From: a virus
Taxonomy: Duplodnaviria > Caudoviricetes
Strand: one strand, 5' to 3'
Virus record (IMG/VR): IMGVR_UViG_3300023055_000005
Length of the DNA: 64,000 nt
In this document: in pieces, positions 1 through 64,000 of the stretch
How the letters are laid out: the number at the start of each line of letters is the position of its first letter
How positions within the stretch are numbered: the stretch's first letter is position 1
Program-made: the position numbers and the translations under genes
Notes under the pieces: generated by a model
The model's database searches: none
Seen by the model: only the letters and a program-made list of their open reading frames with translations
Told to the model about the DNA's origin: nothing

Positions 1-1
1 G

Positions 2-145
2 GCCCCGATCCCCGCACGTGTCTACCTGAACTCCGGCATCGCCCAGTTCCTGTTCTTCCGTGGCGAGGAAGAGTGCGAAGTCAGCTACGCCGATCGCGGT
101 GGCAAGTACCAAGGTCAGCGCGGCGTGCAGCTGCCGTTGATCTAA
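2..145 (+). CDS. dcd: dCTP deaminase, C-terminal part (5' truncated by window edge)
   Basis: Frame 2 reads [47 protein letters not shown], matching the characteristic Dcd C-terminus (GxAQxLFF...[15 protein letters not shown]). Confidence 0.9.
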
Positions 146-196
146 TCTGTGGCCGGAGGGGGTGACCTCTCCGGCTATGCCCTAAGGAGAACGACG

Positions 197-343
197 ATGC
201 CTTCCAAGAGTGAAAAGCAAGCGCGCTTTATGCGTGCAGCCGCCCACGACAAGGACTTTGCTGAGCGTAACAAGATACCTCAGAAAGTTGCAAAGGAGTT
301 CGTAGCCGAAGACAAGAAAGTCAAGGAGAAGAGAAAGAAATGA
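197..343 (+). CDS. small basic hypothetical protein (MPSKSEKQARFMRAAAH type)
   Basis: AAGGAG RBS upstream of ATG197; 48 aa; Lys-rich C-terminus. Confidence 0.7.
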   Translation: MPSKSEKQARFMRAAAHDKDFAERNKIPQKVAKEFVAEDKKVKEKRKK

Positions 344-765
344 AAGCACCTCCATCGCAACATCTTCCCGAGCATCTCCAGCACGTAGTCACCAGCACGC
401 CGGTCAACGGTATCACAGCTACTGTAATCCGTGAGCCGACGGCAGTGGATGGCCTCTACGCAGTCCTGGCTGATGACGGCAATGACACGCCCGGTCCGCA
501 CCTCGCTCGCGTGACTGTCCACCTGCACCTCGTCAAGAGCACGTTCTTCAGTGACGGCCCCACCGATGGCGAGAAACTGGTGGCCAGCATCGCCCAGTTC
601 CTTACCGAGCTGTTCCGTCGGAAGGTTGTCAATGTCTACGTCAGCCGTGAGCTGTCCGAGCGGCTGGGCATCTCCCACGAGTCGGGTCGTCACAGTCCCG
701 TGACCGACAATGACAAGTTCTTCTTCGTCTACGGCGAATCCTACCAGCGACTGAAGATCACCTGA
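340..765 (+). CDS. hypothetical protein
   Basis: ATGA overlap with upstream gene; phage-like codon bias. Confidence 0.7.
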   Translation: MKAPPSQHLPEHLQHVVTSTPVNGITATVIREPTAVDGLYAVLADDGNDTPGPHLARVTVHLHLVKSTFFSDGPTDGEKLVASIAQFLTELFRRKVVNVYVSRELSERLGISHESGRHSPVTDNDKFFFVYGESYQRLKIT

Positions 766-778
766 GCAAGGAACCACA

Positions 779-1402
779 GTGACAAAGAAAGATGAACTCT
801 TCGTACCACTGCCGAGTGGACGAGACACAAAGAGCAACTTCCTTGAACACCAGCAGATTTTGAAAGCGCTGGCGGCCAAGCACACAGTCAGACACGCCCC
901 AGGTGAACCACTGTCGTTCATTAAAACTCGCCCCGAAGTACCCAAAGAGGAGATACAGGCACTCTATGACAGGATAAGGTCGGGAGCGGTCGTTCCGCCA
1001 GAGGTGCTTGATCCATCCTCGCCTGACCTCACGCCAGAGCAGAAGGAAAGTATCCTCCATCGCGCCAGGAACGATCCGAAGTTCTTCCTCGGTCTCATCA
1101 CGTCGCCTCCGGCACTTAGTGGCGTGACGATAAACCCCCACATGGACGCCATTCTTCATAACGCCGACGTATTCGGCTCCGATCGCCTTCCGGCCTTAGT
1201 AACCCCGAGACAGCTCGGTAATCGCAGGCTCCCGCCAATCAAAGATCTCATTGACGGTAGGCTGGCCGAAATCATCAAGAGAAACCTCGAAGGTCGCGCA
1301 GCTATGGCACGCGCCATCCTTGGGACAGTCCTTCCTGATCCAAAGCCGCGTGACAAGATCCGTGCACGTCGCCGCATCAAGCGCCGCGGGCGCAAGAACT
1401 AA
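779..1402 (+). CDS. hypothetical protein with Arg-rich C-terminus
   Basis: AAGGA RBS, GTG start; ends RARRRIKRRGRKN. Confidence 0.65.
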   Translation: MTKKDELFVPLPSGRDTKSNFLEHQQILKALAAKHTVRHAPGEPLSFIKTRPEVPKEEIQALYDRIRSGAVVPPEVLDPSSPDLTPEQKESILHRARNDPKFFLGLITSPPALSGVTINPHMDAILHNADVFGSDRLPALVTPRQLGNRRLPPIKDLIDGRLAEIIKRNLEGRAAMARAILGTVLPDPKPRDKIRARRRIKRRGRKN

Positions 1403-1467
1403 GTAGCAAGTTACTCGTCGCCGTACTTAACCGTACCATCACGATTAATCACAAGAGACAGATACAA

Positions 1468-2004
1468 ATGGCAAGTAAGCAATTGAATGAAAAGCTCATC
1501 GTCGAAGCGAACTGTGCAGAGCTGCTGGATACCGGGGATGAAATCTCCCTTACGGCCATCTACGACATGCTCCGCCGCCGCTACCCGGCGCTGTGCTTTT
1601 ATGGCGAAGATAAGGACATCAAAGAACTGATCGACGGCAGTATCACCATCGAGCTGTTCCCCAACAGTGATCGCAAGATCATCAGGCTGCGCCTGAAGGA
1701 GAACGCTAACTTCAAGTTCGACAGCGACGTCTGCTTCGAGGTACTCCCCAAGGCAGGCACTCTGATCACGGACATGATGACAGCCATCATCACCCGTGCA
1801 GGCCGACCCGCCGAAGATGCCGGTAGTGAACTCGCCACTATGCGCCGTCACATCAACCGTGTCTTTGGAGGCATGGGGGTGACCATCCATAACGTCAACC
1901 TTATCGATAACTGCATCCTCAACACCTGGGTATTCCTGCTCAGCTTCAAGGGACAGTACGCTCAGATCGTACTCCCCGTCAACTACTTCGAAAAGAAATC
2001 CTAA
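1468..2004 (+). CDS. hypothetical protein
   Basis: 178-aa ORF in the co-directional + strand run. Confidence 0.7.
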   Translation: MASKQLNEKLIVEANCAELLDTGDEISLTAIYDMLRRRYPALCFYGEDKDIKELIDGSITIELFPNSDRKIIRLRLKENANFKFDSDVCFEVLPKAGTLITDMMTAIITRAGRPAEDAGSELATMRRHINRVFGGMGVTIHNVNLIDNCILNTWVFLLSFKGQYAQIVLPVNYFEKKS

Positions 2005-2016
2005 GGGAGAAACACC

Positions 2017-2478
2017 GTGAATACCCCGCAGTTTGCAGCACTTCTGCTGAAGTTCAATGATGAAGCTGGTACGAGTCTGGAAGTCTTCAAGAACTACTAC
2101 GACGAAGAAATTGGCCGTCCGTTCCGTGAGCGCATGGAGCACGGCCTGATCCGCGGTGAGTACGGTTCGCCGATCATCAATGACCGCATGTCGATGTCCG
2201 ATCGCATCTCTCGCGCCAGTAACATCAACGAGTTGTCGGTTTGCCTGACGGTGAACTCGATGGAGATCCGCGATGACGGTATCTACGGAGTCATTGTACC
2301 CAGCGGGCCGCTGGCCGGTGCGATGGTGGATCACCTGGCCGCACACAAGGACAAGATGATCGTGCTCTCGATGCGTCACATCAGTCGCAAGGAAGCCGGC
2401 GCTCAGGAAGGTACTTTCCGCACCACGAAGATCCAGCAGATCATCGCCTTCGATCTCATCAACAACTTCGTCGAATAA
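2017..2478 (+). CDS. prohead-protease (S80/U9, phiKZ gp175-like) paralogue, probably inactive
   Basis: Motifs IRGEYGSP, VPSGPLAG, LSMR and IIAFD mirror the GExGHP / PSGP / SxR / I-TWD pattern of T4 gp21- and phiKZ gp175-type proteases, but His is replaced by Ser. Confidence 0.55.
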   Translation: MNTPQFAALLLKFNDEAGTSLEVFKNYYDEEIGRPFRERMEHGLIRGEYGSPIINDRMSMSDRISRASNINELSVCLTVNSMEIRDDGIYGVIVPSGPLAGAMVDHLAAHKDKMIVLSMRHISRKEAGAQEGTFRTTKIQQIIAFDLINNFVE

Positions 2479-2492
2479 CAAGAGCAGCCTCA

Positions 2493-3149
2493 ATGACGCA
2501 TCCGAAGAAGAAGAAGGTTCAACGCTCCACCGTTATCAACGCCAAAGGTAACGTACAGCGCCACACGGTCGTAAACTCCGCCAGCTGGATGGCTGACCTG
2601 CCGATGGATGTCCTCTACCAGCAGGAACAGTTCCTCGGCAAGTTGTTGGAGGAGAAAATGCCCCTGTGGCTGGCACCGTTGTTCATGCGCTTTGCTGAGC
2701 ACCTCTACCAGCCGAGCAAGTATGCGGTGAACATCTACCACAACCTCCGTACCCGCGGGCACCGCTGGTGGTTCCTGAGCCTGCATGGGCTTGGGTGCAC
2801 GGACATGCTGAAGGTGATCAACATCGCCCTGGTTAACACCAATGGGGAGATGCCACCGAAGCATGAAAATGCGGTCGTCTACGACCCCGATGGTCCCAGT
2901 GAGCCTTTCTCTGGGGAGATTGCCGCGTGGTTCCGGGTTGCCGGACCGTCCATACCCGGCAAGAGTCAGTGGTACACCTTCGAGCCTGGTGTTCGGCGGT
3001 TGCTGGCAGCTCTGTACTACACCGGAGTTGAGATGTGGCTTGAACAGAGCGATGTGGCCGGAGCATTCACTGTCTGTATGTACCACGATCGCTCCTTGGT
3101 CCGTATGGACTTCCAATCGCAGGCTGGGCAGGTCTGGGGAAGTTATTGA
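2493..3149 (+). CDS. hypothetical protein
   Basis: 218-aa ORF; basic N-terminus PKKKKV. Confidence 0.7.
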   Translation: MTHPKKKKVQRSTVINAKGNVQRHTVVNSASWMADLPMDVLYQQEQFLGKLLEEKMPLWLAPLFMRFAEHLYQPSKYAVNIYHNLRTRGHRWWFLSLHGLGCTDMLKVINIALVNTNGEMPPKHENAVVYDPDGPSEPFSGEIAAWFRVAGPSIPGKSQWYTFEPGVRRLLAALYYTGVEMWLEQSDVAGAFTVCMYHDRSLVRMDFQSQAGQVWGSY

Positions 3150-3150
3150 C

Positions 3151-3179
3151 GGCATAGGCGGGAGGTAATTCCTCCCGCC
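3151..3179. terminator. GGCATA-flanked hairpin
   Basis: GGCATA then stem GGCGGGAGG(3157-65)/CCTCCCGCC(3171-79) directly after a stop codon. Confidence 0.7.
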
Positions 3180-3228
3180 GTATTTAATAACAAGATTCCC
3201 TTTTCCTATAGTCACCGGGAGAAACACC

Positions 3229-3750
3229 ATGGAAGAAAATGTCCGCAGTCCCAAGCGCTTGTATTTCCTGATCGTCAACGACGCCAACCGCCTCGACGCG
3301 ATCGACCGCATCGCTCCACTGGGTGAACGCATCAACTGGGATAGCCTGCGTGAGTTGGCAAGCTCCCGCGTCCAGACGGATCTGGAGAAGTCCAAGGAAA
3401 CCCTCACCAAGACCGAGACTGCTCAGCGTGTTGCCGAGTACGTCCGTGCTGAGGTGGCTCGTCTGTCGATGGAGCGCGTGCATGCGACCATCTACGTGGA
3501 GAGCGATATCTTCGAGCTGGGCGCATCCACCACCTACGGGAAGATGAACTATCTCCAGAAGAAGAGGGAGATTCCCTACAGCGCCTTCTTCGTCACCAAC
3601 GTGGCTGGCGTGTACACCGACACGGTCTGCATGCTGATCCGCGCCGACCAGGATATCCGTGCCTCCAACCCGATGGCACAACTGTTGTCCGGCAGCAAGT
3701 CTGGCTGCCCTCTCAACCCTTTCAACATCGAAGAACTGCGCAAGGATTAA
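3229..3750 (+). CDS. hypothetical protein
   Basis: GGGAG RBS; 173 aa. Confidence 0.7.
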   Translation: MEENVRSPKRLYFLIVNDANRLDAIDRIAPLGERINWDSLRELASSRVQTDLEKSKETLTKTETAQRVAEYVRAEVARLSMERVHATIYVESDIFELGASTTYGKMNYLQKKREIPYSAFFVTNVAGVYTDTVCMLIRADQDIRASNPMAQLLSGSKSGCPLNPFNIEELRKD

Positions 3751-3754
3751 GCCA

Positions 3755-4117
3755 GTGTTCACCTATGCAATTCTCGCTCTCACAACCACCTTCCTTGCCT
3801 TCGTGCTCAATCAGGGCATGGTGATCTGGTCGCTGTGGAGGATTCACTGTGACAGCGCTAGCACCAAGAGCGTAGAGGCTCTGGCTATCCACAACATCGC
3901 CATGGCTCTGTTCGGCCTGGCGTGTACCGGAGTGTTCATCTTCCGGCTCAGTAAAGGGGAGCTGATGGTCGGAGGGAACTACTACCTGATCCCAGGGGTG
4001 GTGATTCTGTCGAACATCTTCTTCACCGTGTCCTCCCTGCGCACAGTGTGCGAATGGATGGACAAAGACAAACGTGCCCAAGCTGAAGGGCATGGCGACA
4101 CCGATCGAATCTACTAA
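3755..4117 (+). CDS. small multi-pass membrane protein (holin-like candidate)
   Basis: Three hydrophobic segments and a charged C-tail; immediately upstream of an amidase; GTG3755 chosen as start. Confidence 0.5.
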   Translation: MFTYAILALTTTFLAFVLNQGMVIWSLWRIHCDSASTKSVEALAIHNIAMALFGLACTGVFIFRLSKGELMVGGNYYLIPGVVILSNIFFTVSSLRTVCEWMDKDKRAQAEGHGDTDRIY

Positions 4118-4128
4118 GGGAGTAAGAC

Positions 4129-4680
4129 GTGCAAAAGCCGACGATGGAAGTAATGAAGAAGGAAGACATCCGCATGATAGTGGTGCATTGCACTGCTACC
4201 TATCCGGGTCAGGTCAAAGACGTGGTGAAGTGGGTGGAGGCCGGTCACAAGGCCCGCGGGTTCGCAACCACTGGCTACCACTTCATCATCACCCGAGATG
4301 GCGTGATTCATCAGTGTCGTCCGATGCCGATGATGGGTGCGCATGAGCCGCTGGTCAATCGCATCTCCGTGGCAGTTGCATTGGAGGGCGGCGTGGATCG
4401 GCAGAACAAGCCTGAAGCCAACTACACTCCGATCCAGATGCAGGCGCTCGCGCTCAAGCTCTGGCAGCTGCATCAGACGTACACGATCGAAGGTCTGGCT
4501 GGCCATCGCGATCTGGGCGTACCCAAGGCATGTCCGTGTTTCGATACGCGGTCGTGGTGGCGCGATGTTGGCTACCCGTACGCGCTGGAGTACCACGGTA
4601 AGATATCCAACGAGAAGCGTGACGCGAACAGGGAAATGGCCAAGAAGATCTTCGAACCCCTCGGCGAAGAATACAAGTAA
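4129..4680 (+). CDS. N-acetylmuramoyl-L-alanine amidase (T7 lysozyme/Amidase_2 type)
   Basis: IVVHCTAT, GYHFII, GAH, GHRD and KACPCFD give the Zn-ligand His/His/Cys pattern of T7-type amidases. Confidence 0.9.
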   Translation: MQKPTMEVMKKEDIRMIVVHCTATYPGQVKDVVKWVEAGHKARGFATTGYHFIITRDGVIHQCRPMPMMGAHEPLVNRISVAVALEGGVDRQNKPEANYTPIQMQALALKLWQLHQTYTIEGLAGHRDLGVPKACPCFDTRSWWRDVGYPYALEYHGKISNEKRDANREMAKKIFEPLGEEYK

Positions 4681-5136
4681 ATGGTCAGTCACAACAGAGT
4701 GCGTGTGCAACATGGCGATGTAGTGTATGAAAGTATCACTGCCGCTGTGGAAGCCACGGGTATGGATCGTAACGTCCTCAACAAACTGTGCAAGACTCCG
4801 GAGACTTCGGGCTGGCGCAAACTCAACGATGGCACTCGCCCGCAGGTTTCCTTTGCTGGCAGTCGTTGGGTAATTGATGGCGTTGAATATCGCTTTAGCA
4901 AGATTGCCGCTTGTGTGCACAATGTGAGCAGTGCTCAGATCCGTCACTGGATGAATGACCCTGCTCGCACTGACTGCTACATGAAACTGGCAGATGGTAC
5001 GCATTACAAGAACACCGCTGCTCACGCCCGACGCTTGGAAAAGCAGAGCGGCTACAACGAAACCTTACGACTCAAAAGAAGGAAAAGGGCTGCTAATGAG
5101 CTATTACCGCAGTTACGGCAGTCAGCGCAAGGTTGA
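4681..5136 (+). CDS. NUMOD1/IENR-like DNA-binding repeat protein, no nuclease domain seen
   Basis: Repeats GDVVYESITAAVEATG and IDGVEYRFSKIAACVHNVS resemble homing-endonuclease DNA-binding modules. Confidence 0.45.
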   Translation: MVSHNRVRVQHGDVVYESITAAVEATGMDRNVLNKLCKTPETSGWRKLNDGTRPQVSFAGSRWVIDGVEYRFSKIAACVHNVSSAQIRHWMNDPARTDCYMKLADGTHYKNTAAHARRLEKQSGYNETLRLKRRKRAANELLPQLRQSAQG

Positions 5137-5602
5137 CTGGGAACAACCCCGCGGCGACCAACGCTGGCGCACCCGTGAAGAGCAGGTCAAGGACCAGCGC
5201 GATCTGATCATCGACCTGGTGCGAAGCGAAGCGCGTACCTTCGCCAAGTCGCTCAGCCGTACGGACTACCTCAGCCACGGTGAGTTCGTCATGCTGTTGA
5301 AGCTGGAGGACGGGCGCTTCCTCTCGATGAAGTTCCCGCAGAACTCCATCCGCGAGCAGTCCTTCATCATGATGCTCCAGAACCCGGCGCTGGTGCACCT
5401 GAACCGCGAAGGTACTTCGCTCTCGCGCTGCCCGGATGACTACAACGAAATCCAGCGTCTGCTGGAAGGTGGCAAGTTCATCTGCTTCCAGCCGGGCTTC
5501 CCACGCTACGGCGAGGATGCTGAAGTCATCCGCGAGTGGTCCACACATACGCCGGTCCCCGCACCGGCAGCACCGAAGGGTAAAAGCAAATGGGTGAAGT
5601 GA
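5096..5602 (+). CDS. hypothetical protein
   Basis: AAGGA upstream of ATG5096; strong C/G third-position bias begins here. Confidence 0.65.
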   Translation: MSYYRSYGSQRKVDWEQPRGDQRWRTREEQVKDQRDLIIDLVRSEARTFAKSLSRTDYLSHGEFVMLLKLEDGRFLSMKFPQNSIREQSFIMMLQNPALVHLNREGTSLSRCPDDYNEIQRLLEGGKFICFQPGFPRYGEDAEVIREWSTHTPVPAPAAPKGKSKWVK

Positions 5603-5991
5603 ACGACGACGTCAGGATCCGCTTCGATTCTGTACTGAAGCTGGCCGCGTCCAAGGGCGGTGACCTGCCCACCAAGCGCTACGCAGCAGCCAGCGATTTC
5701 GCCGGTCAGCTCAAGTGCATCCTGACCGATGAGCCGACGATCGTGAAGTTCTACGTGGAAGAAAACGCCACGCTGATCATCCCGATCAATGTCCTCAGTG
5801 GCTTCTCCTTCGCTACCACCAAGGCGGCGCAGGAAGATCCGATGCTGATGAAGATCTTCGAGGACATCGCCCAGAATGCCATCGGCGTGCTGGGTACGAG
5901 CATCATGCGTTCGGACCAGGGTCTGTGTGTGGTCGTGCCGGTGTTCTTCGGCACCACCAACTCGGAAACCATCGTCGACGAAGCCGGCTGA
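5590..5991 (+). CDS. hypothetical protein
   Basis: 133-aa ORF overlapping the upstream stop. Confidence 0.7.
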   Translation: MGEVNDDVRIRFDSVLKLAASKGGDLPTKRYAAASDFAGQLKCILTDEPTIVKFYVEENATLIIPINVLSGFSFATTKAAQEDPMLMKIFEDIAQNAIGVLGTSIMRSDQGLCVVVPVFFGTTNSETIVDEAG

Positions 5992-5996
5992 TACAT

Positions 5997-6040
5997 GGGA
6001 GGCCCTTCGGGGCCTCCCTCTATGCCCCATCTTTTCTTTT
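5997..6040 (+). terminator. intrinsic terminator, hairpin plus TATGCC plus T-tract
   Basis: GGGAGGCCC-TTCG-GGGCCTCCC, then TATGCC and TCTTTTCTTTT. Confidence 0.8.
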
Positions 6041-6072
6041 GGTTGTAAAAGACGACCCGTGACCAGAATGAT

Positions 6073-6378
6073 TTGGAGACATACCGGCCAACCAAAATGA
6101 ATACCCGAAACACCTCCTGCCAACATGGTCGGGAAGATCTGGAAGTAACCGATGGCATTGGCCACTTCGGCAACAAGACCAAAGTCATCGGCAAGGAATA
6201 CAAGTGCCGCATCTGTGGATATACCCACACCGATGCCAGCGGCCTGCTCGGTTCACTGGTGAGCGATGATGGCCGAAAGCGTAGCGGGCAGCTTCCCGAT
6301 CGCGTCGATCTGGAGAAGCGTGCTGTCACCGACAGTGACTGGGACAGCTTCGAAACGGCCCGCATAGCTGACCAATAG
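6073..6378 (+). CDS. small protein with possible Zn-binding motif
   Basis: SCQHG...YKCRICGYTH; true start uncertain. Confidence 0.5.
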   Translation: METYRPTKMNTRNTSCQHGREDLEVTDGIGHFGNKTKVIGKEYKCRICGYTHTDASGLLGSLVSDDGRKRSGQLPDRVDLEKRAVTDSDWDSFETARIADQ

Positions 6379-6404
6379 CTAGAAGATTCAAACAGGAAAT
6401 AGAC

Positions 6405-6416
6405 CTACATTACCTA
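6405..6416 (+). promoter_or_regulatory. phiKZ-type early promoter core (TACATTAC)
   Basis: CTACATTACCTA in an AT-rich intergenic region; same motif at 16123, 18639, 30621 and 38033; resembles the phiKZ TATATTAC early promoter. Confidence 0.7.
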
Positions 6417-6590
6417 AGGGAGTCAGGCTTTCAAAAGTCGAAGCTCCCTAGGGTCATGAGGTCTATCTTTTGTAGGCCGCAGTAATTCTCCAACTTTTCT
6501 AATTAGAGACCCTGAAACGATGTGCTTAACGCCTCCACAGTAAACTCCTGCATGCGAAAAGGGAGAGCACTGTGGAAGGAGTATCCCTTC
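6417..6590 (+). ncRNA. candidate structured cis-regulatory leader (riboswitch-like)
   Basis: Hand-folded: 5' hairpin 6417-6449, three-way junction 6451-6512, SD/GTG-sequestering hairpin 6534-6576. Confidence 0.45.
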
Positions 6591-6604
6591 TAGAGTCAGC
6601 TCCA

Positions 6605-7201
6605 ATGTTCAACTTGATCAAGAACCTGCTGGTAATGATGGCCGTGCTTAGCGTGACTGCTTGCACCCTGTTCCAGCCCAAGTCTCAGCTCGTTGCATCC
6701 GGTTTCACCATGGCTCCTGTTGAAGCCGTGATCTATCCTGTCAACATTGAAGTTGACGCGCTCCCGATTGTGGAGCTGCCTGTTCCAGTCATACCGCTTA
6801 ACGAACGTTACACTGTGAAGATCACCGACGCCGAAGTGCAATGCATGGCGAAGACGATCTATCACGAAGCCAAGGGTGAAAGTGAAGTAGGAATGCGCGC
6901 CGTAGGGTATTTGACCCTCAACCGCGCAGCGCATCCAGCTTATCCAAAATCCATCTGTGGAGTTATCCACACCAAATACCAGGGTCGATACGAGTACAAC
7001 TGGGTTGGCATGAGACTACCGATCCGCGAACAAGACCGTTACGCAATGGCCATCAAGGTGAGCCGCGACGTCTTGAACCGATCAGTCCCCAATCCGATTG
7101 ACGACAGCTTGTTCTTCCGGAACAAGTCTGCTCACAGGCAACTGCGCTATGAACGCTACGTTGCGACCATCGGCAATCATCGCTTCTACGCCAGGCGATA
7201 G
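6605..7201 (+). CDS. SleB-like cell wall hydrolase (Hydrolase_2), predicted lipoprotein
   Basis: CMAKTIYHEAKGE, AVGYLTLNR, YPKSICGVI and IGNHRFY motifs; signal peptide with lipobox VTAC; alternative start GTG6572. Confidence 0.88.
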   Translation: MFNLIKNLLVMMAVLSVTACTLFQPKSQLVASGFTMAPVEAVIYPVNIEVDALPIVELPVPVIPLNERYTVKITDAEVQCMAKTIYHEAKGESEVGMRAVGYLTLNRAAHPAYPKSICGVIHTKYQGRYEYNWVGMRLPIREQDRYAMAIKVSRDVLNRSVPNPIDDSLFFRNKSAHRQLRYERYVATIGNHRFYARR

Positions 7202-7219
7202 CCCGCAAGTTTCCACCTC

Positions 7220-7251
7220 CCCCCTACCTCCCGCAGCCAGGGGGTAGGGGG
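7220..7251. terminator. GC-rich hairpin after the SleB gene
   Basis: CCCCCTACCTCC ... GGGGGTAGGGGG inverted repeat. Confidence 0.6.
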
Positions 7252-7285
7252 TTTATTCCCTCGTGCTGCGACAAGTGAACCTACC

Positions 7286-7609
7286 ATGAGCAATACCAAC
7301 AACAATCCCACGTACTACGCCATCGACGAAGAAGGCTTCCTGATCCGTGAGCTGGGTCGCTTCAACGTCAATGAACCGGTTGAAGCCGACCAGCTGACCA
7401 AGGAGCAGGACGGCGACTGGTTGGCCATGAATACCGATCTGCGCAGCTTCCGTCGTTCGATCGGCAGCGCCGACTTCGGCGACCGTACCTTCGCCCTGAA
7501 CACCAGCGAGCTCTACCTCACCGAGGTGACCGACGCTGACAACGAAGAGCACGACCTGGTCTACCCGGCTACCGTCATCGACGAAGCCCTGAAGGGTCAC
7601 GGTTTCTAA
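7286..7609 (+). CDS. hypothetical acidic protein
   Basis: 107-aa ORF, strongly biased codons. Confidence 0.7.
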   Translation: MSNTNNNPTYYAIDEEGFLIRELGRFNVNEPVEADQLTKEQDGDWLAMNTDLRSFRRSIGSADFGDRTFALNTSELYLTEVTDADNEEHDLVYPATVIDEALKGHGF

Positions 7610-7619
7610 TCATGGTTGG

Positions 7620-7652
7620 CCGAGGGGGTAACTCCCCCCTCGGTTTTATGCC
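7620..7652 (+). terminator. hairpin plus TTTTATGCC
   Basis: CCGAGGGGG/CCCCCTCGG stem followed by TTTTATGCC. Confidence 0.75.
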
Positions 7653-7669
7653 GCAAACCGAGAGCACAC

Positions 7670-7966
7670 ATGAGCATTGAAGAAGTAACCCCTGAAGTCA
7701 CGCAGGTTTGGGAGTGCAACAAAACCAAACACCCCTACCTGCTCATCACCATCTTCTCCAGCGGCGACTGGTCTGACAAAGCCACCGGTATGGCGGTCAT
7801 GAGCCCGAAGGCTGGTGCAGGCTACAGCAACCGTCATGTGGGCTTGCCGACCCTGATGGACGGTACGGAGTTCACCCTGATCAAGGACTCTGTCTTCAAC
7901 ACCCGGCGGAATGTAAAAGTCGCCAGCGCTGTACCATCCGATGCTGAAACCAGCGCACTCAACTGA
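7670..7966 (+). CDS. hypothetical protein
   Basis: ATG7670 downstream of the terminator, GAGAG upstream. Confidence 0.65.
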   Translation: MSIEEVTPEVTQVWECNKTKHPYLLITIFSSGDWSDKATGMAVMSPKAGAGYSNRHVGLPTLMDGTEFTLIKDSVFNTRRNVKVASAVPSDAETSALN

Positions 7967-7982
7967 ATACGAGAGAACCACA

Positions 7983-8765
7983 ATGCCACAGTTCCACTGG
8001 ATCGTTTCCAACTCCCGCGAAGCAGCACTGGCCGAGGCCGTGCGTCGCAACTTCAGCCAGGTCTTCTCGACCTCCGGACACCGTTCGGATACCGTCGATG
8101 CCAGCTTCCTGGACCATGACGCTTCCGCCGATGACGCTCTCGGCCTGGAGCGCATCTTCAACACCAACTTCGGTCGCCATCGTGGCGATGAGACGGCCAA
8201 GTTCCTGGAAGACCTGGATCGCACCGGGAATGGTGAAGCGATCGCGTTCATCACCATCGTGCAGGACCACAGCGCCAGCGAGTTCCACTGGGCCGAGCTG
8301 ATGGACAAGTGGGTCATCTACTTCTCCGCACTGGACGATGACACCAAGCGTCGCGTCCAGACCCTGGAAGGTCAGCTGCTCGGCAGCAAGACCATCCTCA
8401 CCGCCACCACCGTCACTGCCCTGCTGGAAGTGGATGGCAAGGTGCGCAGCAAGACCATCAAGGCCGCCAAGAAAGACCGCAGCCGTGATCCGCGTCAGTC
8501 GCGCAATGGCATCGAGCGTCCGCGCGGCGCACGTCCGCCGGCACCGGGTAAGGAAGTGGCAACCAGCATGTCCGGCCGTACCATCGAGGTGAGCAAGCCC
8601 CGTCGTGGTCAGGAACCGGAACCGAAGTTCCACGAGCGCAACGCGCCGGTGGCTAAGTTCCACGAAAAGCCGACCAAGAAAATGGAAGGCCCCAAGGCCA
8701 GCTCGGCTGAACTGCAGGACTGGCAGCAGAAGCTGTCCGGTCACTTCGGGGGCGGCAATGGCTAA
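7983..8765 (+). CDS. hypothetical protein with basic disordered C-terminal half
   Basis: GAGAG RBS before ATG7983; C-terminal K/R/P-rich region. Confidence 0.7.
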   Translation: MPQFHWIVSNSREAALAEAVRRNFSQVFSTSGHRSDTVDASFLDHDASADDALGLERIFNTNFGRHRGDETAKFLEDLDRTGNGEAIAFITIVQDHSASEFHWAELMDKWVIYFSALDDDTKRRVQTLEGQLLGSKTILTATTVTALLEVDGKVRSKTIKAAKKDRSRDPRQSRNGIERPRGARPPAPGKEVATSMSGRTIEVSKPRRGQEPEPKFHERNAPVAKFHEKPTKKMEGPKASSAELQDWQQKLSGHFGGGNG

Positions 8766-9660
8766 CACCAACGAACCCGCACCGGTAGCTGAGGCGTACA
8801 AGCCGCCGTACAAGCTGGTCAGCGCCGTGGAAGACTTCTCCGGCCGCCAGCCGCTCACCGTCACGGTCGAAGGTGTCCATACCGAACACCGCGAAGACGT
8901 CGCATCCCTGCTCGCAGCCTTCCTGGCCAATACGTTCGGCAAGAACCGAGTGTTCTTGCGTATGGCCGGCCGGCCGAGTTGGAGTGCGGCTGATGAAGGT
9001 GAGCAGGATCTTATCGCTCATCTCACCAGCGACGACAACGGTGGTGGCATCGGTGTTGGTGGTGGTCTCGTGGCTCGGGACTTCGACAGCATCCTGGTGC
9101 GCGACGGTACGTCTGATCACCCCACCTGGACCATGGACCCCCCGAGCTTCCAGATCCCGGAAGGCTGCCTGATGCTCCTGGATGCGGAGCGCAAGGTTGC
9201 CGGTCCTGCTCCGTTCTTGTTCCCGACCGAAGCTTTCAGTTACGTCGGCAAGAAGCTGGCCGTTACTGCGATGGCGGTCAAGATCATCGAGTCCTCCAGC
9301 GAAATGGTCGTGCGACTGGATTCGCCGGTGATCTTCAAGCCGAAGGATGCGATGATCGAAGCGGAGCAGCAGATCCGCAAGGTTATCCGCAACACCGAGC
9401 AGCTGACCAACGACATCATCCCGTCTCAGGCATTCCGTGGAGGTCCGGCCAGGTCGCCCGGCGCTACGCTCTTCGGTACGGATGAAGAGCGAGAAGGTCG
9501 GGCGGTGGAAGTGGCTGTCCACCTGTCACTGACCATCGATTGCATCCATCACACGATCGATTACGCCATCACCAACATCCCGCTGTTGCGTGGCAAGCGC
9601 AGCAAGCTGGTCCCGGTGGGGCTGGTCATCGAACTCATCGACGAACCTGAAGTGGAGTAA
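8758..9660 (+). CDS. hypothetical protein; N-terminus resembles a degenerate P-loop kinase module
   Basis: QPLTVTVEGVHTEHREDVASLLAAFL aligns with QPLTVEITGAPGSGKSSVARLIAAAL of the 12244 gene. Confidence 0.6.
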   Translation: MANTNEPAPVAEAYKPPYKLVSAVEDFSGRQPLTVTVEGVHTEHREDVASLLAAFLANTFGKNRVFLRMAGRPSWSAADEGEQDLIAHLTSDDNGGGIGVGGGLVARDFDSILVRDGTSDHPTWTMDPPSFQIPEGCLMLLDAERKVAGPAPFLFPTEAFSYVGKKLAVTAMAVKIIESSSEMVVRLDSPVIFKPKDAMIEAEQQIRKVIRNTEQLTNDIIPSQAFRGGPARSPGATLFGTDEEREGRAVEVAVHLSLTIDCIHHTIDYAITNIPLLRGKRSKLVPVGLVIELIDEPEVE

Positions 9661-9668
9661 CACGCATC

Positions 9669-9986
9669 ATGTCCAAAGAAGAACGTACCCGCAAAGCCGC
9701 CGACCTCGGACTGGAAAAGGGCTCGGATCTGTACCTGTTCGTGGAAGGCTCGTTGCCGATGTTGGACAAGCCGCTGCCTGGCATTGTCGACCGCAACGTC
9801 AAGATCTCCAACCTGCTGTCCACCGACACCGGCCTGGACGCCGATCGCGGCGAAGACATGCTCATCTGTGCAATCGACATGGCCACCGGCCGTGACGATC
9901 ACCGTGGTGTGGAATCGATCGAACTGCGCCACAACGACGACGACACCGTCGACCTGCACGCGCGCTTCGCTCCGAAGGGCTCGTGA
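9669..9986 (+). CDS. small paralogue family member 1 (RxxDSIE motif)
   Basis: NVKISNLLS ... RGVESIEL ... VDLHARFAPK. Confidence 0.7.
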   Translation: MSKEERTRKAADLGLEKGSDLYLFVEGSLPMLDKPLPGIVDRNVKISNLLSTDTGLDADRGEDMLICAIDMATGRDDHRGVESIELRHNDDDTVDLHARFAPKGS

Positions 9987-9989
9987 CCG

Positions 9990-10280
9990 ATGGACGAGTC
10001 GGCGGATAAGTCCGCTCCAAACCTTGCCGATCTTATCGATGTAAGTGACATCGGCAGTCCGACCAAGCTGGCCACAGGCCTGCGCAAGTCCCGTCTGGAA
10101 TCGTTGCTCAGTTCGGGCACGACGCTGGACCAGGGGCGGGCGCAGGACTTGATCAACGGCCACATCCTCGCAGCCTTCGGTGAAGACAATTACCGTGGGC
10201 TGGACTCGATCGAAATCCAGCGCAACTTTAGCGACGTCGTCGTGGTGAGAGCCACGTTCCGTCCCAAAGAAAAGGAATGA
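9990..10280 (+). CDS. small paralogue family member 2
   Basis: KSRLESLLS ... RGLDSIEI ... VVVRATFRPK. Confidence 0.7.
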   Translation: MDESADKSAPNLADLIDVSDIGSPTKLATGLRKSRLESLLSSGTTLDQGRAQDLINGHILAAFGEDNYRGLDSIEIQRNFSDVVVVRATFRPKEKE

Positions 10281-10281
10281 A

Positions 10282-10617
10282 ATGTCTCTGACGTTTGAGA
10301 AAGTGAAACCCCTTCGACCCGGCCTGAACATCGGTGCGATCTTGGACTCTGTCCCCACCCATGTCGGTCGTGTCTACGGGCATCCGCTCAATCCTCGCTG
10401 CGGCTTGCCCACTGACGTGGAAGAGCTGCGCCGAATTGCCATGGCGGTAGGTATCGACGTCGATGCCGAACACGCCGCGGTTGAACGGTTCTGCGAACGT
10501 CTCAAGTCGCGCATGGTCGTGACTGCCCAGGTTCCGGTTCTGCCGGACCAACCCGAGGCCAACGAGCGCCCGCTTGTTGTCCTTGACTCCCTGTCGCTTT
10601 ATCTGGAGCAGAAATAG
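10282..10617 (+). CDS. hypothetical protein
   Basis: AAGGA RBS; 111 aa; interrupts the paralogue run. Confidence 0.65.
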   Translation: MSLTFEKVKPLRPGLNIGAILDSVPTHVGRVYGHPLNPRCGLPTDVEELRRIAMAVGIDVDAEHAAVERFCERLKSRMVVTAQVPVLPDQPEANERPLVVLDSLSLYLEQK

Positions 10618-11009
10618 TGTCCACCAATACCAAGCCGGTCTACGTCACCGAGCAGGACGAGCCGATCGCCGAACGTGTCATCGCGACCGCTCGTTTCGAG
10701 CACGTCAATAGCAACATCGCCGCCGGCCCGCGCGAAGACGGCAAACTGCGCCGTGCCCGTGTGGAGAACCTCCTGTCCGAAACCCACAACGGCCAGCGCT
10801 ATCAGGCGCTCCATGCTGCCCAGAACGCCGCCGCGGGACATGGTGCCGACTGGACCCGCCAGCCGAAGGTCCGCCGTGAAATCGACTCGATCGAAATCGA
10901 AGAGCTGCCCGGCAACCGCGTTCGCGTCATCGCCGAATACGCTCCGGTGCCGCTCGAAGCTGCCCTGCGCGCCACCTTCGGCAACAACGGCAATCCCGAG
11001 GGCGGCTGA
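10617..11009 (+). CDS. small paralogue family member 3
   Basis: RARVENLLS ... REIDSIEI ... VRVIAEYAP. Confidence 0.7.
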   Translation: MSTNTKPVYVTEQDEPIAERVIATARFEHVNSNIAAGPREDGKLRRARVENLLSETHNGQRYQALHAAQNAAAGHGADWTRQPKVRREIDSIEIEELPGNRVRVIAEYAPVPLEAALRATFGNNGNPEGG

Positions 11010-11356
11010 TGGCTGACCCCATCGACTACGACGACGAAGACGACGAAGACGAAGGCAGTAGCATCCCATTGCCGATGATGCGGTCGATACAGCGCGCCTG
11101 TACCGGCTTCAAGGAAGTTGGATCGGACAAGCCCACGATCCGCTCCCGTCGTACGCACATCGAGAACATGCTGGCCGACTTTGACGACCCGCATTACTCC
11201 GACGCGATCTTCGACAGTGCACTCTCGCATGCCAGGTACTTCGGGAGTAGCAGGTATTCATCGACCAAGCGTCGTGACGTCGATTCGGTCACGTTGGAAC
11301 GTATCGATGATACCGACGACGTTCGCCTGACAGCAATCTTCCGTACCAAGCGATAG
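11009..11356 (+). CDS. small paralogue family member 4
   Basis: RTHIENMLA ... RDVDSVTL ... VRLTAIFRTK. Confidence 0.7.
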   Translation: MADPIDYDDEDDEDEGSSIPLPMMRSIQRACTGFKEVGSDKPTIRSRRTHIENMLADFDDPHYSDAIFDSALSHARYFGSSRYSSTKRRDVDSVTLERIDDTDDVRLTAIFRTKR

Positions 11357-11409
11357 CAACCGTGCCTCCCTGACAAAGTTTGGGGAGGCCTTCAACGGAG
11401 CAAGGACAA

Positions 11410-12189
11410 GTGACAACTGTTGCATGGAATCCCAAGACAGGGATGATTTACACCGACAGTCAAACAACCAGTAATAATCACATCACCACCGACAAAGTGA
11501 AGATGGTACTGCTTGGACCGGGGGACTATGTAGAGTTCATCCGAGGCAACAAGCGCTGCGGGAGACTGCGGGCCATGGTCGGAGTCGGCTCAGTGCCGAT
11601 GATCGAAATGCTGATGGGGAGTATCCTCAAGCACGGAAGGAAAGCTGACACTGTTCTCAATGCGGCGTATCCCCTGCAGGAGATGCTCAGCGACCACATG
11701 CAAGGCGCTGTATTGTTCTTCACCGACCATCAGGTATGGCTGCTCAGGGCCAGCTCACATCGACAGAACACCTCCAGGGATACCTTCTGCTTCACCCGAG
11801 TCATGGAGGAAGATAAGGTCGTCGCGTATGGTTCAGGTAAGGCAGCTGTACTGGTGGGTGACGCCATGAAGCTACCGACCGTGGAAGCGATGCGACTTGC
11901 CCGCATCTACGACCCAGGAAGCGGTGGTTCGATTCGTTCGTATCACCGAGACCCAGAGACGGGTCTGATTACCCAAATGGAGCAATACGAGGACCACGGT
12001 AATCAGGTCGACTTTGCCTCGGTGCAAAAGAGTGTCCAGGCAATCTCGCCTGAGTCATTCCCAGGCAAGACGGAAAGACTTGTACCCAGCAAAAGACTGA
12101 ACGCTGAGGTGAAAGCTCAATCCAAGCTCCAGAAACCCCGCGCCAGATACATCGACGGCGTGTTGACGAAAGTCGATAGCTCGAAGTAA
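11410..12189 (+). CDS. HslV/proteasome-beta-like Ntn peptidase, catalytic residues apparently intact
   Basis: GTG11410 with AAGGA RBS gives mature N-terminus TTVAW; YTDSQ, DKVK, AYGSG and YDPGSGG match the Thr1/Asp17/Lys33/Ser129/Asp166/Ser169 pattern. Confidence 0.75.
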   Translation: MTTVAWNPKTGMIYTDSQTTSNNHITTDKVKMVLLGPGDYVEFIRGNKRCGRLRAMVGVGSVPMIEMLMGSILKHGRKADTVLNAAYPLQEMLSDHMQGAVLFFTDHQVWLLRASSHRQNTSRDTFCFTRVMEEDKVVAYGSGKAAVLVGDAMKLPTVEAMRLARIYDPGSGGSIRSYHRDPETGLITQMEQYEDHGNQVDFASVQKSVQAISPESFPGKTERLVPSKRLNAEVKAQSKLQKPRARYIDGVLTKVDSSK

Positions 12190-12243
12190 AACCGGTAGCG
12201 AGCAAGCTACCACCACAATCGCACTCAAGAGAAACCATTCGAA

Positions 12244-14451
12244 ATGTCCAATATCAAGTACTCCCGCGAACAGCAGCCCCTGACCGTGGAAATCACTGGC
12301 GCACCCGGCTCCGGCAAGTCCTCCGTTGCTCGCCTGATCGCCGCTGCCCTGCACGCCTCCGGCATGGATGTCGTCCTGGCATCCCGCGATGATCTGAAGA
12401 ACTACAGTGCCGCCCAGGACAACGTGGAGAACAGCCGCGTGGTCGTCACCGACTCGCTCTACGGCGGCCCGCTGTTCGAGGGTGGTCACTGGTGCTGGGA
12501 ACATGGCAATGGCGTTTCCATCGACGGCTCGCCGGCAGAACAGCCCATCCGCGACCGTGGCGACTTCTGGGAAAAGATCGAAAGCGCCGTGCGCGGCGTC
12601 GGTCTGCTGTCCAAGACCGCAAGCGACGACGTGATCACCGGCCTGATCGACAACAGCGTCGCCACGATCTCCACCGACCTGTTCACCCAGTACCGTCACC
12701 CGCAGCTGGTGATCGAACGTGATGGCAGCCGGATGAACAAGATCGAGATCACGGTCTACGGCCTGTTCTCCAGCGAACCCTTCGAGCGTACCTACATCCT
12801 GTACGGCCCGGAAACCATCGTGTGCATGATGCGCAATGCGCGCGATCAGGAAGCCTATCAGGAAACGGCCTACTCCAACGATGACATGGCGCGTCATCAG
12901 GAAGGTCTGACCGAAGACAGCAGCGACGATCGTCTGCCCCGCGAAGTCTTCCGTGACGAATGCCGCAATGTCGTCGAAACGGTGATGGGTAAACTGCTCG
13001 GCTCGTTCGCGATGAATGAGAACGAAACCGAATCCGACCGCAACCTGGACGCATTCGCTATCCGCAGCATCCTGGCCCGTGCGCTGGGTGCCCGCTATGG
13101 TCACGCCATGCCGAATGTGCGGGTCGAGGTCAAGCTCGGCTTCATCAGCGTCGCCTTGCAGCCGGCCAGTGGTATCGGTAGCCTGCAGACCTTCCAGCGG
13201 CTGGTCAACGCTCCGGATGGTTATCTGCAAGCCGGTGCCCGCATGGTCAAGCTCGCCCTGCCGGGTTTCATCGCAATGTCCGAAGCTGCCGCGCGTGGCG
13301 AAGGTGACCGCCCGCGTGCACGCTTCCTCAATGCCGTTACGGTTCAGGAACTCAACAGCCTGAGTCTGATGATCGATGAAGACGGTCCGGCTATCAGTCT
13401 GTCGGCGCACGTGCAGGTCGATGAAGACGGCACCGAGGGTATTGTGGTTGTGACCTTCGACCCCACCAAGCATGGGGTGGATGCGGTGGTCAAGCTGGCA
13501 GAGCAGTTCCGTGAGAAGACCACCGGCGGTAACGTGGTTGCACAAGGTGTGAAGGTGACCGTGATTGAAGGGCCGGAGAACATCCTGCTCAACAAGCTGA
13601 CCACCAGTGTCGCCGCCTACGCCGCTGCGTTTGCACAGGACACCGTCGAGTTCAACGCACGTCAGCATGTTGGTGCGCTGGAAGCCTGCCGTCTTGACCT
13701 GGCCAACCGCCTGTCCGTCTTCGGCTTTGCCGATGCGGTGGTATCGTTGTCCATCCTCGACAACGACCTGATCGCCAACGTGACCATCGGCGCTACCCAG
13801 GCCGCCATCTCGGCCTCGCTGGTCAACATCCCCAATGGACCGGCCAAGGAGAATGCGGTGTTGCTGCACAACACCACCATCGCACCTCTGAAGGCTCTGC
13901 GCGCGAGTGTGAACTCGGGTGATATCAGCAGCGACGCCCAGTTGCTGCAGACCCTCGCCGGGACCGATGCACAGGCCTGGACCAACGGCAGGGACGTCGT
14001 CGTGGATCATGGGCTGGTGGCTCTCTTCTTCATCGGTCGCAATCACCTGCCGCGTGCGAAGTTCTTCGTTGTAGCCGCGGCCGGTACGCCGGGGTATGAG
14101 TTCGGCGAGAAGGCGTTGTACGTGCGTGCTGCGTGGTCGGGTAAGCGCCTGACCACCGGCGGTCGGGAAACTCCCCGCGACTCGGACCTGACCATCACCC
14201 ATGTGGGCGATCGTCATCCGCGTGACGAGAAGTTGACCACGCCCTACCTCCGCAAGCTGTGCCGTGTCCCGCGCAAGGTGGCCGTGTCGATCACTCCGAA
14301 CCTGAGCGAGTGGCCGAAGGTGAAGAACTTCGAAGTGCGTACCACCACCGAGTTGTTCAAGGTGCGTCTGGTCGCCTCCCGGCCCGAAGTGACCAAGGCT
14401 ACCAAGAAGGTCGCCAAGAAGGCTGTCGCCAAGAAGTCCTCGAAGAAGTAA
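12244..14451 (+). CDS. large protein with N-terminal P-loop NTPase/kinase domain and Lys/Ala-rich tail
   Basis: Walker A ITGAPGSGKS near the N-terminus; ends KATKKVAKKAVAKKSSKK. Confidence 0.7.
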   Translation: MSNIKYSREQQPLTVEITGAPGSGKSSVARLIAAALHASGMDVVLASRDDLKNYSAAQDNVENSRVVVTDSLYGGPLFEGGHWCWEHGNGVSIDGSPAEQPIRDRGDFWEKIESAVRGVGLLSKTASDDVITGLIDNSVATISTDLFTQYRHPQLVIERDGSRMNKIEITVYGLFSSEPFERTYILYGPETIVCMMRNARDQEAYQETAYSNDDMARHQEGLTEDSSDDRLPREVFRDECRNVVETVMGKLLGSFAMNENETESDRNLDAFAIRSILARALGARYGHAMPNVRVEVKLGFISVALQPASGIGSLQTFQRLVNAPDGYLQAGARMVKLALPGFIAMSEAAARGEGDRPRARFLNAVTVQELNSLSLMIDEDGPAISLSAHVQVDEDGTEGIVVVTFDPTKHGVDAVVKLAEQFREKTTGGNVVAQGVKVTVIEGPENILLNKLTTSVAAYAAAFAQDTVEFNARQHVGALEACRLDLANRLSVFGFADAVVSLSILDNDLIANVTIGATQAAISASLVNIPNGPAKENAVLLHNTTIAPLKALRASVNSGDISSDAQLLQTLAGTDAQAWTNGRDVVVDHGLVALFFIGRNHLPRAKFFVVAAAGTPGYEFGEKALYVRAAWSGKRLTTGGRETPRDSDLTITHVGDRHPRDEKLTTPYLRKLCRVPRKVAVSITPNLSEWPKVKNFEVRTTTELFKVRLVASRPEVTKATKKVAKKAVAKKSSKK

Positions 14452-14458
14452 CTGAATC

Positions 14459-14482
14459 GAGGGGAGCCTTCGGGCTCCCCTC
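14459..14482. terminator. UUCG-loop hairpin
   Basis: GAGGGGAGCC-TTCG-GGCTCCCCTC perfect stem after the stop codon. Confidence 0.7.
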
Positions 14483-14502
14483 AACTATCGCAAAGGAAGA
14501 TC

Positions 14503-14919
14503 ATGGCTCTTTCCCGTGTTGCTCAGCATCTGCCGGCACGTCCGGTTAGCAAGGATGCAAAGCCCCTCTCCCACATCCAGGTCGAAAAGCTCAACGCAAT
14601 CATCCTGCGTGGTGCCCCCTTCGACAAGGTGACCTACTCGGCTGTGCTGCCGTGGCTGAAGATGCACTTCGGCGATGCCAAGGTCAACGCAGATATCGCA
14701 GCGATCACCGAGTCGCGAATCATCGGCATCGACATGGGCAAGTCGATCATCTCCGACATGCCGCGCCGCAAGTTGGAACATGCTGTCGTCTACACCCCCG
14801 ACGGCTCCTACGGCATCAAGGAACGTGGCCTGCGCAAGCGCACCGCCGTATTCCTGCAGATCCACTTCGCCAACGGACTGCACTACATCACCACGGTCGT
14901 CCCGGCCGACAAGCCGTAA
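14503..14919 (+). CDS. hypothetical protein (weak resemblance to Ntox50-like RNases)
   Basis: AAGGA RBS; IDMGKSI ... LQIHFANGLHYITTVVP. Confidence 0.6.
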   Translation: MALSRVAQHLPARPVSKDAKPLSHIQVEKLNAIILRGAPFDKVTYSAVLPWLKMHFGDAKVNADIAAITESRIIGIDMGKSIISDMPRRKLEHAVVYTPDGSYGIKERGLRKRTAVFLQIHFANGLHYITTVVPADKP

Positions 14920-14946
14920 GGCTCAACCTTTTTCTTTGCCCAGATA

Positions 14947-16071
14947 ATGACCAAGATCAAACCTGAACGTACCCTGGTGGTGGCGATCTCGCATCTGCTC
15001 ACCCAGTATCAGCATCTGCCGCCACAATGGATCGCAGGCGACGGCAAGACGCGCATTGTCGCCACCAACGATATCCGCTATGTCGTGGAAGCCGACAACA
15101 GCATTACCAAGAACTCGGACCTGACCATCCTCACCCAAGGCGCCCACTTCATCAGTGGCGGTGGTACGCATTCCGAAAACAGCCGCAACAACGATTATCT
15201 GCCCGACTTCGCTGACGGTGTCATCTACCAGAAGCGTTCCACCAAGCCGGTCATGGTACTGCGCATGGCAGCGCTCGCTCGCAAGCTCGGTCTGAAGAAC
15301 TTCATCAGTCCACGCATCTACAGCACCCACTTCGCCGACAAGCGCAACTCGACCTTCGGCCCGGAGATCGCAGGGCGGGTGGTGGTAAAGCCCACCGATG
15401 GTGCCCGCGGCATCGGTCAGATCGTGGCCGACATGGACAAGATCACCCCGGCGTTTCTGGTCGGCCTGCTCAAGTCCGCCGACGACAAGGAAGCCTTCCT
15501 GGCCAATCTGGTCACCCTTGCCCCGCACGTCGAATACCACGTCGGACACGGCGAGATCGATGAAGGCCTCACCTCGCTGGTGGAACAGGGTTGGTTCGTT
15601 CAACAGCAGGTGCCCAACATCACCGAAGAGTACCGGTTGATCTTGGATCATCTCTCCAACGTGGCGATGTCCTTCAAGCGCAAGCGCGATACGCTCCCGC
15701 TGTATTCGGACCACAACTCCTTCGAGCACAAGCAGGCCACCGGCGTCACCCATCTCCTGGAAGACGCCAAGCCGGACGGTGAGTACATGCTCAGCGTGCA
15801 TCACGAGGAAATCTCGATGCTGCTGCAGGAGCTGAACATCCCGCTGAACTCGGTGGACCTGTTCGTCACCGACGATGGCAAGTGGGGCATCTTCGAGTAC
15901 TGCCCGCAGTACGGCACCGAGGGCATCGACCAGAAGATCATGGAACCGTTCCTGCGCGACCAGATCGAACGTCTGCTGGGCGTGACCACGTCCAATCCGC
16001 ACTACATGAGTGCGGCGCAATTCAGTGCTGCCGTCGCTGCGGCAGGCATCGAAGCCTCCGAGCGCGGATAA
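14947..16071 (+). CDS. ATP-grasp ligase (RimK-like clade, variant)
   Basis: VVVKPTDGARGIG, FVQQQVP, EEYRLI and SVDLFVTDDGKWGIFEYCP reproduce the ATP-grasp motif order. Confidence 0.8.
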   Translation: MTKIKPERTLVVAISHLLTQYQHLPPQWIAGDGKTRIVATNDIRYVVEADNSITKNSDLTILTQGAHFISGGGTHSENSRNNDYLPDFADGVIYQKRSTKPVMVLRMAALARKLGLKNFISPRIYSTHFADKRNSTFGPEIAGRVVVKPTDGARGIGQIVADMDKITPAFLVGLLKSADDKEAFLANLVTLAPHVEYHVGHGEIDEGLTSLVEQGWFVQQQVPNITEEYRLILDHLSNVAMSFKRKRDTLPLYSDHNSFEHKQATGVTHLLEDAKPDGEYMLSVHHEEISMLLQELNIPLNSVDLFVTDDGKWGIFEYCPQYGTEGIDQKIMEPFLRDQIERLLGVTTSNPHYMSAAQFSAAVAAAGIEASERG

Positions 16072-16072
16072 G

Positions 16073-16107
16073 GGCATAAAGGGTGAGGGGGTAAAACCCC
16101 TCATCCC
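16073..16107. terminator. GGCATA-flanked hairpin
   Basis: GGCATAAA then GGGTGAGGGG/CCCCTCATCC stem. Confidence 0.7.
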
Positions 16108-16122
16108 AAACATTTTCAGTTC

Positions 16123-16147
16123 TATATAACCTAGATGAAGTAGTACA
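16123..16147 (+). promoter_or_regulatory. early promoter candidate with extended downstream box
   Basis: TATATAACCTAGATGAAGTAGTACA; nearly identical downstream box at 30621-30646. Confidence 0.7.
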
Positions 16148-16173
16148 TCTAACCCATCGCAAGGAGGTTCACA

Positions 16174-16341
16174 ATGAAAACCATCTTCAAACTGGCCGGC
16201 TTTGCGCTGGCTACCTTTATGCTGTTTGCTGTTGGTTTCTCGGCATTCGCTGAGATGAAGGCCAACGCTCCCTCGGGTGCTTCGGTTGAATACACCGACT
16301 CCCAGTCGAGCTTTGCCAACGAGATTTCCAAAGCGTTCTAA
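16174..16341 (+). CDS. 55-aa exported peptide with signal sequence (absent from the ORF track)
   Basis: Perfect AAGGAGGT RBS; MKTIFKLAGFALATFMLFAVGFSAFA-EMKANAPSGASVEYTDSQSSFANEISKAF; AFA signal-peptidase-like site. Confidence 0.75.
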   Translation: MKTIFKLAGFALATFMLFAVGFSAFAEMKANAPSGASVEYTDSQSSFANEISKAF

Positions 16342-16355
16342 ACGGAGAAGTACGA

Positions 16356-16691
16356 ATGCGTCAAGTTGCCTATCGCGGTAAGAACTACCTGAACTGCCTG
16401 ACCCTTGCCAACCAGCATCGTCTGCCGGTGTCAGAAGTTCGCCGCCGGGTTACCTCCACTGATCCGCTCTACAGCGACTACCAGTGGGCCGACGAGTCAG
16501 AGGCACGGACGTTTGTCATGACCCATGTGCCGGGTCGCTACAAAGTGGTCATCGGTCGTCAACGCTACGAATCATTCGAAGAAGCGGCCGACGACTACGG
16601 GGTTACCAAGACCACCATCCGTCATCGGGTGGAGTCCGAGTACTACCCCAACTATTACACTCTGGTGATTGCGCCGCGTCTGCGCGGCTAA
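16356..16691 (+). CDS. NUMOD/IENR-like DNA-binding repeat protein, no nuclease domain seen
   Basis: Two repeats, e.g. VVIGRQRYESFEEAADDYGVTKTTIRHRVESEYYPNY; GGAG RBS. Confidence 0.5.
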   Translation: MRQVAYRGKNYLNCLTLANQHRLPVSEVRRRVTSTDPLYSDYQWADESEARTFVMTHVPGRYKVVIGRQRYESFEEAADDYGVTKTTIRHRVESEYYPNYYTLVIAPRLRG

Positions 16692-16700
16692 CGGAGCTTC

Positions 16701-17153
16701 ATGAAGATTCAAATCGCACCACCCCAACTGAGCTACGACAAGCGCTTCATGTTCTATGTCAACGCAGAAGCAAGTGGGAATGTCAAGGCGGCAGCTAAGG
16801 TAATGATGCCGCTGCGCGAATGCGCTTGCATGCCGGATCAGCTCACCCACAATCTCCTCACCGACTTGGACCTAGGTACGGCTGCCAAGCTGTTCCCCTA
16901 CACCCACGTGCGCTTACAGCCCGTACTGGCTAACCAGACGCTGGTGGCGGAGAACCTCCACAACAGGCTGTACGTCCTGTTCGCCAGATTGAATCTACGG
17001 CGAGATGACTTGCCGACACGAGAACTTGGCGTGTATGCATACGTCGACTTCTCCATGCTCTTGTCGAGGAGTCTAATACGTCGCAGTTGCTGCTTTAACT
17101 GCGCAGCGGTGGACATGCTGGAGTCCACGTACAGTTTCGAAGAGGCACCCTGA
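16701..17153 (+). CDS. hypothetical protein
   Basis: GGAG RBS; 150 aa. Confidence 0.65.
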   Translation: MKIQIAPPQLSYDKRFMFYVNAEASGNVKAAAKVMMPLRECACMPDQLTHNLLTDLDLGTAAKLFPYTHVRLQPVLANQTLVAENLHNRLYVLFARLNLRRDDLPTRELGVYAYVDFSMLLSRSLIRRSCCFNCAAVDMLESTYSFEEAP

Positions 17154-17157
17154 TATA

Positions 17158-17205
17158 GCCCTCCCCGCAAGGGGAGGGTGACCCCTTGCGATCTTTTTTC
17201 TTTGC
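17158..17205 (+). terminator. hairpin plus T-tract
   Basis: GCCCTCCCC-GCAA-GGGGAGGGT then CTTTTTTCTTTGCC. Confidence 0.7.
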
Positions 17206-17264
17206 CAGTACGGCTATGCTATAGCGGGCAAAGGCCTGCTTTGCTCACTCTTAGAGGCACTTTC

Positions 17265-18578
17265 ATGACCAACAGTCTCCACAACCTTTTTGCCTCCATG
17301 GAGGCTGAAGAGGCAAACGGCACAGCTCAGAAAGAGCTGGAGTACGTGTTCTACGGCAAGCTGACCGACTTCACCGAGCTGGAGCGTGCGGCCGGAAAGG
17401 AAACCCACGAGCAGTGGGAGATCCGTGTCGAGGCCGGCGACAAGAACCCCTTCCCCGGTTGCGTGCGTGTGCGCCGCTACCAGGGTGAGCGCTACGTCCA
17501 GTGCATCAAGGTCATCACCCCCGGTGAAGACGCCAAGGACGAAGTCGAGCTGGAAGTCACCAAGGACATCTTCGAGTTCATCAAGAAGCTGGCCACTGGC
17601 GGCAGCAACAAGGTGCGCTACATCTTCGAGATCCCCGACAGCAAGAACGTCTGGGAAGTGGATGTGTACGTCAAGCCCGACGGCACCTACGAAGAGTGGT
17701 GCAAGATCGAGATGGAAGTCAAGGAGCCGGTTGATGCGGTTCCGAAGCTGCCCGTCTCCTGCACCGACGTCATCGTCAACCAGTACAAGCAGCGCACCGA
17801 AGCCGAACACGCGCAGATCCAGGAACTGATGGCTACCGTGTTCATCCTCGGCAACCAGTACCTGGCCGGCGCTGCCGAAATGGGCAAGCCTGACCAGACC
17901 CCGCCTGCCAAGCCGGAAGGCGAGGAAGAAGGCTCCGCTGAATCCGAACAGCAGGAAGGTGGCGATGAAGGTTCCGCTGAAGGTGCTGAAGACGAAGGCA
18001 AGAGCGAGGGAGCCGAGGACACCACCGCCTCCACCGAGTCCAACTCCGACGACGGCACCGTCGCCGCAGCCGACGTGGAGGGCGAGATCAGCGAAGCGCA
18101 GCGCGCCCTGATGAGCGAACTGTTCGCTGGCGACATGATCGTCAACGAAGGTCAGGAGCAGATCGACCAGGCGCTGGTCAACCTGTGCAACCGTGGTCTG
18201 GCCGAACGTGCCGAGCAGGATGGCATGTGGCGCATCACCGAAGCGGGCCGGGTGTACTACACCGAGCACTTCCGCATGGAAGACCTGGTGGCTGTGGAAA
18301 GCTATCTGGTGGACATGCAGGAGATGGCCGAACGTGCAGAGATGCTGGGTTCGGAAATCGGCGTGCTCAGCCCGGTCGAACTGATGGATGACGAGCGCAC
18401 CGCGCCGCTGGTCGAAGAAGCCCGTGAGCTGGCCAACCAGACCGCGCTGTCCAAGACCTACCCCACCGAAGACCCGCACACCATGGTCTCGTTGGAATTC
18501 GTCAAGAAGCTGTCCAGTCGCATCGATGCCGGCATGGAAGCAGCACGCGATCGCATTGCCCTGCTGAAGGGTCGTTAA
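17265..18578 (+). CDS. CYTH/triphosphate-tunnel enzyme fused to an acidic linker and winged-helix-like segment; probable head protein
   Basis: QKELEY, HEQWEI, CVRVRR, CIKV, KDEVE, NKVRY, WEVDVY and KIEMEV match CYTH; ASME/STE/AVE/SLE protease-type sites; TATG upstream. Confidence 0.75.
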   Translation: MTNSLHNLFASMEAEEANGTAQKELEYVFYGKLTDFTELERAAGKETHEQWEIRVEAGDKNPFPGCVRVRRYQGERYVQCIKVITPGEDAKDEVELEVTKDIFEFIKKLATGGSNKVRYIFEIPDSKNVWEVDVYVKPDGTYEEWCKIEMEVKEPVDAVPKLPVSCTDVIVNQYKQRTEAEHAQIQELMATVFILGNQYLAGAAEMGKPDQTPPAKPEGEEEGSAESEQQEGGDEGSAEGAEDEGKSEGAEDTTASTESNSDDGTVAAADVEGEISEAQRALMSELFAGDMIVNEGQEQIDQALVNLCNRGLAERAEQDGMWRITEAGRVYYTEHFRMEDLVAVESYLVDMQEMAERAEMLGSEIGVLSPVELMDDERTAPLVEEARELANQTALSKTYPTEDPHTMVSLEFVKKLSSRIDAGMEAARDRIALLKGR

Positions 18579-18580
18579 CA

Positions 18581-18617
18581 ACATACGAGGAGGGGCATCG
18601 TGCCCCTCCTCTATGCC
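18581..18617 (+). terminator. hairpin flanked by ACATA/TATGCC
   Basis: GAGGAGGGGCA-TCG-TGCCCCTCCTC then TATGCC. Confidence 0.75.
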
Positions 18618-18637
18618 GCATTAAAGGCTTTTCAAAC

Positions 18638-18650
18638 CTACATTACCTAG
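18638..18650 (+). promoter_or_regulatory. early promoter core
   Basis: CTACATTACCTAG; the same 12-mer as at 6405. Confidence 0.7.
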
Positions 18651-18713
18651 CAGAGTCATACCCTACGTTAATCCTGATAGATCAGGACAATTCTTTAAGA
18701 GAGGAGAACCATA

Positions 18714-19166
18714 GTGAAAACCAAACGCGCCGTTACGATCTTCACCAACGATGGAAACATCAAAGGTTTCAACCACGCTGACATTCTGTCGGCGCTGAAG
18801 CCGTTCTATGCTCCGCTGACTGATGAGGTCGTGGAGTTGAACGTGGACATGGTCAAGCCGGCAACCCGCATGGGGGAAATGTTCACCCACCGTGGAACGC
18901 TGGACTTTGACACCTCCAAGATCACTGGCAATCGCCTGAACTGGCCTGCCGTGCTCCTGTACTACGCCCCCGAAGAAATGAGCGCGGAGCATCGTCGCCA
19001 GATCGACAAGCACATCCGCGAGACCTCGCTGCTGCTCAACAACTTCGTCCTGCTGTCCGGTCAGCTGACCTCCAACTTCTTCGCCCTGTTCATCAAGGAC
19101 GACGGCGCTGAAGAACAGCATGTCCACATGGACGTCACCGGAGCGGGCAGCTACTCGGAGCATTGA
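18714..19166 (+). CDS. hypothetical protein
   Basis: AGGAG RBS, GTG start, first gene after an early promoter. Confidence 0.7.
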   Translation: MKTKRAVTIFTNDGNIKGFNHADILSALKPFYAPLTDEVVELNVDMVKPATRMGEMFTHRGTLDFDTSKITGNRLNWPAVLLYYAPEEMSAEHRRQIDKHIRETSLLLNNFVLLSGQLTSNFFALFIKDDGAEEQHVHMDVTGAGSYSEH

Positions 19167-19169
19167 TTC

Positions 19170-19601
19170 ATGCGACTGTCCATCCCGATGGATCTTGTCG
19201 GGACGGTTGGTCGCGAAACGATCAGGCGTCTTGCCGAGTATGCCATCGAGCCAGAGTGGTTCATCCACAGCTACTTCTACAACTGGCGCGAGTTGCGCTT
19301 TGCTGTAGATAACAAGGCCGAGCACGAGCTTTACAACGAAGTGTCCGAATGGCTAGAGGACTACTTCCTTGAACGCTACGACGATGACATTGTCAATTCG
19401 TCCGTAGAGCTGCGAGATGATCTTACCACCAAGATGTGCGAAGGGTTGCTGCGTGTCTATGACGAGGTGGAACCTACCCTGGGACCACTGATGCGAGACA
19501 CGTTCTCGATGGATGAGTATCGCGACCCTGTGCACGTTGACCCGATTGTTGAAGATAGGAGGGTGATCGTCAATGTCAGAGACTTCGATGACCTCGACTA
19601 G
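19170..19601 (+). CDS. acidic hypothetical protein (probable paralogue of the next gene)
   Basis: RLSI...VGRETIRRLAE. Confidence 0.7.
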   Translation: MRLSIPMDLVGTVGRETIRRLAEYAIEPEWFIHSYFYNWRELRFAVDNKAEHELYNEVSEWLEDYFLERYDDDIVNSSVELRDDLTTKMCEGLLRVYDEVEPTLGPLMRDTFSMDEYRDPVHVDPIVEDRRVIVNVRDFDDLD

Positions 19602-20004
19602 ACTTTACATCGAGCCTGCAAGTGACAAGGTGGTAGGTCGTCGGTTGGTCAAGATCCTAGCCGAGGCGCACCTCGACTGGGAGATTATCTACCACATCAT
19701 CTTGCGGTACTGGTTGATCTACGAAGACTGGAAGAAAAACTACGCCTCGATTGAAGAGCTTACGATCGAGCAGTTGATCTCCTACATCTACTCAGATGAA
19801 GACCCAGGCGATAGAGAAGGTCTGCGAGAGTCTGAGGCGATCTTGGATCGGAACTATCCACAGATCCTTGAAGCCTTCGAGCGCGTGGCTGAAAGTCTCT
19901 ATCCGTACATCTCACCGTTCGATGCTCGTATTTGTTCGTTCGAGTTTGAAGTGTTCACTCCCAAGGGCGTGTTCATCACAGTTCACTACGATCCACAATT
20001 CTAA
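19588..20004 (+). CDS. acidic hypothetical protein
   Basis: RLYI...VGRRLVKILAE; ATG19588 preferred. Confidence 0.65.
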   Translation: MTSTRLYIEPASDKVVGRRLVKILAEAHLDWEIIYHIILRYWLIYEDWKKNYASIEELTIEQLISYIYSDEDPGDREGLRESEAILDRNYPQILEAFERVAESLYPYISPFDARICSFEFEVFTPKGVFITVHYDPQF

Positions 20005-20013
20005 GGGAGTCTC

Positions 20014-20415
20014 ATGGAAACCATGACTGGCCAGATTTCGCGCGATCGCTCGTACAGGATCCATGAGGCTGGCCTCATCCTGATGGACACCTCGGTAAAG
20101 TCCGCCCCTCCACTCTTCTCTATCTTCGCCCCAACGTGGGACATGGTGAAAGGAGTGAAGGATGGCGTGCTGCCCTACACGGACATCGCCTACACTGAAG
20201 CGGACTACACTCGCGACTATCGGAAGATGATGGTCAACAGTTGGAAGACCCGACAGCGACAGTGGCGAGAGATCATGGGCAAGAATGGCGTTTACGTCGT
20301 CTCCTGCTACTGTCCCGAAGGCGCGTTCTGCCACCGACATTTGCTCCACGGGATGTTTGGCGAGATCTCGCAGAAGTACAACCTCCCCTACCACTACTAC
20401 GGAGAGTTCAAGTAA
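20014..20415 (+). CDS. DUF488-like protein
   Basis: VVSCYCPEGAFCHRHLL (C...CHR motif) and FAPTWDMV upstream. Confidence 0.5.
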   Translation: METMTGQISRDRSYRIHEAGLILMDTSVKSAPPLFSIFAPTWDMVKGVKDGVLPYTDIAYTEADYTRDYRKMMVNSWKTRQRQWREIMGKNGVYVVSCYCPEGAFCHRHLLHGMFGEISQKYNLPYHYYGEFK

Positions 20416-20433
20416 CTCCCTTAAAGGACCATC

Positions 20434-20994
20434 ATGCCTACCGTGCCGTTGAAAATCTCTGCGCGCGTGCTGCGAGATATCGAGCTGGATACGCAGTATC
20501 AGCTGGACACCCTTACCACGTTGAAGGAAAAGGACCAGTGCTATAAGCAGGGCTACCAAGCGGCTCGTGAAGAACTGCTTGACCGTATCCGAACCGAAGT
20601 CGAAGACGAAGCCCGTCGCTCTAGCGCCCGAGGGTTGTTCTACCTCACTGACCTTGTGGCCGAGTATGACCGCACTGACTTCCCTGTCGATGGGAAGACC
20701 GGTCCTGCTATGCCCGAAGGCTACTACGTGGCAACGGCTCGTACCGAAGACGGTCAGCTGATTGACATGATGCTTTCCTGGGAACACCGGGAAGGGATTG
20801 ACACTGACGACTACCTGCCCCGCGATATCGCCGAGCTGCTACGTGAGCAAGCGTACGCCCGCTATCCGGAGATGGGCCAGTTGGAATCTCTGGCACTGTC
20901 CACCTTCAAGGTAATGGAGGATGGGAAGTTCCAGAGCTTTGTCATCAACAGTCCGCGCAACTATCGACCGCTACTCAATGGAGATCCAAGTTGA
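20434..20994 (+). CDS. hypothetical protein
   Basis: AAGGA RBS; 186 aa. Confidence 0.7.
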   Translation: MPTVPLKISARVLRDIELDTQYQLDTLTTLKEKDQCYKQGYQAAREELLDRIRTEVEDEARRSSARGLFYLTDLVAEYDRTDFPVDGKTGPAMPEGYYVATARTEDGQLIDMMLSWEHREGIDTDDYLPRDIAELLREQAYARYPEMGQLESLALSTFKVMEDGKFQSFVINSPRNYRPLLNGDPS

Positions 20995-22124
20995 ACACCT
21001 TCATGAAAATGGCACGTGCCGTCGTGTCGCAAGACAAAGAGCAATCTGTACAGAAGAAAAACGTCAGACTGCGTGACGCCTACGCTCAATTTATCGGCAG
21101 GACGGTGGTAAAGGCATGGTCGCCGGCACTGGCACTCAGCAACCTCACGCTCCAGTTCCCTGAACTCGATGGGTTGGCTCTTTGGGACGGCATGTCCGTC
21201 ACGGCGAAGCTGACCAATACCGACGGCACCGAGATCACCTTGGAGAAGTACGGTGAACTCAATGAGCTGAACGCTGAGCTGCACAAGCGAGGACTGCACG
21301 CGCTCTTCTATCACCCGGTCAATGTCGAAGGCATCTTCGACGAACCGCACAAGACGGTGAACGTGGTCTTCGTCGATCTCGCCCAGTGCATGGAACGCAT
21401 CATCACCGGGTACACCATCAACAGTCCCGAGACGGTGGTCAAGAATCTCCATCTGGCCGGCTGGCTCTCCAGCACCTATCCGTTCTGGGTAGTCAAGGCG
21501 CATGCGAGCCATCTCAATGACACGCTGAAGGATGGCGTTCTCCCCGATGAGATCTTCAAATTCTTGAAGACCTACGTCAAGGAGAACCTCAACATGCGGC
21601 TGCTGGGCTCCATGTTCGACAAGGCTACCGAGACGCTGACCTTCGCGTACTGCCCCAAGTACATCATGGCGCCTGAGCCGATCTTCGAGGCCGACATCCG
21701 CTGGCAGCTTGCCTGTATTCAGGGTGAGTTGGACATGATGCGCATGGACGCCCCTGAGGCGATGCGCGATGCCATCCGTCAGGTCATCCAAGGGCTGCGC
21801 TTCTGCAAGTCCTTGGGCGAGTTCGTCAAGCACTGCGAGTGCTCCGGCATCGGCACCGACTTCATTCCGCCGTACACGATGGTCGGCAATGGGCTGCAGC
21901 AGAACATCACCAAGGATCTGGAAGCAGCGATCCTGTACTCGGCCATGGTCCGCCCGATCTTCACTTCCTCCCAGGAACGGCTGAAGGAAACGGCAGGCAT
22001 GTCGGTCGACCTCGTCACTGGCAATTGGACGACGACCTACGAGTACGAGGGCCTGCTTGAATCGCTCAGGTACATGATCAAGTCCTACGAGCGCAACACC
22101 CGCCACAAGTTCTTCAAGGAATGA
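20991..22124 (+). CDS. hypothetical protein
   Basis: 377-aa ORF; TTG start overlapping the upstream stop; GGAG RBS. Confidence 0.7.
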   Translation: MNTFMKMARAVVSQDKEQSVQKKNVRLRDAYAQFIGRTVVKAWSPALALSNLTLQFPELDGLALWDGMSVTAKLTNTDGTEITLEKYGELNELNAELHKRGLHALFYHPVNVEGIFDEPHKTVNVVFVDLAQCMERIITGYTINSPETVVKNLHLAGWLSSTYPFWVVKAHASHLNDTLKDGVLPDEIFKFLKTYVKENLNMRLLGSMFDKATETLTFAYCPKYIMAPEPIFEADIRWQLACIQGELDMMRMDAPEAMRDAIRQVIQGLRFCKSLGEFVKHCECSGIGTDFIPPYTMVGNGLQQNITKDLEAAILYSAMVRPIFTSSQERLKETAGMSVDLVTGNWTTTYEYEGLLESLRYMIKSYERNTRHKFFKE

Positions 22125-22699
22125 CCATGAACGCACCAACTCGCATGGATCTGGCGTTTGCTGAGACGGACTTGATTTTCCAGCAAGTCCTGCTCAATGT
22201 GGCTTCGGCCGAGGACGTGATCCGGCAGGCTGAGGAGAACATGCAAGTGGCGCTGAAGAGCGCCTACCTGCACGCGCTGAGCAAGCTGACGGATCGTTCT
22301 AACTACATCCGGCAGCATCTGGGTCCGTTCTTCGCAACAGCCAACATGGAGAACTCGGTAAACCTGATCCAAGGTAGGATTACCGGTAACAAGTTCGTGC
22401 TGAGGGGTTCGTACGAACCTTGGTACGAAAGTTACACCGACACCAGTTACATGCGCTGCATCGGCGAAATGCTTCAGGGTCCGGCCCGCCCGCTGACCGT
22501 TGCCGACATCCGTACGGCCTCTGAAAACCTGATCCTGGGTTACGACGCCAAGCGAACCCAGTGGCGCATGCTCAGTCCGCTGAACGAAGACGTAGCCAAG
22601 TGGACGCCCTCCGACACCTTCGTAACCTTTGAGGTTGAGGTGGATGGCGACTACCTGCACGTCAACCGCAGCTGGCACTCGCCCAAATTTCCTTCCTAA
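22121..22699 (+). CDS. hypothetical protein
   Basis: ATGA coupling; 192 aa. Confidence 0.7.
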   Translation: MTMNAPTRMDLAFAETDLIFQQVLLNVASAEDVIRQAEENMQVALKSAYLHALSKLTDRSNYIRQHLGPFFATANMENSVNLIQGRITGNKFVLRGSYEPWYESYTDTSYMRCIGEMLQGPARPLTVADIRTASENLILGYDAKRTQWRMLSPLNEDVAKWTPSDTFVTFEVEVDGDYLHVNRSWHSPKFPS

Positions 22700-22716
22700 C
22701 GAGTAACAAGAACATC

Positions 22717-23352
22717 ATGGATCGTATCAACGCAGTTACCCTGCTCAACACGGACAAGGGTCGTCGTGAACATGGCGGTCAGGCCAACGGCTGGAGCGCT
22801 GGCGTCAAGTTGCTCTCCGAGCAGCAGGACCACGAAACCAGTTACATGAAGATGGTCACGCTGGGCGATATCCAGATCAAGCCCTCCACCGCTGTGTTCC
22901 TGTATGAGAACGCATCGGGTGTGCACACGGTCGGCGTGCCCTACGAAACCATCTTCCATCCCGAAGACCGTGAAGGCTTCGAACGTGGTGGTGCGGCACT
23001 GCTGTACCAGATGACCGTGGCTCTGGCTGCGTTCACTGTGCAGGCTGGCCTGCCGACCTACGACGGCGAGATCGCTCTGATGCTGCTGTCCAGCGAACAG
23101 GGTACTCCGATCGGCGCAGGTGAAGAAGACGGCGTGAAGGTCAGCTTCTTCCCCACCGCAGTGGAGAAGGTATTGACCATGTACGAAAAGCGCGTGGGCA
23201 AGCTGCCGCCGCTGGGTCATCAGTACAAGGGGCTGGGTAACTACTCCGGCGCATTCGGTCTGCAGGCGCAGTTGCAGGTTGCTCGCGCCAAGGGCCGCAA
23301 CCGCGCTGGCAAGGCCAAGAAGAAAACCAAGAACAAGAAGAAGGTGCACTGA
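22717..23352 (+). CDS. hypothetical protein with Lys-rich tail
   Basis: Ends RAKGRNRAGKAKKKTKNKKKVH. Confidence 0.7.
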   Translation: MDRINAVTLLNTDKGRREHGGQANGWSAGVKLLSEQQDHETSYMKMVTLGDIQIKPSTAVFLYENASGVHTVGVPYETIFHPEDREGFERGGAALLYQMTVALAAFTVQAGLPTYDGEIALMLLSSEQGTPIGAGEEDGVKVSFFPTAVEKVLTMYEKRVGKLPPLGHQYKGLGNYSGAFGLQAQLQVARAKGRNRAGKAKKKTKNKKKVH

Positions 23353-23996
23353 TGGACAAGAACACCGTGCAGGACATGCAAATCCTCACCGACAGCTTGC
23401 ACGCCATGTTGCAGCAGGTGGGGAACGGCCAAGCCCTGGAGCTTGCTGAAGTCCAGCGCAAGACACTGAACCTGGCCATCAACAACCACATCGCTGCCAA
23501 GAACCTGGCACTGTCTCGGATGCGCGTGTTCCAGGAACGCTACGCCGTGGAGCAGTACGTCAAGCCTGACTTCGACGTGGTGGAGATGGCGTTCGGCTCC
23601 AATGGGAGCGTCACGCTGCACTACCTCAACCTCGGCATCAACGCCTCTACGGTGGCTGACCTTGCCAAGGTATCGGCGGAGTTTGCTACCACCGAGAAGC
23701 TGCCGGCGGCCATTGCCAAGGAACAGTGGGCACTGAAGACGTTCCTGGAGGAGACTGCCTCCAAGTTCTGGCTCGTCCAGAATCCGGCTGAAGGCGGCAT
23801 CTGGAGCTGGTTCGTGAGTCCTGCTCGTGCCATCGTGCAGGAGTACGCTCACTACGACATGTACGACGGAGCAGAATGGGCAACCATGCGTGACCTGTTC
23901 TTCAAGCGCTCGATGAAAATCGAACATGCTCCGGCCATGTACGTGAACCTGTGGGATTCCTCCACGCAGTTCATGCCCTGGACCCCGCCGAAATGA
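23352..23996 (+). CDS. hypothetical protein
   Basis: TGATG coupling; 214 aa. Confidence 0.7.
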   Translation: MDKNTVQDMQILTDSLHAMLQQVGNGQALELAEVQRKTLNLAINNHIAAKNLALSRMRVFQERYAVEQYVKPDFDVVEMAFGSNGSVTLHYLNLGINASTVADLAKVSAEFATTEKLPAAIAKEQWALKTFLEETASKFWLVQNPAEGGIWSWFVSPARAIVQEYAHYDMYDGAEWATMRDLFFKRSMKIEHAPAMYVNLWDSSTQFMPWTPPK

Positions 23997-24682
23997 GCAT
24001 CGTAGTCGTCGACTCGGATCTCACGCTGGTCGGTGACTCGCGCCGCAGTACCATTCGGTCTGGGGTGGCTGTCCGTACCAATGACAGTCATCCCAAGCTG
24101 GTCTCTCTGGCAGACAAGGAAGTTGTCTTCGAAAGTGCCAAGGTTATCGCCGCTGCACGCTGCGGTAACGTGAAGACCTCCGAGTTCATGCTCTCACATC
24201 TGGTGAGTGGCAAACTGCGCAAGCTCGCTGTCCAGTCCTCCAAGTTCAAGGCCTTCGAGGCCAAACCCGGCAAGCTGTTGATCCTCACCGTCAATGGTCT
24301 TTACCTGGCATCCTACAAGGGTGTCAAGATGACCATCCAGTCGGTGGACGCTCCGTTCGCAATGGGCTCGGGCGCTTCGTTTGCAATGAAGCTGCTCAAG
24401 CGCACATCGATGAAAGCACCGGAAGTGACGGCATTGGTATGCAAGATGTACCCCAATGCTGGAGGGCCTCTGATTGGTGTGACCATGAACCCCGATGGGA
24501 AGAATGGTCCGCTGGTTACGGCCTTCAGTGTCCTCAATTCCGATGCTGCTATCACCCAGGCGTTGCACAGTGCCTGTGTTAGCTTCTCTGGGGCCGCTGA
24601 CGGCAAGGAGAGGGTTCTGATGGGTGGTAGGCGCAAGGCTGACAACACGCAGCTCTACGAGCGTCTGGGAGTTTCTCCGTGA
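23993..24682 (+). CDS. second HslV/proteasome-beta-like Ntn protein with Ser in place of Thr1
   Basis: ATGA coupling gives SIVVVDSDLTLVGDSRR, HPKL, KLLILTVNGLYL, FAMGSG and YPNAGG. Confidence 0.65.
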   Translation: MSIVVVDSDLTLVGDSRRSTIRSGVAVRTNDSHPKLVSLADKEVVFESAKVIAAARCGNVKTSEFMLSHLVSGKLRKLAVQSSKFKAFEAKPGKLLILTVNGLYLASYKGVKMTIQSVDAPFAMGSGASFAMKLLKRTSMKAPEVTALVCKMYPNAGGPLIGVTMNPDGKNGPLVTAFSVLNSDAAITQALHSACVSFSGAADGKERVLMGGRRKADNTQLYERLGVSP

Positions 24683-25347
24683 GTTTGATTTACATCAAGT
24701 CAGATGGCATGGCCACGCGTATCGTGGCCCCAATCCAGTCTATCAATATCAGCGGTCTGTATCATCGCCGCGAAGGCGACGATTTCAAGTTCCGTGGGGA
24801 GGCGATCATTGCAGCGGGCTATGCAGTCGGCTCGTTGCATATCCCCGAGACCCCCATCTTCCACGGGGCACATGACTTCGCTGAGGCTCTGAGTGAGGGC
24901 CTGCTGGATGCGGCACCGATGGCGCAACTGCCCGTCTTTGACAAGGGCAAGATCCGCTACAACGCGATCGACTTCTTCGTCCTCACCCCGACCAAGTTGT
25001 ATCGTATCCGGGGCGACTGGGACAGCAAGAACGAAGTCCAGCACATCGGCACGTACGTTGAACTGGGCGCACCGCACGAACTGTTCATCGGTCTGCAGGG
25101 TCAGTTCTTGACCATGTTCCCGCCGGACATGTTGGTCGATGTAATGCCGGCCATTTACCAAACGGCCACGATTGTTGCGCTCCATGGCATGGACTGGGCA
25201 CCGCTCTTCTCCAGTCAGCTCACCGAGTTGACCACCTCTGGGTTGGCTGGGGGAAAGATCGAGTGGGTGCACAAACTCCACCAGCGTCATCGCGGTAGTC
25301 CTTCGGTGTGGGACATCCTCACCTTGCAGGATAGCAAGAAGGCATAA
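24679..25347 (+). CDS. possible degenerate Ntn-fold partner
   Basis: GTGA coupling; SLIYIKSDG, IIAAGYAVGS, FFVLTPTKLYRI and LFIG align loosely with the upstream Ntn protein; no GSG. Confidence 0.5.
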   Translation: MSLIYIKSDGMATRIVAPIQSINISGLYHRREGDDFKFRGEAIIAAGYAVGSLHIPETPIFHGAHDFAEALSEGLLDAAPMAQLPVFDKGKIRYNAIDFFVLTPTKLYRIRGDWDSKNEVQHIGTYVELGAPHELFIGLQGQFLTMFPPDMLVDVMPAIYQTATIVALHGMDWAPLFSSQLTELTTSGLAGGKIEWVHKLHQRHRGSPSVWDILTLQDSKKA

Positions 25348-25395
25348 ACGGCTGGGAGGGTGACCTCCCAGCTATGCCGTCTCTTTTTTTTTGCC
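25341..25395 (+). terminator. GGCATA-hairpin-TATGCC plus long T-tract
   Basis: GCTGGGAGG-GTGA-CCTCCCAGC, TATGCCG, TCTCTTTTTTTTTGCC. Confidence 0.85.
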
Positions 25396-25467
25396 TGAGA
25401 AAGCCATGAACTTATCCTATGTTGACCGGAAGGTCTAACGTCTCTTCTACCTCAAAGGGAAATGTTC

Positions 25468-26598
25468 ATGACCGTCTATTTCCACACCGGTTTCGATCTG
25501 TTCGGAGCGCAGGCCAACGCCGATGGCGACGGTCCTGCCGCCTTCGCTGGCCTGACCACGCATCCGGGAAAGCCGACCCTCACCAATAGCAATCCAGCCG
25601 GGCGTGAACACGGGATCGGTGTGAGTGGTCTGGAGCGTCACAAAGTTGGTCGTGGTGCAAGTCGTCGCAATTCGCTGGTCATGTACAGCGGCGCGAAGAC
25701 GCAGAACGCTGGTAACGTCTCTGCCATGTTCCCGCTGCCTGCTGGCGTGCTACCTGCAGTGGTTGGCGCCACTGCTGTGTTCGGCTTCCGGATGAAGCGC
25801 GGTCGCATCAACCCAGCTGGCACGGTTCCGCCCAATGCCTATCACACCGTGATCATGGCCAACGGCGCACCGATCTTCGGGTTCAATCCGACCACTGGCT
25901 CCACGCAGTTCTTCCTGGGTAGCACCTCGTATTCCAGCTACTTCGATTTCCGCGAAGGGCAGGAGTACTACATCGAACTGCTGGCCCGGCGCACCACGAC
26001 CGCCAATGCCTACTTCGAGATCTGGGTTGACGGCACGAGGATCTACACCTCCACTGCGACCTCGTACTCCACGTTCCTGAACTTCACCTTCGGCAATGCC
26101 GGTGGTAACTACGCGTGGAACCAGTACATCGCAGTCAGCGACGTCTACGTCGCCGATACCCGTCTGGGTCCGCAACAGGTGATCAGCCGTCAGCCCTCCG
26201 TGGCTGTGGTGAAGAACTGGACGCCGTCCGAAGGCAACGATGGCCTGGCTCTGATCTCCGGTGCCAATACCACCGATGACACCAAGTTCATCGTCTCCCC
26301 GGCTGATACGTCGGAAGATCGCTACCACATCGACTTCAACCTGGCAGTGGGCTTCAAGGCTTACGCTGCTTCGCTGTTCGTGCGTGGCAAGCGTGACCCT
26401 GGTTCCACCCGCAAGGTTCGTGCGGGTGTGTTCAACCGCGCGACCGGAACTGAAGTCGAAGCGGCCAAGTCGGTTGTGACCGAGTTCTCGCAGAATGCCT
26501 GGCGTACCGACCTGCTCTGGAGTTCGGATACCCCGGCAACGCTGACGCCGGAGAACCTCAACTCGATGGACGTCAACCTGACCTCCCCGCTGACCTAA
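25468..26598 (+). CDS. virion-associated beta-rich (lectin/LamG-like) protein, copy 1
   Basis: Beta-rich; GQEYYIEL, IWVDG, DVYVAD and RLGPQ motifs; TCCTATG late-promoter-like site upstream. Confidence 0.55.
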   Translation: MTVYFHTGFDLFGAQANADGDGPAAFAGLTTHPGKPTLTNSNPAGREHGIGVSGLERHKVGRGASRRNSLVMYSGAKTQNAGNVSAMFPLPAGVLPAVVGATAVFGFRMKRGRINPAGTVPPNAYHTVIMANGAPIFGFNPTTGSTQFFLGSTSYSSYFDFREGQEYYIELLARRTTTANAYFEIWVDGTRIYTSTATSYSTFLNFTFGNAGGNYAWNQYIAVSDVYVADTRLGPQQVISRQPSVAVVKNWTPSEGNDGLALISGANTTDDTKFIVSPADTSEDRYHIDFNLAVGFKAYAASLFVRGKRDPGSTRKVRAGVFNRATGTEVEAAKSVVTEFSQNAWRTDLLWSSDTPATLTPENLNSMDVNLTSPLT

Positions 26599-26607
26599 GG
26601 TGCCGCC

Positions 26608-26817
26608 ATGACCACACAAGTTGCATCCATCGGCATGATGTCGCTGATCGATGACCCTGGGCTGGCATTGGTTGGCGGGATTGGTGGCATGGTGATGGTC
26701 GCTGATGAACAACCGGCGATCATCGGCATGTTGGGTGTCCAGATTCTCATGGATGCCCAAGTCGACCCCACTCTCAAACCCGAATCTGGTGCATTCCTCC
26801 AGATCCAGAAAATCTAG
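26608..26817 (+). CDS. 69-aa partner protein, copy 1
   Basis: AAGGTG RBS; ends ILMDAQVDPTLKPESGAFLQIQKI. Confidence 0.65.
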   Translation: MTTQVASIGMMSLIDDPGLALVGGIGGMVMVADEQPAIIGMLGVQILMDAQVDPTLKPESGAFLQIQKI

Positions 26818-26826
26818 GAGAACCCA

Positions 26827-27957
26827 GTGACTGTTCGATACATCCTTGGCTTTGACGGCTTCGGAGAAGCAGCCAACGCTACAGGCAGTGCTGTCGTAGG
26901 AGCCGGCCTTGTCAATCATCCGGCCAAACCTAGTGTCACAGCACCAGTTGATCGCCCAAACTACACCATCGGTGTAAGTGGTCTTCCCGAGCATAAGTTC
27001 GGTAGCGGGGCCACTCTGAGAAATGCTCTCGCGTGGACGGCTCTCGGCGATGGCAGTTCTGTCGCAGCCTGCAGCGCATTGTTCCCTGTAGCGACTGACG
27101 TGTTTTCCACCGCAGGTGGAGCGAAGAGATTCATGGGCCTGCGTTTGAAGCGTCTGCGCCCACCGGATGCAGGAGCGGAAGCAGGCATCGCAGTAGTCCT
27201 GCTGTCTTTCGGAGGGTCCACGATTCTCGATTACTTGGCCAGCTCCGGTCGTATCGGCATCCCGAACGGCACAAGCCAGGCTGGTCCAACCATGGAACTG
27301 GTCATTGGTCAGGAGTACTACATCGAAATTGAGATGATTCGCAATGCTGCCGGCACCGCCCTGTCCTTTGCGCTGTTCATTGATGGGGTAGAGTTGGCAA
27401 GGTACGCCTCCCCGAAGAGCATTGGGGCGGTTACCAACTTCCGCTTGGGGTCTTCTGCCGCTCCCACTCAGACATGGAAGAGCACACTGCTATTCGGGGA
27501 TATCTACATCGGTGACGAACGCCTTGGTCCCCAGATGATCTTGACGCGCCAGCCAACCAGGACACTGGAAAGCAACTGGACCCCGTCGGAGGGTAACGAT
27601 CCGCTGGCTCTGTTGACCGGAGCTAATGCGGATAACGATGCCAAGTTCATCACGTCCCCGCTGGACAACGCTCCTGACAAGTACAGGATGGACTTCAGCC
27701 TGCCGGAAGGCTATCGCGCAAATTCGGCCGAGCTGTACGTCCGCGCCAAACGAAACGGCGGTTCGGATAGGACCGTAGCCGCCTCGGTGGTCAATGTCAA
27801 AACTGGAGAAGAGGTGGCGCCAACCGGCAACGTCCCCACCGTCTTCAGTCAGAACCAATACGACACCGCGAAACTCTGGTCGACTGGTGTCAGCGAAGAT
27901 CTGATTCCCGCCAACATCAACAACCTGGCAATGACGTTGTCATCGCCGAAGGTTTAA
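26827..27957 (+). CDS. virion-associated beta-rich (lectin/LamG-like) protein, copy 2
   Basis: Paralogue of 25468 (GQEYYIEI, DIYIGD, RLGPQ, NWTPSEGND); AGGAG RBS. Confidence 0.55.
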   Translation: MTVRYILGFDGFGEAANATGSAVVGAGLVNHPAKPSVTAPVDRPNYTIGVSGLPEHKFGSGATLRNALAWTALGDGSSVAACSALFPVATDVFSTAGGAKRFMGLRLKRLRPPDAGAEAGIAVVLLSFGGSTILDYLASSGRIGIPNGTSQAGPTMELVIGQEYYIEIEMIRNAAGTALSFALFIDGVELARYASPKSIGAVTNFRLGSSAAPTQTWKSTLLFGDIYIGDERLGPQMILTRQPTRTLESNWTPSEGNDPLALLTGANADNDAKFITSPLDNAPDKYRMDFSLPEGYRANSAELYVRAKRNGGSDRTVAASVVNVKTGEEVAPTGNVPTVFSQNQYDTAKLWSTGVSEDLIPANINNLAMTLSSPKV

Positions 27958-27966
27958 GGAGGTATC

Positions 27967-28176
27967 GTGGATAACGATGTCTCCAAGGTACAGATGGCGT
28001 TTCTTGTAGACGCCAACGTCAGTGCCAATGTTGCCATGGCGAACTACGCTGTTCTGATGGATGACCCCAGGCCAGTGAATGTTTCTAGCGCTAGCTTGCT
28101 CATCCTCATGGATGCCATCCAGGGCGCTGCGCCTGCTCCTGAGAGCGGAGCACTCCTCCAGATTCAGATCCTCTAA
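27967..28176 (+). CDS. 69-aa partner protein, copy 2
   Basis: AAGGAGGT RBS; ends ILMDAIQGAAPAPESGALLQIQIL. Confidence 0.65.
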   Translation: MDNDVSKVQMAFLVDANVSANVAMANYAVLMDDPRPVNVSSASLLILMDAIQGAAPAPESGALLQIQIL

Positions 28177-28185
28177 GGTAGCCAC

Positions 28186-28728
28186 ATGACCGACCTGTCT
28201 ATCGAGGCACGGGACGTCGTACTGGGTTTGATCAACCAGGACAACGACCTCACCCTCACTCATGACCAGGTGACGTTGGAACCACCGGGTGGTGTAGTGC
28301 CCGGTGAACCCACCACAACGATGCGGGTACGCTCCAAGCCTGCCTTTGATTACGGCGGCATTGTCAATCTCTCCTACGAGCGATTGCAGTTGCAGCAAGT
28401 GATCGATCTGGCGGGCGGGATGAGCATCCTCACCGAAAAGAACGTCACCTTCGAGCAGTTCATCGGCGCCATCGCCGAACTGTACAACATCAACTTCACC
28501 ACGTCCGAGATCGAGCCTGTAGGCGTCTTCGATCTGTCCCAAGGGTTTGACCAGCTCAACGTGCAGGTCAAGGCCAAGGACAGCTCCTACGCTTACTACG
28601 GTCAAGGCGTGATCGTGGCCCACTTCGATTACATCCCGATCCCTGTGGATGAACTGGTGGCCGCTGCGGGGCGTGTGAGCACTGCGGTACGGAAGGGCCT
28701 GTATCTGGTCTTCCATCCTGAAACCTGA
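28186..28728 (+). CDS. virion structural protein; N-terminal domain shared with the tail paralogue family
   Basis: VVLGLINQDN ... YERLQL ... AYYGQ pattern as in the 29345 and 50458-59518 genes. Confidence 0.6.
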   Translation: MTDLSIEARDVVLGLINQDNDLTLTHDQVTLEPPGGVVPGEPTTTMRVRSKPAFDYGGIVNLSYERLQLQQVIDLAGGMSILTEKNVTFEQFIGAIAELYNINFTTSEIEPVGVFDLSQGFDQLNVQVKAKDSSYAYYGQGVIVAHFDYIPIPVDELVAAAGRVSTAVRKGLYLVFHPET

Positions 28729-28745
28729 TCAACCAAGGAAACAAG

Positions 28746-29285
28746 ATGAGCACCAGTCCCGAAGAAGTAATCGAGCGCCTCAACGAAGCAGCCGACGACA
28801 CCGAAGCCAGCAACCTGTTGCTGCGCCAGTTCATCCAGGGCCAGCCCGATGACGTCGTCGAACTCGAAGACGGCAACATTCCCACCCTGCGTGGCCTGCT
28901 TGAAGAAGTCCGCAACCGCGCTGGTTCGCGTCGCTTCAACATCAACTTCTCCGTCAATGACCTGACCCGTTACGAGATGAAGGCCGAACCTCTGTTCGGT
29001 GCTTTCATCGGCGAGGCAGTCGTGGTGGACAAGGCGCTGAGTTCATGCATCTTCGGCCTCAACGTCGCCCCGACCTCCGAGGTCAGCTTGCAGATCAACA
29101 TCGGTGCCCATCGCTTCGATGTGGTCTTCGCTGCTGGCAGCAAGGTCGGCACGGTGGTGGGTGGTTCGGACGAACTGATCCACATCGCCCGTGGCGCTGC
29201 GCTGGAGGTGACGCTGAACAGCTACGCCCGTGGTTCCTCGCAGCTGCGTCTGATGATGGAACTGATGATCGAAGAGATCTACTGA
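28746..29285 (+). CDS. probable tail/baseplate-associated protein
   Basis: N-terminal GQPDDVVELEDGNIPTLRGL resembles fibre/spike attachment segments; structural neighbourhood. Confidence 0.5.
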   Translation: MSTSPEEVIERLNEAADDTEASNLLLRQFIQGQPDDVVELEDGNIPTLRGLLEEVRNRAGSRRFNINFSVNDLTRYEMKAEPLFGAFIGEAVVVDKALSSCIFGLNVAPTSEVSLQINIGAHRFDVVFAAGSKVGTVVGGSDELIHIARGAALEVTLNSYARGSSQLRLMMELMIEEIY

Positions 29286-29287
29286 GC

Positions 29288-29327
29288 GGCATAAATAGAG
29301 GAGGGGCCGAAGCCCCTCCTCTATGCC
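29288..29327. terminator. bidirectional GGCATA-hairpin-TATGCC between convergent genes
   Basis: TAGAGGAGGGGC-CGAA-GCCCCTCCTCTA. Confidence 0.85.
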
Positions 29328-29344
29328 CTTAGGCGCGATGGCGA

Positions 29345-30499
29345 TTAGCCGTTCGCAGCTTCGGTGATGGACACTTCGGCAGCCGCCAGCACGCGCGGAG
29401 CGATCGAGTCCAGACGGCGAGCCTGCACGGCGATGTAGAAATCGCCCAGCAGTGCGCCGGCTTCGTTGGTGGTCACGCCCTGGAACGCGTCGGCGTAGAA
29501 CGAGGCGCGCTGGATTTCCTGGATCAGGTCACCGGAGGCCGAGAAGTAGGCGTCGGTGATTTCCACGCCAGCAGCTTCGTCCTTCAGCGACAGGGTGCCG
29601 TCGGCGTTCTTCACGGCGACCAGGTGCAGACCGGAGGTACGGTCGGCGGTCTGGATGAACACCTCGACCGCGTACAGGTCGAGCACGGCGGTGCCGTGGG
29701 TCTTGTCCAGCAGGCCGATCGAGAACGGGACGTTCCAGTCGCCGTCAGCAGCGATGGCGGTCGAGTACTTCGGCAGGGCGCCGTCGACCGGGGCGAAGGT
29801 GTTGATGTCCTTCCAGCGGCGAGCGCCGATGGCCACTTCCAGTTCGCCGTTGTTGTTGGCGACCAGGTTGCCCACCGGGTTGCCGGTGCCCATGAACAGC
29901 GTGCCTTCTTCGGTCTGGAACGCTTCGTTGACCGCCACGTTCTGCTGCACCTTCGGCTTGATCAGGCCCGAGACGATGCCGGCCGGGTACTTCAGGCCGT
30001 TCAGGACGGTCTTGACGATCACCGAGCTCAGCGGCGGCTTGCCGTCGGTCAGGATGATCTTCAGTTCGCCGATCCAGGCGAACGAGGTCGTCTTGGTCTT
30101 CAGGGTGTAGTCGATCGGGAACTCGCCGGTCGGCAGGGCTTCGAAGACGATGTCGTCCTCGTCCAGGCCCAGGCCGAAGGTTTCGTTGATCTCGGTGACC
30201 AGCTCGCTGGAGTTGGTCAGGCCAACGGCGCGCAGTTCCAGTTCCGGCAGGCCGGCGTCGTCGAACAGCTTCTGCAGGTCCAGACGCTGGTAGGCGGTGG
30301 TGACTTCGCCACCGAAGCGGCTTTCGGCCTTGGCAGTGATCTTGACGGTGGAGTTGACCTCTTCGCCCTGGGTGGCATCGGCCACCGGGTCAGCGAAGTC
30401 GACGTCGTCGAAGGTCAGCGGACCGTAGATCATTTCCGCGGCGTTCTCTTCGTTGACGAGCGCGAGCAGACGATCCTTGCTCTTGTCATTGAGCGACAT
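29345..30499 (-). CDS. virion structural protein, tail paralogue family
   Basis: LLALVNEEN, YQRLDL, FAWIG, LSSVIVKTVLNGLKYP and NNGEL shared with the 50458-59518 array. Confidence 0.7.
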   Translation of the reverse strand: MSLNDKSKDRLLALVNEENAAEMIYGPLTFDDVDFADPVADATQGEEVNSTVKITAKAESRFGGEVTTAYQRLDLQKLFDDAGLPELELRAVGLTNSSELVTEINETFGLGLDEDDIVFEALPTGEFPIDYTLKTKTTSFAWIGELKIILTDGKPPLSSVIVKTVLNGLKYPAGIVSGLIKPKVQQNVAVNEAFQTEEGTLFMGTGNPVGNLVANNNGELEVAIGARRWKDINTFAPVDGALPKYSTAIAADGDWNVPFSIGLLDKTHGTAVLDLYAVEVFIQTADRTSGLHLVAVKNADGTLSLKDEAAGVEITDAYFSASGDLIQEIQRASFYADAFQGVTTNEAGALLGDFYIAVQARRLDSIAPRVLAAAEVSITEAANG

Positions 30500-30620
30500 G
30501 GTATTACCTCTAGCTAGTAAGGTGGGATGCGCATTGGTAGGCTAAGGCCGGAAGTAATCTGGCCCCGCCCACATAGAATAGATGGGCATCTTAGAACCCG
30601 ATTCCAAAAACTTTCACCTA

Positions 30621-30646
30621 TACATCACCTAGCTGAAGTAGTACAA
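30621..30646 (+). promoter_or_regulatory. early promoter candidate with extended downstream box
   Basis: TACATCACCTAGCTGAAGTAGTACA. Confidence 0.7.
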
Positions 30647-30761
30647 CCAATCGTCCCCAAGTCCTCAATCTATCATCCCTTCCAATCAAACGGAAAGGCT
30701 GATAGGTGGGTGACTTGACTCAACTATTTTTTCTTTCGTGTAACCCCAGAGGAGAAACATC

Positions 30762-32189
30762 GTGGCATATCGTCCCCGTAAGAATCGTCCGGTGACCAAG
30801 ACAGCCGTAAAGAAAGCTGCACCCCGCAAGACCCAGGTGCAGAAGGAAGCAGAACGCAAGCTGATCGAAACCGATGCGGCCAAGAACGAGCGCTACAACA
30901 ATCAGGCGGTACATGAGCTGTTCAACAAGTACAGCGACCGTGTCCGCGATCTGACCTTCGTACACGAACATGCTCCATTCGAGCCCAACATCTACAACGG
31001 CCTGGGCATGAGCGAGAGCTTCGTGCGCAGCATGCTGCAACTGGCATGGACCATCTTCCCCGATACGCTGCGCAGCAGCTACCAGGGCAAGACCGTGGAG
31101 ATGGCCTCACCCAAGGGCTGGCTGCCGATCACCTTCCTGAAGCTGGCCAAGGGCCTGAACTTCGGTGGGGAAGCGGTGATGTTGACGATGGACCGACTGG
31201 ACAAACAAGCGGACATCTTCGACGAACTGCTGGACATGCCGTTCCTGATGGGCTCACGTACTCTGACCTTCACCGGTCTGGTACTCGCACTGAACCTCAG
31301 CGAGCTGAGCGAAGACTCCAGTCGCAGCGAGGAAGAGCAGGATCTGCTCGAACGCATGTGCGGCTACTACATGGGCCGCATCGCAGCACAAGGGCTGATC
31401 TTCCGCTGTGGCTTCATCAGCATGGCAGTTGAGCAGAACGTCGCCGCTGAAGAGGCCATGTTCAAGCACGTGGATGAACGCTTCCAGAGTCTGCTGAATA
31501 TCGCAGATGCTCCGGACGCGTTGGCCAACCCGAACCTGGAGCAGTTCGAAGAGGCCATCATTCAGGCCTCGACCTATGGCCGGATCGGCACCTATGTTCG
31601 CATGGGCTTCCTCGACACCATGGGTTACTTCGATGACCTGCTGACCAAGCATCCCGAGCTGATGGAAGCACCGCTCGACTCCCAGCAGCACAAGGGATCC
31701 AAGATTACCCTCTCGACCGAAGATGGCGCGTTGGTCGTGCGGGTGAATTACAAGGCCACTCGTGGCCAGCGCCAGGCTGCAGCTGAGTACGTTCGTCCGA
31801 TCGAGGATGACGAACTCGAAGCAGCTCCTCTGAAAGAAACCAAGTCCACTCTCAAGCCCAAAAAGGAACGTACCATGTCCGCAGCTACCAACACCGTCGT
31901 CCGTCGTCCGCGCCCCTCCGCTTCGCTGGCCCAGCACGCCGGTCGTGTCGATCCCAACCACCAGAAGACCACCTTTCTCCAGGACGCCCAGGACTTCGGT
32001 GCCCGTACCAAGGCCCGCACCGAAACCCAGATCCGTCGCGGCGCCAACCGCGCCAAGAACGTGTTCCATGAAACCGTGCACAACAAGAAGCGCCTGGTCG
32101 CCATCGGCGTGGGTGCGGCAGTGGTGATCGGGACGGTGATGCTGATCAATCACCTGAACAATGATGGTCCCGCGCTGATCGACGCCTAA
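30762..32189 (+). CDS. hypothetical protein with basic N-terminus and C-terminal membrane anchor
   Basis: AGGAG RBS, GTG start; KKRLVAIGVGAAVVIGTVMLI near the C-terminus; possible internal start at 31875. Confidence 0.75.
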   Translation: MAYRPRKNRPVTKTAVKKAAPRKTQVQKEAERKLIETDAAKNERYNNQAVHELFNKYSDRVRDLTFVHEHAPFEPNIYNGLGMSESFVRSMLQLAWTIFPDTLRSSYQGKTVEMASPKGWLPITFLKLAKGLNFGGEAVMLTMDRLDKQADIFDELLDMPFLMGSRTLTFTGLVLALNLSELSEDSSRSEEEQDLLERMCGYYMGRIAAQGLIFRCGFISMAVEQNVAAEEAMFKHVDERFQSLLNIADAPDALANPNLEQFEEAIIQASTYGRIGTYVRMGFLDTMGYFDDLLTKHPELMEAPLDSQQHKGSKITLSTEDGALVVRVNYKATRGQRQAAAEYVRPIEDDELEAAPLKETKSTLKPKKERTMSAATNTVVRRPRPSASLAQHAGRVDPNHQKTTFLQDAQDFGARTKARTETQIRRGANRAKNVFHETVHNKKRLVAIGVGAAVVIGTVMLINHLNNDGPALIDA

Positions 32190-32206
32190 GAACCGCAAGC
32201 GTCCAC

Positions 32207-32236
32207 GAGAGGGGAGTAGTTATCTACTCTCCTCTC
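32207..32236. terminator. hairpin
   Basis: GAGAGGGGAGTAG/CTACTCTCCTCTC. Confidence 0.6.
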
Positions 32237-32239
32237 CTA

Positions 32240-32701
32240 TTGGACGGAGGAAAGAGACGAATGTCCGTCGTGATAAAACAACCCGCTATGCGCGATACCC
32301 TGACTCGAATTTTTGAGAGCGTGGACAAGTTGGCCAGAAACGTAGGCTTCCTGTTCATGCATTTCGTCCTTCAAGGTAAGGTTGGCATGTTCAACTACGA
32401 CTTTGAAGAAAACGAAGAAGACGGCCTGATCCACGTTCGTGGCAACGGCATTGAACCAAACCGCTACATCAAGTTCCGCATCGAGAACCGTTGGATGGCG
32501 AGCAAGAGCAAGTTGCCCCCTTCCGCAGTTCGTGACATCTTCTCCCGCATCATCACCGCTGGGTTTTCTGTGACCGGTTTCCTCTACAAGGGATACTGGT
32601 ACACACCCTACGGTGCACCAACCCGCCAACTTGGTGGTGACCATACGTTCGCAGACTATCGCCTCTGGAACAAGGACACCGCCGCTCAACTATCCCAGTA
32701 A
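32240..32701 (+). CDS. hypothetical protein
   Basis: 153-aa ORF; start may be ATG32261. Confidence 0.65.
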   Translation: MDGGKRRMSVVIKQPAMRDTLTRIFESVDKLARNVGFLFMHFVLQGKVGMFNYDFEENEEDGLIHVRGNGIEPNRYIKFRIENRWMASKSKLPPSAVRDIFSRIITAGFSVTGFLYKGYWYTPYGAPTRQLGGDHTFADYRLWNKDTAAQLSQ

Positions 32702-32709
32702 GGAGCATC

Positions 32710-33210
32710 ATGAACGCAGTCGCAAACCCCGTCACCGGTCCCGCGCTCGGTGAAGTAGCCCTGGCCATGGGCAAAGTCTTCCATCATGCTTTCTGCCCGT
32801 CTGCCGAGTGTGAAGCCGGCTGGCGCAAGATCGCCAAGATGTTCAAGGAGGTGGACAAGCGCACCGCCTACTTCCACATCGCTATCGGCCACAACAAGCT
32901 GGTGATGACCAACTACGACGACAGGGGTCGTCAGCTTGTGAGCGCGACGCGTTCGTTTGATCGCCCCCGCGGGAAGCACGCAGCAAAGCAGCTCACCGGA
33001 GCTGAGCTGATGGATCTGGAACGCTCCATGTTCCACCTGACCGAGCACGAACATCTGCGCAAGATGGAAGTGCAGACGTTGATGGATATCCACCTGCCCA
33101 ATGTGGTCGATGAAATGAACCTGTCGATCTGCCTGAGCGAAGATGGTCGTCGACGCTTCCGCGTTGAACGTAACCCCAAGTTCGAACCGTCGATCTTCCG
33201 CACCATCTAA
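32710..33210 (+). CDS. hypothetical protein
   Basis: AAGGAG RBS; 166 aa. Confidence 0.7.
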   Translation: MNAVANPVTGPALGEVALAMGKVFHHAFCPSAECEAGWRKIAKMFKEVDKRTAYFHIAIGHNKLVMTNYDDRGRQLVSATRSFDRPRGKHAAKQLTGAELMDLERSMFHLTEHEHLRKMEVQTLMDIHLPNVVDEMNLSICLSEDGRRRFRVERNPKFEPSIFRTI

Positions 33211-33212
33211 AC

Positions 33213-33275
33213 GGCATAGGCTCCAGCTACCCGCAGGGGTAGCTGGAGCTATGTCCTTACTCTTTTTTTTTTGCC
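33213..33275. terminator. GGCATA-hairpin-TATGTC plus T-tract between convergent genes
   Basis: GCTCCAGCTACCC-GCAG-GGGTAGCTGGAGC, 13-bp perfect stem. Confidence 0.85.
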
Positions 33276-34835
33276 TTATGCGGCGACTGAGCCCATCTCG
33301 AAACTATCGAACCATGGCATTTCTTCGCTCGTTCCAATCGCACCACCACCCGGCTTGCGGAGAGTAGTGTCCTTACCGTTGAAGTCCCACAGCAACGTGC
33401 CGATCTTCTGGAACGGAAGCGCGAAGTACATGTCGCGGTCTTCCGTCTGGTCGATGAGCCCTCGATGCTTACCACGTTGGAATGTGAGGTAGGCTCTACC
33501 ATCGATCTTGACGATGTGGATGTAGTACTCCAGATCCACTTCCTGATCGATACCCTTACAGCCGTCCCAATAACCCAGGTTCGCAACTTCCTTGACGAAG
33601 TCCGACTCAGAGATACCATCGCGCAGCTTCTGCTTTGCGTCAGAGGACAACTGGTGAGGGGTCATGATGTGAATACCCTTAGCCGAGCCAAGGTTACGCA
33701 CACGACGGATCAGATCCTTGATCTCGGCACCCGTTGCACCATGGGTACAGCCAGCCTTGTTGAACATGGCCAGGTAGTCGATCACCAGCAGGTGGATCTC
33801 ATAACCCATCGCCTCGAAGCGATTGATACGATCCTGCAAGCTGGCGTAGGAGAAGTCCGACGGGTTGACACGGACCATGTTGATCTCATAGCCCATCTGC
33901 GTCAGCTTACCGATGGTGTACTCGGCAATCTCTTCAGCAGAGAACTGAGTGGAGTCGATCTTGACCCCTTCCAGATTCTCCTTGATGAACTTGAACATCC
34001 ACAGCAGCTTATCACTCACCTTGTCCTCGGTGGAGATAAGCATCATCATCGGCTTCTTGGTCTTGTCCTTCAGGTAGGGCGTGTTGAACATGCACGCTGT
34101 AGCAAACACAGCGTTACACCAGCCCGACTTGAACTTGTGCTGCAGTGCACCCACCAAAGACATGTCACCGCGCCGCAGGCCCTTGTGGTGGCCCAGCATG
34201 CGCATGAAGCCCTGATACCCGACGATCATCACACCGTCGGTCTGGTTCTCTTCCTTGGCGCGTTCTACGGCGCCTGCGATCTTGGTAATGTCATCGAAGG
34301 TCAGATCGTTGTCATCTTGCTCGATGACAGCGGTGGCGTCGCTTCGATAGGGTTCCAGCTTGTCCATCAGATCTTGGACGTAGGTGCGCCAGTCAATACT
34401 GCCCGAATTGAACATCAGGGTACTGGAGGCCGAGCGAACCAGGCTGGTCACTGCATTGTTGCGATGGTAGTGGATCAGGTCACGACGATGGGACAACGCC
34501 TCATCACGGATCTTTTCCTGGTCGTCGATGTCGCGGATGCCCTGTTCGATGGCGTCAAACAGCCACGTCTCGTCACCCACGTTCACACGTATTCTTTGAA
34601 GCAATGCTTCCTTGTCTACAGACCGCTCTGCCTTGCGGTCAATGAGCCAGAGCACTGTTGCCCGCAGCCCCGTCATCACCTCACGTCCATGGTCGGTTTC
34701 GATCACGGACTCAGGAAGCTTGATGGAGTTCAAGGTCTCACGGATGAGATCATCAGAGCCAGAGCCATAGTCGGCAATCTGGCTTTCGCGGAACAACAGA
34801 GTTACCGCTTTTACGAGGAGGAGTTTTGCATCCAT
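33276..34835 (-). CDS. dnaB: DnaB-like replicative helicase (phiKZ gp118-like)
   Basis: Variant Walker A LVGALQHKFKS, Walker B LLVIDYL, HQLS and DQEVDLE; divergent from the capsid block as in phiKZ. Confidence 0.85.
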   Translation of the reverse strand: MDAKLLLVKAVTLLFRESQIADYGSGSDDLIRETLNSIKLPESVIETDHGREVMTGLRATVLWLIDRKAERSVDKEALLQRIRVNVGDETWLFDAIEQGIRDIDDQEKIRDEALSHRRDLIHYHRNNAVTSLVRSASSTLMFNSGSIDWRTYVQDLMDKLEPYRSDATAVIEQDDNDLTFDDITKIAGAVERAKEENQTDGVMIVGYQGFMRMLGHHKGLRRGDMSLVGALQHKFKSGWCNAVFATACMFNTPYLKDKTKKPMMMLISTEDKVSDKLLWMFKFIKENLEGVKIDSTQFSAEEIAEYTIGKLTQMGYEINMVRVNPSDFSYASLQDRINRFEAMGYEIHLLVIDYLAMFNKAGCTHGATGAEIKDLIRRVRNLGSAKGIHIMTPHQLSSDAKQKLRDGISESDFVKEVANLGYWDGCKGIDQEVDLEYYIHIVKIDGRAYLTFQRGKHRGLIDQTEDRDMYFALPFQKIGTLLWDFNGKDTTLRKPGGGAIGTSEEMPWFDSFEMGSVAA

Positions 34836-34871
34836 TTGTATGAACACTTTTTCTTAAAGAGGATTTTTTCG

Positions 34872-35381
34872 ATGAAGATGCTGTTCGCACCCCTCTGGAT
34901 GATGCGCGCCATTGAGGCTGCGTCGCTCCCCAGAAGTGCACTGGTCAACATCCCCAAACTTTTGGGCATAGTATCGCCTGAGGATGTAAGACTTTATGTC
35001 GGACTGAATCTCCGTCTGGACGACATCCTCCCGAAGCCCATCACTGGCTCCTTCCACCAGTGCGATCTGCTGCCGCGGAGCGATGAATGCGAGGAGACTC
35101 GCCGTCGTTTGGACCTCGGTGAAGACTTCAATGCGTCGATTACCGACAAACGTATGAAGGATTGCGCTGAAGAGCTGGGCAAGTATGTACTTTCTTGCTA
35201 CCCATTCTCTGAAGACACGGTGCTGATTTATCAGACCTCCACCGTGGGCGTCACCGACATGGCTGCTCTGTACACCGACGTCATGAAGATCCTCAACACC
35301 AAGATGCCGTTCGAAGAGCTCATGCAAGAGCCCTGCGCACGCGCATGGCTCCGCCATACCCTCGATCAGCAAGCGGCCTAA
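34872..35381 (+). CDS. conserved protein upstream of the capsid gene (phiKZ gp119 position)
   Basis: 3' part of the 33465 track ORF; GAGGA RBS before ATG34872; synteny. Confidence 0.65.
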   Translation: MKMLFAPLWMMRAIEAASLPRSALVNIPKLLGIVSPEDVRLYVGLNLRLDDILPKPITGSFHQCDLLPRSDECEETRRRLDLGEDFNASITDKRMKDCAEELGKYVLSCYPFSEDTVLIYQTSTVGVTDMAALYTDVMKILNTKMPFEELMQEPCARAWLRHTLDQQAA

Positions 35382-35395
35382 CAAGGCCTGACAAC

Positions 35396-35556
35396 CGCAT
35401 TAGGCTTTTGCCTATTCTCCAGAATGCGTGTGATTTCCTGTATGGTATGGACAGGTTATCCCCGCAGGTGGAGGCAGTCCAAGGACAGGGTCGGGCTAGT
35501 TGCAGCTCCCTAGGAAGATATTCTATGGGAAAAGTGGCCGCCCCTCGCCCGATCCT
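35396..35556 (+). ncRNA. structured intergenic RNA / capsid mRNA leader candidate
   Basis: Stems 35396-35428 and 35432-35460; 10-bp AGGGTCGGGC/GCCCGATCCT (35487-96/35547-56) enclosing a further hairpin. Confidence 0.4.
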
Positions 35557-35586
35557 ATTCTCACCAAACCGTCAAGGAACCCAGAA

Positions 35587-37869
35587 ATGCAGCGCCTCAA
35601 TATCGCCTCGCGTCCGCACAACCCCTACAAGCAGGGCATCGACAACCTGAAGTCGCTGGTTGCCAACCAGTCTGCCAACTTCGGCGGCAAGGAAGCAACC
35701 AACAACATCCTCTCGATGGAGAGCCTGAACGACAGCGCCTTCGCCAACCTGGAGCGCACCGCCGAAGGCATCGCGCTGAGCCTGGAAAGCCACTTCAGCG
35801 GCCTGGAAGCCGATGCTGCCATCAAGCTGACCCCGGCCCAGAAGACCGCCGGTGCCATGGTCGCCATGGCCTACGGCAACCCCGGCGAGTACCACAAGGC
35901 TGCGCTGACCCGCAAGGCCGTGTCGCAGGAAGGCGTGCGCATGTCCCACGCCAGCAACTTCGGCGCCGCCGGCCTGCTGGACTACACCGACCAGGTCGAG
36001 CCGGCGATGGAAGCCTTCGACGACCGCGAGCTGCAGAACTCGATGGCCTACTCCATCCAGTTCAACGTGGAAGCCGCCCGCCAGGACGACGCTTCCGAAC
36101 TGGCCTACCCGACCATCGTTGTCGGTCCGGACCAGGCTGCCATCGACGTCACCGTCGGTCGCTACCAGGTCCACAAGGAAATCCGTCGCAAGTCCGACGG
36201 CACCGAGACCAACTGGCACCTGCGCAACCTGATCGACGCGCACCGTGATGCCACCATCCTGGCCGACGAAGAAACCCGCGTCTACCCGGTCGTGGCCGGC
36301 GACGACAGCAACGCTGCTTCGTTCGTGGACGCCGCCATCGTTGGCGAGCGTACCGTCATCGTGTCGGGCTTCGACATCACCACCGCGCCGCTTGCCCTGC
36401 GCAAGAAGCACGAGATCATCGGCCTGTCCGCTCACCCGGAACTGATGGCCAACCAGATCCTGGACAACAGCGACGCGCTGGACGCCCGCCTGGCCCTGGA
36501 AACCCTGTACGTGCAGCTCGCCGACGGCGAAACCGGCGTGCCGGTCGACGTCAGCCGCCTGCCGCTGAACAGCTTCCTGAAGACCATCGAAGGTCAGAGC
36601 AAGGATCTGTCGCTGCGTTTCACCAGCGTCGGCATCACCCTGAACGCTGCGACCCGTACCGTCGACCAGTCGACCCCGGCCGTCGTTGCTGACCTGGCCA
36701 CCTCGAAGTACACCGTCAAGCTGCGCCTGCAGGCCTTCGGTGATGCGAACGTCCAGTACGCCACGGTGCGCGTGGATGCTCCGGAAGTCGAGGTCTACGC
36801 GATCCTGGACGAGAACTCCGATCTGGTCGACCTGAAGTCCGGCGCCGGCCTGGCGATCGTGGAAAAGCTGAAGGACGCCCGCATCGTCGGTTACGACCTG
36901 AAGGCCTACCGCACCAACAGCAACCGCCGTACCCGCGGCATGCAGCTGGACGTCCAGTGGGAAACCGAGCGTTACGTGATTCCGCTGGGTTCCCCGATCA
37001 GCGCCCCGAGCCCGATCACCGCCTCGCGCGATGCCTCGGACCTGAAGGCCCTGACCAACGCCGTCCGCATCCGCAACAGCAACAACGCGATCACCACCCT
37101 GTTCAACTACGCTGCCGCGCTGCGTGACTACGTCGCCGGCCCGCAGATCAAGGGCTCGATCGCGCCGCTGGAAGGCATGGGCCGCTTCCTGGTGACCCCG
37201 TTCTACGAAGAACTGGAACTGGACCTGGAGAAGGAAATCAACTCCATCCGTTCCTGGGACAAGGCGTTCGACGTGTCGGCCTGCCTGGTCAACGCGGTGC
37301 GTGACATCACCTACCGCATGTACCAGAAGTCCGGCTACCAGCAGGCGCTCGACGCGCACGCCGGTTCGGGCAACAAGCCGGTCCTGGGTCTGATCACCGA
37401 CCAGGTCATCACCCGTCACCTGATGGTGCAGGGCGATACCCGTACCTGGGCGACCGTGTTCGACGAGGCCAAGCAGGCCGTGTCGGTGGACAGCCGCATC
37501 GACGGCCACATCGTCATGTTCTTCACCCGTCCGTCCGCGCAGGGTGCCGATCCGCTGAACTTCGGCAACTTCGCCTGGATCCCGGAACTGACCAGCTCGG
37601 TGATGGTGAACCGCAACGGCGCCACCATCAAGGAAGCGATGGTCCAGCCGCGTGCGCGTCACTTCAACAACTGCCCGATCATGGCGATCATCAAGGTCAA
37701 GAACCTGGACAAGGTGCTGACCCTGAAGTCGACCGTGGCCGTGGACAGCACCGACGTGACCCCGGTCGTCGATCCGGGCACGGGCGCTGGCGGTGGCACC
37801 GGCAACGGTGGCAACACCGGCGGTGGCACCGGCGGCAACGGCGGCACCGGTGGCGGCACCGGCCCGTAA
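35587..37869 (+). CDS. major capsid protein (phiKZ gp120-like)
   Basis: 760 aa; extreme codon bias; SME/SLE/AME propeptide sites; AMEAFD, YPTIVV, YSIQFN and YVIPLGSPI motifs; AAGGA RBS; synteny with helicase and RNAP genes. Confidence 0.88.
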   Translation: MQRLNIASRPHNPYKQGIDNLKSLVANQSANFGGKEATNNILSMESLNDSAFANLERTAEGIALSLESHFSGLEADAAIKLTPAQKTAGAMVAMAYGNPGEYHKAALTRKAVSQEGVRMSHASNFGAAGLLDYTDQVEPAMEAFDDRELQNSMAYSIQFNVEAARQDDASELAYPTIVVGPDQAAIDVTVGRYQVHKEIRRKSDGTETNWHLRNLIDAHRDATILADEETRVYPVVAGDDSNAASFVDAAIVGERTVIVSGFDITTAPLALRKKHEIIGLSAHPELMANQILDNSDALDARLALETLYVQLADGETGVPVDVSRLPLNSFLKTIEGQSKDLSLRFTSVGITLNAATRTVDQSTPAVVADLATSKYTVKLRLQAFGDANVQYATVRVDAPEVEVYAILDENSDLVDLKSGAGLAIVEKLKDARIVGYDLKAYRTNSNRRTRGMQLDVQWETERYVIPLGSPISAPSPITASRDASDLKALTNAVRIRNSNNAITTLFNYAAALRDYVAGPQIKGSIAPLEGMGRFLVTPFYEELELDLEKEINSIRSWDKAFDVSACLVNAVRDITYRMYQKSGYQQALDAHAGSGNKPVLGLITDQVITRHLMVQGDTRTWATVFDEAKQAVSVDSRIDGHIVMFFTRPSAQGADPLNFGNFAWIPELTSSVMVNRNGATIKEAMVQPRARHFNNCPIMAIIKVKNLDKVLTLKSTVAVDSTDVTPVVDPGTGAGGGTGNGGNTGGGTGGNGGTGGGTGP

Positions 37870-37965
37870 CTGATTTGGGATGCTGGGTGGTAGGCAAATC
37901 CGCCACCCACGCATTTCAGAACAGGAACACCAAGTTCTACCTGCATTTCTGGCAGTACGGTGGAT

Positions 37966-38009
37966 CAGAGGAGGAGCTTCGGCTCCTCCTCTGGTTTTTC
38001 CTTTATGCC
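37966..38009 (+). terminator. capsid gene terminator
   Basis: CAGAGGAGGAGC-TTCG-GCTCCTCCTCTG, then TTTTT and TATGCC. Confidence 0.85.
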
Positions 38010-38032
38010 GTCATCCAAAAAATCTTGAACCA

Positions 38033-38040
38033 TACATCAT
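38033..38040 (+). promoter_or_regulatory. early-type promoter candidate
   Basis: TACATCAT with upstream AAAAAATC; variant of TAYATYAC. Confidence 0.45.
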
Positions 38041-38106
38041 TGAGGTGTAACAGGAAAGTTACGACCAAATCGATTTGGAAGTTCCAAAGAAATCTTAGGG
38101 GATACC

Positions 38107-39198
38107 ATGGGTAGAGTATTCCGTGCAGTGGTTACTCGGGAGAGCGAGAACCTGCGCGTGGATTCAAACAAGCGAATGGCTGCGGAAAATCCCTCCTGGT
38201 ATGGTAAGGAAATCACGTTCCACAACGGTCTCGGGATCACCGTTGATGCAACTGACGTACTGGGGGTAAAAGCTAGTGTACCTTCTTATTCGCGTAAGAA
38301 GATAGACGGGATATTTGAGATCGTAATCGTTTACAGGTGGCATCAATCTGTAAATGTCGACATCTCCTCAGTATCTTCTGGAGTAGCCGAAAATCAGACA
38401 AGAGTGCGCAAGGCACTTATTGATGCACTGGACAATTCGCGAGAGATGCAGGAGAAGTTCCGGCGTACTCGCAGCCTACACATCACCTTCACTCGTGAAG
38501 ACCTCCGAGACAACGGTGGTGCGTTCTACATCCGAGAAATCGACATGGTCGTTTCGGAGGCAGACTTGGACAGTGTCATCATTCATCCGCGGTCTGTGGA
38601 AAGCAATATCGAACGACTGTATGCCAAAGACAAGGAAGAAGCACGAGATGGCTTCTTCGGATTCAACATCAAGCTTGTCGACAATCATGGTAAACATGGC
38701 ACGCAGTATCTCAATCTCAATGGCGTCGTCCACGATGTCCACCCTGTGAGCGCACCAGGGGTCGATGACGGCGTTTATGTCCTTACGCGTCCGCCAGCAA
38801 CGGCGGGGTCAAACTTCCCATCCACTCCAGTTCTGGATTGGTGCACTCTTGAAGATGCAAGGAAGAAGTATCGTCTCTATGGGAGCTATCGTGAAGCCGA
38901 CTCACTCGGCGACTGGAAGGCAGAACAAGAGCGCAAGCGGGAAGAGGCAACGCAACAATTCAAGACAAAGGACATGGAGAACGTCCACACGCTGACAGAG
39001 ATCAAACGCGAATCTGATCTCGTGACGCACCACAGGAATCTGGAAATGCAACTCAGGAAGGAACGATCTGAAGAGGTCTCACTATCCCGACGCGAGCATA
39101 CGGAGTTCTGGAAATCAATGCCAGCAGTACTGACAGCGATCGGTGTGATTGTCGCTAGTGTTAAGACATTCTCGATGTTTGGCAATAACAAGAGTTAG
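38107..39198 (+). CDS. conserved hypothetical protein with C-terminal coiled coil and TM segment
   Basis: 363 aa; ends AVLTAIGVIVASV; lies between the capsid and RNAP genes as in phiKZ-like phages. Confidence 0.7.
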   Translation: MGRVFRAVVTRESENLRVDSNKRMAAENPSWYGKEITFHNGLGITVDATDVLGVKASVPSYSRKKIDGIFEIVIVYRWHQSVNVDISSVSSGVAENQTRVRKALIDALDNSREMQEKFRRTRSLHITFTREDLRDNGGAFYIREIDMVVSEADLDSVIIHPRSVESNIERLYAKDKEEARDGFFGFNIKLVDNHGKHGTQYLNLNGVVHDVHPVSAPGVDDGVYVLTRPPATAGSNFPSTPVLDWCTLEDARKKYRLYGSYREADSLGDWKAEQERKREEATQQFKTKDMENVHTLTEIKRESDLVTHHRNLEMQLRKERSEEVSLSRREHTEFWKSMPAVLTAIGVIVASVKTFSMFGNNKS

Positions 39199-39226
39199 CA
39201 GTAACCATCCTTATCCCGAGGAAGAG

Positions 39227-40849
39227 ATGACGGACAAACATTACTCCAGGCTGCTCAGGGAAGTCACTCCACGACTTAACCCTGACATTGCAAACGGTCT
39301 GGCAACCAAGCATGTGCCTTACGTGGACAAGATGGTGGATGACATCTTCCGCACCGCAGCCGCCGGGTTCCCCGAAGGGCTGAAGTACGAAGGTTTCGCC
39401 CGCTGCACTCCGCGTGAGTGGTTCAAGGAGATCACCAAGCGGGTCAACAGCCAAAGGACTTGGGAAACTGCACGAACCTCCGCACACCTGAACAAGTACA
39501 TGTTCAGTTACATGGGTCAGCTGCTTGACCCCAGATTCATCTTCCTGCCCAACGTCATGGACGGCGGACTGATGTATCTGCGCGGCTCGTTGTTTGCGGT
39601 AGCGCCCGTACTGGCCGACCGCGTGTTCAGCATCAACGCAACATCGATCTTTATCCCATTGCAAGGCGCCAAGCTCACCTTTGAGCGAATGTATTACACC
39701 TTCATGCGTGACGGCATACAGGTGGATGCGCACTTGATCCACGCCTCGTTGTACAACCACACGGCGGAGGGCAAAGCGGAACTGGCTCGCCAGCCGATCC
39801 GTGGGGATTCGACGATGGCACACTACCTGTTCTGTCGCTACGGTGTGGAAGAGACCTTCAAGCGTTACGGAGGCACTGACATCATCGTGGGCGACTCGGC
39901 AACGATCAACGAGGAAGCGTACCCGGCCAAAGACTGGGTTATCTTCACCTCGGCACAGATCAAGCCACAGGGCGTTCGTCTGAAGATAGGTCACCCGGTC
40001 ACGGACATCCGCATGGCTATCCCTCGGGAGAACTATTCGGACGCAGTACACATCCTGGTCGGTAGTTTCTTCTATGCCATCGACCACTTCCCGGAACGGT
40101 TCCCGCTGGAGTTCGCGCTTGACATCACCCGATGGCAACTCGCGCTCGGCATCTTCCTGTTCGGCGAAGGGCAGAGCGAAGGTAAAATCCTGGAGCGCCT
40201 CGACGATCACCTTGCATCGCTCGATACCTACATGGATCGCAACTCCCGCAAGAAGCTGTTGGAAGACGGCGTAATTGTGGAGACGGTCTACGACCTGTTC
40301 TTCCACATGATCGACACCTTCCATAGCCGGCTGACCGGTAATGCAAAGGACATTGCCAGCATGTACGGCAAGCAGTTTGTGATCCTGAGGTACATCGTCT
40401 TCGATATCAACAAGGCGATCTACAACTTCAGCTTCAACCTGCGCAACTCGAAGAAGCCGATCTTGAATCCCAAGGAGATCAACGCCGAGCTTCGGCGTAA
40501 TCTGCGGACTGACCTGATCTTCCAGCTCAATCAGCCCACGCACAACGAAGTTACTTCGGTAACGTGCCCTGGTGACAACAAGGTCTTCAAGATCACTGCA
40601 CGACTGGTGGCCCAGACCAGTACGACAGGTGGTCGCGGTGGTAACAAGGGAAGCATGAGCGACCCCGCACGACAGCTGCACTCCTCCATGGCGGAGGTGG
40701 GTAGTTTCCGAAACATGTCTAAGAGTGATCCCACCGGCCGGGACCGTGCCAATGTGTACGTGCGCCTGTCCCATGACGGACTGGTGGAAAGGTCGCCAGC
40801 ACTTCGTCCGATCCTGGATGATGTGCAACAAAGAATCCAACGGCGTTAA
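39227..40849 (+). CDS. non-virion RNA polymerase beta-like subunit (phiKZ gp123-like)
   Basis: FIFLP...GGLMYLRG, APVLADRVFS and HSSMAEVGS...KSDPTGRDRAN; position two genes after the capsid gene. Confidence 0.78.
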   Translation: MTDKHYSRLLREVTPRLNPDIANGLATKHVPYVDKMVDDIFRTAAAGFPEGLKYEGFARCTPREWFKEITKRVNSQRTWETARTSAHLNKYMFSYMGQLLDPRFIFLPNVMDGGLMYLRGSLFAVAPVLADRVFSINATSIFIPLQGAKLTFERMYYTFMRDGIQVDAHLIHASLYNHTAEGKAELARQPIRGDSTMAHYLFCRYGVEETFKRYGGTDIIVGDSATINEEAYPAKDWVIFTSAQIKPQGVRLKIGHPVTDIRMAIPRENYSDAVHILVGSFFYAIDHFPERFPLEFALDITRWQLALGIFLFGEGQSEGKILERLDDHLASLDTYMDRNSRKKLLEDGVIVETVYDLFFHMIDTFHSRLTGNAKDIASMYGKQFVILRYIVFDINKAIYNFSFNLRNSKKPILNPKEINAELRRNLRTDLIFQLNQPTHNEVTSVTCPGDNKVFKITARLVAQTSTTGGRGGNKGSMSDPARQLHSSMAEVGSFRNMSKSDPTGRDRANVYVRLSHDGLVERSPALRPILDDVQQRIQRR

Positions 40850-40874
40850 GCCAAGAACTGCGGAGTAAGCCCAG

Positions 40875-43106
40875 ATGTCACGTTCACGTTCCCGCCTTCC
40901 CGTCGATCCGGAGTTTGTCGACAAAGGCTATTTTGTCCGTGGGTTGCCCGAGCGCATCCCGGATCGCTACATCCCCAATATCCAAATCCCCGGCGCCATC
41001 GAGCGCGACCTGCCGTTGATCGCAGGCGTCGTACTGCAGGAACTGCAGGCCGACTACGGTCGTCATGAGCTGCGTACGTTCCTGTACAACATGATGGCCG
41101 AGAACGAATTCGACAACAAGGACTACGACCAGCTCGTCGGTTCTGTCGCCGAAGCGTTCTTCTTCTTCTTCGAAGGCGAGCGCATGGAAGCCCCCGATGC
41201 GCTGCGCAAGGCAACCCAGGTGGTGCTGCGCTTCACCATGGCGCTGTACGTGGAGAAGTATCCCGAGCTGGACGAGTACGTCGACGGCAAGATGGATCGC
41301 GAACTGCGTGATGCCATGGACGACGGTCGTGACCTCATCGCTGACATCGAAGACTTCAACCGTGGTTCGCGCCGTGGTCGTGGTCGCGATGACCGTGATG
41401 ACCGCGGTCGTGGTCGTGGCGACGATCGTGACGATCGCCGTGGTGGTCGTAGTCGTGGTCGCGAAGATGGTGGTTACCGTGGTAATGGTAGCCGTGGTTA
41501 CGGTGGCAGCCGTCGTCGTGATGAAGAAGACGACACCGATGCAACGGCAACTCGCCGTGGCGGCATGGCTGGTGTGGTGCGTGCGTCGAGCAAGGACAAT
41601 CGCGATGACCGCCCCAGTCGTGATGAGCGTAGCAGCCGTCGTGACACCCCGCGTGAAGACCGCAGCCGCGAGTTCTCCTCCGGTGGCGTGGAAGAACGTG
41701 GTGGCAACGATCTGCATGCCGTGGAAGAAGAACTGCATGCCAGCCCGCGTGGCCACAACTACCAGAACCACGAAGCACAGCGCAAGGCCGATGCAACTCC
41801 GTCGCGCCCGATGCCGAAGCTGTTTGATCGCAGCAAGGGCACCGTGGTCTCGGCCGATACCGTCGACAAGGACGCAACCCTGCGTGCCAACATCCGTGCC
41901 GGCCGTCCCTACGACCGCGTGGACCTGGAAGACGGTTCCTTCGTCATCCCGGAAGTGCTGAGCACCTACAAGAAGACCTTCAGCCCGGAGCAGCCGTTCG
42001 CTCTGGTGTACGATCCCAACCTCTTCGTCAAGTTCCACCGGGTCTATCCCGATGGTCGTGTCGATGAAGTTGTCAAAGAGCGAAATGCCGACATGGACTA
42101 CCTGGACCTGGAAACCGACGAGAACCGCAAGAGCAAGGCGCAGCATCAGCGTCGCCAGGGTCGTGTCGACCCGCGCTTCGACCTGGTCGCCAACATGCAC
42201 AAGAAGGGCGAAAAGATGGTCGGCGTCGAGCTGGCCGCACCGAGTGGCGAAGTGACCGAAGGCAGCGAAGAAAGCACCTTCGACAACCTGGTCTTCGGTC
42301 CGGACACCGAGATCGGCGAAGTGGCTACCACCGTGCCGGCAATGTCGGTGGCTCAGGCCATTGCCATGACCGAAGTGGTGGCAGTTGAAGATGAAGGTGA
42401 AGACACTCCCAAGGAGTTCTACATCGACATCCTCACCCCGCACCTGGTGGAAGCCAACCTGATCGGTACGTTCCTGGCCATCGGCAAGGAAAAGACCGTG
42501 CAGGCTGCACTGGCCAAGTTCAGCCAGCTGCAGGGCCAGGAAGATGTGCCGGTCCGTCTGTGGCATCAGCTCAACGATGCGCTGACCGCTCGCATCAACT
42601 ACGTGCTGAAGAACTCGATGGGGCTGAGCTGGACCATCGATACCGCTGCTGACGACTTCGGCGATCTGCTGAAGGCGATGCAGGCCAAGGCAAGTGTGGG
42701 CGTGGCTGCTGCCAACCTGCTGAACTCCAAGGTCGACGAGGTGTTCAACTCGGTCATGCGTGTTCTGAAGGACGAAGAGCTGGCTCGCTTCGCTGAAGAG
42801 TACGGCAAGGCTGGTGCAGGCATGCATTGGCTGGTCTTCGCTCGTCGCCAGTCGGTGACGCTGCTGAGCTGGTCCAGTGCTGACATGGGTCCGTCGCTGG
42901 TCAACGGTGGCGTGGTGTCCGAACAGCTGTACCCGGCACTGCACGCTTCGCTGGATCGTCTGCTGCAGCGCACGGCGATCGTGGGTGGTGAGTTCTGCCA
43001 TCGCTACCTGGTCACCGAAGACAACGTGGCGTTCGATCTGCAGGTCGGCTTCTTCAACAACAGCCATTACGTGCTGACGCCGTCCAAGGTTGACATCATG
43101 GGCTAA
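40875..43106 (+). CDS. conserved core hypothetical protein with a central R/G/D-rich low-complexity region
   Basis: 743 aa; RRGRGRDDRDDRGRGRGDDRDDRRGG tract. Confidence 0.75.
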   Translation: MSRSRSRLPVDPEFVDKGYFVRGLPERIPDRYIPNIQIPGAIERDLPLIAGVVLQELQADYGRHELRTFLYNMMAENEFDNKDYDQLVGSVAEAFFFFFEGERMEAPDALRKATQVVLRFTMALYVEKYPELDEYVDGKMDRELRDAMDDGRDLIADIEDFNRGSRRGRGRDDRDDRGRGRGDDRDDRRGGRSRGREDGGYRGNGSRGYGGSRRRDEEDDTDATATRRGGMAGVVRASSKDNRDDRPSRDERSSRRDTPREDRSREFSSGGVEERGGNDLHAVEEELHASPRGHNYQNHEAQRKADATPSRPMPKLFDRSKGTVVSADTVDKDATLRANIRAGRPYDRVDLEDGSFVIPEVLSTYKKTFSPEQPFALVYDPNLFVKFHRVYPDGRVDEVVKERNADMDYLDLETDENRKSKAQHQRRQGRVDPRFDLVANMHKKGEKMVGVELAAPSGEVTEGSEESTFDNLVFGPDTEIGEVATTVPAMSVAQAIAMTEVVAVEDEGEDTPKEFYIDILTPHLVEANLIGTFLAIGKEKTVQAALAKFSQLQGQEDVPVRLWHQLNDALTARINYVLKNSMGLSWTIDTAADDFGDLLKAMQAKASVGVAAANLLNSKVDEVFNSVMRVLKDEELARFAEEYGKAGAGMHWLVFARRQSVTLLSWSSADMGPSLVNGGVVSEQLYPALHASLDRLLQRTAIVGGEFCHRYLVTEDNVAFDLQVGFFNNSHYVLTPSKVDIMG

Positions 43107-43112
43107 GGCCTG

Positions 43113-43134
43113 GCGGGGAGGGAAACTTCCCCGC
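43113..43134. terminator. GAAA-tetraloop hairpin after the 40875 gene
   Basis: GCGGGGAGG-GAAA-CTTCCCCGC; followed by an A-rich rather than T-rich tract. Confidence 0.55.
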
Positions 43135-43166
43135 TGTAAAAAGAAACAGCGATACGCAATAATGTG

Positions 43167-43350
43167 GAGCTAGAGTTCCTTTCCTAGTGCTCGAACCTCC
43201 TGACGTGTAGCCCGACCATGGGCGTTGGATTAGCGACGGTTGATCCTTCATGACTGCACGCGCCGCCTTAACCACCTTGGGGCACCGCGGTAGTCTATCC
43301 ACGTCACAACCTGCATATCCCCTGCCATCGTTTAAGGACGGTGGTGGGGG
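43167..43350 (+). ncRNA. candidate stand-alone structured non-coding RNA
   Basis: 5' hairpin, three-way junction closed by TGACGTG/CACGTCA, and a 12-bp 3' hairpin before TGCTTTTT; many G-U pairs that only work on the + strand. Confidence 0.55.
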
Positions 43351-43387
43351 AGTGCTTTTTATGCCCTTATCCCCAATGGAGTTGTCC

Positions 43388-44398
43388 GTGAATACCCCGA
43401 TGTTTTCCCTCGAAGACGATACCAACACCGTCTACGACCGCACTCCCGTGATGGCAACCATTGGTTCCCGTCTGGCCAGTTTCAACGATCGGATGGAATA
43501 CCGCAATCTGGAAACCCGTCTGGTCGTCAGCCACGAAGCAGCGCAGGAGCATGTGCCTGCTGACTTCGTTGCAATCGAATTCGAACAGTTCCCCACTGAG
43601 GATGAGACCTTCTCCATCCGGCAGGAACTGATCATGTCCGGCCTGTACATGCGTGCCCATCTCGATCCGGGTAAGCAGACCATCGAATCTACCCAGATCA
43701 CCGTCGGCATGTTGGAGGTCATGTGGACTCCTCTGTATGACAACCTGGTCGAGATCATCGAACGTATCAAGCAGCCCCTGCGGGTTCGCCGCTTCACCAT
43801 CACCAAGACCGACGAACTTGGCGAGACCACCGCTTCCTTCTTCATGTCCGCCTACAGCGTACCGCGGGCAAATCAGGACATGGTCCTTGACGAAATCGGC
43901 CTGCCGATGCGCGTCAAGCTCAACGAAGCGCTGGCCTCTGACGGATTCAACTACGCACTGGCCTACTCCAAGACGGTTGGTGAGCGTGTCTACGTGTTCA
44001 TCGAGGAAACCGATCCGGGTGCCGGTAAGGAACTGAGTACGGTTATCCTGAGCACCGATGACTACAACGACATCATCGCCAGAGCAGAAAGCGATCCGTT
44101 GATGCTCCCGGCGGCCAATCAGCTGCACATGCGTACGGAACTGTTGACGAAGATCATCGACAAGCATGTCCGCAAATTGCAGTACACCCTCGGTGGGCCG
44201 AGTGAGTATCCGGATATGTCCTACGACTCCTTCACCGGCCTGCAAATGGAACTGGAGCACAACGGCTTCATCGCCGCCGCCGCCAAGCTGCACTCCATGG
44301 GGGGTGTCGATAAGGTCATTCGTGGCAGTCAGGTTTCGCACCTGTACGTCATGCTGACCATGGCTGACTATGCCGACGAGCATAGCGCCATTCTCTAA
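43388..44398 (+). CDS. probable head-associated virion protein
   Basis: TATG site and TGGAG RBS before GTG43388; N-terminal FSLE protease-type site; next to the portal. Confidence 0.6.
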   Translation: MNTPMFSLEDDTNTVYDRTPVMATIGSRLASFNDRMEYRNLETRLVVSHEAAQEHVPADFVAIEFEQFPTEDETFSIRQELIMSGLYMRAHLDPGKQTIESTQITVGMLEVMWTPLYDNLVEIIERIKQPLRVRRFTITKTDELGETTASFFMSAYSVPRANQDMVLDEIGLPMRVKLNEALASDGFNYALAYSKTVGERVYVFIEETDPGAGKELSTVILSTDDYNDIIARAESDPLMLPAANQLHMRTELLTKIIDKHVRKLQYTLGGPSEYPDMSYDSFTGLQMELEHNGFIAAAAKLHSMGGVDKVIRGSQVSHLYVMLTMADYADEHSAIL

Positions 44399-44433
44399 GA
44401 ACACAAGTCTCGCCTGGTGACATAGGCGCTTTT

Positions 44434-44484
44434 GCCCACTCCTATCCGGGGGGTGGGCACTTTTTTGCCGTCTCTTTTTTTTTG
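44434..44484 (+). terminator. + strand terminator
   Basis: GCCCACTCC/GGGGTGGGC stem, then TTTTTT and TCTCTTTTTTTTTG. Confidence 0.8.
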
Positions 44485-44491
44485 TCTTCGC

Positions 44492-44521
44492 GGCATAAAG
44501 GGAGGCCCCGAAGGGCCTCCC
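44492..44521 (-). terminator. portal gene terminator (hairpin plus TATGCC on the - strand)
   Basis: GGGAGGCCC-CGAA-GGGCCTCCC; on the - strand identical to the 5997 hairpin. Confidence 0.75.
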
Positions 44522-44529
44522 AGTTCCTA

Positions 44530-47500
44530 TTACGGCTTTGCCTGTTCCATCGTGACAACCTTGACGGGCAGACGATGTGCACCATCGGCGTTTGCACGAG
44601 ACAGACGCTTCAGACCATCGAGGATGACCACACGTCCATCTTCCTCACGCACGCCAATCAGCGGGTAGCTGTAGTCGGCACGGGAGACCAGACGCGGAGA
44701 CATCGAGCCAGCCTGATGGAGATTGAAGCGCAAGTCCTTCACTTCAATCAGCTCCGGTTCGAGGGCGTGTGCCGAACGCAGCAGCGGGTTGAGCGGACGA
44801 CTCACAGCATCGTAGAAGTAGACGCGATCATCGGCTTCCTGATAGAGATCAGCGATGGATTCAGTGGAAGCTTCTTCGCCACCTTCCTCCGTCGCCTCAG
44901 CTGCACCAGCATCAGCAGCAGCGTCTTCTTCACCAGTGTCCTCCTGCTCTTCCTCCTGCTGCTCGTCTTCCTGACCCTCTTCAGCGCCTTCATCGGCACC
45001 TTCGTCAGCGCCAGTATCCGTATCAGTACCCAGACCATCGTCCTGAGGCATGCCGGTGTCGTCAGCCGGCGGAGCACCGCCGTCATCCGGAGGCGTTTCA
45101 TCCTGAGGTTCGCGCTTCTCCACCAGCTTCTGGATACGGTCGATGTACTTGCCGAAGACCTTGTACAGCACCTTCATGTGCTCGGCAGCGGACTCGAAGA
45201 TGTTCACCTTGCCCTCTTCGTTCTCGTCCAGCTCCATCAGCTCGAACAGCTCGGGCATGATGTTGTTGGTACGCAGGAACTGACGCAGGTAGAAGGCAGT
45301 GGTCACAGCGACCAGTCCATCAACTGCAGTGGAGATGTCGGTCTGAGAGTCACCACCAGCATCGAACATTTCCTTGCTGATGTAGGCCGGCAGAACTTCA
45401 GCCAGCGCTTCCTTGTACTCCTTGTACGCCTCGACCTGAACCTTGATCTTGGTCGTGTCCGGAGAAGGCAGTTCGCAGATGACAGCGTCGATGAACAGCT
45501 TGACCACGTTGTCGACGTTCAGTTCCTGTCCATGGGAATGGATGTACTGACGGACTTCATCGCCCAGCTTGCCCTTGTTCTCGATGATGATCTTGCGCAG
45601 ACGGTCCAGCAGGGTGCCTGAGTTGTAGGTGTACTTCTGCACGAAGTCAGTGACATGCGGGCAGAACTGTTCCTGCGTCTTCAGCACGCGCTTGGTCAGC
45701 AGCAGGTTGTTGGTCACCGCCGTGGTCGCAAACTCCGGACCCTGGGCGTTGTCCACCATCTCCACCGGGATACCCAGCGACAGCGAGTGGTTCTTGCGCA
45801 GCAGGTTGTCCAGATCCAGATCCGGCTTGTTGACCTGTGCACCGAAGTCCTCGGCGTTGACTTCCGTGTTGGGGTAGCCATCGTTACCACTGACCACCAC
45901 TTCCACACCTGCGTTCTGCAAGAAGGAGATGATGTCCAGCGGGTTGGAGGCGCCCAGCGGGTAAGCCTGCTGACGGTTCTTGGAGAACTCGCCGATGATG
46001 AACTCGACGGTATCCACCGGATCGTCGTCACGCTCATCGAGCTTGATGTTCAGCTTCGTACGACCCACCGAGTTACGCAGCGAACCCATCGTGTTGGCAA
46101 ACATCAAGATTGCACGCATGCCAGCGAGGATCTTGGTGTCTTCCAGCAGCGAACGACCGATGCCGAACTTGTTGTAGTCGATGGCGAAGTAGGTCACCAT
46201 TTCAGCCGGGACGTACACCAGACGCGTGTCCTGGTTGGCCAGGGTACGAGCCAGCATGATCCGGAAGACTTCTTCCGGGCGAGCGATGGTCACGTTGTCA
46301 CCGCATGCACCGGCACGCAGACGAGCCAGCATGGTTTGTTCGACCATGTCCGAGTAGGCACGCTGGAGCGACTCACCGTCGATCTCGTTGTTGCCCTTCA
46401 TGCCGAACGTGCCACGATGCGTCGACTGGATCAGCTGACTGATCATGTCGTTGTTCGCATTCACGTTCTGGTTGAGCTGGTTGAAGTAGTCGTCCTGGGT
46501 GGACTTGTTGACCAGGTGACCCCGTTCATCGCAGACCAGGAAGTAGCCGAGATGATCGGAGGGATCGGACGGTACGAATACCGGGATCACAGCTTCCGAC
46601 GGCGCCTCGATGACCAGCGGGTGACCCTTGGTCTTGGTCTTCAGCTGGTCACGGGTATACAGGGTCTGCACCGGCATCGAAGCGTAACGACGCTGGCTGT
46701 ACAGAGCCGACTGCACCTCCATCAAGGTGGGCTTGCCATCGGTGCCGATGGACTCGGTGGCCACCGCTACCTTGGGCAGATTCAGCAGACCCTTGCGGTT
46801 GTTGCGACGCTTGAGGATGGCATCGCTGCGATGATGAATTGCCGCCTGTGCAAGCGCGGGCATCTTCAGCATCTCCGGGTTGTCGGTAATGAGCAACTTA
46901 CCGGTCTTTTCAGATGCAGCACCGTTGAACGGCTTGAAGACCGGATCGTAGTTCTTCGGACTTGCCGAGGCCTCCATACTGAAGGACTCCATGGCAAAGC
47001 CCACGCCAGCGGCCGTAGAACCACTCTTGGGAGCGTCGGCGCTCGTACCGGCAGGTTGGCCCAGCCAACCCAGCGAGTGCTGTCCTGCGCCTTCCACGGA
47101 CGCCTTGACGGACTCCATGGACGCACGCGTCGGATTGTTGATGACGTCGTCGATCGTGGATTCAGACAGGATGATCATCGGGCGCGAACCACGGTGATAC
47201 AGGATGTCTTCCAGCAATGTCGGAAGTCGGCTGTCAATCTTATAGACTTGCGTGAAGTGGGTAGAAACCACGTCCAACAACATGCCGGAAAGCTCGCTGT
47301 CGAAGATGCCCTCCTGCACACGGTAATTCAGTTTCGAGTTGATCATGTCCTTCGGGGACAGGATCGAGCTGACCATGATCTGCATGTTCAAACGCAGATC
47401 CGGCAACAGCTGCATCAGGTTGGCGGAATCGGTGACGTTGGTCGCCGTATTGTCGCTGAGCTTGGTGAAGAACTGATCACCCGGCAGGTTCACTTCGCGA

Positions 47501-47655
47501 CGACGGAACAGTCCACCGGTCTGGACTTCCCGGTTGGCGTAAACCAACTTGGAGACCACCGAGCCGAGTTGCGGACTCTTCTTCAGAGTCTCAATCTTCG
47601 GCATAGCCTTTCGGCGATCGCTGTCCTTCGGGAAGACGGGCGGCAGGTTGTTCAT
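44530..47655 (-). CDS. portal protein (phiKZ gp129-like) with acidic linker and C-terminal ParB/Srx-like domain
   Basis: QLLPD...MVSSILSPKDM, GHPLVIEAPSEAVIPV...HLGYF and YNKFGIGRSLLE recalled as phiKZ-type portal motifs; ASME/AME/SME sites; synteny. Confidence 0.75.
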   Translation of the reverse strand: MNNLPPVFPKDSDRRKAMPKIETLKKSPQLGSVVSKLVYANREVQTGGLFRRREVNLPGDQFFTKLSDNTATNVTDSANLMQLLPDLRLNMQIMVSSILSPKDMINSKLNYRVQEGIFDSELSGMLLDVVSTHFTQVYKIDSRLPTLLEDILYHRGSRPMIILSESTIDDVINNPTRASMESVKASVEGAGQHSLGWLGQPAGTSADAPKSGSTAAGVGFAMESFSMEASASPKNYDPVFKPFNGAASEKTGKLLITDNPEMLKMPALAQAAIHHRSDAILKRRNNRKGLLNLPKVAVATESIGTDGKPTLMEVQSALYSQRRYASMPVQTLYTRDQLKTKTKGHPLVIEAPSEAVIPVFVPSDPSDHLGYFLVCDERGHLVNKSTQDDYFNQLNQNVNANNDMISQLIQSTHRGTFGMKGNNEIDGESLQRAYSDMVEQTMLARLRAGACGDNVTIARPEEVFRIMLARTLANQDTRLVYVPAEMVTYFAIDYNKFGIGRSLLEDTKILAGMRAILMFANTMGSLRNSVGRTKLNIKLDERDDDPVDTVEFIIGEFSKNRQQAYPLGASNPLDIISFLQNAGVEVVVSGNDGYPNTEVNAEDFGAQVNKPDLDLDNLLRKNHSLSLGIPVEMVDNAQGPEFATTAVTNNLLLTKRVLKTQEQFCPHVTDFVQKYTYNSGTLLDRLRKIIIENKGKLGDEVRQYIHSHGQELNVDNVVKLFIDAVICELPSPDTTKIKVQVEAYKEYKEALAEVLPAYISKEMFDAGGDSQTDISTAVDGLVAVTTAFYLRQFLRTNNIMPELFELMELDENEEGKVNIFESAAEHMKVLYKVFGKYIDRIQKLVEKREPQDETPPDDGGAPPADDTGMPQDDGLGTDTDTGADEGADEGAEEGQEDEQQEEEQEDTGEEDAAADAGAAEATEEGGEEASTESIADLYQEADDRVYFYDAVSRPLNPLLRSAHALEPELIEVKDLRFNLHQAGSMSPRLVSRADYSYPLIGVREEDGRVVILDGLKRLSRANADGAHRLPVKVVTMEQAKP

Positions 47656-47699
47656 TATCCACTCCAGTACACAAACATTTAAGAAGGGAGGACGCAGCG

Positions 47700-50399
47700 G
47701 TGTCCACTGCGTATTACAAACTTTACGTCGACGATGTCCTTGCGCTGGCGCGCTCGCTGGTTATCAAGTCAGCCAATGCTGCCGAAGCAAGCAATGCGTA
47801 CCTCCGTGAGCTGGGCTACGAAGTACGAGACGAAGATCCCAGCAGCTGGCGCTATTACAAGAACATGGCCGGCGAGTATCATCCAGCAGACAAACCGATG
47901 TATGTCACCTCGCTGGACACGCTTCAAAGAATAGAGTTCACCAAGGAAAGTTTGACAGAGCATCGCGTCACCAAGCGCGAATACTCGCTCCATGGGGACT
48001 ACTACAAGCAGTTGCGTGCCGCCTACCCGCGTCAGGTGAGCCTGATCAACGGTATCCTCAATCCTGTTGACCTCACCGCTGGGTTCACTCCCAACGACGC
48101 TGACAGCGAAAATTTCTCCACGGCTTACAACTGCGCCGACGGTACGATCTTGTACTACGACCCGACGTTGGTGGAGAGCAACGAGCGCAACTTGATCCCG
48201 CAACTGGAGGCATGGCTGCGCCGCGTACTTGTGCGCTGGTTGATCCCCGGCTTCCAGTTGACCGACGACATGTACTTCGGTGCAATGTTTGCGGCAATCG
48301 GTGCGAACATCCCCGGCAAGCTCATGGCGATCCGTGATGGCAATGCGCACACGCGCTATGCCCACAGCTTCCATATCCGTGAGTTCCTGGCCAGCCACGG
48401 CAAGCTGGACACGTTCATCGATACGCTGACCAAGAAGCAGATGCTCTGGCTGTATCGCAACATCCGCTACATCGAGCGCAATCCTGGTAAGCAGGAAACC
48501 TTCGATGACCTGCTACAGAACCTGCTGACCGAACGTGGCATCCCGCTGGCCAAGTGGGACATCCGTCATGATCTGGAAGAACAGCCTGAAGATATCGCCC
48601 CGACTCCGCGTCTGTTCCGTACGGCGCTGAACTTCGGCTTCAACCAGACCGGCGATGATGTACGCACGGTTGGTCGCATGCTCGATGCTGAGCAGCCTGC
48701 GGCAAAGGATAACGCAGCCATCCAGGGCTACGAGGAACCACTGATCATTGAAGCCATTGAAACGGCAGCAATGGACAAGTTCCCGACGAAGGTACTTGAA
48801 TCGGCCATGCTGGATCTGACCGACTCGATGCCTTTCACGCTCTCGGACACGCTGCTCAACCACTGGATCTTCTGGGGCAACAACGAGCGCTACTCGCCTG
48901 TCATCACCGTGCCTGATCCCCGCTCGGGTGAGGGTGTTCGCATGACGGTGCGCAATGCGTTCATCGTTTACCTGTGGGCCTACAACAAGGCTCGTGGCGT
49001 TGACCTGATCCGTCTGCCCAAGCTGGAAGCGCGCCACATCCTGCGTGACCCTGCTCCGCGTCCTTCGGAGCTGTGGACCATCGTGGATCGCAAGTACGTC
49101 AAGGACAACATCGTAGAGGCGCTCTACGCTGGGCACCCGGACATGATTCCTGCCAAGATCATTTCCACCGTGACCTTCTACGAGGCCTGCCAGGACATCT
49201 TCAACTACACCATGCACCAGCGCGACGTTTACGCAGCGCAGGAGCACGAGATGACCCGCGGCATGACCGAGGCGCTTGCGCACCGGTTCTTCTACAACGT
49301 CCCCGTCGACTTCGGCATCAATCTGTACTACGAGGATTGGCTGACCGAGAACAACTACCTGATCCACGACTACAGCGTCCTGGAACTGGATCTGTTGGCT
49401 ACCAACATCCTGCGTGCGGCAACCGGGATGGATAGCACCAACACCAAGTCGGCAAAGGAATTGCAGCAGGCGATGATCTCGCTGATGGAGCAGCTGTCCA
49501 GCTACGCCATCCAGTTCATTTCCTCCATCAACTCCGATGCACTGAAGATGGCAGACTTTGCTGTCATCCGACTGGGCGATGACTACACCTCCGCAGGTGA
49601 CGTCACGGATCTGTCCAAGCTGGCAGTGCGGGTGCTCAGTGCTGACACGTTGGCTCGACATGAAGTTGAGTACGACATGGTCGGGGACATGGTTGAGTTT
49701 GATGTAAGCTCCACCAAGTACCACGAGCTGAGCACTGACATGTCTGTCGGCTTTGAAGGTGGTGTGCAACGCGAGGTCACCGAGAACGTGGATGTTCTCA
49801 ACGTGCGCTTCTCCGTTGTGCAGGAACCGTCCAAGACGCTGGCAAGTCAGATCACCAGGACCACGCTGAGCGCCTTTGCGACCACTGCCCGCTTCACCGC
49901 GGGTAACTATCTCAAAGATGACAGCAACCCGTTGTTGGCAATGCCCAATGGTTGGTCGGTGATTCGCCGCATGAACGATGACAACACCGCAGCAGTGTAT
50001 CCCCATAATGCCACAGTCGCTCGTACGGGTGTGGTGGGTAGCAATGCCAAGGTGCTGGTGACCGCTGTTCCTCCGCGTAACACCGCAGAGCTGGAGCGCT
50101 ACACCGGAGTCATCGAACTGCAACTGCCGCTGTTGGATCTGGCAACGTACTTCACTGGCGCTAACCTGCGTTGGGATGGTAGTGTTCGCCCGATGGACGT
50201 CTACGAGGTTGTGGACTGGCTCAATCGCAAGTACGGCATGGAGCTGTCGCGTGATGAGTTCAACTACGTTGCTATCGCCACCAATGCAACCACGGTGACG
50301 ATGACAGCCTCGGCCAAGAGCATGCGACTGAAGGGGAGTTTCACTGTCCAAATTCCGGCCAGTGGCTTCCTGAGTAAGCTGACTGAAATGTTTGGCTAA
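47700..50399 (+). CDS. large baseplate/virion structural protein (phiKZ gp128-like)
   Basis: WRYYKNMAGEYH...MYVTSLDT...IEFTKE and WLYRNIRYI..NPGKQETF; divergent from the portal gene. Confidence 0.7.
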   Translation: MSTAYYKLYVDDVLALARSLVIKSANAAEASNAYLRELGYEVRDEDPSSWRYYKNMAGEYHPADKPMYVTSLDTLQRIEFTKESLTEHRVTKREYSLHGDYYKQLRAAYPRQVSLINGILNPVDLTAGFTPNDADSENFSTAYNCADGTILYYDPTLVESNERNLIPQLEAWLRRVLVRWLIPGFQLTDDMYFGAMFAAIGANIPGKLMAIRDGNAHTRYAHSFHIREFLASHGKLDTFIDTLTKKQMLWLYRNIRYIERNPGKQETFDDLLQNLLTERGIPLAKWDIRHDLEEQPEDIAPTPRLFRTALNFGFNQTGDDVRTVGRMLDAEQPAAKDNAAIQGYEEPLIIEAIETAAMDKFPTKVLESAMLDLTDSMPFTLSDTLLNHWIFWGNNERYSPVITVPDPRSGEGVRMTVRNAFIVYLWAYNKARGVDLIRLPKLEARHILRDPAPRPSELWTIVDRKYVKDNIVEALYAGHPDMIPAKIISTVTFYEACQDIFNYTMHQRDVYAAQEHEMTRGMTEALAHRFFYNVPVDFGINLYYEDWLTENNYLIHDYSVLELDLLATNILRAATGMDSTNTKSAKELQQAMISLMEQLSSYAIQFISSINSDALKMADFAVIRLGDDYTSAGDVTDLSKLAVRVLSADTLARHEVEYDMVGDMVEFDVSSTKYHELSTDMSVGFEGGVQREVTENVDVLNVRFSVVQEPSKTLASQITRTTLSAFATTARFTAGNYLKDDSNPLLAMPNGWSVIRRMNDDNTAAVYPHNATVARTGVVGSNAKVLVTAVPPRNTAELERYTGVIELQLPLLDLATYFTGANLRWDGSVRPMDVYEVVDWLNRKYGMELSRDEFNYVAIATNATTVTMTASAKSMRLKGSFTVQIPASGFLSKLTEMFG

Positions 50400-50400
50400 C

Positions 50401-50438
50401 GGCATAAGGGGAGGGGCTCGCGCCCCTCCCTCTATGTC
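50401..50438. terminator. GGCATA-hairpin-TATGTC between convergent genes
   Basis: GGGAGGGGC-TCGC-GCCCCTCCC. Confidence 0.8.
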
Positions 50439-50457
50439 CCCCTGCATCAGACGCTGA

Positions 50458-51504
50458 TTAGGTCAGCGGCTTGGACAGGGTGAAGTGGCCCAGCACACGA
50501 GCGGTGAAGACATCCTTGCGGATGGCCACAGCCGTCGCCGAGACCAGGTTGCCGAACAGGGCTTCCAGGTCCACCAGTGCCTGCAGCTTCAGGCCGTTGG
50601 CGCTGGCCGTCAGTTCGATGTCAGCCACCGACGGTTCGCCTTCGGTCACTTCCTCGCGCAGCAGGTACACGCCTTCTTCGACGTGCATCTTGAGGGTGAC
50701 CTCACGGTCGCCGACAACACGCAGGCGGAAGTCGTACAGGCTGTCGATGGTCGCGCCGTCTTCCAGAGCGACCGGGTTGGCCACTTCGAAGAGCACCATG
50801 TACTTGGTGCCCGGCAGGACTTCGTGGCCGCCGTTGCTCCACTTGACCGGACCGTCCATGTTGGCGCCCACGCCGACGATGGTTTCCTGGTTGGTGCCGA
50901 CTTCGTAGAACACGTGGTCCACGATCGACGGATCCATGTCCGGATTGGTCAGCGACTCGGTGTAGGCGTTGAGCACCTTGCCGATGTGCGAGGGCTTGGC
51001 GGTCGGGTACTGGAAGCCGCGCAGCGTGGTGTGGGTGACGTAGCTCGGCAGCATGATCTTTTCAGCGATCAGCTCGACGGTCATTTCACCCAGGTAGACG
51101 TACGAACCCGGCTTGGCGCGCAGGGTCAGCGTGCCCGAGCCGAACTCGCCCGGATAGTCGCCGATGACTTCGACGTCGGTCGGTTCCAGCTGCAGGCCGT
51201 ATTCGGCGTTGATCGCATCCAGCAGCGTGGCGTCGCTGATGACTTCCTTGGCGGAGAACTCGACTTCCTGGTCGATGAACATGCGGTCCAGGAACAGGCG
51301 CTCGAAGCGCGTGGTGACCGGACCGTACCAGTAGCTGGTCGGCGAAGCGGTGACAGTACAAGCGGTATTGCGCTCGTCCTGGTTCAGGCTCAGCTGCACC
51401 GGAGCTGCGAAGATCAGCTCATCGAAGGTGAAGGTGGCGTCGTTGTCATCATTGATCAGGTCCAGGAGGAGTTCCTTGCCCGGCTTGTTCAAGTAATCGA
51501 TCAT
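50458..51504 (-). CDS. tail paralogue family structural protein
   Basis: KELLLDLINDDN, FERL, YVYLG and TTLRGFQYP; strong codon bias. Confidence 0.75.
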   Translation of the reverse strand: MIDYLNKPGKELLLDLINDDNDATFTFDELIFAAPVQLSLNQDERNTACTVTASPTSYWYGPVTTRFERLFLDRMFIDQEVEFSAKEVISDATLLDAINAEYGLQLEPTDVEVIGDYPGEFGSGTLTLRAKPGSYVYLGEMTVELIAEKIMLPSYVTHTTLRGFQYPTAKPSHIGKVLNAYTESLTNPDMDPSIVDHVFYEVGTNQETIVGVGANMDGPVKWSNGGHEVLPGTKYMVLFEVANPVALEDGATIDSLYDFRLRVVGDREVTLKMHVEEGVYLLREEVTEGEPSVADIELTASANGLKLQALVDLEALFGNLVSATAVAIRKDVFTARVLGHFTLSKPLT

Positions 51505-51581
51505 TTCTAGGTGCCTTTTCTGGGTGGAGCGGGGATGAGGAGACGCTCACATGATTCGCAAGCGGGGACTACTTTCTGGTG

Positions 51582-52739
51582 TTAGACGTAGAAGTTGACC
51601 GGGAAGTCGATGAAGAAGTCCGGCTTGTTCGGGTTGCGGCGATGCTTCAGCTTCAGGCGGAAGATCATTGCGCCACCGCGATACCACGAGGTCGAACCAC
51701 CGCCGGTAGCCGAGATGTAGTTGACACCAGCCTGCGTACGAGCCACATGCGGGTAGGAACCAGCAGCCGGCTGAGCGCCCAGCCCCACAGCCATGGAAAC
51801 GCGGAAGGTGGCGGCGGGGGTGATGGTGGTACGCAGCGGATAGAGCAAACCGGAGTCGCTCTTGAACGGTGCGGAGGTTCCGACCTGATCAGCCAGGGAC
51901 AACTTCATTTCCGGACCCACGCCAGCTGCGCCGATCTCGATGATGCTGACGTCGTAGTCTTCCAGGATCTGCGAGTTCTTCAGAGCAACGCCATCCTTGG
52001 ACGCGGTGACCGTCACGGCTGCAGTGGAGGAGCCCTGGTTGCTATAACGCCAGGCCATCTGTCGCACGCCATCGGCGCGGTCCAGTACCTGATACGGCGT
52101 CTGCGGGCGAACGTTGCCACCCATGTCCAGCTCGATCGACAACTTCAGATCACCATAGTCCTTGATGAACGAGTTGTAGAAAGTACTGCCGGCCTGCCGT
52201 GTGGCGGTGGTCTGGATCGGATTGTTCGGCGAGGGGATATCGCTGTTCGGATAACCGAAGCCGTCCAGATCCGTGACCAGGAGGCGTGCCGCCAAGGGCA
52301 TGCGTTCCAGATCAACGAAGACGTCGAATTCGCCAGTGTAGGCGAGATTGTCAGCCTTGGCCTTGACCTTGTAAAGTTCCGGGAGATCGCCGTCTTCTTG
52401 GGGGATGACGTCAAACTCACGCACATCAAACTTCGTCCCGTAGGTGAAGTTGAGGTGGCAGATGATATCCGAAGCAGTCGCGCCCTTGGGGACAGACACT
52501 TCGGCCATCTGGCCGCTGAACACCGTGAGCAGATCGAGTCGGGAGAAATCGACATCGACGTCACGGTTCCAGGGTGAATCAGGCGCGGCCTTCAGGTTGA
52601 GCAGGGTGTTGCCTTCAGCAGCACCACCTTCGGGAAGTCCGAAGATCAACTGATCTTCGGAGATCTCGGTCTCGTTCTCCTGATTGACGAGGTCAAGGAT
52701 CAACTCCTTGCTCGTCTTGGCCAGGGGACAGACTTCCAT
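51582..52739 (-). CDS. tail paralogue (xxVCPLAK subtype) 1
   Basis: Conserved N-domain MEVCPLAK...DIICHLNFTYG...VDLERMPL...TDLDGFGYP; divergent C-domain. Confidence 0.8.
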   Translation of the reverse strand: MEVCPLAKTSKELILDLVNQENETEISEDQLIFGLPEGGAAEGNTLLNLKAAPDSPWNRDVDVDFSRLDLLTVFSGQMAEVSVPKGATASDIICHLNFTYGTKFDVREFDVIPQEDGDLPELYKVKAKADNLAYTGEFDVFVDLERMPLAARLLVTDLDGFGYPNSDIPSPNNPIQTTATRQAGSTFYNSFIKDYGDLKLSIELDMGGNVRPQTPYQVLDRADGVRQMAWRYSNQGSSTAAVTVTASKDGVALKNSQILEDYDVSIIEIGAAGVGPEMKLSLADQVGTSAPFKSDSGLLYPLRTTITPAATFRVSMAVGLGAQPAAGSYPHVARTQAGVNYISATGGGSTSWYRGGAMIFRLKLKHRRNPNKPDFFIDFPVNFYV

Positions 52740-52772
52740 CAAACTCTCCTACTACTTAAAACGTGGAGGGGA

Positions 52773-53888
52773 TCAGCGGAACGCGGTACGCGTCACGACG
52801 ATTTCCTTGGAGCGCTTAGTCTTGTGCTTACCACGCAGGGTAGCGATCAGCAAGCCGGTCGTACCAGCACTACCGCCGCCGCCACTGCCGCGGGACATGC
52901 CCAGGGTGATCATGCGCGGCTGGATATGGTTCTGAGCGGCCTGGCTGAAGTCCCACTCGAAGTTGAAGCCGGCCGTGGAGCGATAGCCGGCGAGCGTGCC
53001 GCCAGTGACGTCCATGCCGAGCGTGACGCCTTCCCCCTGCCAGGCAACCTGGCCATTGGGCTGAACCACCGGAAGCAGCGTGACCTTACCGCGAGTGGAG
53101 GCCATCTCCAGGGAGAAATCGTACTCGGCCATCAGCTGGACAAGCGAGCGCTGATCGCTGGCCGTGACAGCCGCCACCAGATGCGGGAAGCGATAGCTGC
53201 CGCTGCCGACGGGACTGCCCACGCCCAACGCTGCGCCTTGCGGATCACCGCTGACCATCGTCGGGTAGTTGACCGGGAAACCGCGCACTTCGATTTCCAG
53301 CTTCACATCGCCGTTGTCACCGAAGCGGTTCTGCAGGTTGTTGACGATCGGGCTGTCGGTGTAGATGACGTTGTTCATCGACGGGACGTCAGCGTTCGGA
53401 TAGTGGAAGCCATCCAGATCGGTCTGTAGGATACGCGCAGCCAGTGGCATGCGCTCCAGGTCCACGAACAGCGGGAACTCGCCGGTGTAGGCCAGGTTGT
53501 TGGGCAGAGCGCGCAGCTTGTACGGCTCGGGGATGCCGCCGTCTTCCTGCGGCAGCAGTTCGAACTCATCCACCTTGAACGACATGTCGTAGGTGAAGTT
53601 GAGGTGACAGATGATGTCAGCCGCCGTGGCGTCCTTGGGCACCGACACCGACACGTCCTGACCGGCGAACAGCGTTGCCAGATCCAGACGATCGTAGACG
53701 ACATCGACGAAGGAGTTCCAGGGGGAATCCTCGGCCGCGGCTACGTTCAGACCCGTGTTGCCATCTTCCGTGCTGGCAGTGGGGAGGCCGAAGACCAGCT
53801 GCTCTTCGGTGATGGTGGAACCGTTCTCGGAGTTGATCAGTTCGAGGATCAATTCCTTACCGGGTTTTGCAAGAGGACAGACGTCCAT
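52773..53888 (-). CDS. tail paralogue (xxVCPLAK subtype) 2
   Basis: Same N-domain; distinct C-domain. Confidence 0.8.
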   Translation of the reverse strand: MDVCPLAKPGKELILELINSENGSTITEEQLVFGLPTASTEDGNTGLNVAAAEDSPWNSFVDVVYDRLDLATLFAGQDVSVSVPKDATAADIICHLNFTYDMSFKVDEFELLPQEDGGIPEPYKLRALPNNLAYTGEFPLFVDLERMPLAARILQTDLDGFHYPNADVPSMNNVIYTDSPIVNNLQNRFGDNGDVKLEIEVRGFPVNYPTMVSGDPQGAALGVGSPVGSGSYRFPHLVAAVTASDQRSLVQLMAEYDFSLEMASTRGKVTLLPVVQPNGQVAWQGEGVTLGMDVTGGTLAGYRSTAGFNFEWDFSQAAQNHIQPRMITLGMSRGSGGGGSAGTTGLLIATLRGKHKTKRSKEIVVTRTAFR

Positions 53889-53982
53889 CTAAGTACCTGC
53901 TGTGGTGGGTGAAGCGTGGAGAGATTAACCGGTGGACCTTCCTTGGTCCTAGGTATGGGCGGGTAAGAACGAGGTGATGCTA

Positions 53983-55143
53983 TCAGACCGCGGTGGCGGC
54001 AGCCTGGATTTCCAACGTCTTGGCACGACCAGCCTTGCGAACTGCCCAGAGACGGTACTCCATCATGCCGGTCAGTTTGGTCGAACCCTGGCTCAGTCCC
54101 GGCCAGATGTTGGTGTTGCGATCAAGCGACATCGCATGCGTGCCATCACGCGGAACAGTGGTGAAGGCCCCGCGACCGAAGTTGTTGGGTCCATCGACCT
54201 GCCAGAAACCAGCCGTGTTGTAGTTCGAGGCGCCGGGAACATCACTGTCACGACGGTACTTGAAGGTACGAACCTGCCACTGTTGAGAGGCACTCGCGCG
54301 CGAGCGAGTTTCCATGAAGACATCGTAGTCTTCGATCAGCTCGACCACCGTCTTGCCGACGTAACGCAGGCCGACGAGCACGTTCCAGCTGGCTGCCTGC
54401 GTCAGGTTGCCATTGGTCTCCTGCCAGGTGGTAAGACGACGCGGTTCGCCGGCAGGCCCGTACTTGACGCCGATCGGGTAACGCGATTGCTGCCAGCCGC
54501 CGTTGGTATTGGAGGTACGCAGACCCAGGACAACCTCGGAGTTCTCACCACGATCGTAGCCGAGCTTGTTGTCCTGAGCGCCGCCATCATTCCACGCGCC
54601 GTCGACGTCCTTGAAGAACACCGGGTTGTTCAGCGACGGGCGGTCAGCGTTGGGGTACATGAAACCATTCAGATCCGTCTGCAGGATACGAGCCGAGAGC
54701 GGCATCCGTTCCAGATCGACGAACACATCGAAGGTGCCGCCGTAGGCCAGGTTGTTGTCGAGGGCTTCGACCTTGTACAACTCGGGCAGGTCGCCGTCTT
54801 CGACCGGCGTCACCTTGAACTCGGTAACGTCGAACTTGGTGCCGTAGGTGAAGTTCAGATGACAGATGATGTCAGCCGGCGTTGCGCCCTTCGGAACGGA
54901 GATCTCTGCGCGTTCACCATGGAACAAGGTGTTCAGGTCGAGACGATCGTAGTCCACGTCCACGAAGCTGTTCCACGGCGAATCGGGCGCCGCGGTAAGA
55001 TTCAGTCGGGTGTTCTGCTCGGAATCGGTGGACTGCGGTTCACCGAAGATGAGCTGCTCTTCGGTAATCGCCGAGGCGTTCTCGGCATTCACCAGTTCGA
55101 GGATCAGCTCCTTGCCAGTTTTGGCAAGAGGACAAACTTCCAT
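53983..55143 (-). CDS. tail paralogue (xxVCPLAK subtype) 3
   Basis: Same N-domain; ATG55143 preceded by GGAG. Confidence 0.8.
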   Translation of the reverse strand: MEVCPLAKTGKELILELVNAENASAITEEQLIFGEPQSTDSEQNTRLNLTAAPDSPWNSFVDVDYDRLDLNTLFHGERAEISVPKGATPADIICHLNFTYGTKFDVTEFKVTPVEDGDLPELYKVEALDNNLAYGGTFDVFVDLERMPLSARILQTDLNGFMYPNADRPSLNNPVFFKDVDGAWNDGGAQDNKLGYDRGENSEVVLGLRTSNTNGGWQQSRYPIGVKYGPAGEPRRLTTWQETNGNLTQAASWNVLVGLRYVGKTVVELIEDYDVFMETRSRASASQQWQVRTFKYRRDSDVPGASNYNTAGFWQVDGPNNFGRGAFTTVPRDGTHAMSLDRNTNIWPGLSQGSTKLTGMMEYRLWAVRKAGRAKTLEIQAAATAV

Positions 55144-55155
55144 CAGATTCTCCAA

Positions 55156-57111
55156 TTACGCGAGTGGATTGGTGCGGAGGTTGAATTCCATGTACAGAGG
55201 CTGTCCGCCCTTCTTCGGGGTCAGGGTCATCTTGACAACAACGAGCCCATGAACACGAGTGTAGGTGGTGCCGTTTGCGGTCTGCTGCCAGCGCGCCATG
55301 CCGGGGAACCAGGCATTGTTGGGAGACGGTGCCACCGAGATGGTGACCGCCGCAGCCGTATCCGGCGTAGGCAGGGTAACGATCTGACTACCGACAACAG
55401 CGCCGTTCTGGTCCAGGAACTGCAAGATACGCGGTGCCGCCGGATCAGCACGCATGGTGCCGGACTTGATGGTCGGCTGAATACCCGCCTGACCCGAGGA
55501 GAACTCCCACGTACCGTCGTACTCGTCAAGGACCATCTGCGCATTGAACGGCTGGTTCTTGCGAGTGGACGCCATGCCGAAGACGATGAGCAGACTCTGG
55601 ACAGGCGCTACGGCCGACTTCGCCTGATCGTAGGTGTGGTAGGTGATCGACTCATTGCCAGACAGGGTATTGCGCAAGTCTGAGCGGTTGACACTTTCAC
55701 CAGCGAGTTGAATCGTTCTGCGGCCGAACGTGTACAACATCACCTTGCCGTCGTCAACGGTCTTGCCGCCCCGCAGATACAGTGCGTTGTTGGCAGGGGT
55801 GGTGTGACCCGTCATGCCCAGCATGTTCTGACGATCGCCCCATGCAGGATTCTCGTCAATGACGATACCCACCTCAGGCGTTGTACGGAACTTGTACTCC
55901 AGACGAATCGGATCGGCCGGACCTTCCTTGCGAACCATCTCCAGGACCATCTTGCCGCGGCCACGGACTCGCGTGGTGATCACAGAGTTGACAGTCTTGG
56001 AGATCGACCGCATGGCGGGAAGGGGCTCAGCGGGACCGGGGTAGAAGTCCGCCATGAGGTATCTGCCACCCTGCGCATTGGTACGCCCGGAACCCTGACG
56101 ACGCGCGGCACCGGCGGCTGCGGTGGCCGCATCCGGTACGATGAAGAAAGAGTCAGCGCGATTCGGATCAACAGCGAGCGTGTAGACGCAGGTGACCTCG
56201 TCGTAGCCATGATGGGAACTGACAGTCGTCAACTTGATGTCGTACAGATCCAACAGTTCACTGGCGGTAGCCAGAGTGGTGGTACGATCAGCATGCATGA
56301 AACCGATACTGGGGAACATGCCGCCGCGAGGCGTGTTGGTGTACGCGTCGGGTTGTTCGACGATGTACTCGCCAGTCTCCTCATCGAAGGCATGCTTGAA
56401 GTTGGTGAAGTTCCGCGTCACGTCCTGACCAGGAACCCACTTCGCAGCGCCCACGGCAAGGAAGGCTTCGAACTCACCATTATTGGCAGTGACAAAACCA
56501 CTCATCCAACCCTGTTCCTGCTGCGCAGCCGGCGGCGGCGAATAGGAACCAATGGAAAGGAACCCACGGTAGTCGCTATTGCTGTCGTAGTACACGTTGG
56601 TCAGGGTGGGCGGGCGATACGGGTAGCGGAACCCGTTGAGGTCAGTGACCAGCAGTCGAGCCGACAGAGGCATCCGCTCCAGATCCACAAAGAGATCGAA
56701 GGCGCCCGTGTAAGCCAGATTGTCGTCCTTGGCAGTGATGCGGTAGACCTCAGGGAGATCCCCGTCCTCGATGGGCGTCACTACGAACTCGTTGACGTCG
56801 AACTTCATCCCGTAGGTGTAGTTCAAGTGACAAACGATATCCGAAGGAGTGGCACCTTTGGGTACGGAGATCTCCGGGCGTCCTGCGCCGAATACAACAC
56901 CCAGGTCCAATCGGGTGTAGTCGAGATCAACAGAGTTGTTCCACGGTGCATCGGGAGCAGCGGCGAGATTGAGGGTCGTGTTGCCCTCAGCTGCGCCGTC
57001 TTCAGCAGTGCCGAAGATCAACTGCTCCTCTGCAATCGTGGTCTCGTTGGTCTCGTTGACCAAGTCAAGGACAAGCGCCTTGCTGGTTTTTGCGAGAGGA
57101 CAGACCTCCAT
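55156..57111 (-). CDS. tail paralogue (xxVCPLAK subtype) 4, with doubled C-terminal region
   Basis: Same N-domain; 651 aa; internal GKMVLEMVRKEG and terminal VKMTLTPKKG suggest two C-domains. Confidence 0.8.
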   Translation of the reverse strand: MEVCPLAKTSKALVLDLVNETNETTIAEEQLIFGTAEDGAAEGNTTLNLAAAPDAPWNNSVDLDYTRLDLGVVFGAGRPEISVPKGATPSDIVCHLNYTYGMKFDVNEFVVTPIEDGDLPEVYRITAKDDNLAYTGAFDLFVDLERMPLSARLLVTDLNGFRYPYRPPTLTNVYYDSNSDYRGFLSIGSYSPPPAAQQEQGWMSGFVTANNGEFEAFLAVGAAKWVPGQDVTRNFTNFKHAFDEETGEYIVEQPDAYTNTPRGGMFPSIGFMHADRTTTLATASELLDLYDIKLTTVSSHHGYDEVTCVYTLAVDPNRADSFFIVPDAATAAAGAARRQGSGRTNAQGGRYLMADFYPGPAEPLPAMRSISKTVNSVITTRVRGRGKMVLEMVRKEGPADPIRLEYKFRTTPEVGIVIDENPAWGDRQNMLGMTGHTTPANNALYLRGGKTVDDGKVMLYTFGRRTIQLAGESVNRSDLRNTLSGNESITYHTYDQAKSAVAPVQSLLIVFGMASTRKNQPFNAQMVLDEYDGTWEFSSGQAGIQPTIKSGTMRADPAAPRILQFLDQNGAVVGSQIVTLPTPDTAAAVTISVAPSPNNAWFPGMARWQQTANGTTYTRVHGLVVVKMTLTPKKGGQPLYMEFNLRTNPLA

Positions 57112-57126
57112 CTTTGTTTCCTCAGA

Positions 57127-58305
57127 TTACTGCGCGAAGAGCGCGGTGCGATAGATCAGTTCGATCGGCTTGGCCAGGCCTTTCTTGCGAGTTGCGGTGA
57201 GCTTGAAGGTCACCATACCCGTGCAGCAAGCCGGTCGCTGCGTCGTGCCAGGGATAGCCATGGTGGATGCTGTCAAGCTACCGAACATGCCGGTCGGCGT
57301 GTAGGGGATACCGATGGTCGCTTCATAGCCAGTGACGCCGTTCTGAATCTTCTGGACCAGGTCGATACGCTGGCCGTCAGTGAACTCGACCCGCAGCCTG
57401 GTCCCAAACCGAATGACCTTACTGCTGCGGATGACGCCGCCGCCACCATTCAAGGCGCTCACGGTCATTTCCATCGCAATGTCGTAGCCGTCGAGCAGAT
57501 GTTCAAAATTGCCCTGTTCAGCCTTGAGCCCCATGAAGAGGCTAAGTACTGGCGCGTTGCGATAGATCGTGTTGTTGTACAGTGCGCCCGTGCTTGTGCA
57601 GGTGTAGTACGGAGGGTTTGCGCTGGCGGAGTAACCAGCCGCCTGGAAGATGGCGGCGTTGTTCGTCGATGCCGACCAGCTGGAACGACCGCCCATGAAC
57701 ATTTCATCGTTCTCGGCGATTTCGAACCCATTCCGATTGCCAGTGGGCATGTGGCCAAACGCCCACGTTGCGGGCATGGTTTTGTTGTGAGAGACGACGA
57801 CGTCACCACCGGCATTGTAGCCGAAACCATTCAGATCGGTCACCGTCAGTCGAGCCGACAGGGGCATGCGATTGAGGTCTGCAAAGACATCGACCGAACC
57901 GATGTAGGCCATGTTGCCAGCTTTCGCCGTAACCTTGTAAAGTTCCGGCAGCTCACCATCCTCCTGGGGAACAACGTCGAATTCATTGACGTCAAACTTC
58001 AGGTCGTAGGTGAAATTGAGATGACAGATGAGATCGGCGGCGGTAGCACCTTTGGGCAGGGACACCTCCGCGCGCTCGTTGTGGAACAACGTGCCCAGAT
58101 CGAGACGATCGTAGGACGTATCCACAAACGAGTTCCAGGGCGCGTCAGGCGCTGCCGTGAGGCGGAGGGCAGTGTTACCGCCTTCCAGGCTCTCTTCCAC
58201 TTCGCCAAAGATCAACTGCTCTTCGGCGATATTGCTCGAATTCTCCTGGTTGACCAGATCGAGTACGAGCAGTTTGCTGGGCTTTGCCAACGGGCAAACG
58301 TCCAT
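57127..58305 (-). CDS. tail paralogue (xxVCPLAK subtype) 5
   Basis: AAGGAG before ATG58305; same N-domain. Confidence 0.8.
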   Translation of the reverse strand: MDVCPLAKPSKLLVLDLVNQENSSNIAEEQLIFGEVEESLEGGNTALRLTAAPDAPWNSFVDTSYDRLDLGTLFHNERAEVSLPKGATAADLICHLNFTYDLKFDVNEFDVVPQEDGELPELYKVTAKAGNMAYIGSVDVFADLNRMPLSARLTVTDLNGFGYNAGGDVVVSHNKTMPATWAFGHMPTGNRNGFEIAENDEMFMGGRSSWSASTNNAAIFQAAGYSASANPPYYTCTSTGALYNNTIYRNAPVLSLFMGLKAEQGNFEHLLDGYDIAMEMTVSALNGGGGVIRSSKVIRFGTRLRVEFTDGQRIDLVQKIQNGVTGYEATIGIPYTPTGMFGSLTASTMAIPGTTQRPACCTGMVTFKLTATRKKGLAKPIELIYRTALFAQ

Positions 58306-58315
58306 GGTCTTCTCC

Positions 58316-59518
58316 TTACGATGCGATGGCGTCGGTGATGATCTCAATCACCTTGGCGCGGCCGGTCTTGCGGGTCAGGGTCAGCTTGGTCTTGATCTGA
58401 CCGCGGTAGATCGACATGTTCGTCCCGTTGACAGTCGTATTGGTGACCCGCATGCCGGGGAACAGCGCTTGGTTGCTGCTGTCGGTCCGGAACTTGTAGG
58501 TGGTCTTACCCGACCCGGAGTTGCTCAGGTTGCCGATGACGACGCCGGTATCCTTGTTGACCAGACGCAGGCGCGTGGCATCGGTGGGCAGGTATTCGAC
58601 CCGGCACGTAACCTTCTTCTCGCCCGAGCCATTCGGGAACGCCGTCGTGACCTCCAGTTCGACATCGTAACCCTCCAGGATATCCTGGAACTTGTTCTGC
58701 TCGGCGGTCAGCTGGAAGCCGAAGGCAACCTGCCAGCTTCGAGCATAACCGAAGTTACTGTGCGAACCGGTGGCGGTACTGATCGGGTAGACGCCATCTG
58801 CATTCGGGTCAACGCCAGTGCCGCCGGTGGTATCCCAGCCACCCCTGGTATTGAAGGCACGCACGAACGCCACCACCTCGCCGTTCTTGGCGAAGTTGAA
58901 ACCCTTGCGGTTGTCGGCGATGCCGCTCGAAACAATGGCCGCAAAATGACCATCCGGAGCCAGGGCATTGCGTTCGAAGATGATGTTGTTCAGGGACGGC
59001 GTGTTGGCGTTCGGATAACCGAAGCCATCCAGATCCGACTTGGTCAGGCGGTCGCTCAGCGGGGAGCGGGTCAGGTCCAGGAACAACGCCACCTGGCCGA
59101 TGTAGCCCAGCGAGTTGGGCACCGCCTTCAGGACGAACTCACCGGGGATATTGTCGGCCGACGGAGCCGGGGAGATTTCCATCTCCAGGTTGGAAAGACG
59201 CGTGTCGTACTCGGCATTGATGCGCGAGATGATGTCTTCCTTGGAGGCGCCCTTGGGCACTGCCAGCTCGACCCCGCCACCGAAGTAGCGATTCAGGTCG
59301 CGGCGATGGTAGTCGACCTTGACGCTCTTGTTCCAGGGGGCATCCGGATCGGCGATGACTTCGGTACGAGTGTTGGCGTCGCTGCCTTCGATCGGTTCGG
59401 CCAGACTGTTGGGCAGGCCGAAGTCGATCTGCTCGCGCTCGATCGTACTTTCGTTTTCACTGTTGATCAGATTCAGCAACAACTTGTCGCTGGTCTGAGG
59501 CTGTTCATTTTCGCTCAT
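58316..59518 (-). CDS. tail paralogue, divergent member
   Basis: KLLLNLINSEN, DAPWN, VPKGA and SDLDGFGYP. Confidence 0.78.
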   Translation of the reverse strand: MSENEQPQTSDKLLLNLINSENESTIEREQIDFGLPNSLAEPIEGSDANTRTEVIADPDAPWNKSVKVDYHRRDLNRYFGGGVELAVPKGASKEDIISRINAEYDTRLSNLEMEISPAPSADNIPGEFVLKAVPNSLGYIGQVALFLDLTRSPLSDRLTKSDLDGFGYPNANTPSLNNIIFERNALAPDGHFAAIVSSGIADNRKGFNFAKNGEVVAFVRAFNTRGGWDTTGGTGVDPNADGVYPISTATGSHSNFGYARSWQVAFGFQLTAEQNKFQDILEGYDVELEVTTAFPNGSGEKKVTCRVEYLPTDATRLRLVNKDTGVVIGNLSNSGSGKTTYKFRTDSSNQALFPGMRVTNTTVNGTNMSIYRGQIKTKLTLTRKTGRAKVIEIITDAIAS

Positions 59519-59669
59519 TTGAACGACTCCATTAGTGGGCTGAGTGGATTGATCGTATCCCTCCTAGGACATAGGATTGGTCTTTATAAAACGACGCCAC
59601 CCAATCTTATGGCTACCACGAAAACATCAACTCATTGATGCTTTCTTTTCCCCTTAACGGAGTCCTTGC

Positions 59670-60752
59670 ATGCATAGCCAGCCTCCCTTCCCACGCGGTG
59701 GCAATCAGCCCCCTGGGAACTTTCCGGATCAAGACAGTTGGAGCGCGGCCCCGCCGGTACATGGACGTCGGCCTCCTGCACATGGTCACCACGATCCGCA
59801 CAATCATGGCCACTCGCACCCGCGCCCTGATCACCGGCACTACGAGCATTTCCCGCATCAGCATCGCCACCCTGAAGCGTGGCAGTGCCCCGAGCCGATC
59901 TTCCCGTACAACAAACCGGGCAAGCATGTCCTGATTGATCTGATCAACCGGGCCAACGAAACCGACTTCTCTCCTGATCAGCTTGAACTGAGTGCACCGG
60001 CCGCACTTGGCAACACGCTGACCCAGGTGCACATCACCCCGACGCAGAAGACCGGGTGGTGCAGCAGCGATACCTTCACCTACCATCGCATGTTGATGGA
60101 GGCGTATCTGGGCAAGACCCACATCAACCTGCATGTGGACGCCCGGATGACCAAGGAAAGCGTCGCCCAAGCCATGCGTGATCGTTACCGCATCTGGCTG
60201 GACATGGAAGACTTCGACGTGGACTTCTCCAACTGCCCGCCGAGTTGGCTGCAGCGTGGTCATTTCCTCGCGCGCCTGCGCTTCCGTCCGAACTGCCTGG
60301 TGTGGATCGGTGCAATGGAAGTGGTCCTGATCCCGGACAATCGTCTCAGTGCGATGATCTGCGTCACCGATCTTTCCGGCTTCATCTATCCAGACCATCT
60401 CGGTGGACAGGGTCGCAAGCAACTGGCCGAGTCGTACTACCAGGATTTGGAAGGCACCATCCTCTTCCAAAACCTGTTGAAGTATCGTGTCGGTGAACCG
60501 GTGCGTACCCACGACGGCAAGTGGCGCGATGGCACGCGACTGACTGGCGACTTCTGGATCTCTTCCCCGCAGGAAGTTGAGTTCAATGTCTCCGGCGCTC
60601 GCATCCTGTACAACGGTCGCAATGATGGTCCGTGGCACTGCGGCTGTGATGACTACAGCCATGTACTGGTGATCGAGCTTGGCCCGCTGTGCAAGAACCT
60701 GCGCGGCAAGCTGGTCATCCCCTACGACGTGCGTCGTGAGAAGCCTTACTAA
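59670..60752 (+). CDS. virion structural protein with His/Pro-rich N-terminal extension
   Basis: HGHHDPHNHGHSHPRPDHRHYEHFPHQHRH, then VLIDLINRAN ... TDLSGFIYP family domain. Confidence 0.7.
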   Translation: MHSQPPFPRGGNQPPGNFPDQDSWSAAPPVHGRRPPAHGHHDPHNHGHSHPRPDHRHYEHFPHQHRHPEAWQCPEPIFPYNKPGKHVLIDLINRANETDFSPDQLELSAPAALGNTLTQVHITPTQKTGWCSSDTFTYHRMLMEAYLGKTHINLHVDARMTKESVAQAMRDRYRIWLDMEDFDVDFSNCPPSWLQRGHFLARLRFRPNCLVWIGAMEVVLIPDNRLSAMICVTDLSGFIYPDHLGGQGRKQLAESYYQDLEGTILFQNLLKYRVGEPVRTHDGKWRDGTRLTGDFWISSPQEVEFNVSGARILYNGRNDGPWHCGCDDYSHVLVIELGPLCKNLRGKLVIPYDVRREKPY

Positions 60753-60827
60753 GCCTCTGTAGAGAATTACCTCTAGCACGCTATCGTATAGCGCGACTTA
60801 CGTCAAAACGAACAAAGGTATTCCCAC

Positions 60828-61688
60828 GTGAAAATCATTACCCGTACTGGCTACGGCTGCCTGCGTCAGACCGAGCTGCTGATCGGCAAGCCCTACAAGG
60901 CGCTGCCCAACAGCACACTCAACGAGAAGTTCGAAGTACAGGCCAACGTGGTCCCCGAAGCTGGCAAGATACCCTACCTTGGCTACTACAGCATCGGTCA
61001 GGGTGGTCACCGCAACGAGACCGGCGCCGATGGCTTCCCGCTGACCAGCCCGATCGACCATCGTCCCACCGACGCTGGCCTGTTCCGCTTCCTGCCGTTC
61101 GTCTTGCGTGAGCTGACCAACGACCTGGACAGCGGCGCCCGCAGTCGCTATGCGATGCGCAAGATCATCCAGGTGGATGGCCGCAACTACGTGGCGTACT
61201 ACCTGAAGAAGATCCCGATGGACTCGGTGTCCCCGGACATCTACTACAACCGTGTGGTCGATGGTCAGGTCACCACGACCCCGTTCCGTCCGGACAACAG
61301 CAACCTCAACCCGACCCCGCCGGAGATCCCCAACACCGGCACCGTCACCACCTCGGGCGACTACCTGTCCGTGTCGGCGATCCTGCCGCTGGACTTCACC
61401 GCCAACGACGTGGCCGAGCTGGTCAACGCGATCCGCATCCTGTACAAGGACGAGCGTTACGCGGTGATCTCGGAAATCGCCATGGTCACTGCATCGGCCA
61501 AGGTTGTCACCGGTCCGGGTCCGGGTAACACCACGATCCAGTACGAAGAAGCAGTGGCTGCACAGATCGCCGCCCACATGACCGGCCACTACCCGGTGGG
61601 CTTCACCAACATGGGCTTCAACCTGAAGGTGAACCTGGGCGCGACCGAGCCGATGTTCAAGCCGTCGGCTGTTACCACCGGTAACTAA
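60828..61688 (+). CDS. conserved virion (baseplate-type) structural protein
   Basis: STLNEKF, YSIGQGGH, FLPFVLR and YVAYYLK pattern recalled from phiKZ-like structural proteins; strong codon bias. Confidence 0.6.
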   Translation: MKIITRTGYGCLRQTELLIGKPYKALPNSTLNEKFEVQANVVPEAGKIPYLGYYSIGQGGHRNETGADGFPLTSPIDHRPTDAGLFRFLPFVLRELTNDLDSGARSRYAMRKIIQVDGRNYVAYYLKKIPMDSVSPDIYYNRVVDGQVTTTPFRPDNSNLNPTPPEIPNTGTVTTSGDYLSVSAILPLDFTANDVAELVNAIRILYKDERYAVISEIAMVTASAKVVTGPGPGNTTIQYEEAVAAQIAAHMTGHYPVGFTNMGFNLKVNLGATEPMFKPSAVTTGN

Positions 61689-61705
61689 TCCAGCGAGGTT
61701 CTCTT

Positions 61706-62326
61706 ATGCTGGTGATGCCGGATCGAGGTAGGGAGTACCGGGTGCTCGGAGTCGACCCCGGTGGTTTCTGTCTAGGTGCAGCAATCTTGGAGATCAACTT
61801 CGAGACCTCTACCGTTGAGGTCATCCACGCTGATACTGTCCATACCGGCAATGCTGATGTCCGATACCCCGTGTTGCATGAAGTGCACGGGGGTCGGGTT
61901 CCTCGACATCGAATGCTGGAGGACGAGATTGCTTGCCTCCTGCGCACATTCGAACCCAATGCGGTGATTTCCGAATCGCCGTTTATGCGCAAGTTTGCCA
62001 AGGTCTTCCATGCGCTGATCGAATGTGTTTACCTTCTCCGTTTCGCACTGCGACAGTTTGATGAATACATCCCGCTGTTGGCAGTGGATCCTCCATCGGT
62101 GAAGATGGCTGTGGGCGGTACTGGTAAGAGCGATAAGGACGCAATGAAGCGTCTGGTTTGCAAAGTACCTAATCTTACCTTTGCCGAGGGCATCGATTAC
62201 GATTCACTGGATGAACATTCCGTGGACGCAATTGCTATCGCCTACTGCCACTGCGCACACCTGCTAGGTTGCGCTAGAGAGGTTAAACCCAATGAAAATG
62301 CGCGACGCCGTAAAGGTCGTCGGTGA
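61706..62326 (+). CDS. ruvC: RuvC-like Holliday junction resolvase
   Basis: VLGVDPG, VISESPF, GKSDK and DEHSVDAIAIAY give the D-E-D-D catalytic pattern. Confidence 0.85.
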   Translation: MLVMPDRGREYRVLGVDPGGFCLGAAILEINFETSTVEVIHADTVHTGNADVRYPVLHEVHGGRVPRHRMLEDEIACLLRTFEPNAVISESPFMRKFAKVFHALIECVYLLRFALRQFDEYIPLLAVDPPSVKMAVGGTGKSDKDAMKRLVCKVPNLTFAEGIDYDSLDEHSVDAIAIAYCHCAHLLGCAREVKPNENARRRKGRR

Positions 62327-62765
62327 ACTGACCCTGGCGGATTTTCCCTGGGGTCAGCGCATTGTCGACTATACCAACGATTTCCTGGAAGAGGCTGAGG
62401 TCACCTTGGCCACCACGGGCGTTGAGCTGTTGGCTGAGATCGGCAAGCTGCCTGTGGAAAAGCAGGAAGCGTTGCTGGCTCTGTCGTTGAAGATTCGCAA
62501 GGTCGCCAAGAAGACCGTCAAGAAGGAAAAGAAGCACGCTGGGTTGATCGAGTCCTTGGTCAAGAACCCGCGGTTGCTGATGCTGATGTTGGTGCTCACC
62601 GCTTCGGTGGTCATCGCTTTCCTGGTCATCCTGGCGGTCAACGCATCAGCCGTGAAGAACGGCACTGCCCCGGATCAGGGATTGATCGATGCGGTGTTTA
62701 AGTTCCTGATTGAACTTGTCAAGGCATTCACGGGCTCCGGAGCTACTCCCACCCCCGCGATGTAG
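62292..62765 (+). CDS. membrane protein
   Basis: Long hydrophobic helix LLMLMLVLTASVVIAFLVILAV plus a second amphipathic segment. Confidence 0.65.
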   Translation: MKMRDAVKVVGELTLADFPWGQRIVDYTNDFLEEAEVTLATTGVELLAEIGKLPVEKQEALLALSLKIRKVAKKTVKKEKKHAGLIESLVKNPRLLMLMLVLTASVVIAFLVILAVNASAVKNGTAPDQGLIDAVFKFLIELVKAFTGSGATPTPAM

Positions 62766-62807
62766 CGCACCTTAGTCTAGCTGCGCGATAAAGATTCAGG
62801 TCATATC

Positions 62808-62837
62808 GCCCCTCCCCGAAGGGAGGGGCTTTATGCC
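62808..62837. terminator. hairpin plus TTTATGCC between convergent genes
   Basis: GCCCCTCCC-CGAA-GGGAGGGGC. Confidence 0.8.
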
Positions 62838-62838
62838 G

Positions 62839-63522
62839 TTACGGGACTTTCTTGTTGAAGGTGATCTTCAGGCGACCTTCCCTGGGGAAGGGCATGAACT
62901 CGGTCGGCACCGCCACCTGGAGGAGGCCGAACTTGGCGCGGAACGACGGATTGGTTGCAGTACCTTCCCGCATGGCGGTGGGTAAGATATCCGTGGCGTA
63001 GACCTGCGCCTCGCCGCTGTTCGGAGTGAACTCAAACTCCACATCGCTGATGGCCCAGTCGATCGTCGTGCTATCGTCAGCGTTGATGACACGATCGTTG
63101 ACCATCAGAACGAGCGTATCCCACTGTCCGGTGTTACCGCCGCCAGGAGTGGCGAGGATACGACCAATGGTAGCTGAGAGCACCTGACTGACACTGGTGG
63201 TCAACAGATACCCAAGCGGCTGATCGTTTCGGACCGTACCCGAGTAACGACGGGCAGCGTGGTAGCCGACTCGTGGAGAGCCACCATCGCTGAGACTGTC
63301 ATTGCCAACGAAGGCCTCGAAGACGATCTTGGTGAAGGGCGGACCACTGGGGGCGTCGTCGAAGATCGGAAGCATGGCGCCGTTGACCTTCTGCCAACCC
63401 TTCACGATCGACACCTGCCGACCAACCCAGTTGCCGTTTTCAAAGGACTGGGTAATGAGGGAAGGTTTCACGGTCAACATCTGCCCACTGCGCTTGGTGA
63501 GAAAGTCAATCTTCCGAGCCAT
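62839..63522 (-). CDS. hypothetical, possibly tail-associated protein
   Basis: GGAGGAG RBS before ATG63522; N-terminal KIDFLTKRSG...WVGRQVSIVKGWQK. Confidence 0.65.
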   Translation of the reverse strand: MARKIDFLTKRSGQMLTVKPSLITQSFENGNWVGRQVSIVKGWQKVNGAMLPIFDDAPSGPPFTKIVFEAFVGNDSLSDGGSPRVGYHAARRYSGTVRNDQPLGYLLTTSVSQVLSATIGRILATPGGGNTGQWDTLVLMVNDRVINADDSTTIDWAISDVEFEFTPNSGEAQVYATDILPTAMREGTATNPSFRAKFGLLQVAVPTEFMPFPREGRLKITFNKKVP

Positions 63523-64000
63523 GCTCCTCCTCCTTACCTTCGCACTGGGCAATGAAGCCGTTGGTGCGGAAGTGATCAGCCGCGGCAGCCATCAAGTCCC
63601 CACCGACCTTGTAGGGATGGTCGAATTCCAACACACCGAGCTTGCTCGGATCCCACTCGCCGGTGATGGTGGAACCACCTTCGCAGTAGGAAATCCCCTC
63701 GTAGCTGATCTTGTCGTAGACCTGCTCCAAGTTCATGTTGTCCGGCGACTGCCACACGGCACGGTGGGTGACCGCACGCACGCCTACCTTCACATCGTCC
63801 TTGGTGGAGGTGACGATACGTGCCTTGTGGCCGTTAACCCGACGAACCATCTCATCGGGGGAGACCATCGAACGCTTGCCCGGAACGACCACGGTCAGGA
63901 AGTCGGCGATGGCGATCTTCTCCAACTGTTCGATCGTGTAGTCACCATCCTTGATGAGCACACCGAACTTCGCACCATTCAGGTACGGAGTGGCGTTGAC
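63506..64000 (-). CDS. hypothetical protein (5' truncated by window edge)
   Basis: Frame stays open to base 64000 (VNATPYLNGAKFGVLIKD...). Confidence 0.7.
   Translation of the reverse strand, partial: VNATPYLNGAKFGVLIKDGDYTIEQLEKIAIADFLTVVVPGKRSMVSPDEMVRRVNGHKARIVTSTKDDVKVGVRAVTHRAVWQSPDNMNLEQVYDKISYEGISYCEGGSTITGEWDPSKLGVLEFDHPYKVGGDLMAAAADHFRTNGFIAQCEGKEEEHGSED

Follow-up and report, generated by a model that had tools for sequence, protein, structure and literature searches.

Immediately ahead of the start codon of a SleB-type cell-wall hydrolase gene of a phage lies a structured RNA module (plus strand, 6532-6579) that, judging from a covariance model and from compensatory changes among related phages, is a new, well-supported and gene-specific RNA motif, and a candidate for a new RNA family. 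Farther upstream, the promoter of the same gene is built into one arm of a long imperfect hairpin (plus strand, 6392-6473). On balance we lean towards an explanation that includes both elements, according to which the gap of 226 nt (plus strand, 6379-6604) between a small gene (6097-6378) and the hydrolase gene would be the control region of a one-gene transcription unit, made up of promoter, leader of ~186 nt, hydrolase and terminator, and would join a composite promoter/insulator hairpin to a gene-specific element of post-transcriptional control. The term "riboswitch", under which the initial annotation had placed this hydrolase leader, is premature.

The DNA analyzed here, a stretch of 64,000 nt referred to as the window, covers positions 54334-118333 of an IMG/VR phage genome that measures 234 kb, has terminal repeats and is taken by us to be that of a nucleus-forming, phiKZ-like jumbo phage; its identity to the Xanthomonas jumbo phage Xoo-sp14 (MT939492) is ~81%. 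The hydrolase gene (plus strand, 6605-7201) encodes 198 residues with the Pfam domain PF07486 and an N-terminal lipoprotein signal peptide whose lipobox reads ...S-V-T-A-C, and the one-gene unit is closed by an intrinsic terminator (plus strand, 7220-7251) with a 12-bp GC-rich stem and then a T run. A GC hairpin (5992-6030), with TATGCC and a U run behind it, marks the 5′ boundary of the unit upstream, and just beyond it the gene 6097-6378 begins; between this gene and the hydrolase gene no terminator was found apart from the long hairpin 6392-6473.

Two sets of sequences were compared with the window. The first consists of four close relatives, namely Xoo-sp14, IMGVR_UViG_3300011217_000001 and two Logan contigs found via the hydrolase protein, and across the five close-clade sequences, the window included (below, the five close relatives), the leader is 92% identical; a metagenome scan for still closer relatives returned one distant SleB only. 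The second set comprises full-length homologues of the lipoprotein-type SleB protein with 35-45% identity, found in the Xanthomonas phages RTH11 and LucasX and in four IMG/VR contigs (190-311 kb).

The conserved module and the initiation region

The module is formed by an outer helix of 9 bp, in which CCUCCACAG (6532-40) pairs with CUGUGGA(A)GG (6570-79) leaving one bulged A, and by an enclosed inner hairpin (CTCCT 6545-49/GGGAG 6561-65 in the DNA) with an 11-nt loop that contains U-G-C-G-A (6553-57). The initial annotation had drawn an 8-bp stem at this place (TCCACAGT 6534-41/ACTGTGGA 6569-76) together with the inner hairpin, and the comparison between phages supports these as an evolutionarily conserved structure near the start codon. 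RTH11 has an annotated gap of 217 nt upstream of the hydrolase gene and LucasX one of 179 nt, and in the IMG/VR contigs with a SleB homologue the module stands just ahead of the start codon. The 5′ halves of these distant leaders are unalignable and the last 80 nt share one architecture: an outer helix of 9-10 bp (CCCUGCUAG/CUGGCAGGG, CCCUGUCAG/CUGGCGGGG, CCCUGCCGG/CCGGCAGGG and CCCCGGCUGA/UCGGCCGGGG); an inner hairpin whose stem is different in every lineage and whose loop is always U-G-(A/C)-G-A; and, 3′ of the module helix, in the same order in all lineages, a pyrimidine tract, (U/A)AGAG, some ten bases, and AUGUUCAA or a near variant.

A covariance model built exclusively from four distant phage sequences, with no sequence of the window clade among them, gave a single match in the window (6528-6607; 17.7 bits, E ~0.005), which spans the whole model and keeps the register of the AUG. 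Over the 234-kb genome the same segment was the best match (E 0.0145), the next one having an E of 7.5, and each of four relative genomes contains one strong copy of the module, always ahead of the hydrolase gene. The model found nothing at E up to 1 in 204 kb of sequence from 77 loci that surround other phage SleB genes, and in the leader of L012/L014 it gave no match at the expected place. In an alignment of six distinct sequences, which, as a caveat to the counts, was itself fitted to the model and its structure, all nine pairs of the outer helix are paired in every sequence and five of them show compensatory changes, which none of 500 shuffles matched, slid controls being far lower. The G-U pairs of the outer helix fit the sense strand only, and the structure therefore acts as RNA. 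There is, then, a homologous structure in independent lineages, with compensatory changes and in a fixed place relative to the same gene. GGA sites of the RsmA/CsrA kind, read from the alignments, are present in the window clade only.

An alternative hairpin (plus strand, 6570-6595), with a core GAAGG 6575-79/CCUUC 6586-90 that can extend to 6570-79/6586-95 and would in this way cover AGAG, competes with the outer helix, and its extended form is predicted by RNAalifold. The initial annotation had pointed to this competition, and the core hairpin does exist, with one clean compensatory change (A6576-U6589 to C-G in three relatives); in the window the outer helix and the extended 6570-95 hairpin are only 3.6 kcal/mol apart, nearly isoenergetic, and in Xoo-sp14 the minimum-energy fold is the extended hairpin. 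In the distant lineages, on the other hand, the outer helix beats every alternative by 3-17 kcal/mol, so that bistability would at most characterize the window clade, the conserved element being a stable structure, and a two-state switch as a general feature was rejected on these grounds. The predicted accessibility of the ribosome site with the outer helix showed no consistent difference from that without it.

The translation initiation region (plus strand, 6585-6612) comprises the pyrimidine tract CCCUUCU, AGAG (6592-95), CUCCA, and AUG 6605 followed by UUCAA, and both the placement of AGAG and the AUGUUCAA sequence are conserved in all lineages. AGAG pairs only weakly with the 16S tail, at -2.4 kcal/mol (rank 48 among 56 genes). 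In all lineages M-F opens the protein, ahead of a lipoprotein signal peptide that has a lipobox, and in LucasX an in-frame TAG occurs 15 nt upstream of its ATG; for these reasons ATG6605 is taken as the translation start, and GTG6572, which the initial annotation had considered to be an in-frame start buried with a strong ribosome site, is probably not used.

The first eight coding bases (6605-6612, AUGUUCAA or a near variant) are kept in L006, L007, L011, L012 and L013, whose proteins are only 35-45% identical, a degree of base conservation seldom seen in a signal peptide. In RTH11, L013 and LucasX these first coding bases pair with GAGCGU of the ribosome-site region, forming a small hairpin, which suggests a constraint at the nucleotide level.

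As to its function, the stable helix-plus-hairpin, ending 26-28 nt before the AUG, would set or gate the initiation of translation of a potentially dangerous secreted wall hydrolase; we infer this effect on translation from position and conservation. An invariant loop motif on a varying, covarying stem is the usual signature of a protein-recognized RNA, and here the conserved loop sits on a covarying stem that keeps its distance to a weak ribosome site, which suggests that either a protein or the ribosome recognizes the module. It would probably be read by one of these, as an operator or as a standby site, rather than by a metabolite. A more ambitious proposal, which we think rather unlikely, is that the module represents a new class of factor-responsive RNA switch of nucleus-forming jumbo phages, where the binding of a protein of phage or host (less likely of a small molecule) would release or block AGAG, and the long hairpin would ensure that there is a sole regulated transcript. 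If so, the binding of the factor would determine when the wall hydrolase, exported by Sec/Lol and independent of a holin, is made.

The promoter and the long hairpin that contains it

The early promoter that had been proposed upstream of the leader proved to belong to a family. A motif search seeded with the 10-mer 6405-6414, and then a position-weight matrix (PWM) applied to the 234-kb genome, defined a motif of ~40 nt, GATTC(C/A)AA-N4-TTTCA-N3-CTAYAYTAYC, with 22 copies genome-wide, all of them intergenic and on the plus strand; those in the window are at 6405, 16122, 18638, 30620 and 38032. The copy ahead of the SleB gene (plus strand, 6385-6414; PWM score 33 bits) has the box GATTCAAA (6385-92), a spacer, and the 10-nt core CTACATTACC (6405-14), with AAATA where TTTCA is usual, and its core is 100% conserved in Xoo-sp14. 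Across the 22 copies a T-G-A is conserved 5-7 nt past the core. Phages of the phiKZ type have an AT-rich early motif of ~10 nt centered near -10 (PMC7598289), and by analogy with them the promoter can be labeled as of the early, or virion-RNAP, type. Promoters of that type are expected to repeat an AT-rich element of ~10 nt, preceded by a T-rich one, ahead of early operons, and the family of 22 intergenic copies agrees with this. The position of the core in phiKZ-like phages (PMC7598289), together with the T-G-A that follows it by 5-7 nt, places the predicted start of transcription at 6419-6421 (plus strand).

From this predicted start the leader would measure ~186 nt, close to the ~190 nt of the initial annotation, and it is conserved; the median for the other 21 promoters, by a crude estimate, is ~60 nt, and the leaders of phiKZ have 31-40 nt (PMC8244752). 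The sequence CTATTGTATAC was rejected as a repeated promoter in RTH11, LucasX and L013, where it has 1-2 copies per genome at ≤1 mismatch, and promoters at this place in the three phages are therefore putative.

The initial annotation missed the long imperfect hairpin (82 nt, with 28 stem pairs and a small apical stem), whose 5′ arm is the promoter (-28 to +4) and whose 3′ arm covers +24 to +54 (6443-6473) and ends in CUUUUGU. The whole gap 6379-6604 is much more stable than its shuffles (z -4.05), and it is so because of this hairpin: the segment 6379-6480 folded alone reaches -40.5 kcal/mol (z -5.03), with 0 of 200 shuffles as good, and the duplex between promoter and downstream sequence in the window has a z of -5.04, with 0 of 300. 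Both arms are invariant in the five close relatives, one mismatch aside, and over the segment 6384-6478 their variation is limited to the apical loop and one other base. Between the window and Xoo-sp14 the positions +31 to +60 after the promoter core are 100% identical, against 70-87% at three other early promoters, and the 3′ arm is therefore under a constraint of its own. The apical part (plus strand, 6417-6449), which would also be the 5′-terminal hairpin of the promoter-initiated RNA and is the first hairpin of the initial annotation (AGGGAG 6417-22/CTCCCT 6444-49), has changed U6423-G6443 to U-A in two relatives, the apical stem being rearranged yet kept by compensation.

The promoter-in-hairpin arrangement is real in the window clade, the only one where the duplex test is significant. 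In RTH11 and L013 there is a trend (8-9% of shuffles as good) and in LucasX and L011 the duplex is absent; an arrangement common to all lineages, which by eye is suggested in RTH11, L013 and L011, was rejected, the test not being significant there.

An RNA arriving from the upstream gene would have both arms, and would fold into the long hairpin with its U-rich end, where it would most likely be terminated or cut; the RNA initiated at the promoter would have the 3′ arm without the 5′ arm, and would read on. With the upstream RNA stopped and the promoter-initiated RNA escaping, the hairpin would insulate the hydrolase gene, which would be expressed only from its own promoter. The hairpin is thus probably a terminator, an insulator or a processing hairpin for the transcripts from gene 6097-6378. 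Termination is what we infer here; the stem is strong, CUUUUGU (6467-73) forms its weak base, and a simple terminator scan made no call in 6379-6604, the long hairpin included. A T4-like relay, in which the two RNAs would differ in the exposure of the ribosome site, was rejected as the main mechanism, given that the predicted accessibility of this site showed no consistent difference between read-through and promoter-initiated RNA across six lineages.

A TATGCC element lies directly ahead of several other early promoters, and that of SleB, which does not have one, is built into the long hairpin instead; insulation of the early promoters looks like a rule in this genome, the GC hairpin preceding TATGCC having been read at 5992-6030 only. 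Two other early promoters, at genome positions 84953 (window 30620) and 211324, are significantly complementary to the first 115 nt downstream of them (z -2.8 and -3.45), that is, 2 of the 21 other promoters of the genome, and this phage may thus place promoters within hairpins repeatedly.

Other readings of the leader

In the 5′ part of the leader the initial annotation had placed a three-way junction (plus strand, 6451-6512), regarded as an aptamer and formed by GGGTC 6451-55/GACCC 6508-12, GGTCTA 6460-65/TAGGCC 6473-78 (with one G-U pair) and TAATT 6483-87/AATTA 6501-05 (with a 13-nt loop). All the complementary segments that it listed, including GAAGG 6575-79/CCTTC 6586-90, are present, and the junction, which can form only in an RNA without the promoter arm, is indeed the minimum-energy fold of 6420-6531, yet with a z of -0.65; the leader as a whole, folded as 6419-6625, has a z of -1.24, and 22 of 200 shuffles are as good. 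Covariation was found in the outer helix and in the 6575-90 hairpin and is absent from the junction. The first two helices are invariant in the five close relatives, and so uninformative on covariation there, and the TAATT/AATTA helix decays among them (75% of cells paired); in the five-relative alignment a variable spacer (plus strand, 6479-6505) has a conserved UCUCCAA core (6487-93). No counterpart of the junction was found in RTH11, LucasX and three IMG/VR relatives, and the 5′ domains of RTH11, LucasX, L011 and L013 are not alignable and fold differently. Two of the junction helices use the same bases as the 3′ arm of the long hairpin, and these bases are better explained as that arm, paired with the promoter. 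Among other candidates, a long-range pairing of the 5′ end with 6592-6603, seen in the minimum-energy fold of the leader, is contradicted by substitutions in Xoo-sp14, and a minus-strand ORF (6423-6605) and small plus-strand ORFs were discarded, as they have no ribosome sites and one relative has lost a single nucleotide, which would disrupt the frame.

A ligand-sensing riboswitch would have the junction as its aptamer, and a ligand would choose between the 6534-41/6569-76 stem and the 6575-90 hairpin, thereby controlling translation. The leader is certainly long, conserved and rich in helices, with two mutually exclusive 3′ structures that are nearly isoenergetic in the window clade and with the junction as the minimum-energy fold of its transcribed 5′ part; but the aptamer is expected to be the best-conserved part of a riboswitch, and here it is the supposed expression platform that is conserved, the 5′ domain being a different one in each distant lineage, the reverse of that pattern. 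Moreover, the transcribed leader is no more stable than its shuffles, one helix of the non-covarying junction decays among close relatives, and the distant lineages, with the outer helix well ahead in energy, have no switch. The initial annotation had named no matching riboswitch class, and a scan with Rfam 15 agrees, having found no match at the gathering score in the 64 kb, nothing above chance level in 6300-6700 at E up to 10, and nothing in the loci of four distant relatives. Without a family match, a conserved candidate aptamer or an excess of leader stability, the riboswitch reading is unsupported and we hold it to be very improbable. More improbable still is that there is nothing beyond the promoter, so that conservation would be hitch-hiking and the helices the product of chance. 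The close relatives are, it is true, just ~8% diverged in the leader, whose transcribed part is not unusually stable; such a view would nevertheless have to do without an explanation for a hairpin with a z of -5, for a covariance-model match across clades in the exact register of the AUG, for the covarying outer helix and for the lack of matches in 204 kb of control loci.

Premature termination is a reading that we consider unlikely, and it has a precedent in the same group of phages. An attenuator formed by 6532-6579 and a pyrimidine/U-rich tail, or by the first hairpin and CUUUUGU, would stop most transcripts, giving rise to a short leader RNA of ~55 or ~165 nt, that is, a 5′ UTR-derived small RNA, and read-through, possibly by antitermination, would time the expression of the hydrolase. 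In 201phi2-1, a related nucleus-forming phage, 8 of 11 small RNAs come from premature termination in 5′ UTRs, promoter-proximal terminators have been proposed as a timing device for expression, and phiKZ, EL and PA3 share one of these 5′ UTR structures in conserved form (PMC11512511). The tails past the outer helix are U-rich in LucasX and L011, and LucasX has a 5′ hairpin and then UAUUUUGU, wholly downstream of a promoter-like motif; in the window (AGUAUCCCUUCU) and in L013, however, the tail is a poor U tract, the terminator scan of 6379-6604 was empty, and the fixed distance of the module to the AUG, with the conserved AGAG...AUGUUCAA, points to translation. The strand GGGAG of the inner hairpin also allows a dual start, GTG6572 being a second, regulated start masked in the helix-plus-hairpin and giving an isoform with 11 additional N-terminal residues and an impaired signal peptide. 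GGGAGA-N5-GTG is a good look-alike of the typical ribosome sites of this phage (-8.4 kcal/mol), and no stop codon interrupts the frame between GTG6572 and ATG6605 in the close relatives (alignment rows of the window and Xoo types, read by hand). This second start is nonetheless decidedly unlikely, since gene callers chose the ATG in the four close-clade genomes checked, the Xoo-sp14 record included, the M-F start with its lipobox is common to all lineages, LucasX has the in-frame TAG at -15, and the corresponding 3′ strand of the inner hairpin is quite different in the distant lineages and resembles no ribosome site there; in addition, the five substitutions in 6572-6604 have no third-position bias, and two of them make up a compensatory RNA pair.

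Relation to known leaders and to the neighboring genes

The explanation favored here, a promoter within a hairpin followed by a conserved module ahead of the AUG, can be compared with several known systems. A promoter-in-hairpin leader of the T4 gene e type was reportedly described by McPheeters in 1986. In the leaders of T4 gene e (lysozyme), gene 49, soc and I-TevI the promoter lies within the 5′ strand of an inhibitory hairpin (PMC3014915). As with gene e, we are dealing with a phage wall-hydrolase gene that has its own promoter in the 5′ arm of a hairpin, so that upstream and internal transcripts would fold differently; but in T4 the ribosome site is concealed by the hairpin and a late promoter serves as the internal one, whereas here the promoter belongs to the early class and the 3′ arm, which stops at 6473, 130 nt upstream of AUG 6605, does not sequester SD or AUG, no consistent change in the accessibility of the ribosome site being predicted across lineages. 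The long hairpin thus looks more like a terminator or insulator than like a hairpin of the T4 type.

Within the same phage group, the leader represented by sRNA005 of 201phi2-1 and by that of phiKZ gp182 is likewise a long structured 5′ UTR, conserved in position and fold and outside Rfam, and is found upstream of one orthologous gene across divergent phages (PMC11512511). There the gene is that of a tail protein and here that of a lipoprotein hydrolase, the sequences are unrelated, and premature termination has been shown in the former only. With riboswitches the leader shares the multiple helices over a long stretch and the two competing 3′ structures near the start codon; it differs from them in having no family match, and in that conservation falls on the 3′ module and not on the candidate aptamer. 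Phages also have protein-bound translational operators, such as those of T4 RegA, gp32 and gp43 and the coat-protein hairpins of the RNA phages, and the module resembles them in being a single hairpin near the start codon with an invariant loop and a covarying stem; to our knowledge, the U-G-(A/C)-G-A loop matches none of the phage operator motifs compared.

Post-transcriptional control is almost unexplored in nucleus-forming jumbo phages, whose mRNAs must leave the phage nucleus before being translated. The hydrolase leader provides a compact and testable case: a secreted peptidoglycan hydrolase could kill the host prematurely, and the promoter-hairpin should exclude transcription from upstream. 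The module, which covaries and is maintained between phages with hydrolases of only 35-45% protein identity, is a defined RNA for pull-downs and for reporter assays in Xoo-sp14, which is in culture, and a candidate Rfam family.

The stretch is contained in 21 soil metatranscriptome runs, in four of which the phage appears in long contigs, from 28 up to 234 kb, with 190-234 kb in three cases, so that nearly the whole genome is assembled in single pieces. In those four runs (X7, X16, X17 and X22; window 5600-7700) the whole stretch is covered, with word depths of 29-272; the whole-stretch contigs of these assemblies give no transcript starts, ends or strand. The phage was very abundant in those soil samples, be it as DNA carry-over or as pervasive RNA.

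With regard to the neighboring genes, the product of 6097-6378 has 93 residues counted from ATG6097, as in the Xoo-sp14 annotation, and a C-x-x-C motif, KCRICGY, that might be half of a zinc ribbon; it is not the neighbor of the hydrolase gene in RTH11 or in LucasX. At 4129-4680 of the window, 2 kb upstream, there is a second wall-lytic gene, annotated as a lysozyme in Xoo-sp14, whose product, from sequence alone, we would presume to be an N-acetylmuramoyl-L-alanine amidase; together with the SleB gene, this block of the early region therefore has at least two peptidoglycan hydrolases. Finally, the GC hairpin 5992-6030 (GGGAGGCCC-UUCG-GGGCCUCCC), flanked by ACAT and TCTATGCC and followed by the U run, closes the gene that ends at 5991; of the RCATA-hairpin-TATGY type, it resembles a terminator joined directly to a promoter of the TATG (late-like) type, and a 31-nt copy of it is found, inverted, at 44493-44523, ~38.5 kb downstream.

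What the first reader, a model, noticed from the sequence alone, without database searches (positions are those of the whole stretch)
43167..43350. Candidate novel stand-alone structured RNA in the core morphogenesis region
Seen: a 280-nt gap between genes, bounded by an upstream GAAA hairpin and a downstream 12-bp hairpin (CCCCTGCCATCG/CGGTGGTGGGGG, 43319-50) followed by TGCTTTTT. Inside are a 5' hairpin (GAGC-TAG/CTA-GT-GCTC) and a Y-shaped domain. P1 is TGACGTG-TAG 43201-10 with CTA-TC-CACGTCA 43295-306. P2 is CATGGG/TTCATG extended by GGATTAGC-GACG-GTTGATCC. P3 is a ~16-bp arm ACTGC-A-CGCG..GCCTTAA-CCACC-TTGGGGC..CGCG-GTAGT. At least eight G-U pairs work only on the + strand, which argues for selection at the RNA level. 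The next gene has its own TATG and RBS beyond the terminator. It is not a tRNA and not a class I recognise. Inference: a phage ncRNA; candidate roles include a packaging or portal cofactor, an RNAP decoy, or an anti-defence RNA. Its exposed CCACC loop could pair with SD-like GGUGG sequences.
Basis: partly seen in the sequence, partly recalled or inferred. Interest (0 to 1): 0.8.

Follow-up and report, generated by a model that had tools for sequence, protein, structure and literature searches.

The report
New small folded RNA, jumbo phage
The gap holds a conserved, tightly folded non-coding RNA of about 195 bases, found only in Xoo-sp14-like giant Xanthomonas phages; it matches no catalogued RNA family, appears to have its own promoter and terminator, and its function is unknown.

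Summary
The structure is real and conserved. The + strand folds far better than shuffles (z -5.7; - strand -1.2). Five sequences from four lineages (this phage, a Logan contig, Xoo-sp14 plus a near-copy, and a 230-kb IMG/VR phage) keep the same fold. Ten or eleven base pairs changed on both sides; shuffles give 3.9 and slid controls 0-1.

The fold is a 5' hairpin abutting a four-way junction (P1, P2a, P2b, P3), then a terminator. Rfam 15 and ARAGORN find nothing, and no ORF is conserved.

More distant jumbo phages (RTH11, LucasX, the phiKZ relative KTN4) have only 57-80 nt at the syntenic site and no match, so the RNA is specific to this clade.

Upstream lies an invariant AT-rich block (43136-43149), a variable spacer of fixed length, then AATG. 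The same block precedes two other structured gaps and several genes, and is conserved in Xoo-sp14. It resembles phiKZ middle promoters. The terminator is followed by TATGCC, the phage's late-promoter-like motif, so the next gene starts afresh. No antiterminator is predicted.

Best reading: a stand-alone ncRNA gene. Transcription and function are unproven. This scan noted the same stretch once more in an overlapping window, but not on other DNA.

The parts
40875..43106 (+). Upstream gene P0001 (743 aa). It is a homologue of a phiKZ-group virion-associated protein (KTN4_159), has an RG/RGG-rich disordered stretch, and follows the nvRNAP beta-like gene.
43113..43134 (+). Hairpin 1, directly after the stop codon and with no U tract. 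It is conserved with one compensatory change in three lineages and deleted in the L004 lineage.
43136..43149 (+). Invariant AT-rich block (GTAAAAAGAAACAG), a candidate phiKZ-middle-type promoter element at about -28 to -15.
   Evidence: It is invariant in all lineages, including L004, which lacks hairpin 1. The same block precedes two other structured gaps and several genes, and is conserved at orthologous sites in Xoo-sp14.
43150..43157 (+). Spacer of variable sequence and fixed length between the AT-rich block and the start-site motif.
   Evidence: substitutions but no indels
43158..43164 (+). Invariant AATAATG. The inferred transcription start is G43164, by analogy with the phiKZ rule that +1 is the G of ATG.
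   Evidence: PMC4666361. Inferred, not measured.
43166..43200 (+). 5' hairpin closed by GGAG/CUCC, with a C/U-rich interior and loop (UUCCUUUCC). It abuts P1 with no linker.
   Evidence: The helix is extended to 6 bp in L004. The start of the 650-nt RNA at G000:169057 resembles it (suggestive only).
43201..43306 (+). Four-way-junction domain. P1 pairs 43201-07 with 43300-06 and encloses P2a, P2b and P3.
43210..43223 (+). P2a, a short hairpin with four different stem sequences in the four lineages.
43224..43249 (+). P2b, a hairpin with an invariant apex (ACGACGGUUG; loop GACG).
43253..43294 (+). P3, a long arm with compensatory changes. Its apical loop carries CCACCUU (43272-43278) in every lineage.
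43309..43317 (+). Invariant linker ACCUGCAUA. Its GCA pairs with UGC at the base of the terminator.
43313..43360 (+). Terminator: a C-rich/G-rich hairpin with + strand-only G-U pairs, followed by four or five U.
43360..43365 (+). TATGCC, the late-promoter-like motif for the next gene (+1 would be G43363). It is conserved in all lineages.
   Evidence: PMC4666361
43376..44398 (+). Downstream gene P0002, a fast-evolving ORFan. The conserved start is ATG 43376.

Best explanation
Positions 43164-43360 are a gene for a small non-coding RNA of about 195 nt, specific to Xoo-sp14-like, phiKZ-related Xanthomonas jumbo phages.

Shown:
- The RNA folds into a 5' hairpin stacked directly against a four-way junction (P1, P2a, P2b, P3), followed by a separate terminator hairpin with a U tract.
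- The fold is kept by compensatory substitutions in four lineages.
- It is not coding and matches no catalogued RNA family.

Inferred:
- It is transcribed on its own. The promoter would be an invariant AT-rich block (43136-43149), which lies 15-28 nt upstream of an AATG start site. This arrangement resembles phiKZ middle promoters.
- Transcription stops at the hairpin-U tract.
- The next gene is then started afresh from TATGCC just after the terminator, so the RNA acts in trans and is not a leader for that gene.

Most speculative:
- The rigid junction presents three invariant single-stranded elements: the C/U-rich 5' hairpin loop, the P2b apex, and CCACCUU in the P3 loop. These could bind a protein partner. 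They could instead pair with G-rich host mRNA sites, as C-rich-loop sRNAs such as Xanthomonas sX13 do.
For: Folding: the + strand has z -5.70 (0 of 200 shuffles as good) against -1.15 for the - strand. Each lineage alone gives the same architecture, with + strand z of -2.2 to -5.6.

Covariation: 96.6% of cells are paired. Ten pairs changed on both sides, against 3.9 +/- 1.4 in shuffles (0 of 500) and 0-1 in slid controls. With five sequences the count is 11 of 62 pairs.

Sequence conservation: RNA identity equals or exceeds the identity of four-fold degenerate sites in the flanking genes in most lineage pairs.

Not coding: indels break every frame.

No Rfam or tRNA match.

Promoter-like block:
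- It is invariant, with a spacer of variable sequence and fixed length, and is kept even where hairpin 1 is deleted.
- The same block and spacing stand before two other structured gaps of this genome.
- It also stands before several protein genes, and the top sites are conserved at orthologous places in Xoo-sp14.
- phiKZ middle promoters have AAanTTACc centred near -24, and transcripts start at the G of ATG (PMC4666361, PMC7598289).

Terminator: the scan detects it. It is independent of the junction, and no antiterminator forms in truncated transcripts of any lineage.

TATGCC: 51 of 86 copies lie in the 11% of the genome that is non-coding, and 62 of 86 follow a hairpin, against about 27% for control hexamers.
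Against: - No transcript ends are known. The soil metatranscriptome contigs run from the upstream ORF across the gap into the downstream ORF at flat depth on both strands. That could be DNA carry-over or read-through.
- The start-site motif is AATG, not the TATG required by phiKZ nvRNAP in vitro.
- The AT-rich block is defined from few sites. At a low score threshold its genome-wide count (14) is barely above block-shuffled genomes (5-11).
- In the L004 lineage nothing separates the upstream gene from the RNA, so co-transcription is at least possible there.
- Only four lineages exist, too few for a formal covariation test.
- Duplex predictions against the phage's own start regions are no better than reversed-sequence controls, and no top target is conserved.
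Confidence: 0.55

Rival explanations
1. The structure is a 3' untranslated element of the nvRNAP-beta/P0001 operon transcript. Hairpin 1 is read through, and the folded domain acts in cis on that mRNA (stability, localisation or export from the phage nucleus) or is cut out afterwards as a 3'UTR-derived sRNA.
For: It lies directly after the P0001 stop codon on the same strand. In the L004 lineage hairpin 1 is absent, so nothing separates gene and RNA. Hairpin 1 has no U tract. RNA-library contigs bridge gene and RNA. The 650-nt structured region at G000:169057 also lies between a gene end and a hairpin-TATGCC module.
Against: The invariant AT-rich block with its fixed-length variable spacer looks like a promoter and recurs before protein genes. 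A single hairpin would suffice to protect a 3' end. The contigs cannot show transcripts and have flat depth on both strands.
Confidence: 0.22
2. The structure is a riboswitch-like or attenuator leader. The junction senses a ligand or factor and controls read-through of the terminator into the downstream gene P0002.
For: The order of parts fits: folded multi-helix domain, terminator hairpin with U tract, then a gene. In 201phi2-1, eight of eleven sRNAs arise by premature termination in 5' UTRs (PMC11512511).
Against: In transcripts truncated before the 3' strand of the terminator, the 5' strand of the terminator stays unpaired and the junction stays intact in all four lineages. No alternative pairing links the two modules. 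A conserved TATGCC promoter-like motif lies between terminator and gene. P0002 evolves fast (55-57% amino-acid identity between the window phage and the Xoo-sp14 and L004 lineages) while the RNA is conserved. No Rfam riboswitch matched even at E = 10.
Confidence: 0.06
3. The structure is a tRNA mimic. The cloverleaf-like four-way junction with a 7-bp closing helix is recognised by tRNA-handling enzymes (RNase P, CCA-adding enzyme, anticodon nucleases) as a processing signal or decoy.
For: The topology is the same as a cloverleaf: a 7-bp P1, a 2-3-nt linker, a short first arm and two further arms.
Against: ARAGORN and the Rfam tRNA models find nothing. The middle arm ends in a 4-nt loop, not an anticodon loop. 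The arms are 10-14 bp long. Five to nine nt separate P3 from P1. No conserved CCA follows P1.
Confidence: 0.07
4. The region is not a functional RNA. It could be a DNA-level element (a protein-binding or cruciform site) or a neutral structured insertion inherited by the clade.
For: It occurs only in one narrow clade. Transcription has not been shown. Related sequences can mimic covariation.
Against: Folding is asymmetric between the strands and there are 13 G-U pairs. Compensatory changes are concentrated in stems while loops are invariant. Conservation is at or above that of silent sites.
Confidence: 0.06

Closest known systems
sRNAs mapped in the phiKZ-like jumbo phages 201phi2-1 and phiKZ by ONT-cappable-seq (PMC11512511)
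   Same: They are short, terminator-bounded non-coding transcripts in nucleus-forming jumbo phages with their own RNA polymerases. Some are intergenic and some sit just upstream of structural genes. Their functions are unknown.
   Different: There is no sequence or structure homology. The covariance model finds nothing in the phiKZ-type genome KTN4, in RTH11 or in LucasX, and the syntenic gap there is only 57-80 nt. Those sRNAs were defined by transcript ends; this one is defined by conserved structure only.
Xanthomonas sX13 and other sRNAs with C-rich apical loops (PMC3771888)
   Same: Stable stems present pyrimidine-rich apical loops (CCACCUU, UUCCUUUCC). The presumed host genus uses such loops to pair with G-rich motifs at ribosome-binding sites, without Hfq.
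   Different: sX13 has three simple stem-loops, not a four-way junction. There is no Rfam match. Complementarity to the phage's own start regions is not enriched. Host targets were not testable.
tRNA and viral tRNA-like structures
   Same: A four-way junction closed by a 7-bp helix, with short linkers after P1 and P2a.
   Different: There is no anticodon loop, no T-loop, no CCA end, and the arms are much longer. It is not detected by ARAGORN or the Rfam tRNA models.
Candidate structured RNAs mined from IMG/VR intergenic regions (PMC10690425)
   Same: It is the same kind of object: a conserved, covarying intergenic phage RNA motif of unknown function, some of which include terminators.
   Different: Those candidates are 29-151 nt long. 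Whether this motif or a part of it is in that set could not be checked, because the supplementary alignments are not held.

Membership tests
Any Rfam 15 family | Covariance-model match at or above the gathering score | tested here: not met
   There are 0 matches over the whole window. At E up to 10 on 43050-43420 only chance-level hits appear, 10-18 bits against gathering scores of 36-60.
tRNA / tRNA-like | Detected by a tRNA finder; 7-nt anticodon loop; T-loop; 3' CCA or discriminator context | tested here: not met
   ARAGORN finds 0 genes and there is no Rfam tRNA hit. The P2b loop is 4 nt. No conserved CCA follows P1. Only the four-way topology is shared.
Transcription-attenuating riboswitch or leader | Mutually exclusive antiterminator and terminator pairings that link the sensor domain to the terminator | tested here: not met
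   In truncated transcripts of all four lineages the junction stays intact and the 5' strand of the terminator stays free.
Transcription-attenuating riboswitch or leader | The regulated gene has no promoter of its own between the terminator and the start codon | tested here: not met
   A conserved TATGCC follows the terminator directly. The motif is genome-wide and enriched after hairpins. Its promoter activity is inferred from phiKZ (PMC4666361).
phi29-type packaging RNA (pRNA) | Rfam pRNA model match; two loops complementary to each other for ring formation | tested here: not met
   There is no Rfam hit. By inspection, no two conserved loops (UUCCUUUCC, GACG, CCACCUU) are complementary (alignment).
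C-rich-loop base-pairing sRNAs (sX13-like) | C-rich apical loops on stable stems | tested here: met
   CCACCUU is in the P3 loop of all lineages, and the 5' hairpin loop is C/U-rich.
C-rich-loop base-pairing sRNAs (sX13-like) | Complementary G-rich sites at the translation starts of target mRNAs | tested here: inconclusive
   Duplex energies against 226 (this phage) and 222 (Xoo-sp14) start regions are no better than for reversed controls, and no top target is conserved. Host mRNAs were not available.
phiKZ-type middle transcription unit | AT-rich ..TTAC/AAAC.. element centred near -24, with the start at the G of an ATG | tested here: inconclusive
   The block lies at -28 to -15 relative to G43164. 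It recurs and is conserved between genomes. No transcript 5' end was measured, and the start motif is AATG rather than TATG.
Jumbo-phage sRNA upstream of the phiKZ gp182 family (201phi2-1 sRNA005) | Homologous sequence and structure in phiKZ-group genomes | tested here: not met
   Model R1 has no match in KTN4, a phiKZ species member.

The most novel reading that the evidence does not exclude
This RNA is one of a set of at least three phage-encoded structured RNAs. The others are the nearly invariant four-way-junction RNA at G000:~41990-42130 and the ~650-nt RNA at G000:169057-169700. All three are driven by the same promoter type. Together they would form RNA or RNA-protein machinery specific to this branch of nucleus-forming phages, for example in controlling translation or the fate of mRNAs leaving the phage nucleus. 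They would not be ordinary antisense regulators.
Probability: 0.12. Interest if true: 0.8.

Novelty: new variant of a known kind. Interest (0 to 1): 0.5.

Why it matters
Nucleus-forming jumbo phages transcribe inside a protein shell with their own polymerases, and almost nothing is known about their non-coding RNAs. This work gives a clean, testable RNA gene in a cultivable phage-host pair (Xoo-sp14 on Xanthomonas oryzae). It comes with defined helices for compensatory mutagenesis and three invariant elements to mutate. It also yields candidate promoter motifs for this clade: an early-like TTCAAcCCTAtA, a middle-like GTAAwwwnwwAC, and a late hairpin-TATGCC. If the three structured RNAs of this phage work together, they would point to an RNA layer in jumbo-phage biology that protein-centred annotation misses. 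If not, this remains one more orphan phage RNA motif.

Tried and rejected
- **Wider homologues.** A protein-guided scan of metagenome contigs with the P0001 C-terminal alignment found no relatives. The invariant 16-mer gave 119+ metagenome stretches and 8 IMG/VR stretches, but nhmmer matched only the known relatives, so the rest are chance.
- **Bacterial genomes.** A 21-base pattern hit two Luminiphilus MAGs. Both hits lie inside what reads as the same protein-coding gene (its translation looks like yajC, not tested) and do not match the model, so they are chance.
- **Other jumbo phages.** Model R1 found only weak hits (at most 18.5 bits) in RTH11 and LucasX and none in KTN4. It found no second copy in the own genome.
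- **Coding.** The in-frame extension from ATG 43250 and the 110-aa minus-strand ORF are broken by indels or a lost start codon in relatives.
- **Expression.** One read-laying run on four soil RNA libraries gave contigs only. Depth was flat across convergent genes, so transcription and transcript ends remain unshown.
- **Riboswitch-type alternative pairing.** None was found.
- **Target prediction within the phage.** No signal above reversed controls. The best hit, a 9-bp match of the P3 loop to the ribosome-binding site of G000:203825, has no orthologue in Xoo-sp14.
- **Neighbouring gene P0002.** No Pfam or PHROG family, four homologues only, and a poor Atlas model, so it gives no clue.
- **Shared CCUGCAU.** This 7-mer follows both four-way junctions of this genome, but it is not conserved in the relatives of the second RNA, so it is taken as coincidence.
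- **Paralogy of the 5' hairpin with the start of the 650-nt RNA.** The local score reaches p of about 0.001 against shuffles but ranks only second among all gaps, and the joint consensus fold is weak. This is suggestive only.
- **The csRNA catalogue (PMC10690425).** Its supplements are not held, so overlap was not checked.
- **Structure prediction and complex prediction.** Not used, because no protein partner is indicated.

Full report
**Where the finding sits**

The window is part of a 234-kb IMG/VR phage genome with direct terminal repeats. Its only close GenBank relative is Xanthomonas phage Xoo-sp14, at about 82% DNA identity over this region.

The finding lies between two + strand genes. 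Upstream is a 743-aa protein (40875-43106). Its C-terminal half is distantly related to a virion-associated protein of phiKZ-group phages. In phiKZ-group phages the gene before it encodes a non-virion RNA polymerase subunit. Downstream is a fast-evolving ORFan.

In Xoo-sp14 the same gap carries no annotated feature.

**Is the structure real?**

Yes. The 254-nt gap folds at -113.3 kcal/mol on the + strand. That is z = -5.70 against dinucleotide shuffles, with 0 of 200 as good. The - strand gives z = -1.15. The MFE holds 13 G-U pairs. Rfam 15 gives nothing at gathering scores over the whole window and only chance-level hits at E up to 10. ARAGORN finds no tRNA or tmRNA.

**Relatives**

Searches through both flanking proteins and through DNA patterns found five distinct sequences in four lineages:
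- the window phage;
- a Logan contig (L144), whose RNA is 95% identical to the window's;
- Xoo-sp14 with a near-identical IMG/VR contig (L001, L003);
- a 230-kb IMG/VR phage (L004).

Every other 16-mer hit in metagenomes was chance. Two hits in bacterial MAGs lie inside a coding gene.

In RTH11, LucasX and the phiKZ-type phage KTN4 the syntenic gap is only 57-80 nt, and the covariance model finds nothing convincing anywhere in those genomes. The RNA is therefore an acquisition of the Xoo-sp14 clade.

**Consensus structure**

RNAalifold and each single-sequence fold agree:
- a 5' hairpin closed by GGAG/CUCC (43166-43200), which abuts P1 without a linker;
- P1 (43201-07 with 43300-06), which closes a four-way junction;
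- a short hairpin P2a (43210-23);
- P2b (43224-49), with an invariant apex;
- a long arm P3 (43253-94), whose loop carries CCACCUU in every lineage;
- an invariant linker (ACCUGCAUA) leading to a terminator hairpin (43313-55) and a U tract.

On four sequences 96.6% of cells pair. Ten pairs changed on both sides, against 3.9 +/- 1.4 in shuffles (0 of 500) and 0-1 when the partners are slid. With five sequences the count is 11 of 62 pairs. All compensatory changes lie in P1, P2a, P2b and P3. P2a has four different stems in the four lineages.

No ORF on either strand survives the indels among lineages. In most lineage pairs RNA identity equals or exceeds the identity at four-fold degenerate sites of the flanking genes.

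**Is it a leader, a 3' UTR or a gene of its own?**

Three observations argue against a leader for the downstream gene.
- The terminator is followed in all lineages by TATGCC. In this genome 51 of 86 TATGCC copies lie in the 11% that is non-coding. Sixty-two of 86 follow a hairpin, against about 27% for control hexamers. In phiKZ the late promoter is TATG, with the G as the start (PMC4666361).
- Transcripts truncated before the 3' strand of the terminator keep the junction intact and leave the 5' strand of the terminator free in all lineages. No antiterminator exists.
- In three lineages the ATG inside TATG opens only a four-codon frame. The conserved start of the gene is ATG 43376.

Several observations favour an independent gene.
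- The stretch between hairpin 1 and the RNA has an invariant block (43136-43149), a spacer that varies in sequence but not in length, and an invariant AATAATG. The block is retained in L004, where hairpin 1 has been deleted.
- The same block, with the same spacing to an ATG-type site, stands in front of two other structured non-coding stretches of this genome. These are at G000:~41962 and G000:~169031, both noted by other first readers.
- A weight matrix built on the block also finds it before protein genes. The top sites are conserved at orthologous places in Xoo-sp14.
- The arrangement resembles phiKZ middle promoters, which have AAanTTACc centred near -24 (PMC4666361, PMC7598289).
- A second motif class, TTCAAcCCTAtA, occurs seven times and is followed in five cases by TGAG about nine bases downstream. 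It looks like the early class and shares the ..TG-TG(G)AG start context in two cases.

This evidence is indirect. The block is defined from few sites. At a low threshold it is barely commoner than in block-shuffled genomes. The start motif is AATG, not TATG.

**Expression**

At least 27 soil metatranscriptome runs hold the sequence, but only as assembled contigs. In the four runs laid, contigs bridge the upstream ORF, the RNA and the downstream ORF. Depth is similar on convergent genes. This does not show a discrete RNA, and DNA carry-over cannot be excluded.

**Function**

Nothing tested here fixes it. The architecture is a rigid multi-helix junction with three invariant single-stranded elements. 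That fits a protein-binding or scaffold RNA at least as well as a base-pairing sRNA.

The pyrimidine-rich loops recall C-rich-loop sRNAs such as sX13 of Xanthomonas, which pair with G-rich sites at ribosome-binding sites (PMC3771888). However, duplex predictions against all start regions of this phage and of Xoo-sp14 are no better than reversed-sequence controls, and no top target is conserved. Host targets could not be examined.

The start of the 650-nt RNA resembles this RNA's first 40 nt: AUGUGG(G)AG, then a hairpin with a UUUCC-containing loop. The resemblance is statistically only suggestive.

**Comparison with what is known**

Jumbo phages of the phiKZ group are known to make sRNAs. Eleven were mapped in 201phi2-1, most by early termination in 5' UTRs (PMC11512511). 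Large catalogues of orphan phage RNA motifs also exist (PMC10690425). This RNA is of that general kind but is not homologous to any catalogued family, and it has its own distinct fold.

**Verdict**

I rate it a new variant of a known kind. It is solid as a conserved structured RNA (about 0.85). It is moderately likely to be a stand-alone gene (about 0.55-0.6). Its mechanism is open.

Noticed in passing
whole genome G000; in the window e.g. 43360-43365, 44492-44497 (- strand), 38004: TATGCC occurs 86 times. Fifty-one copies lie in the 11% non-coding DNA, and most come 0-3 nt after a GC-rich hairpin, often as a palindrome (GGCATA-hairpin-TATGCC). Many copies face the end of a convergent gene rather than a gene start. 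The module may therefore act as a terminator, a late promoter or both, and could drive antisense transcripts.
   Followed up: partly
G000:15991, 38604, 51820, 72964, 92358 (= window 38025), 179598, 230478: There are seven copies of TTCAAcCCTAtA, each about 13 nt after a hairpin-TATGCC module. Five are followed by TGAG about 9 nt downstream. This is a candidate early (virion RNA polymerase) promoter class for this clade.
   Followed up: partly
G000:~41962-42135 (outside the window): A second four-way-junction RNA sits behind the same AT-rich block. It is almost invariant over about 190 nt among this phage, Xoo-sp14 and the 230-kb IMG/VR phage, far more conserved than silent sites. It has no Rfam match.
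   Followed up: partly
G000:169031-169707 (outside the window): A heavily folded non-coding stretch of about 650 nt follows the gene that another reader called the prohead protease. It has the same AT-rich block and spacing, begins AUGUGGGAG plus a hairpin with a UUUCC loop like this RNA, and ends in a hairpin-TATGCC module. It is conserved in both relatives and has no Rfam match.
   Followed up: partly
G000:199347 (- strand) and Xoo-sp14 195897 (- strand): Another copy of the AT-rich block is followed by at least 40 nt identical between the two phages, inside a 194-nt gap. It may mark a further small RNA.
   Followed up: no
window 40875-43106, residues about 160-260 of the product: The upstream protein carries a long RG/RGG- and RD-rich low-complexity stretch. 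This composition is typical of RNA-binding disordered regions. Only its C-terminal half matches phiKZ-group homologues.
   Followed up: no
window 43361-43378 and relatives: In three lineages the ATG within TATG opens a four-codon frame that ends in TAATG, overlapping the conserved start codon. In this phage and in L144 a 1-nt difference puts the two ATGs in frame, so gene callers give a start five codons too early, or 42 codons too early from ATG 43250.
   Followed up: yes
window 16072-16355: This intergenic gap has a + strand folding z of about -4.5 over its first 200 nt, comparable to the finding.
   Followed up: no
window 41500-45000: The phage is present at full length of this stretch in 3 soil DNA runs and at least 27 soil metatranscriptome runs of 2018-2019, so it was abundant in that sample series.
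   Followed up: partly
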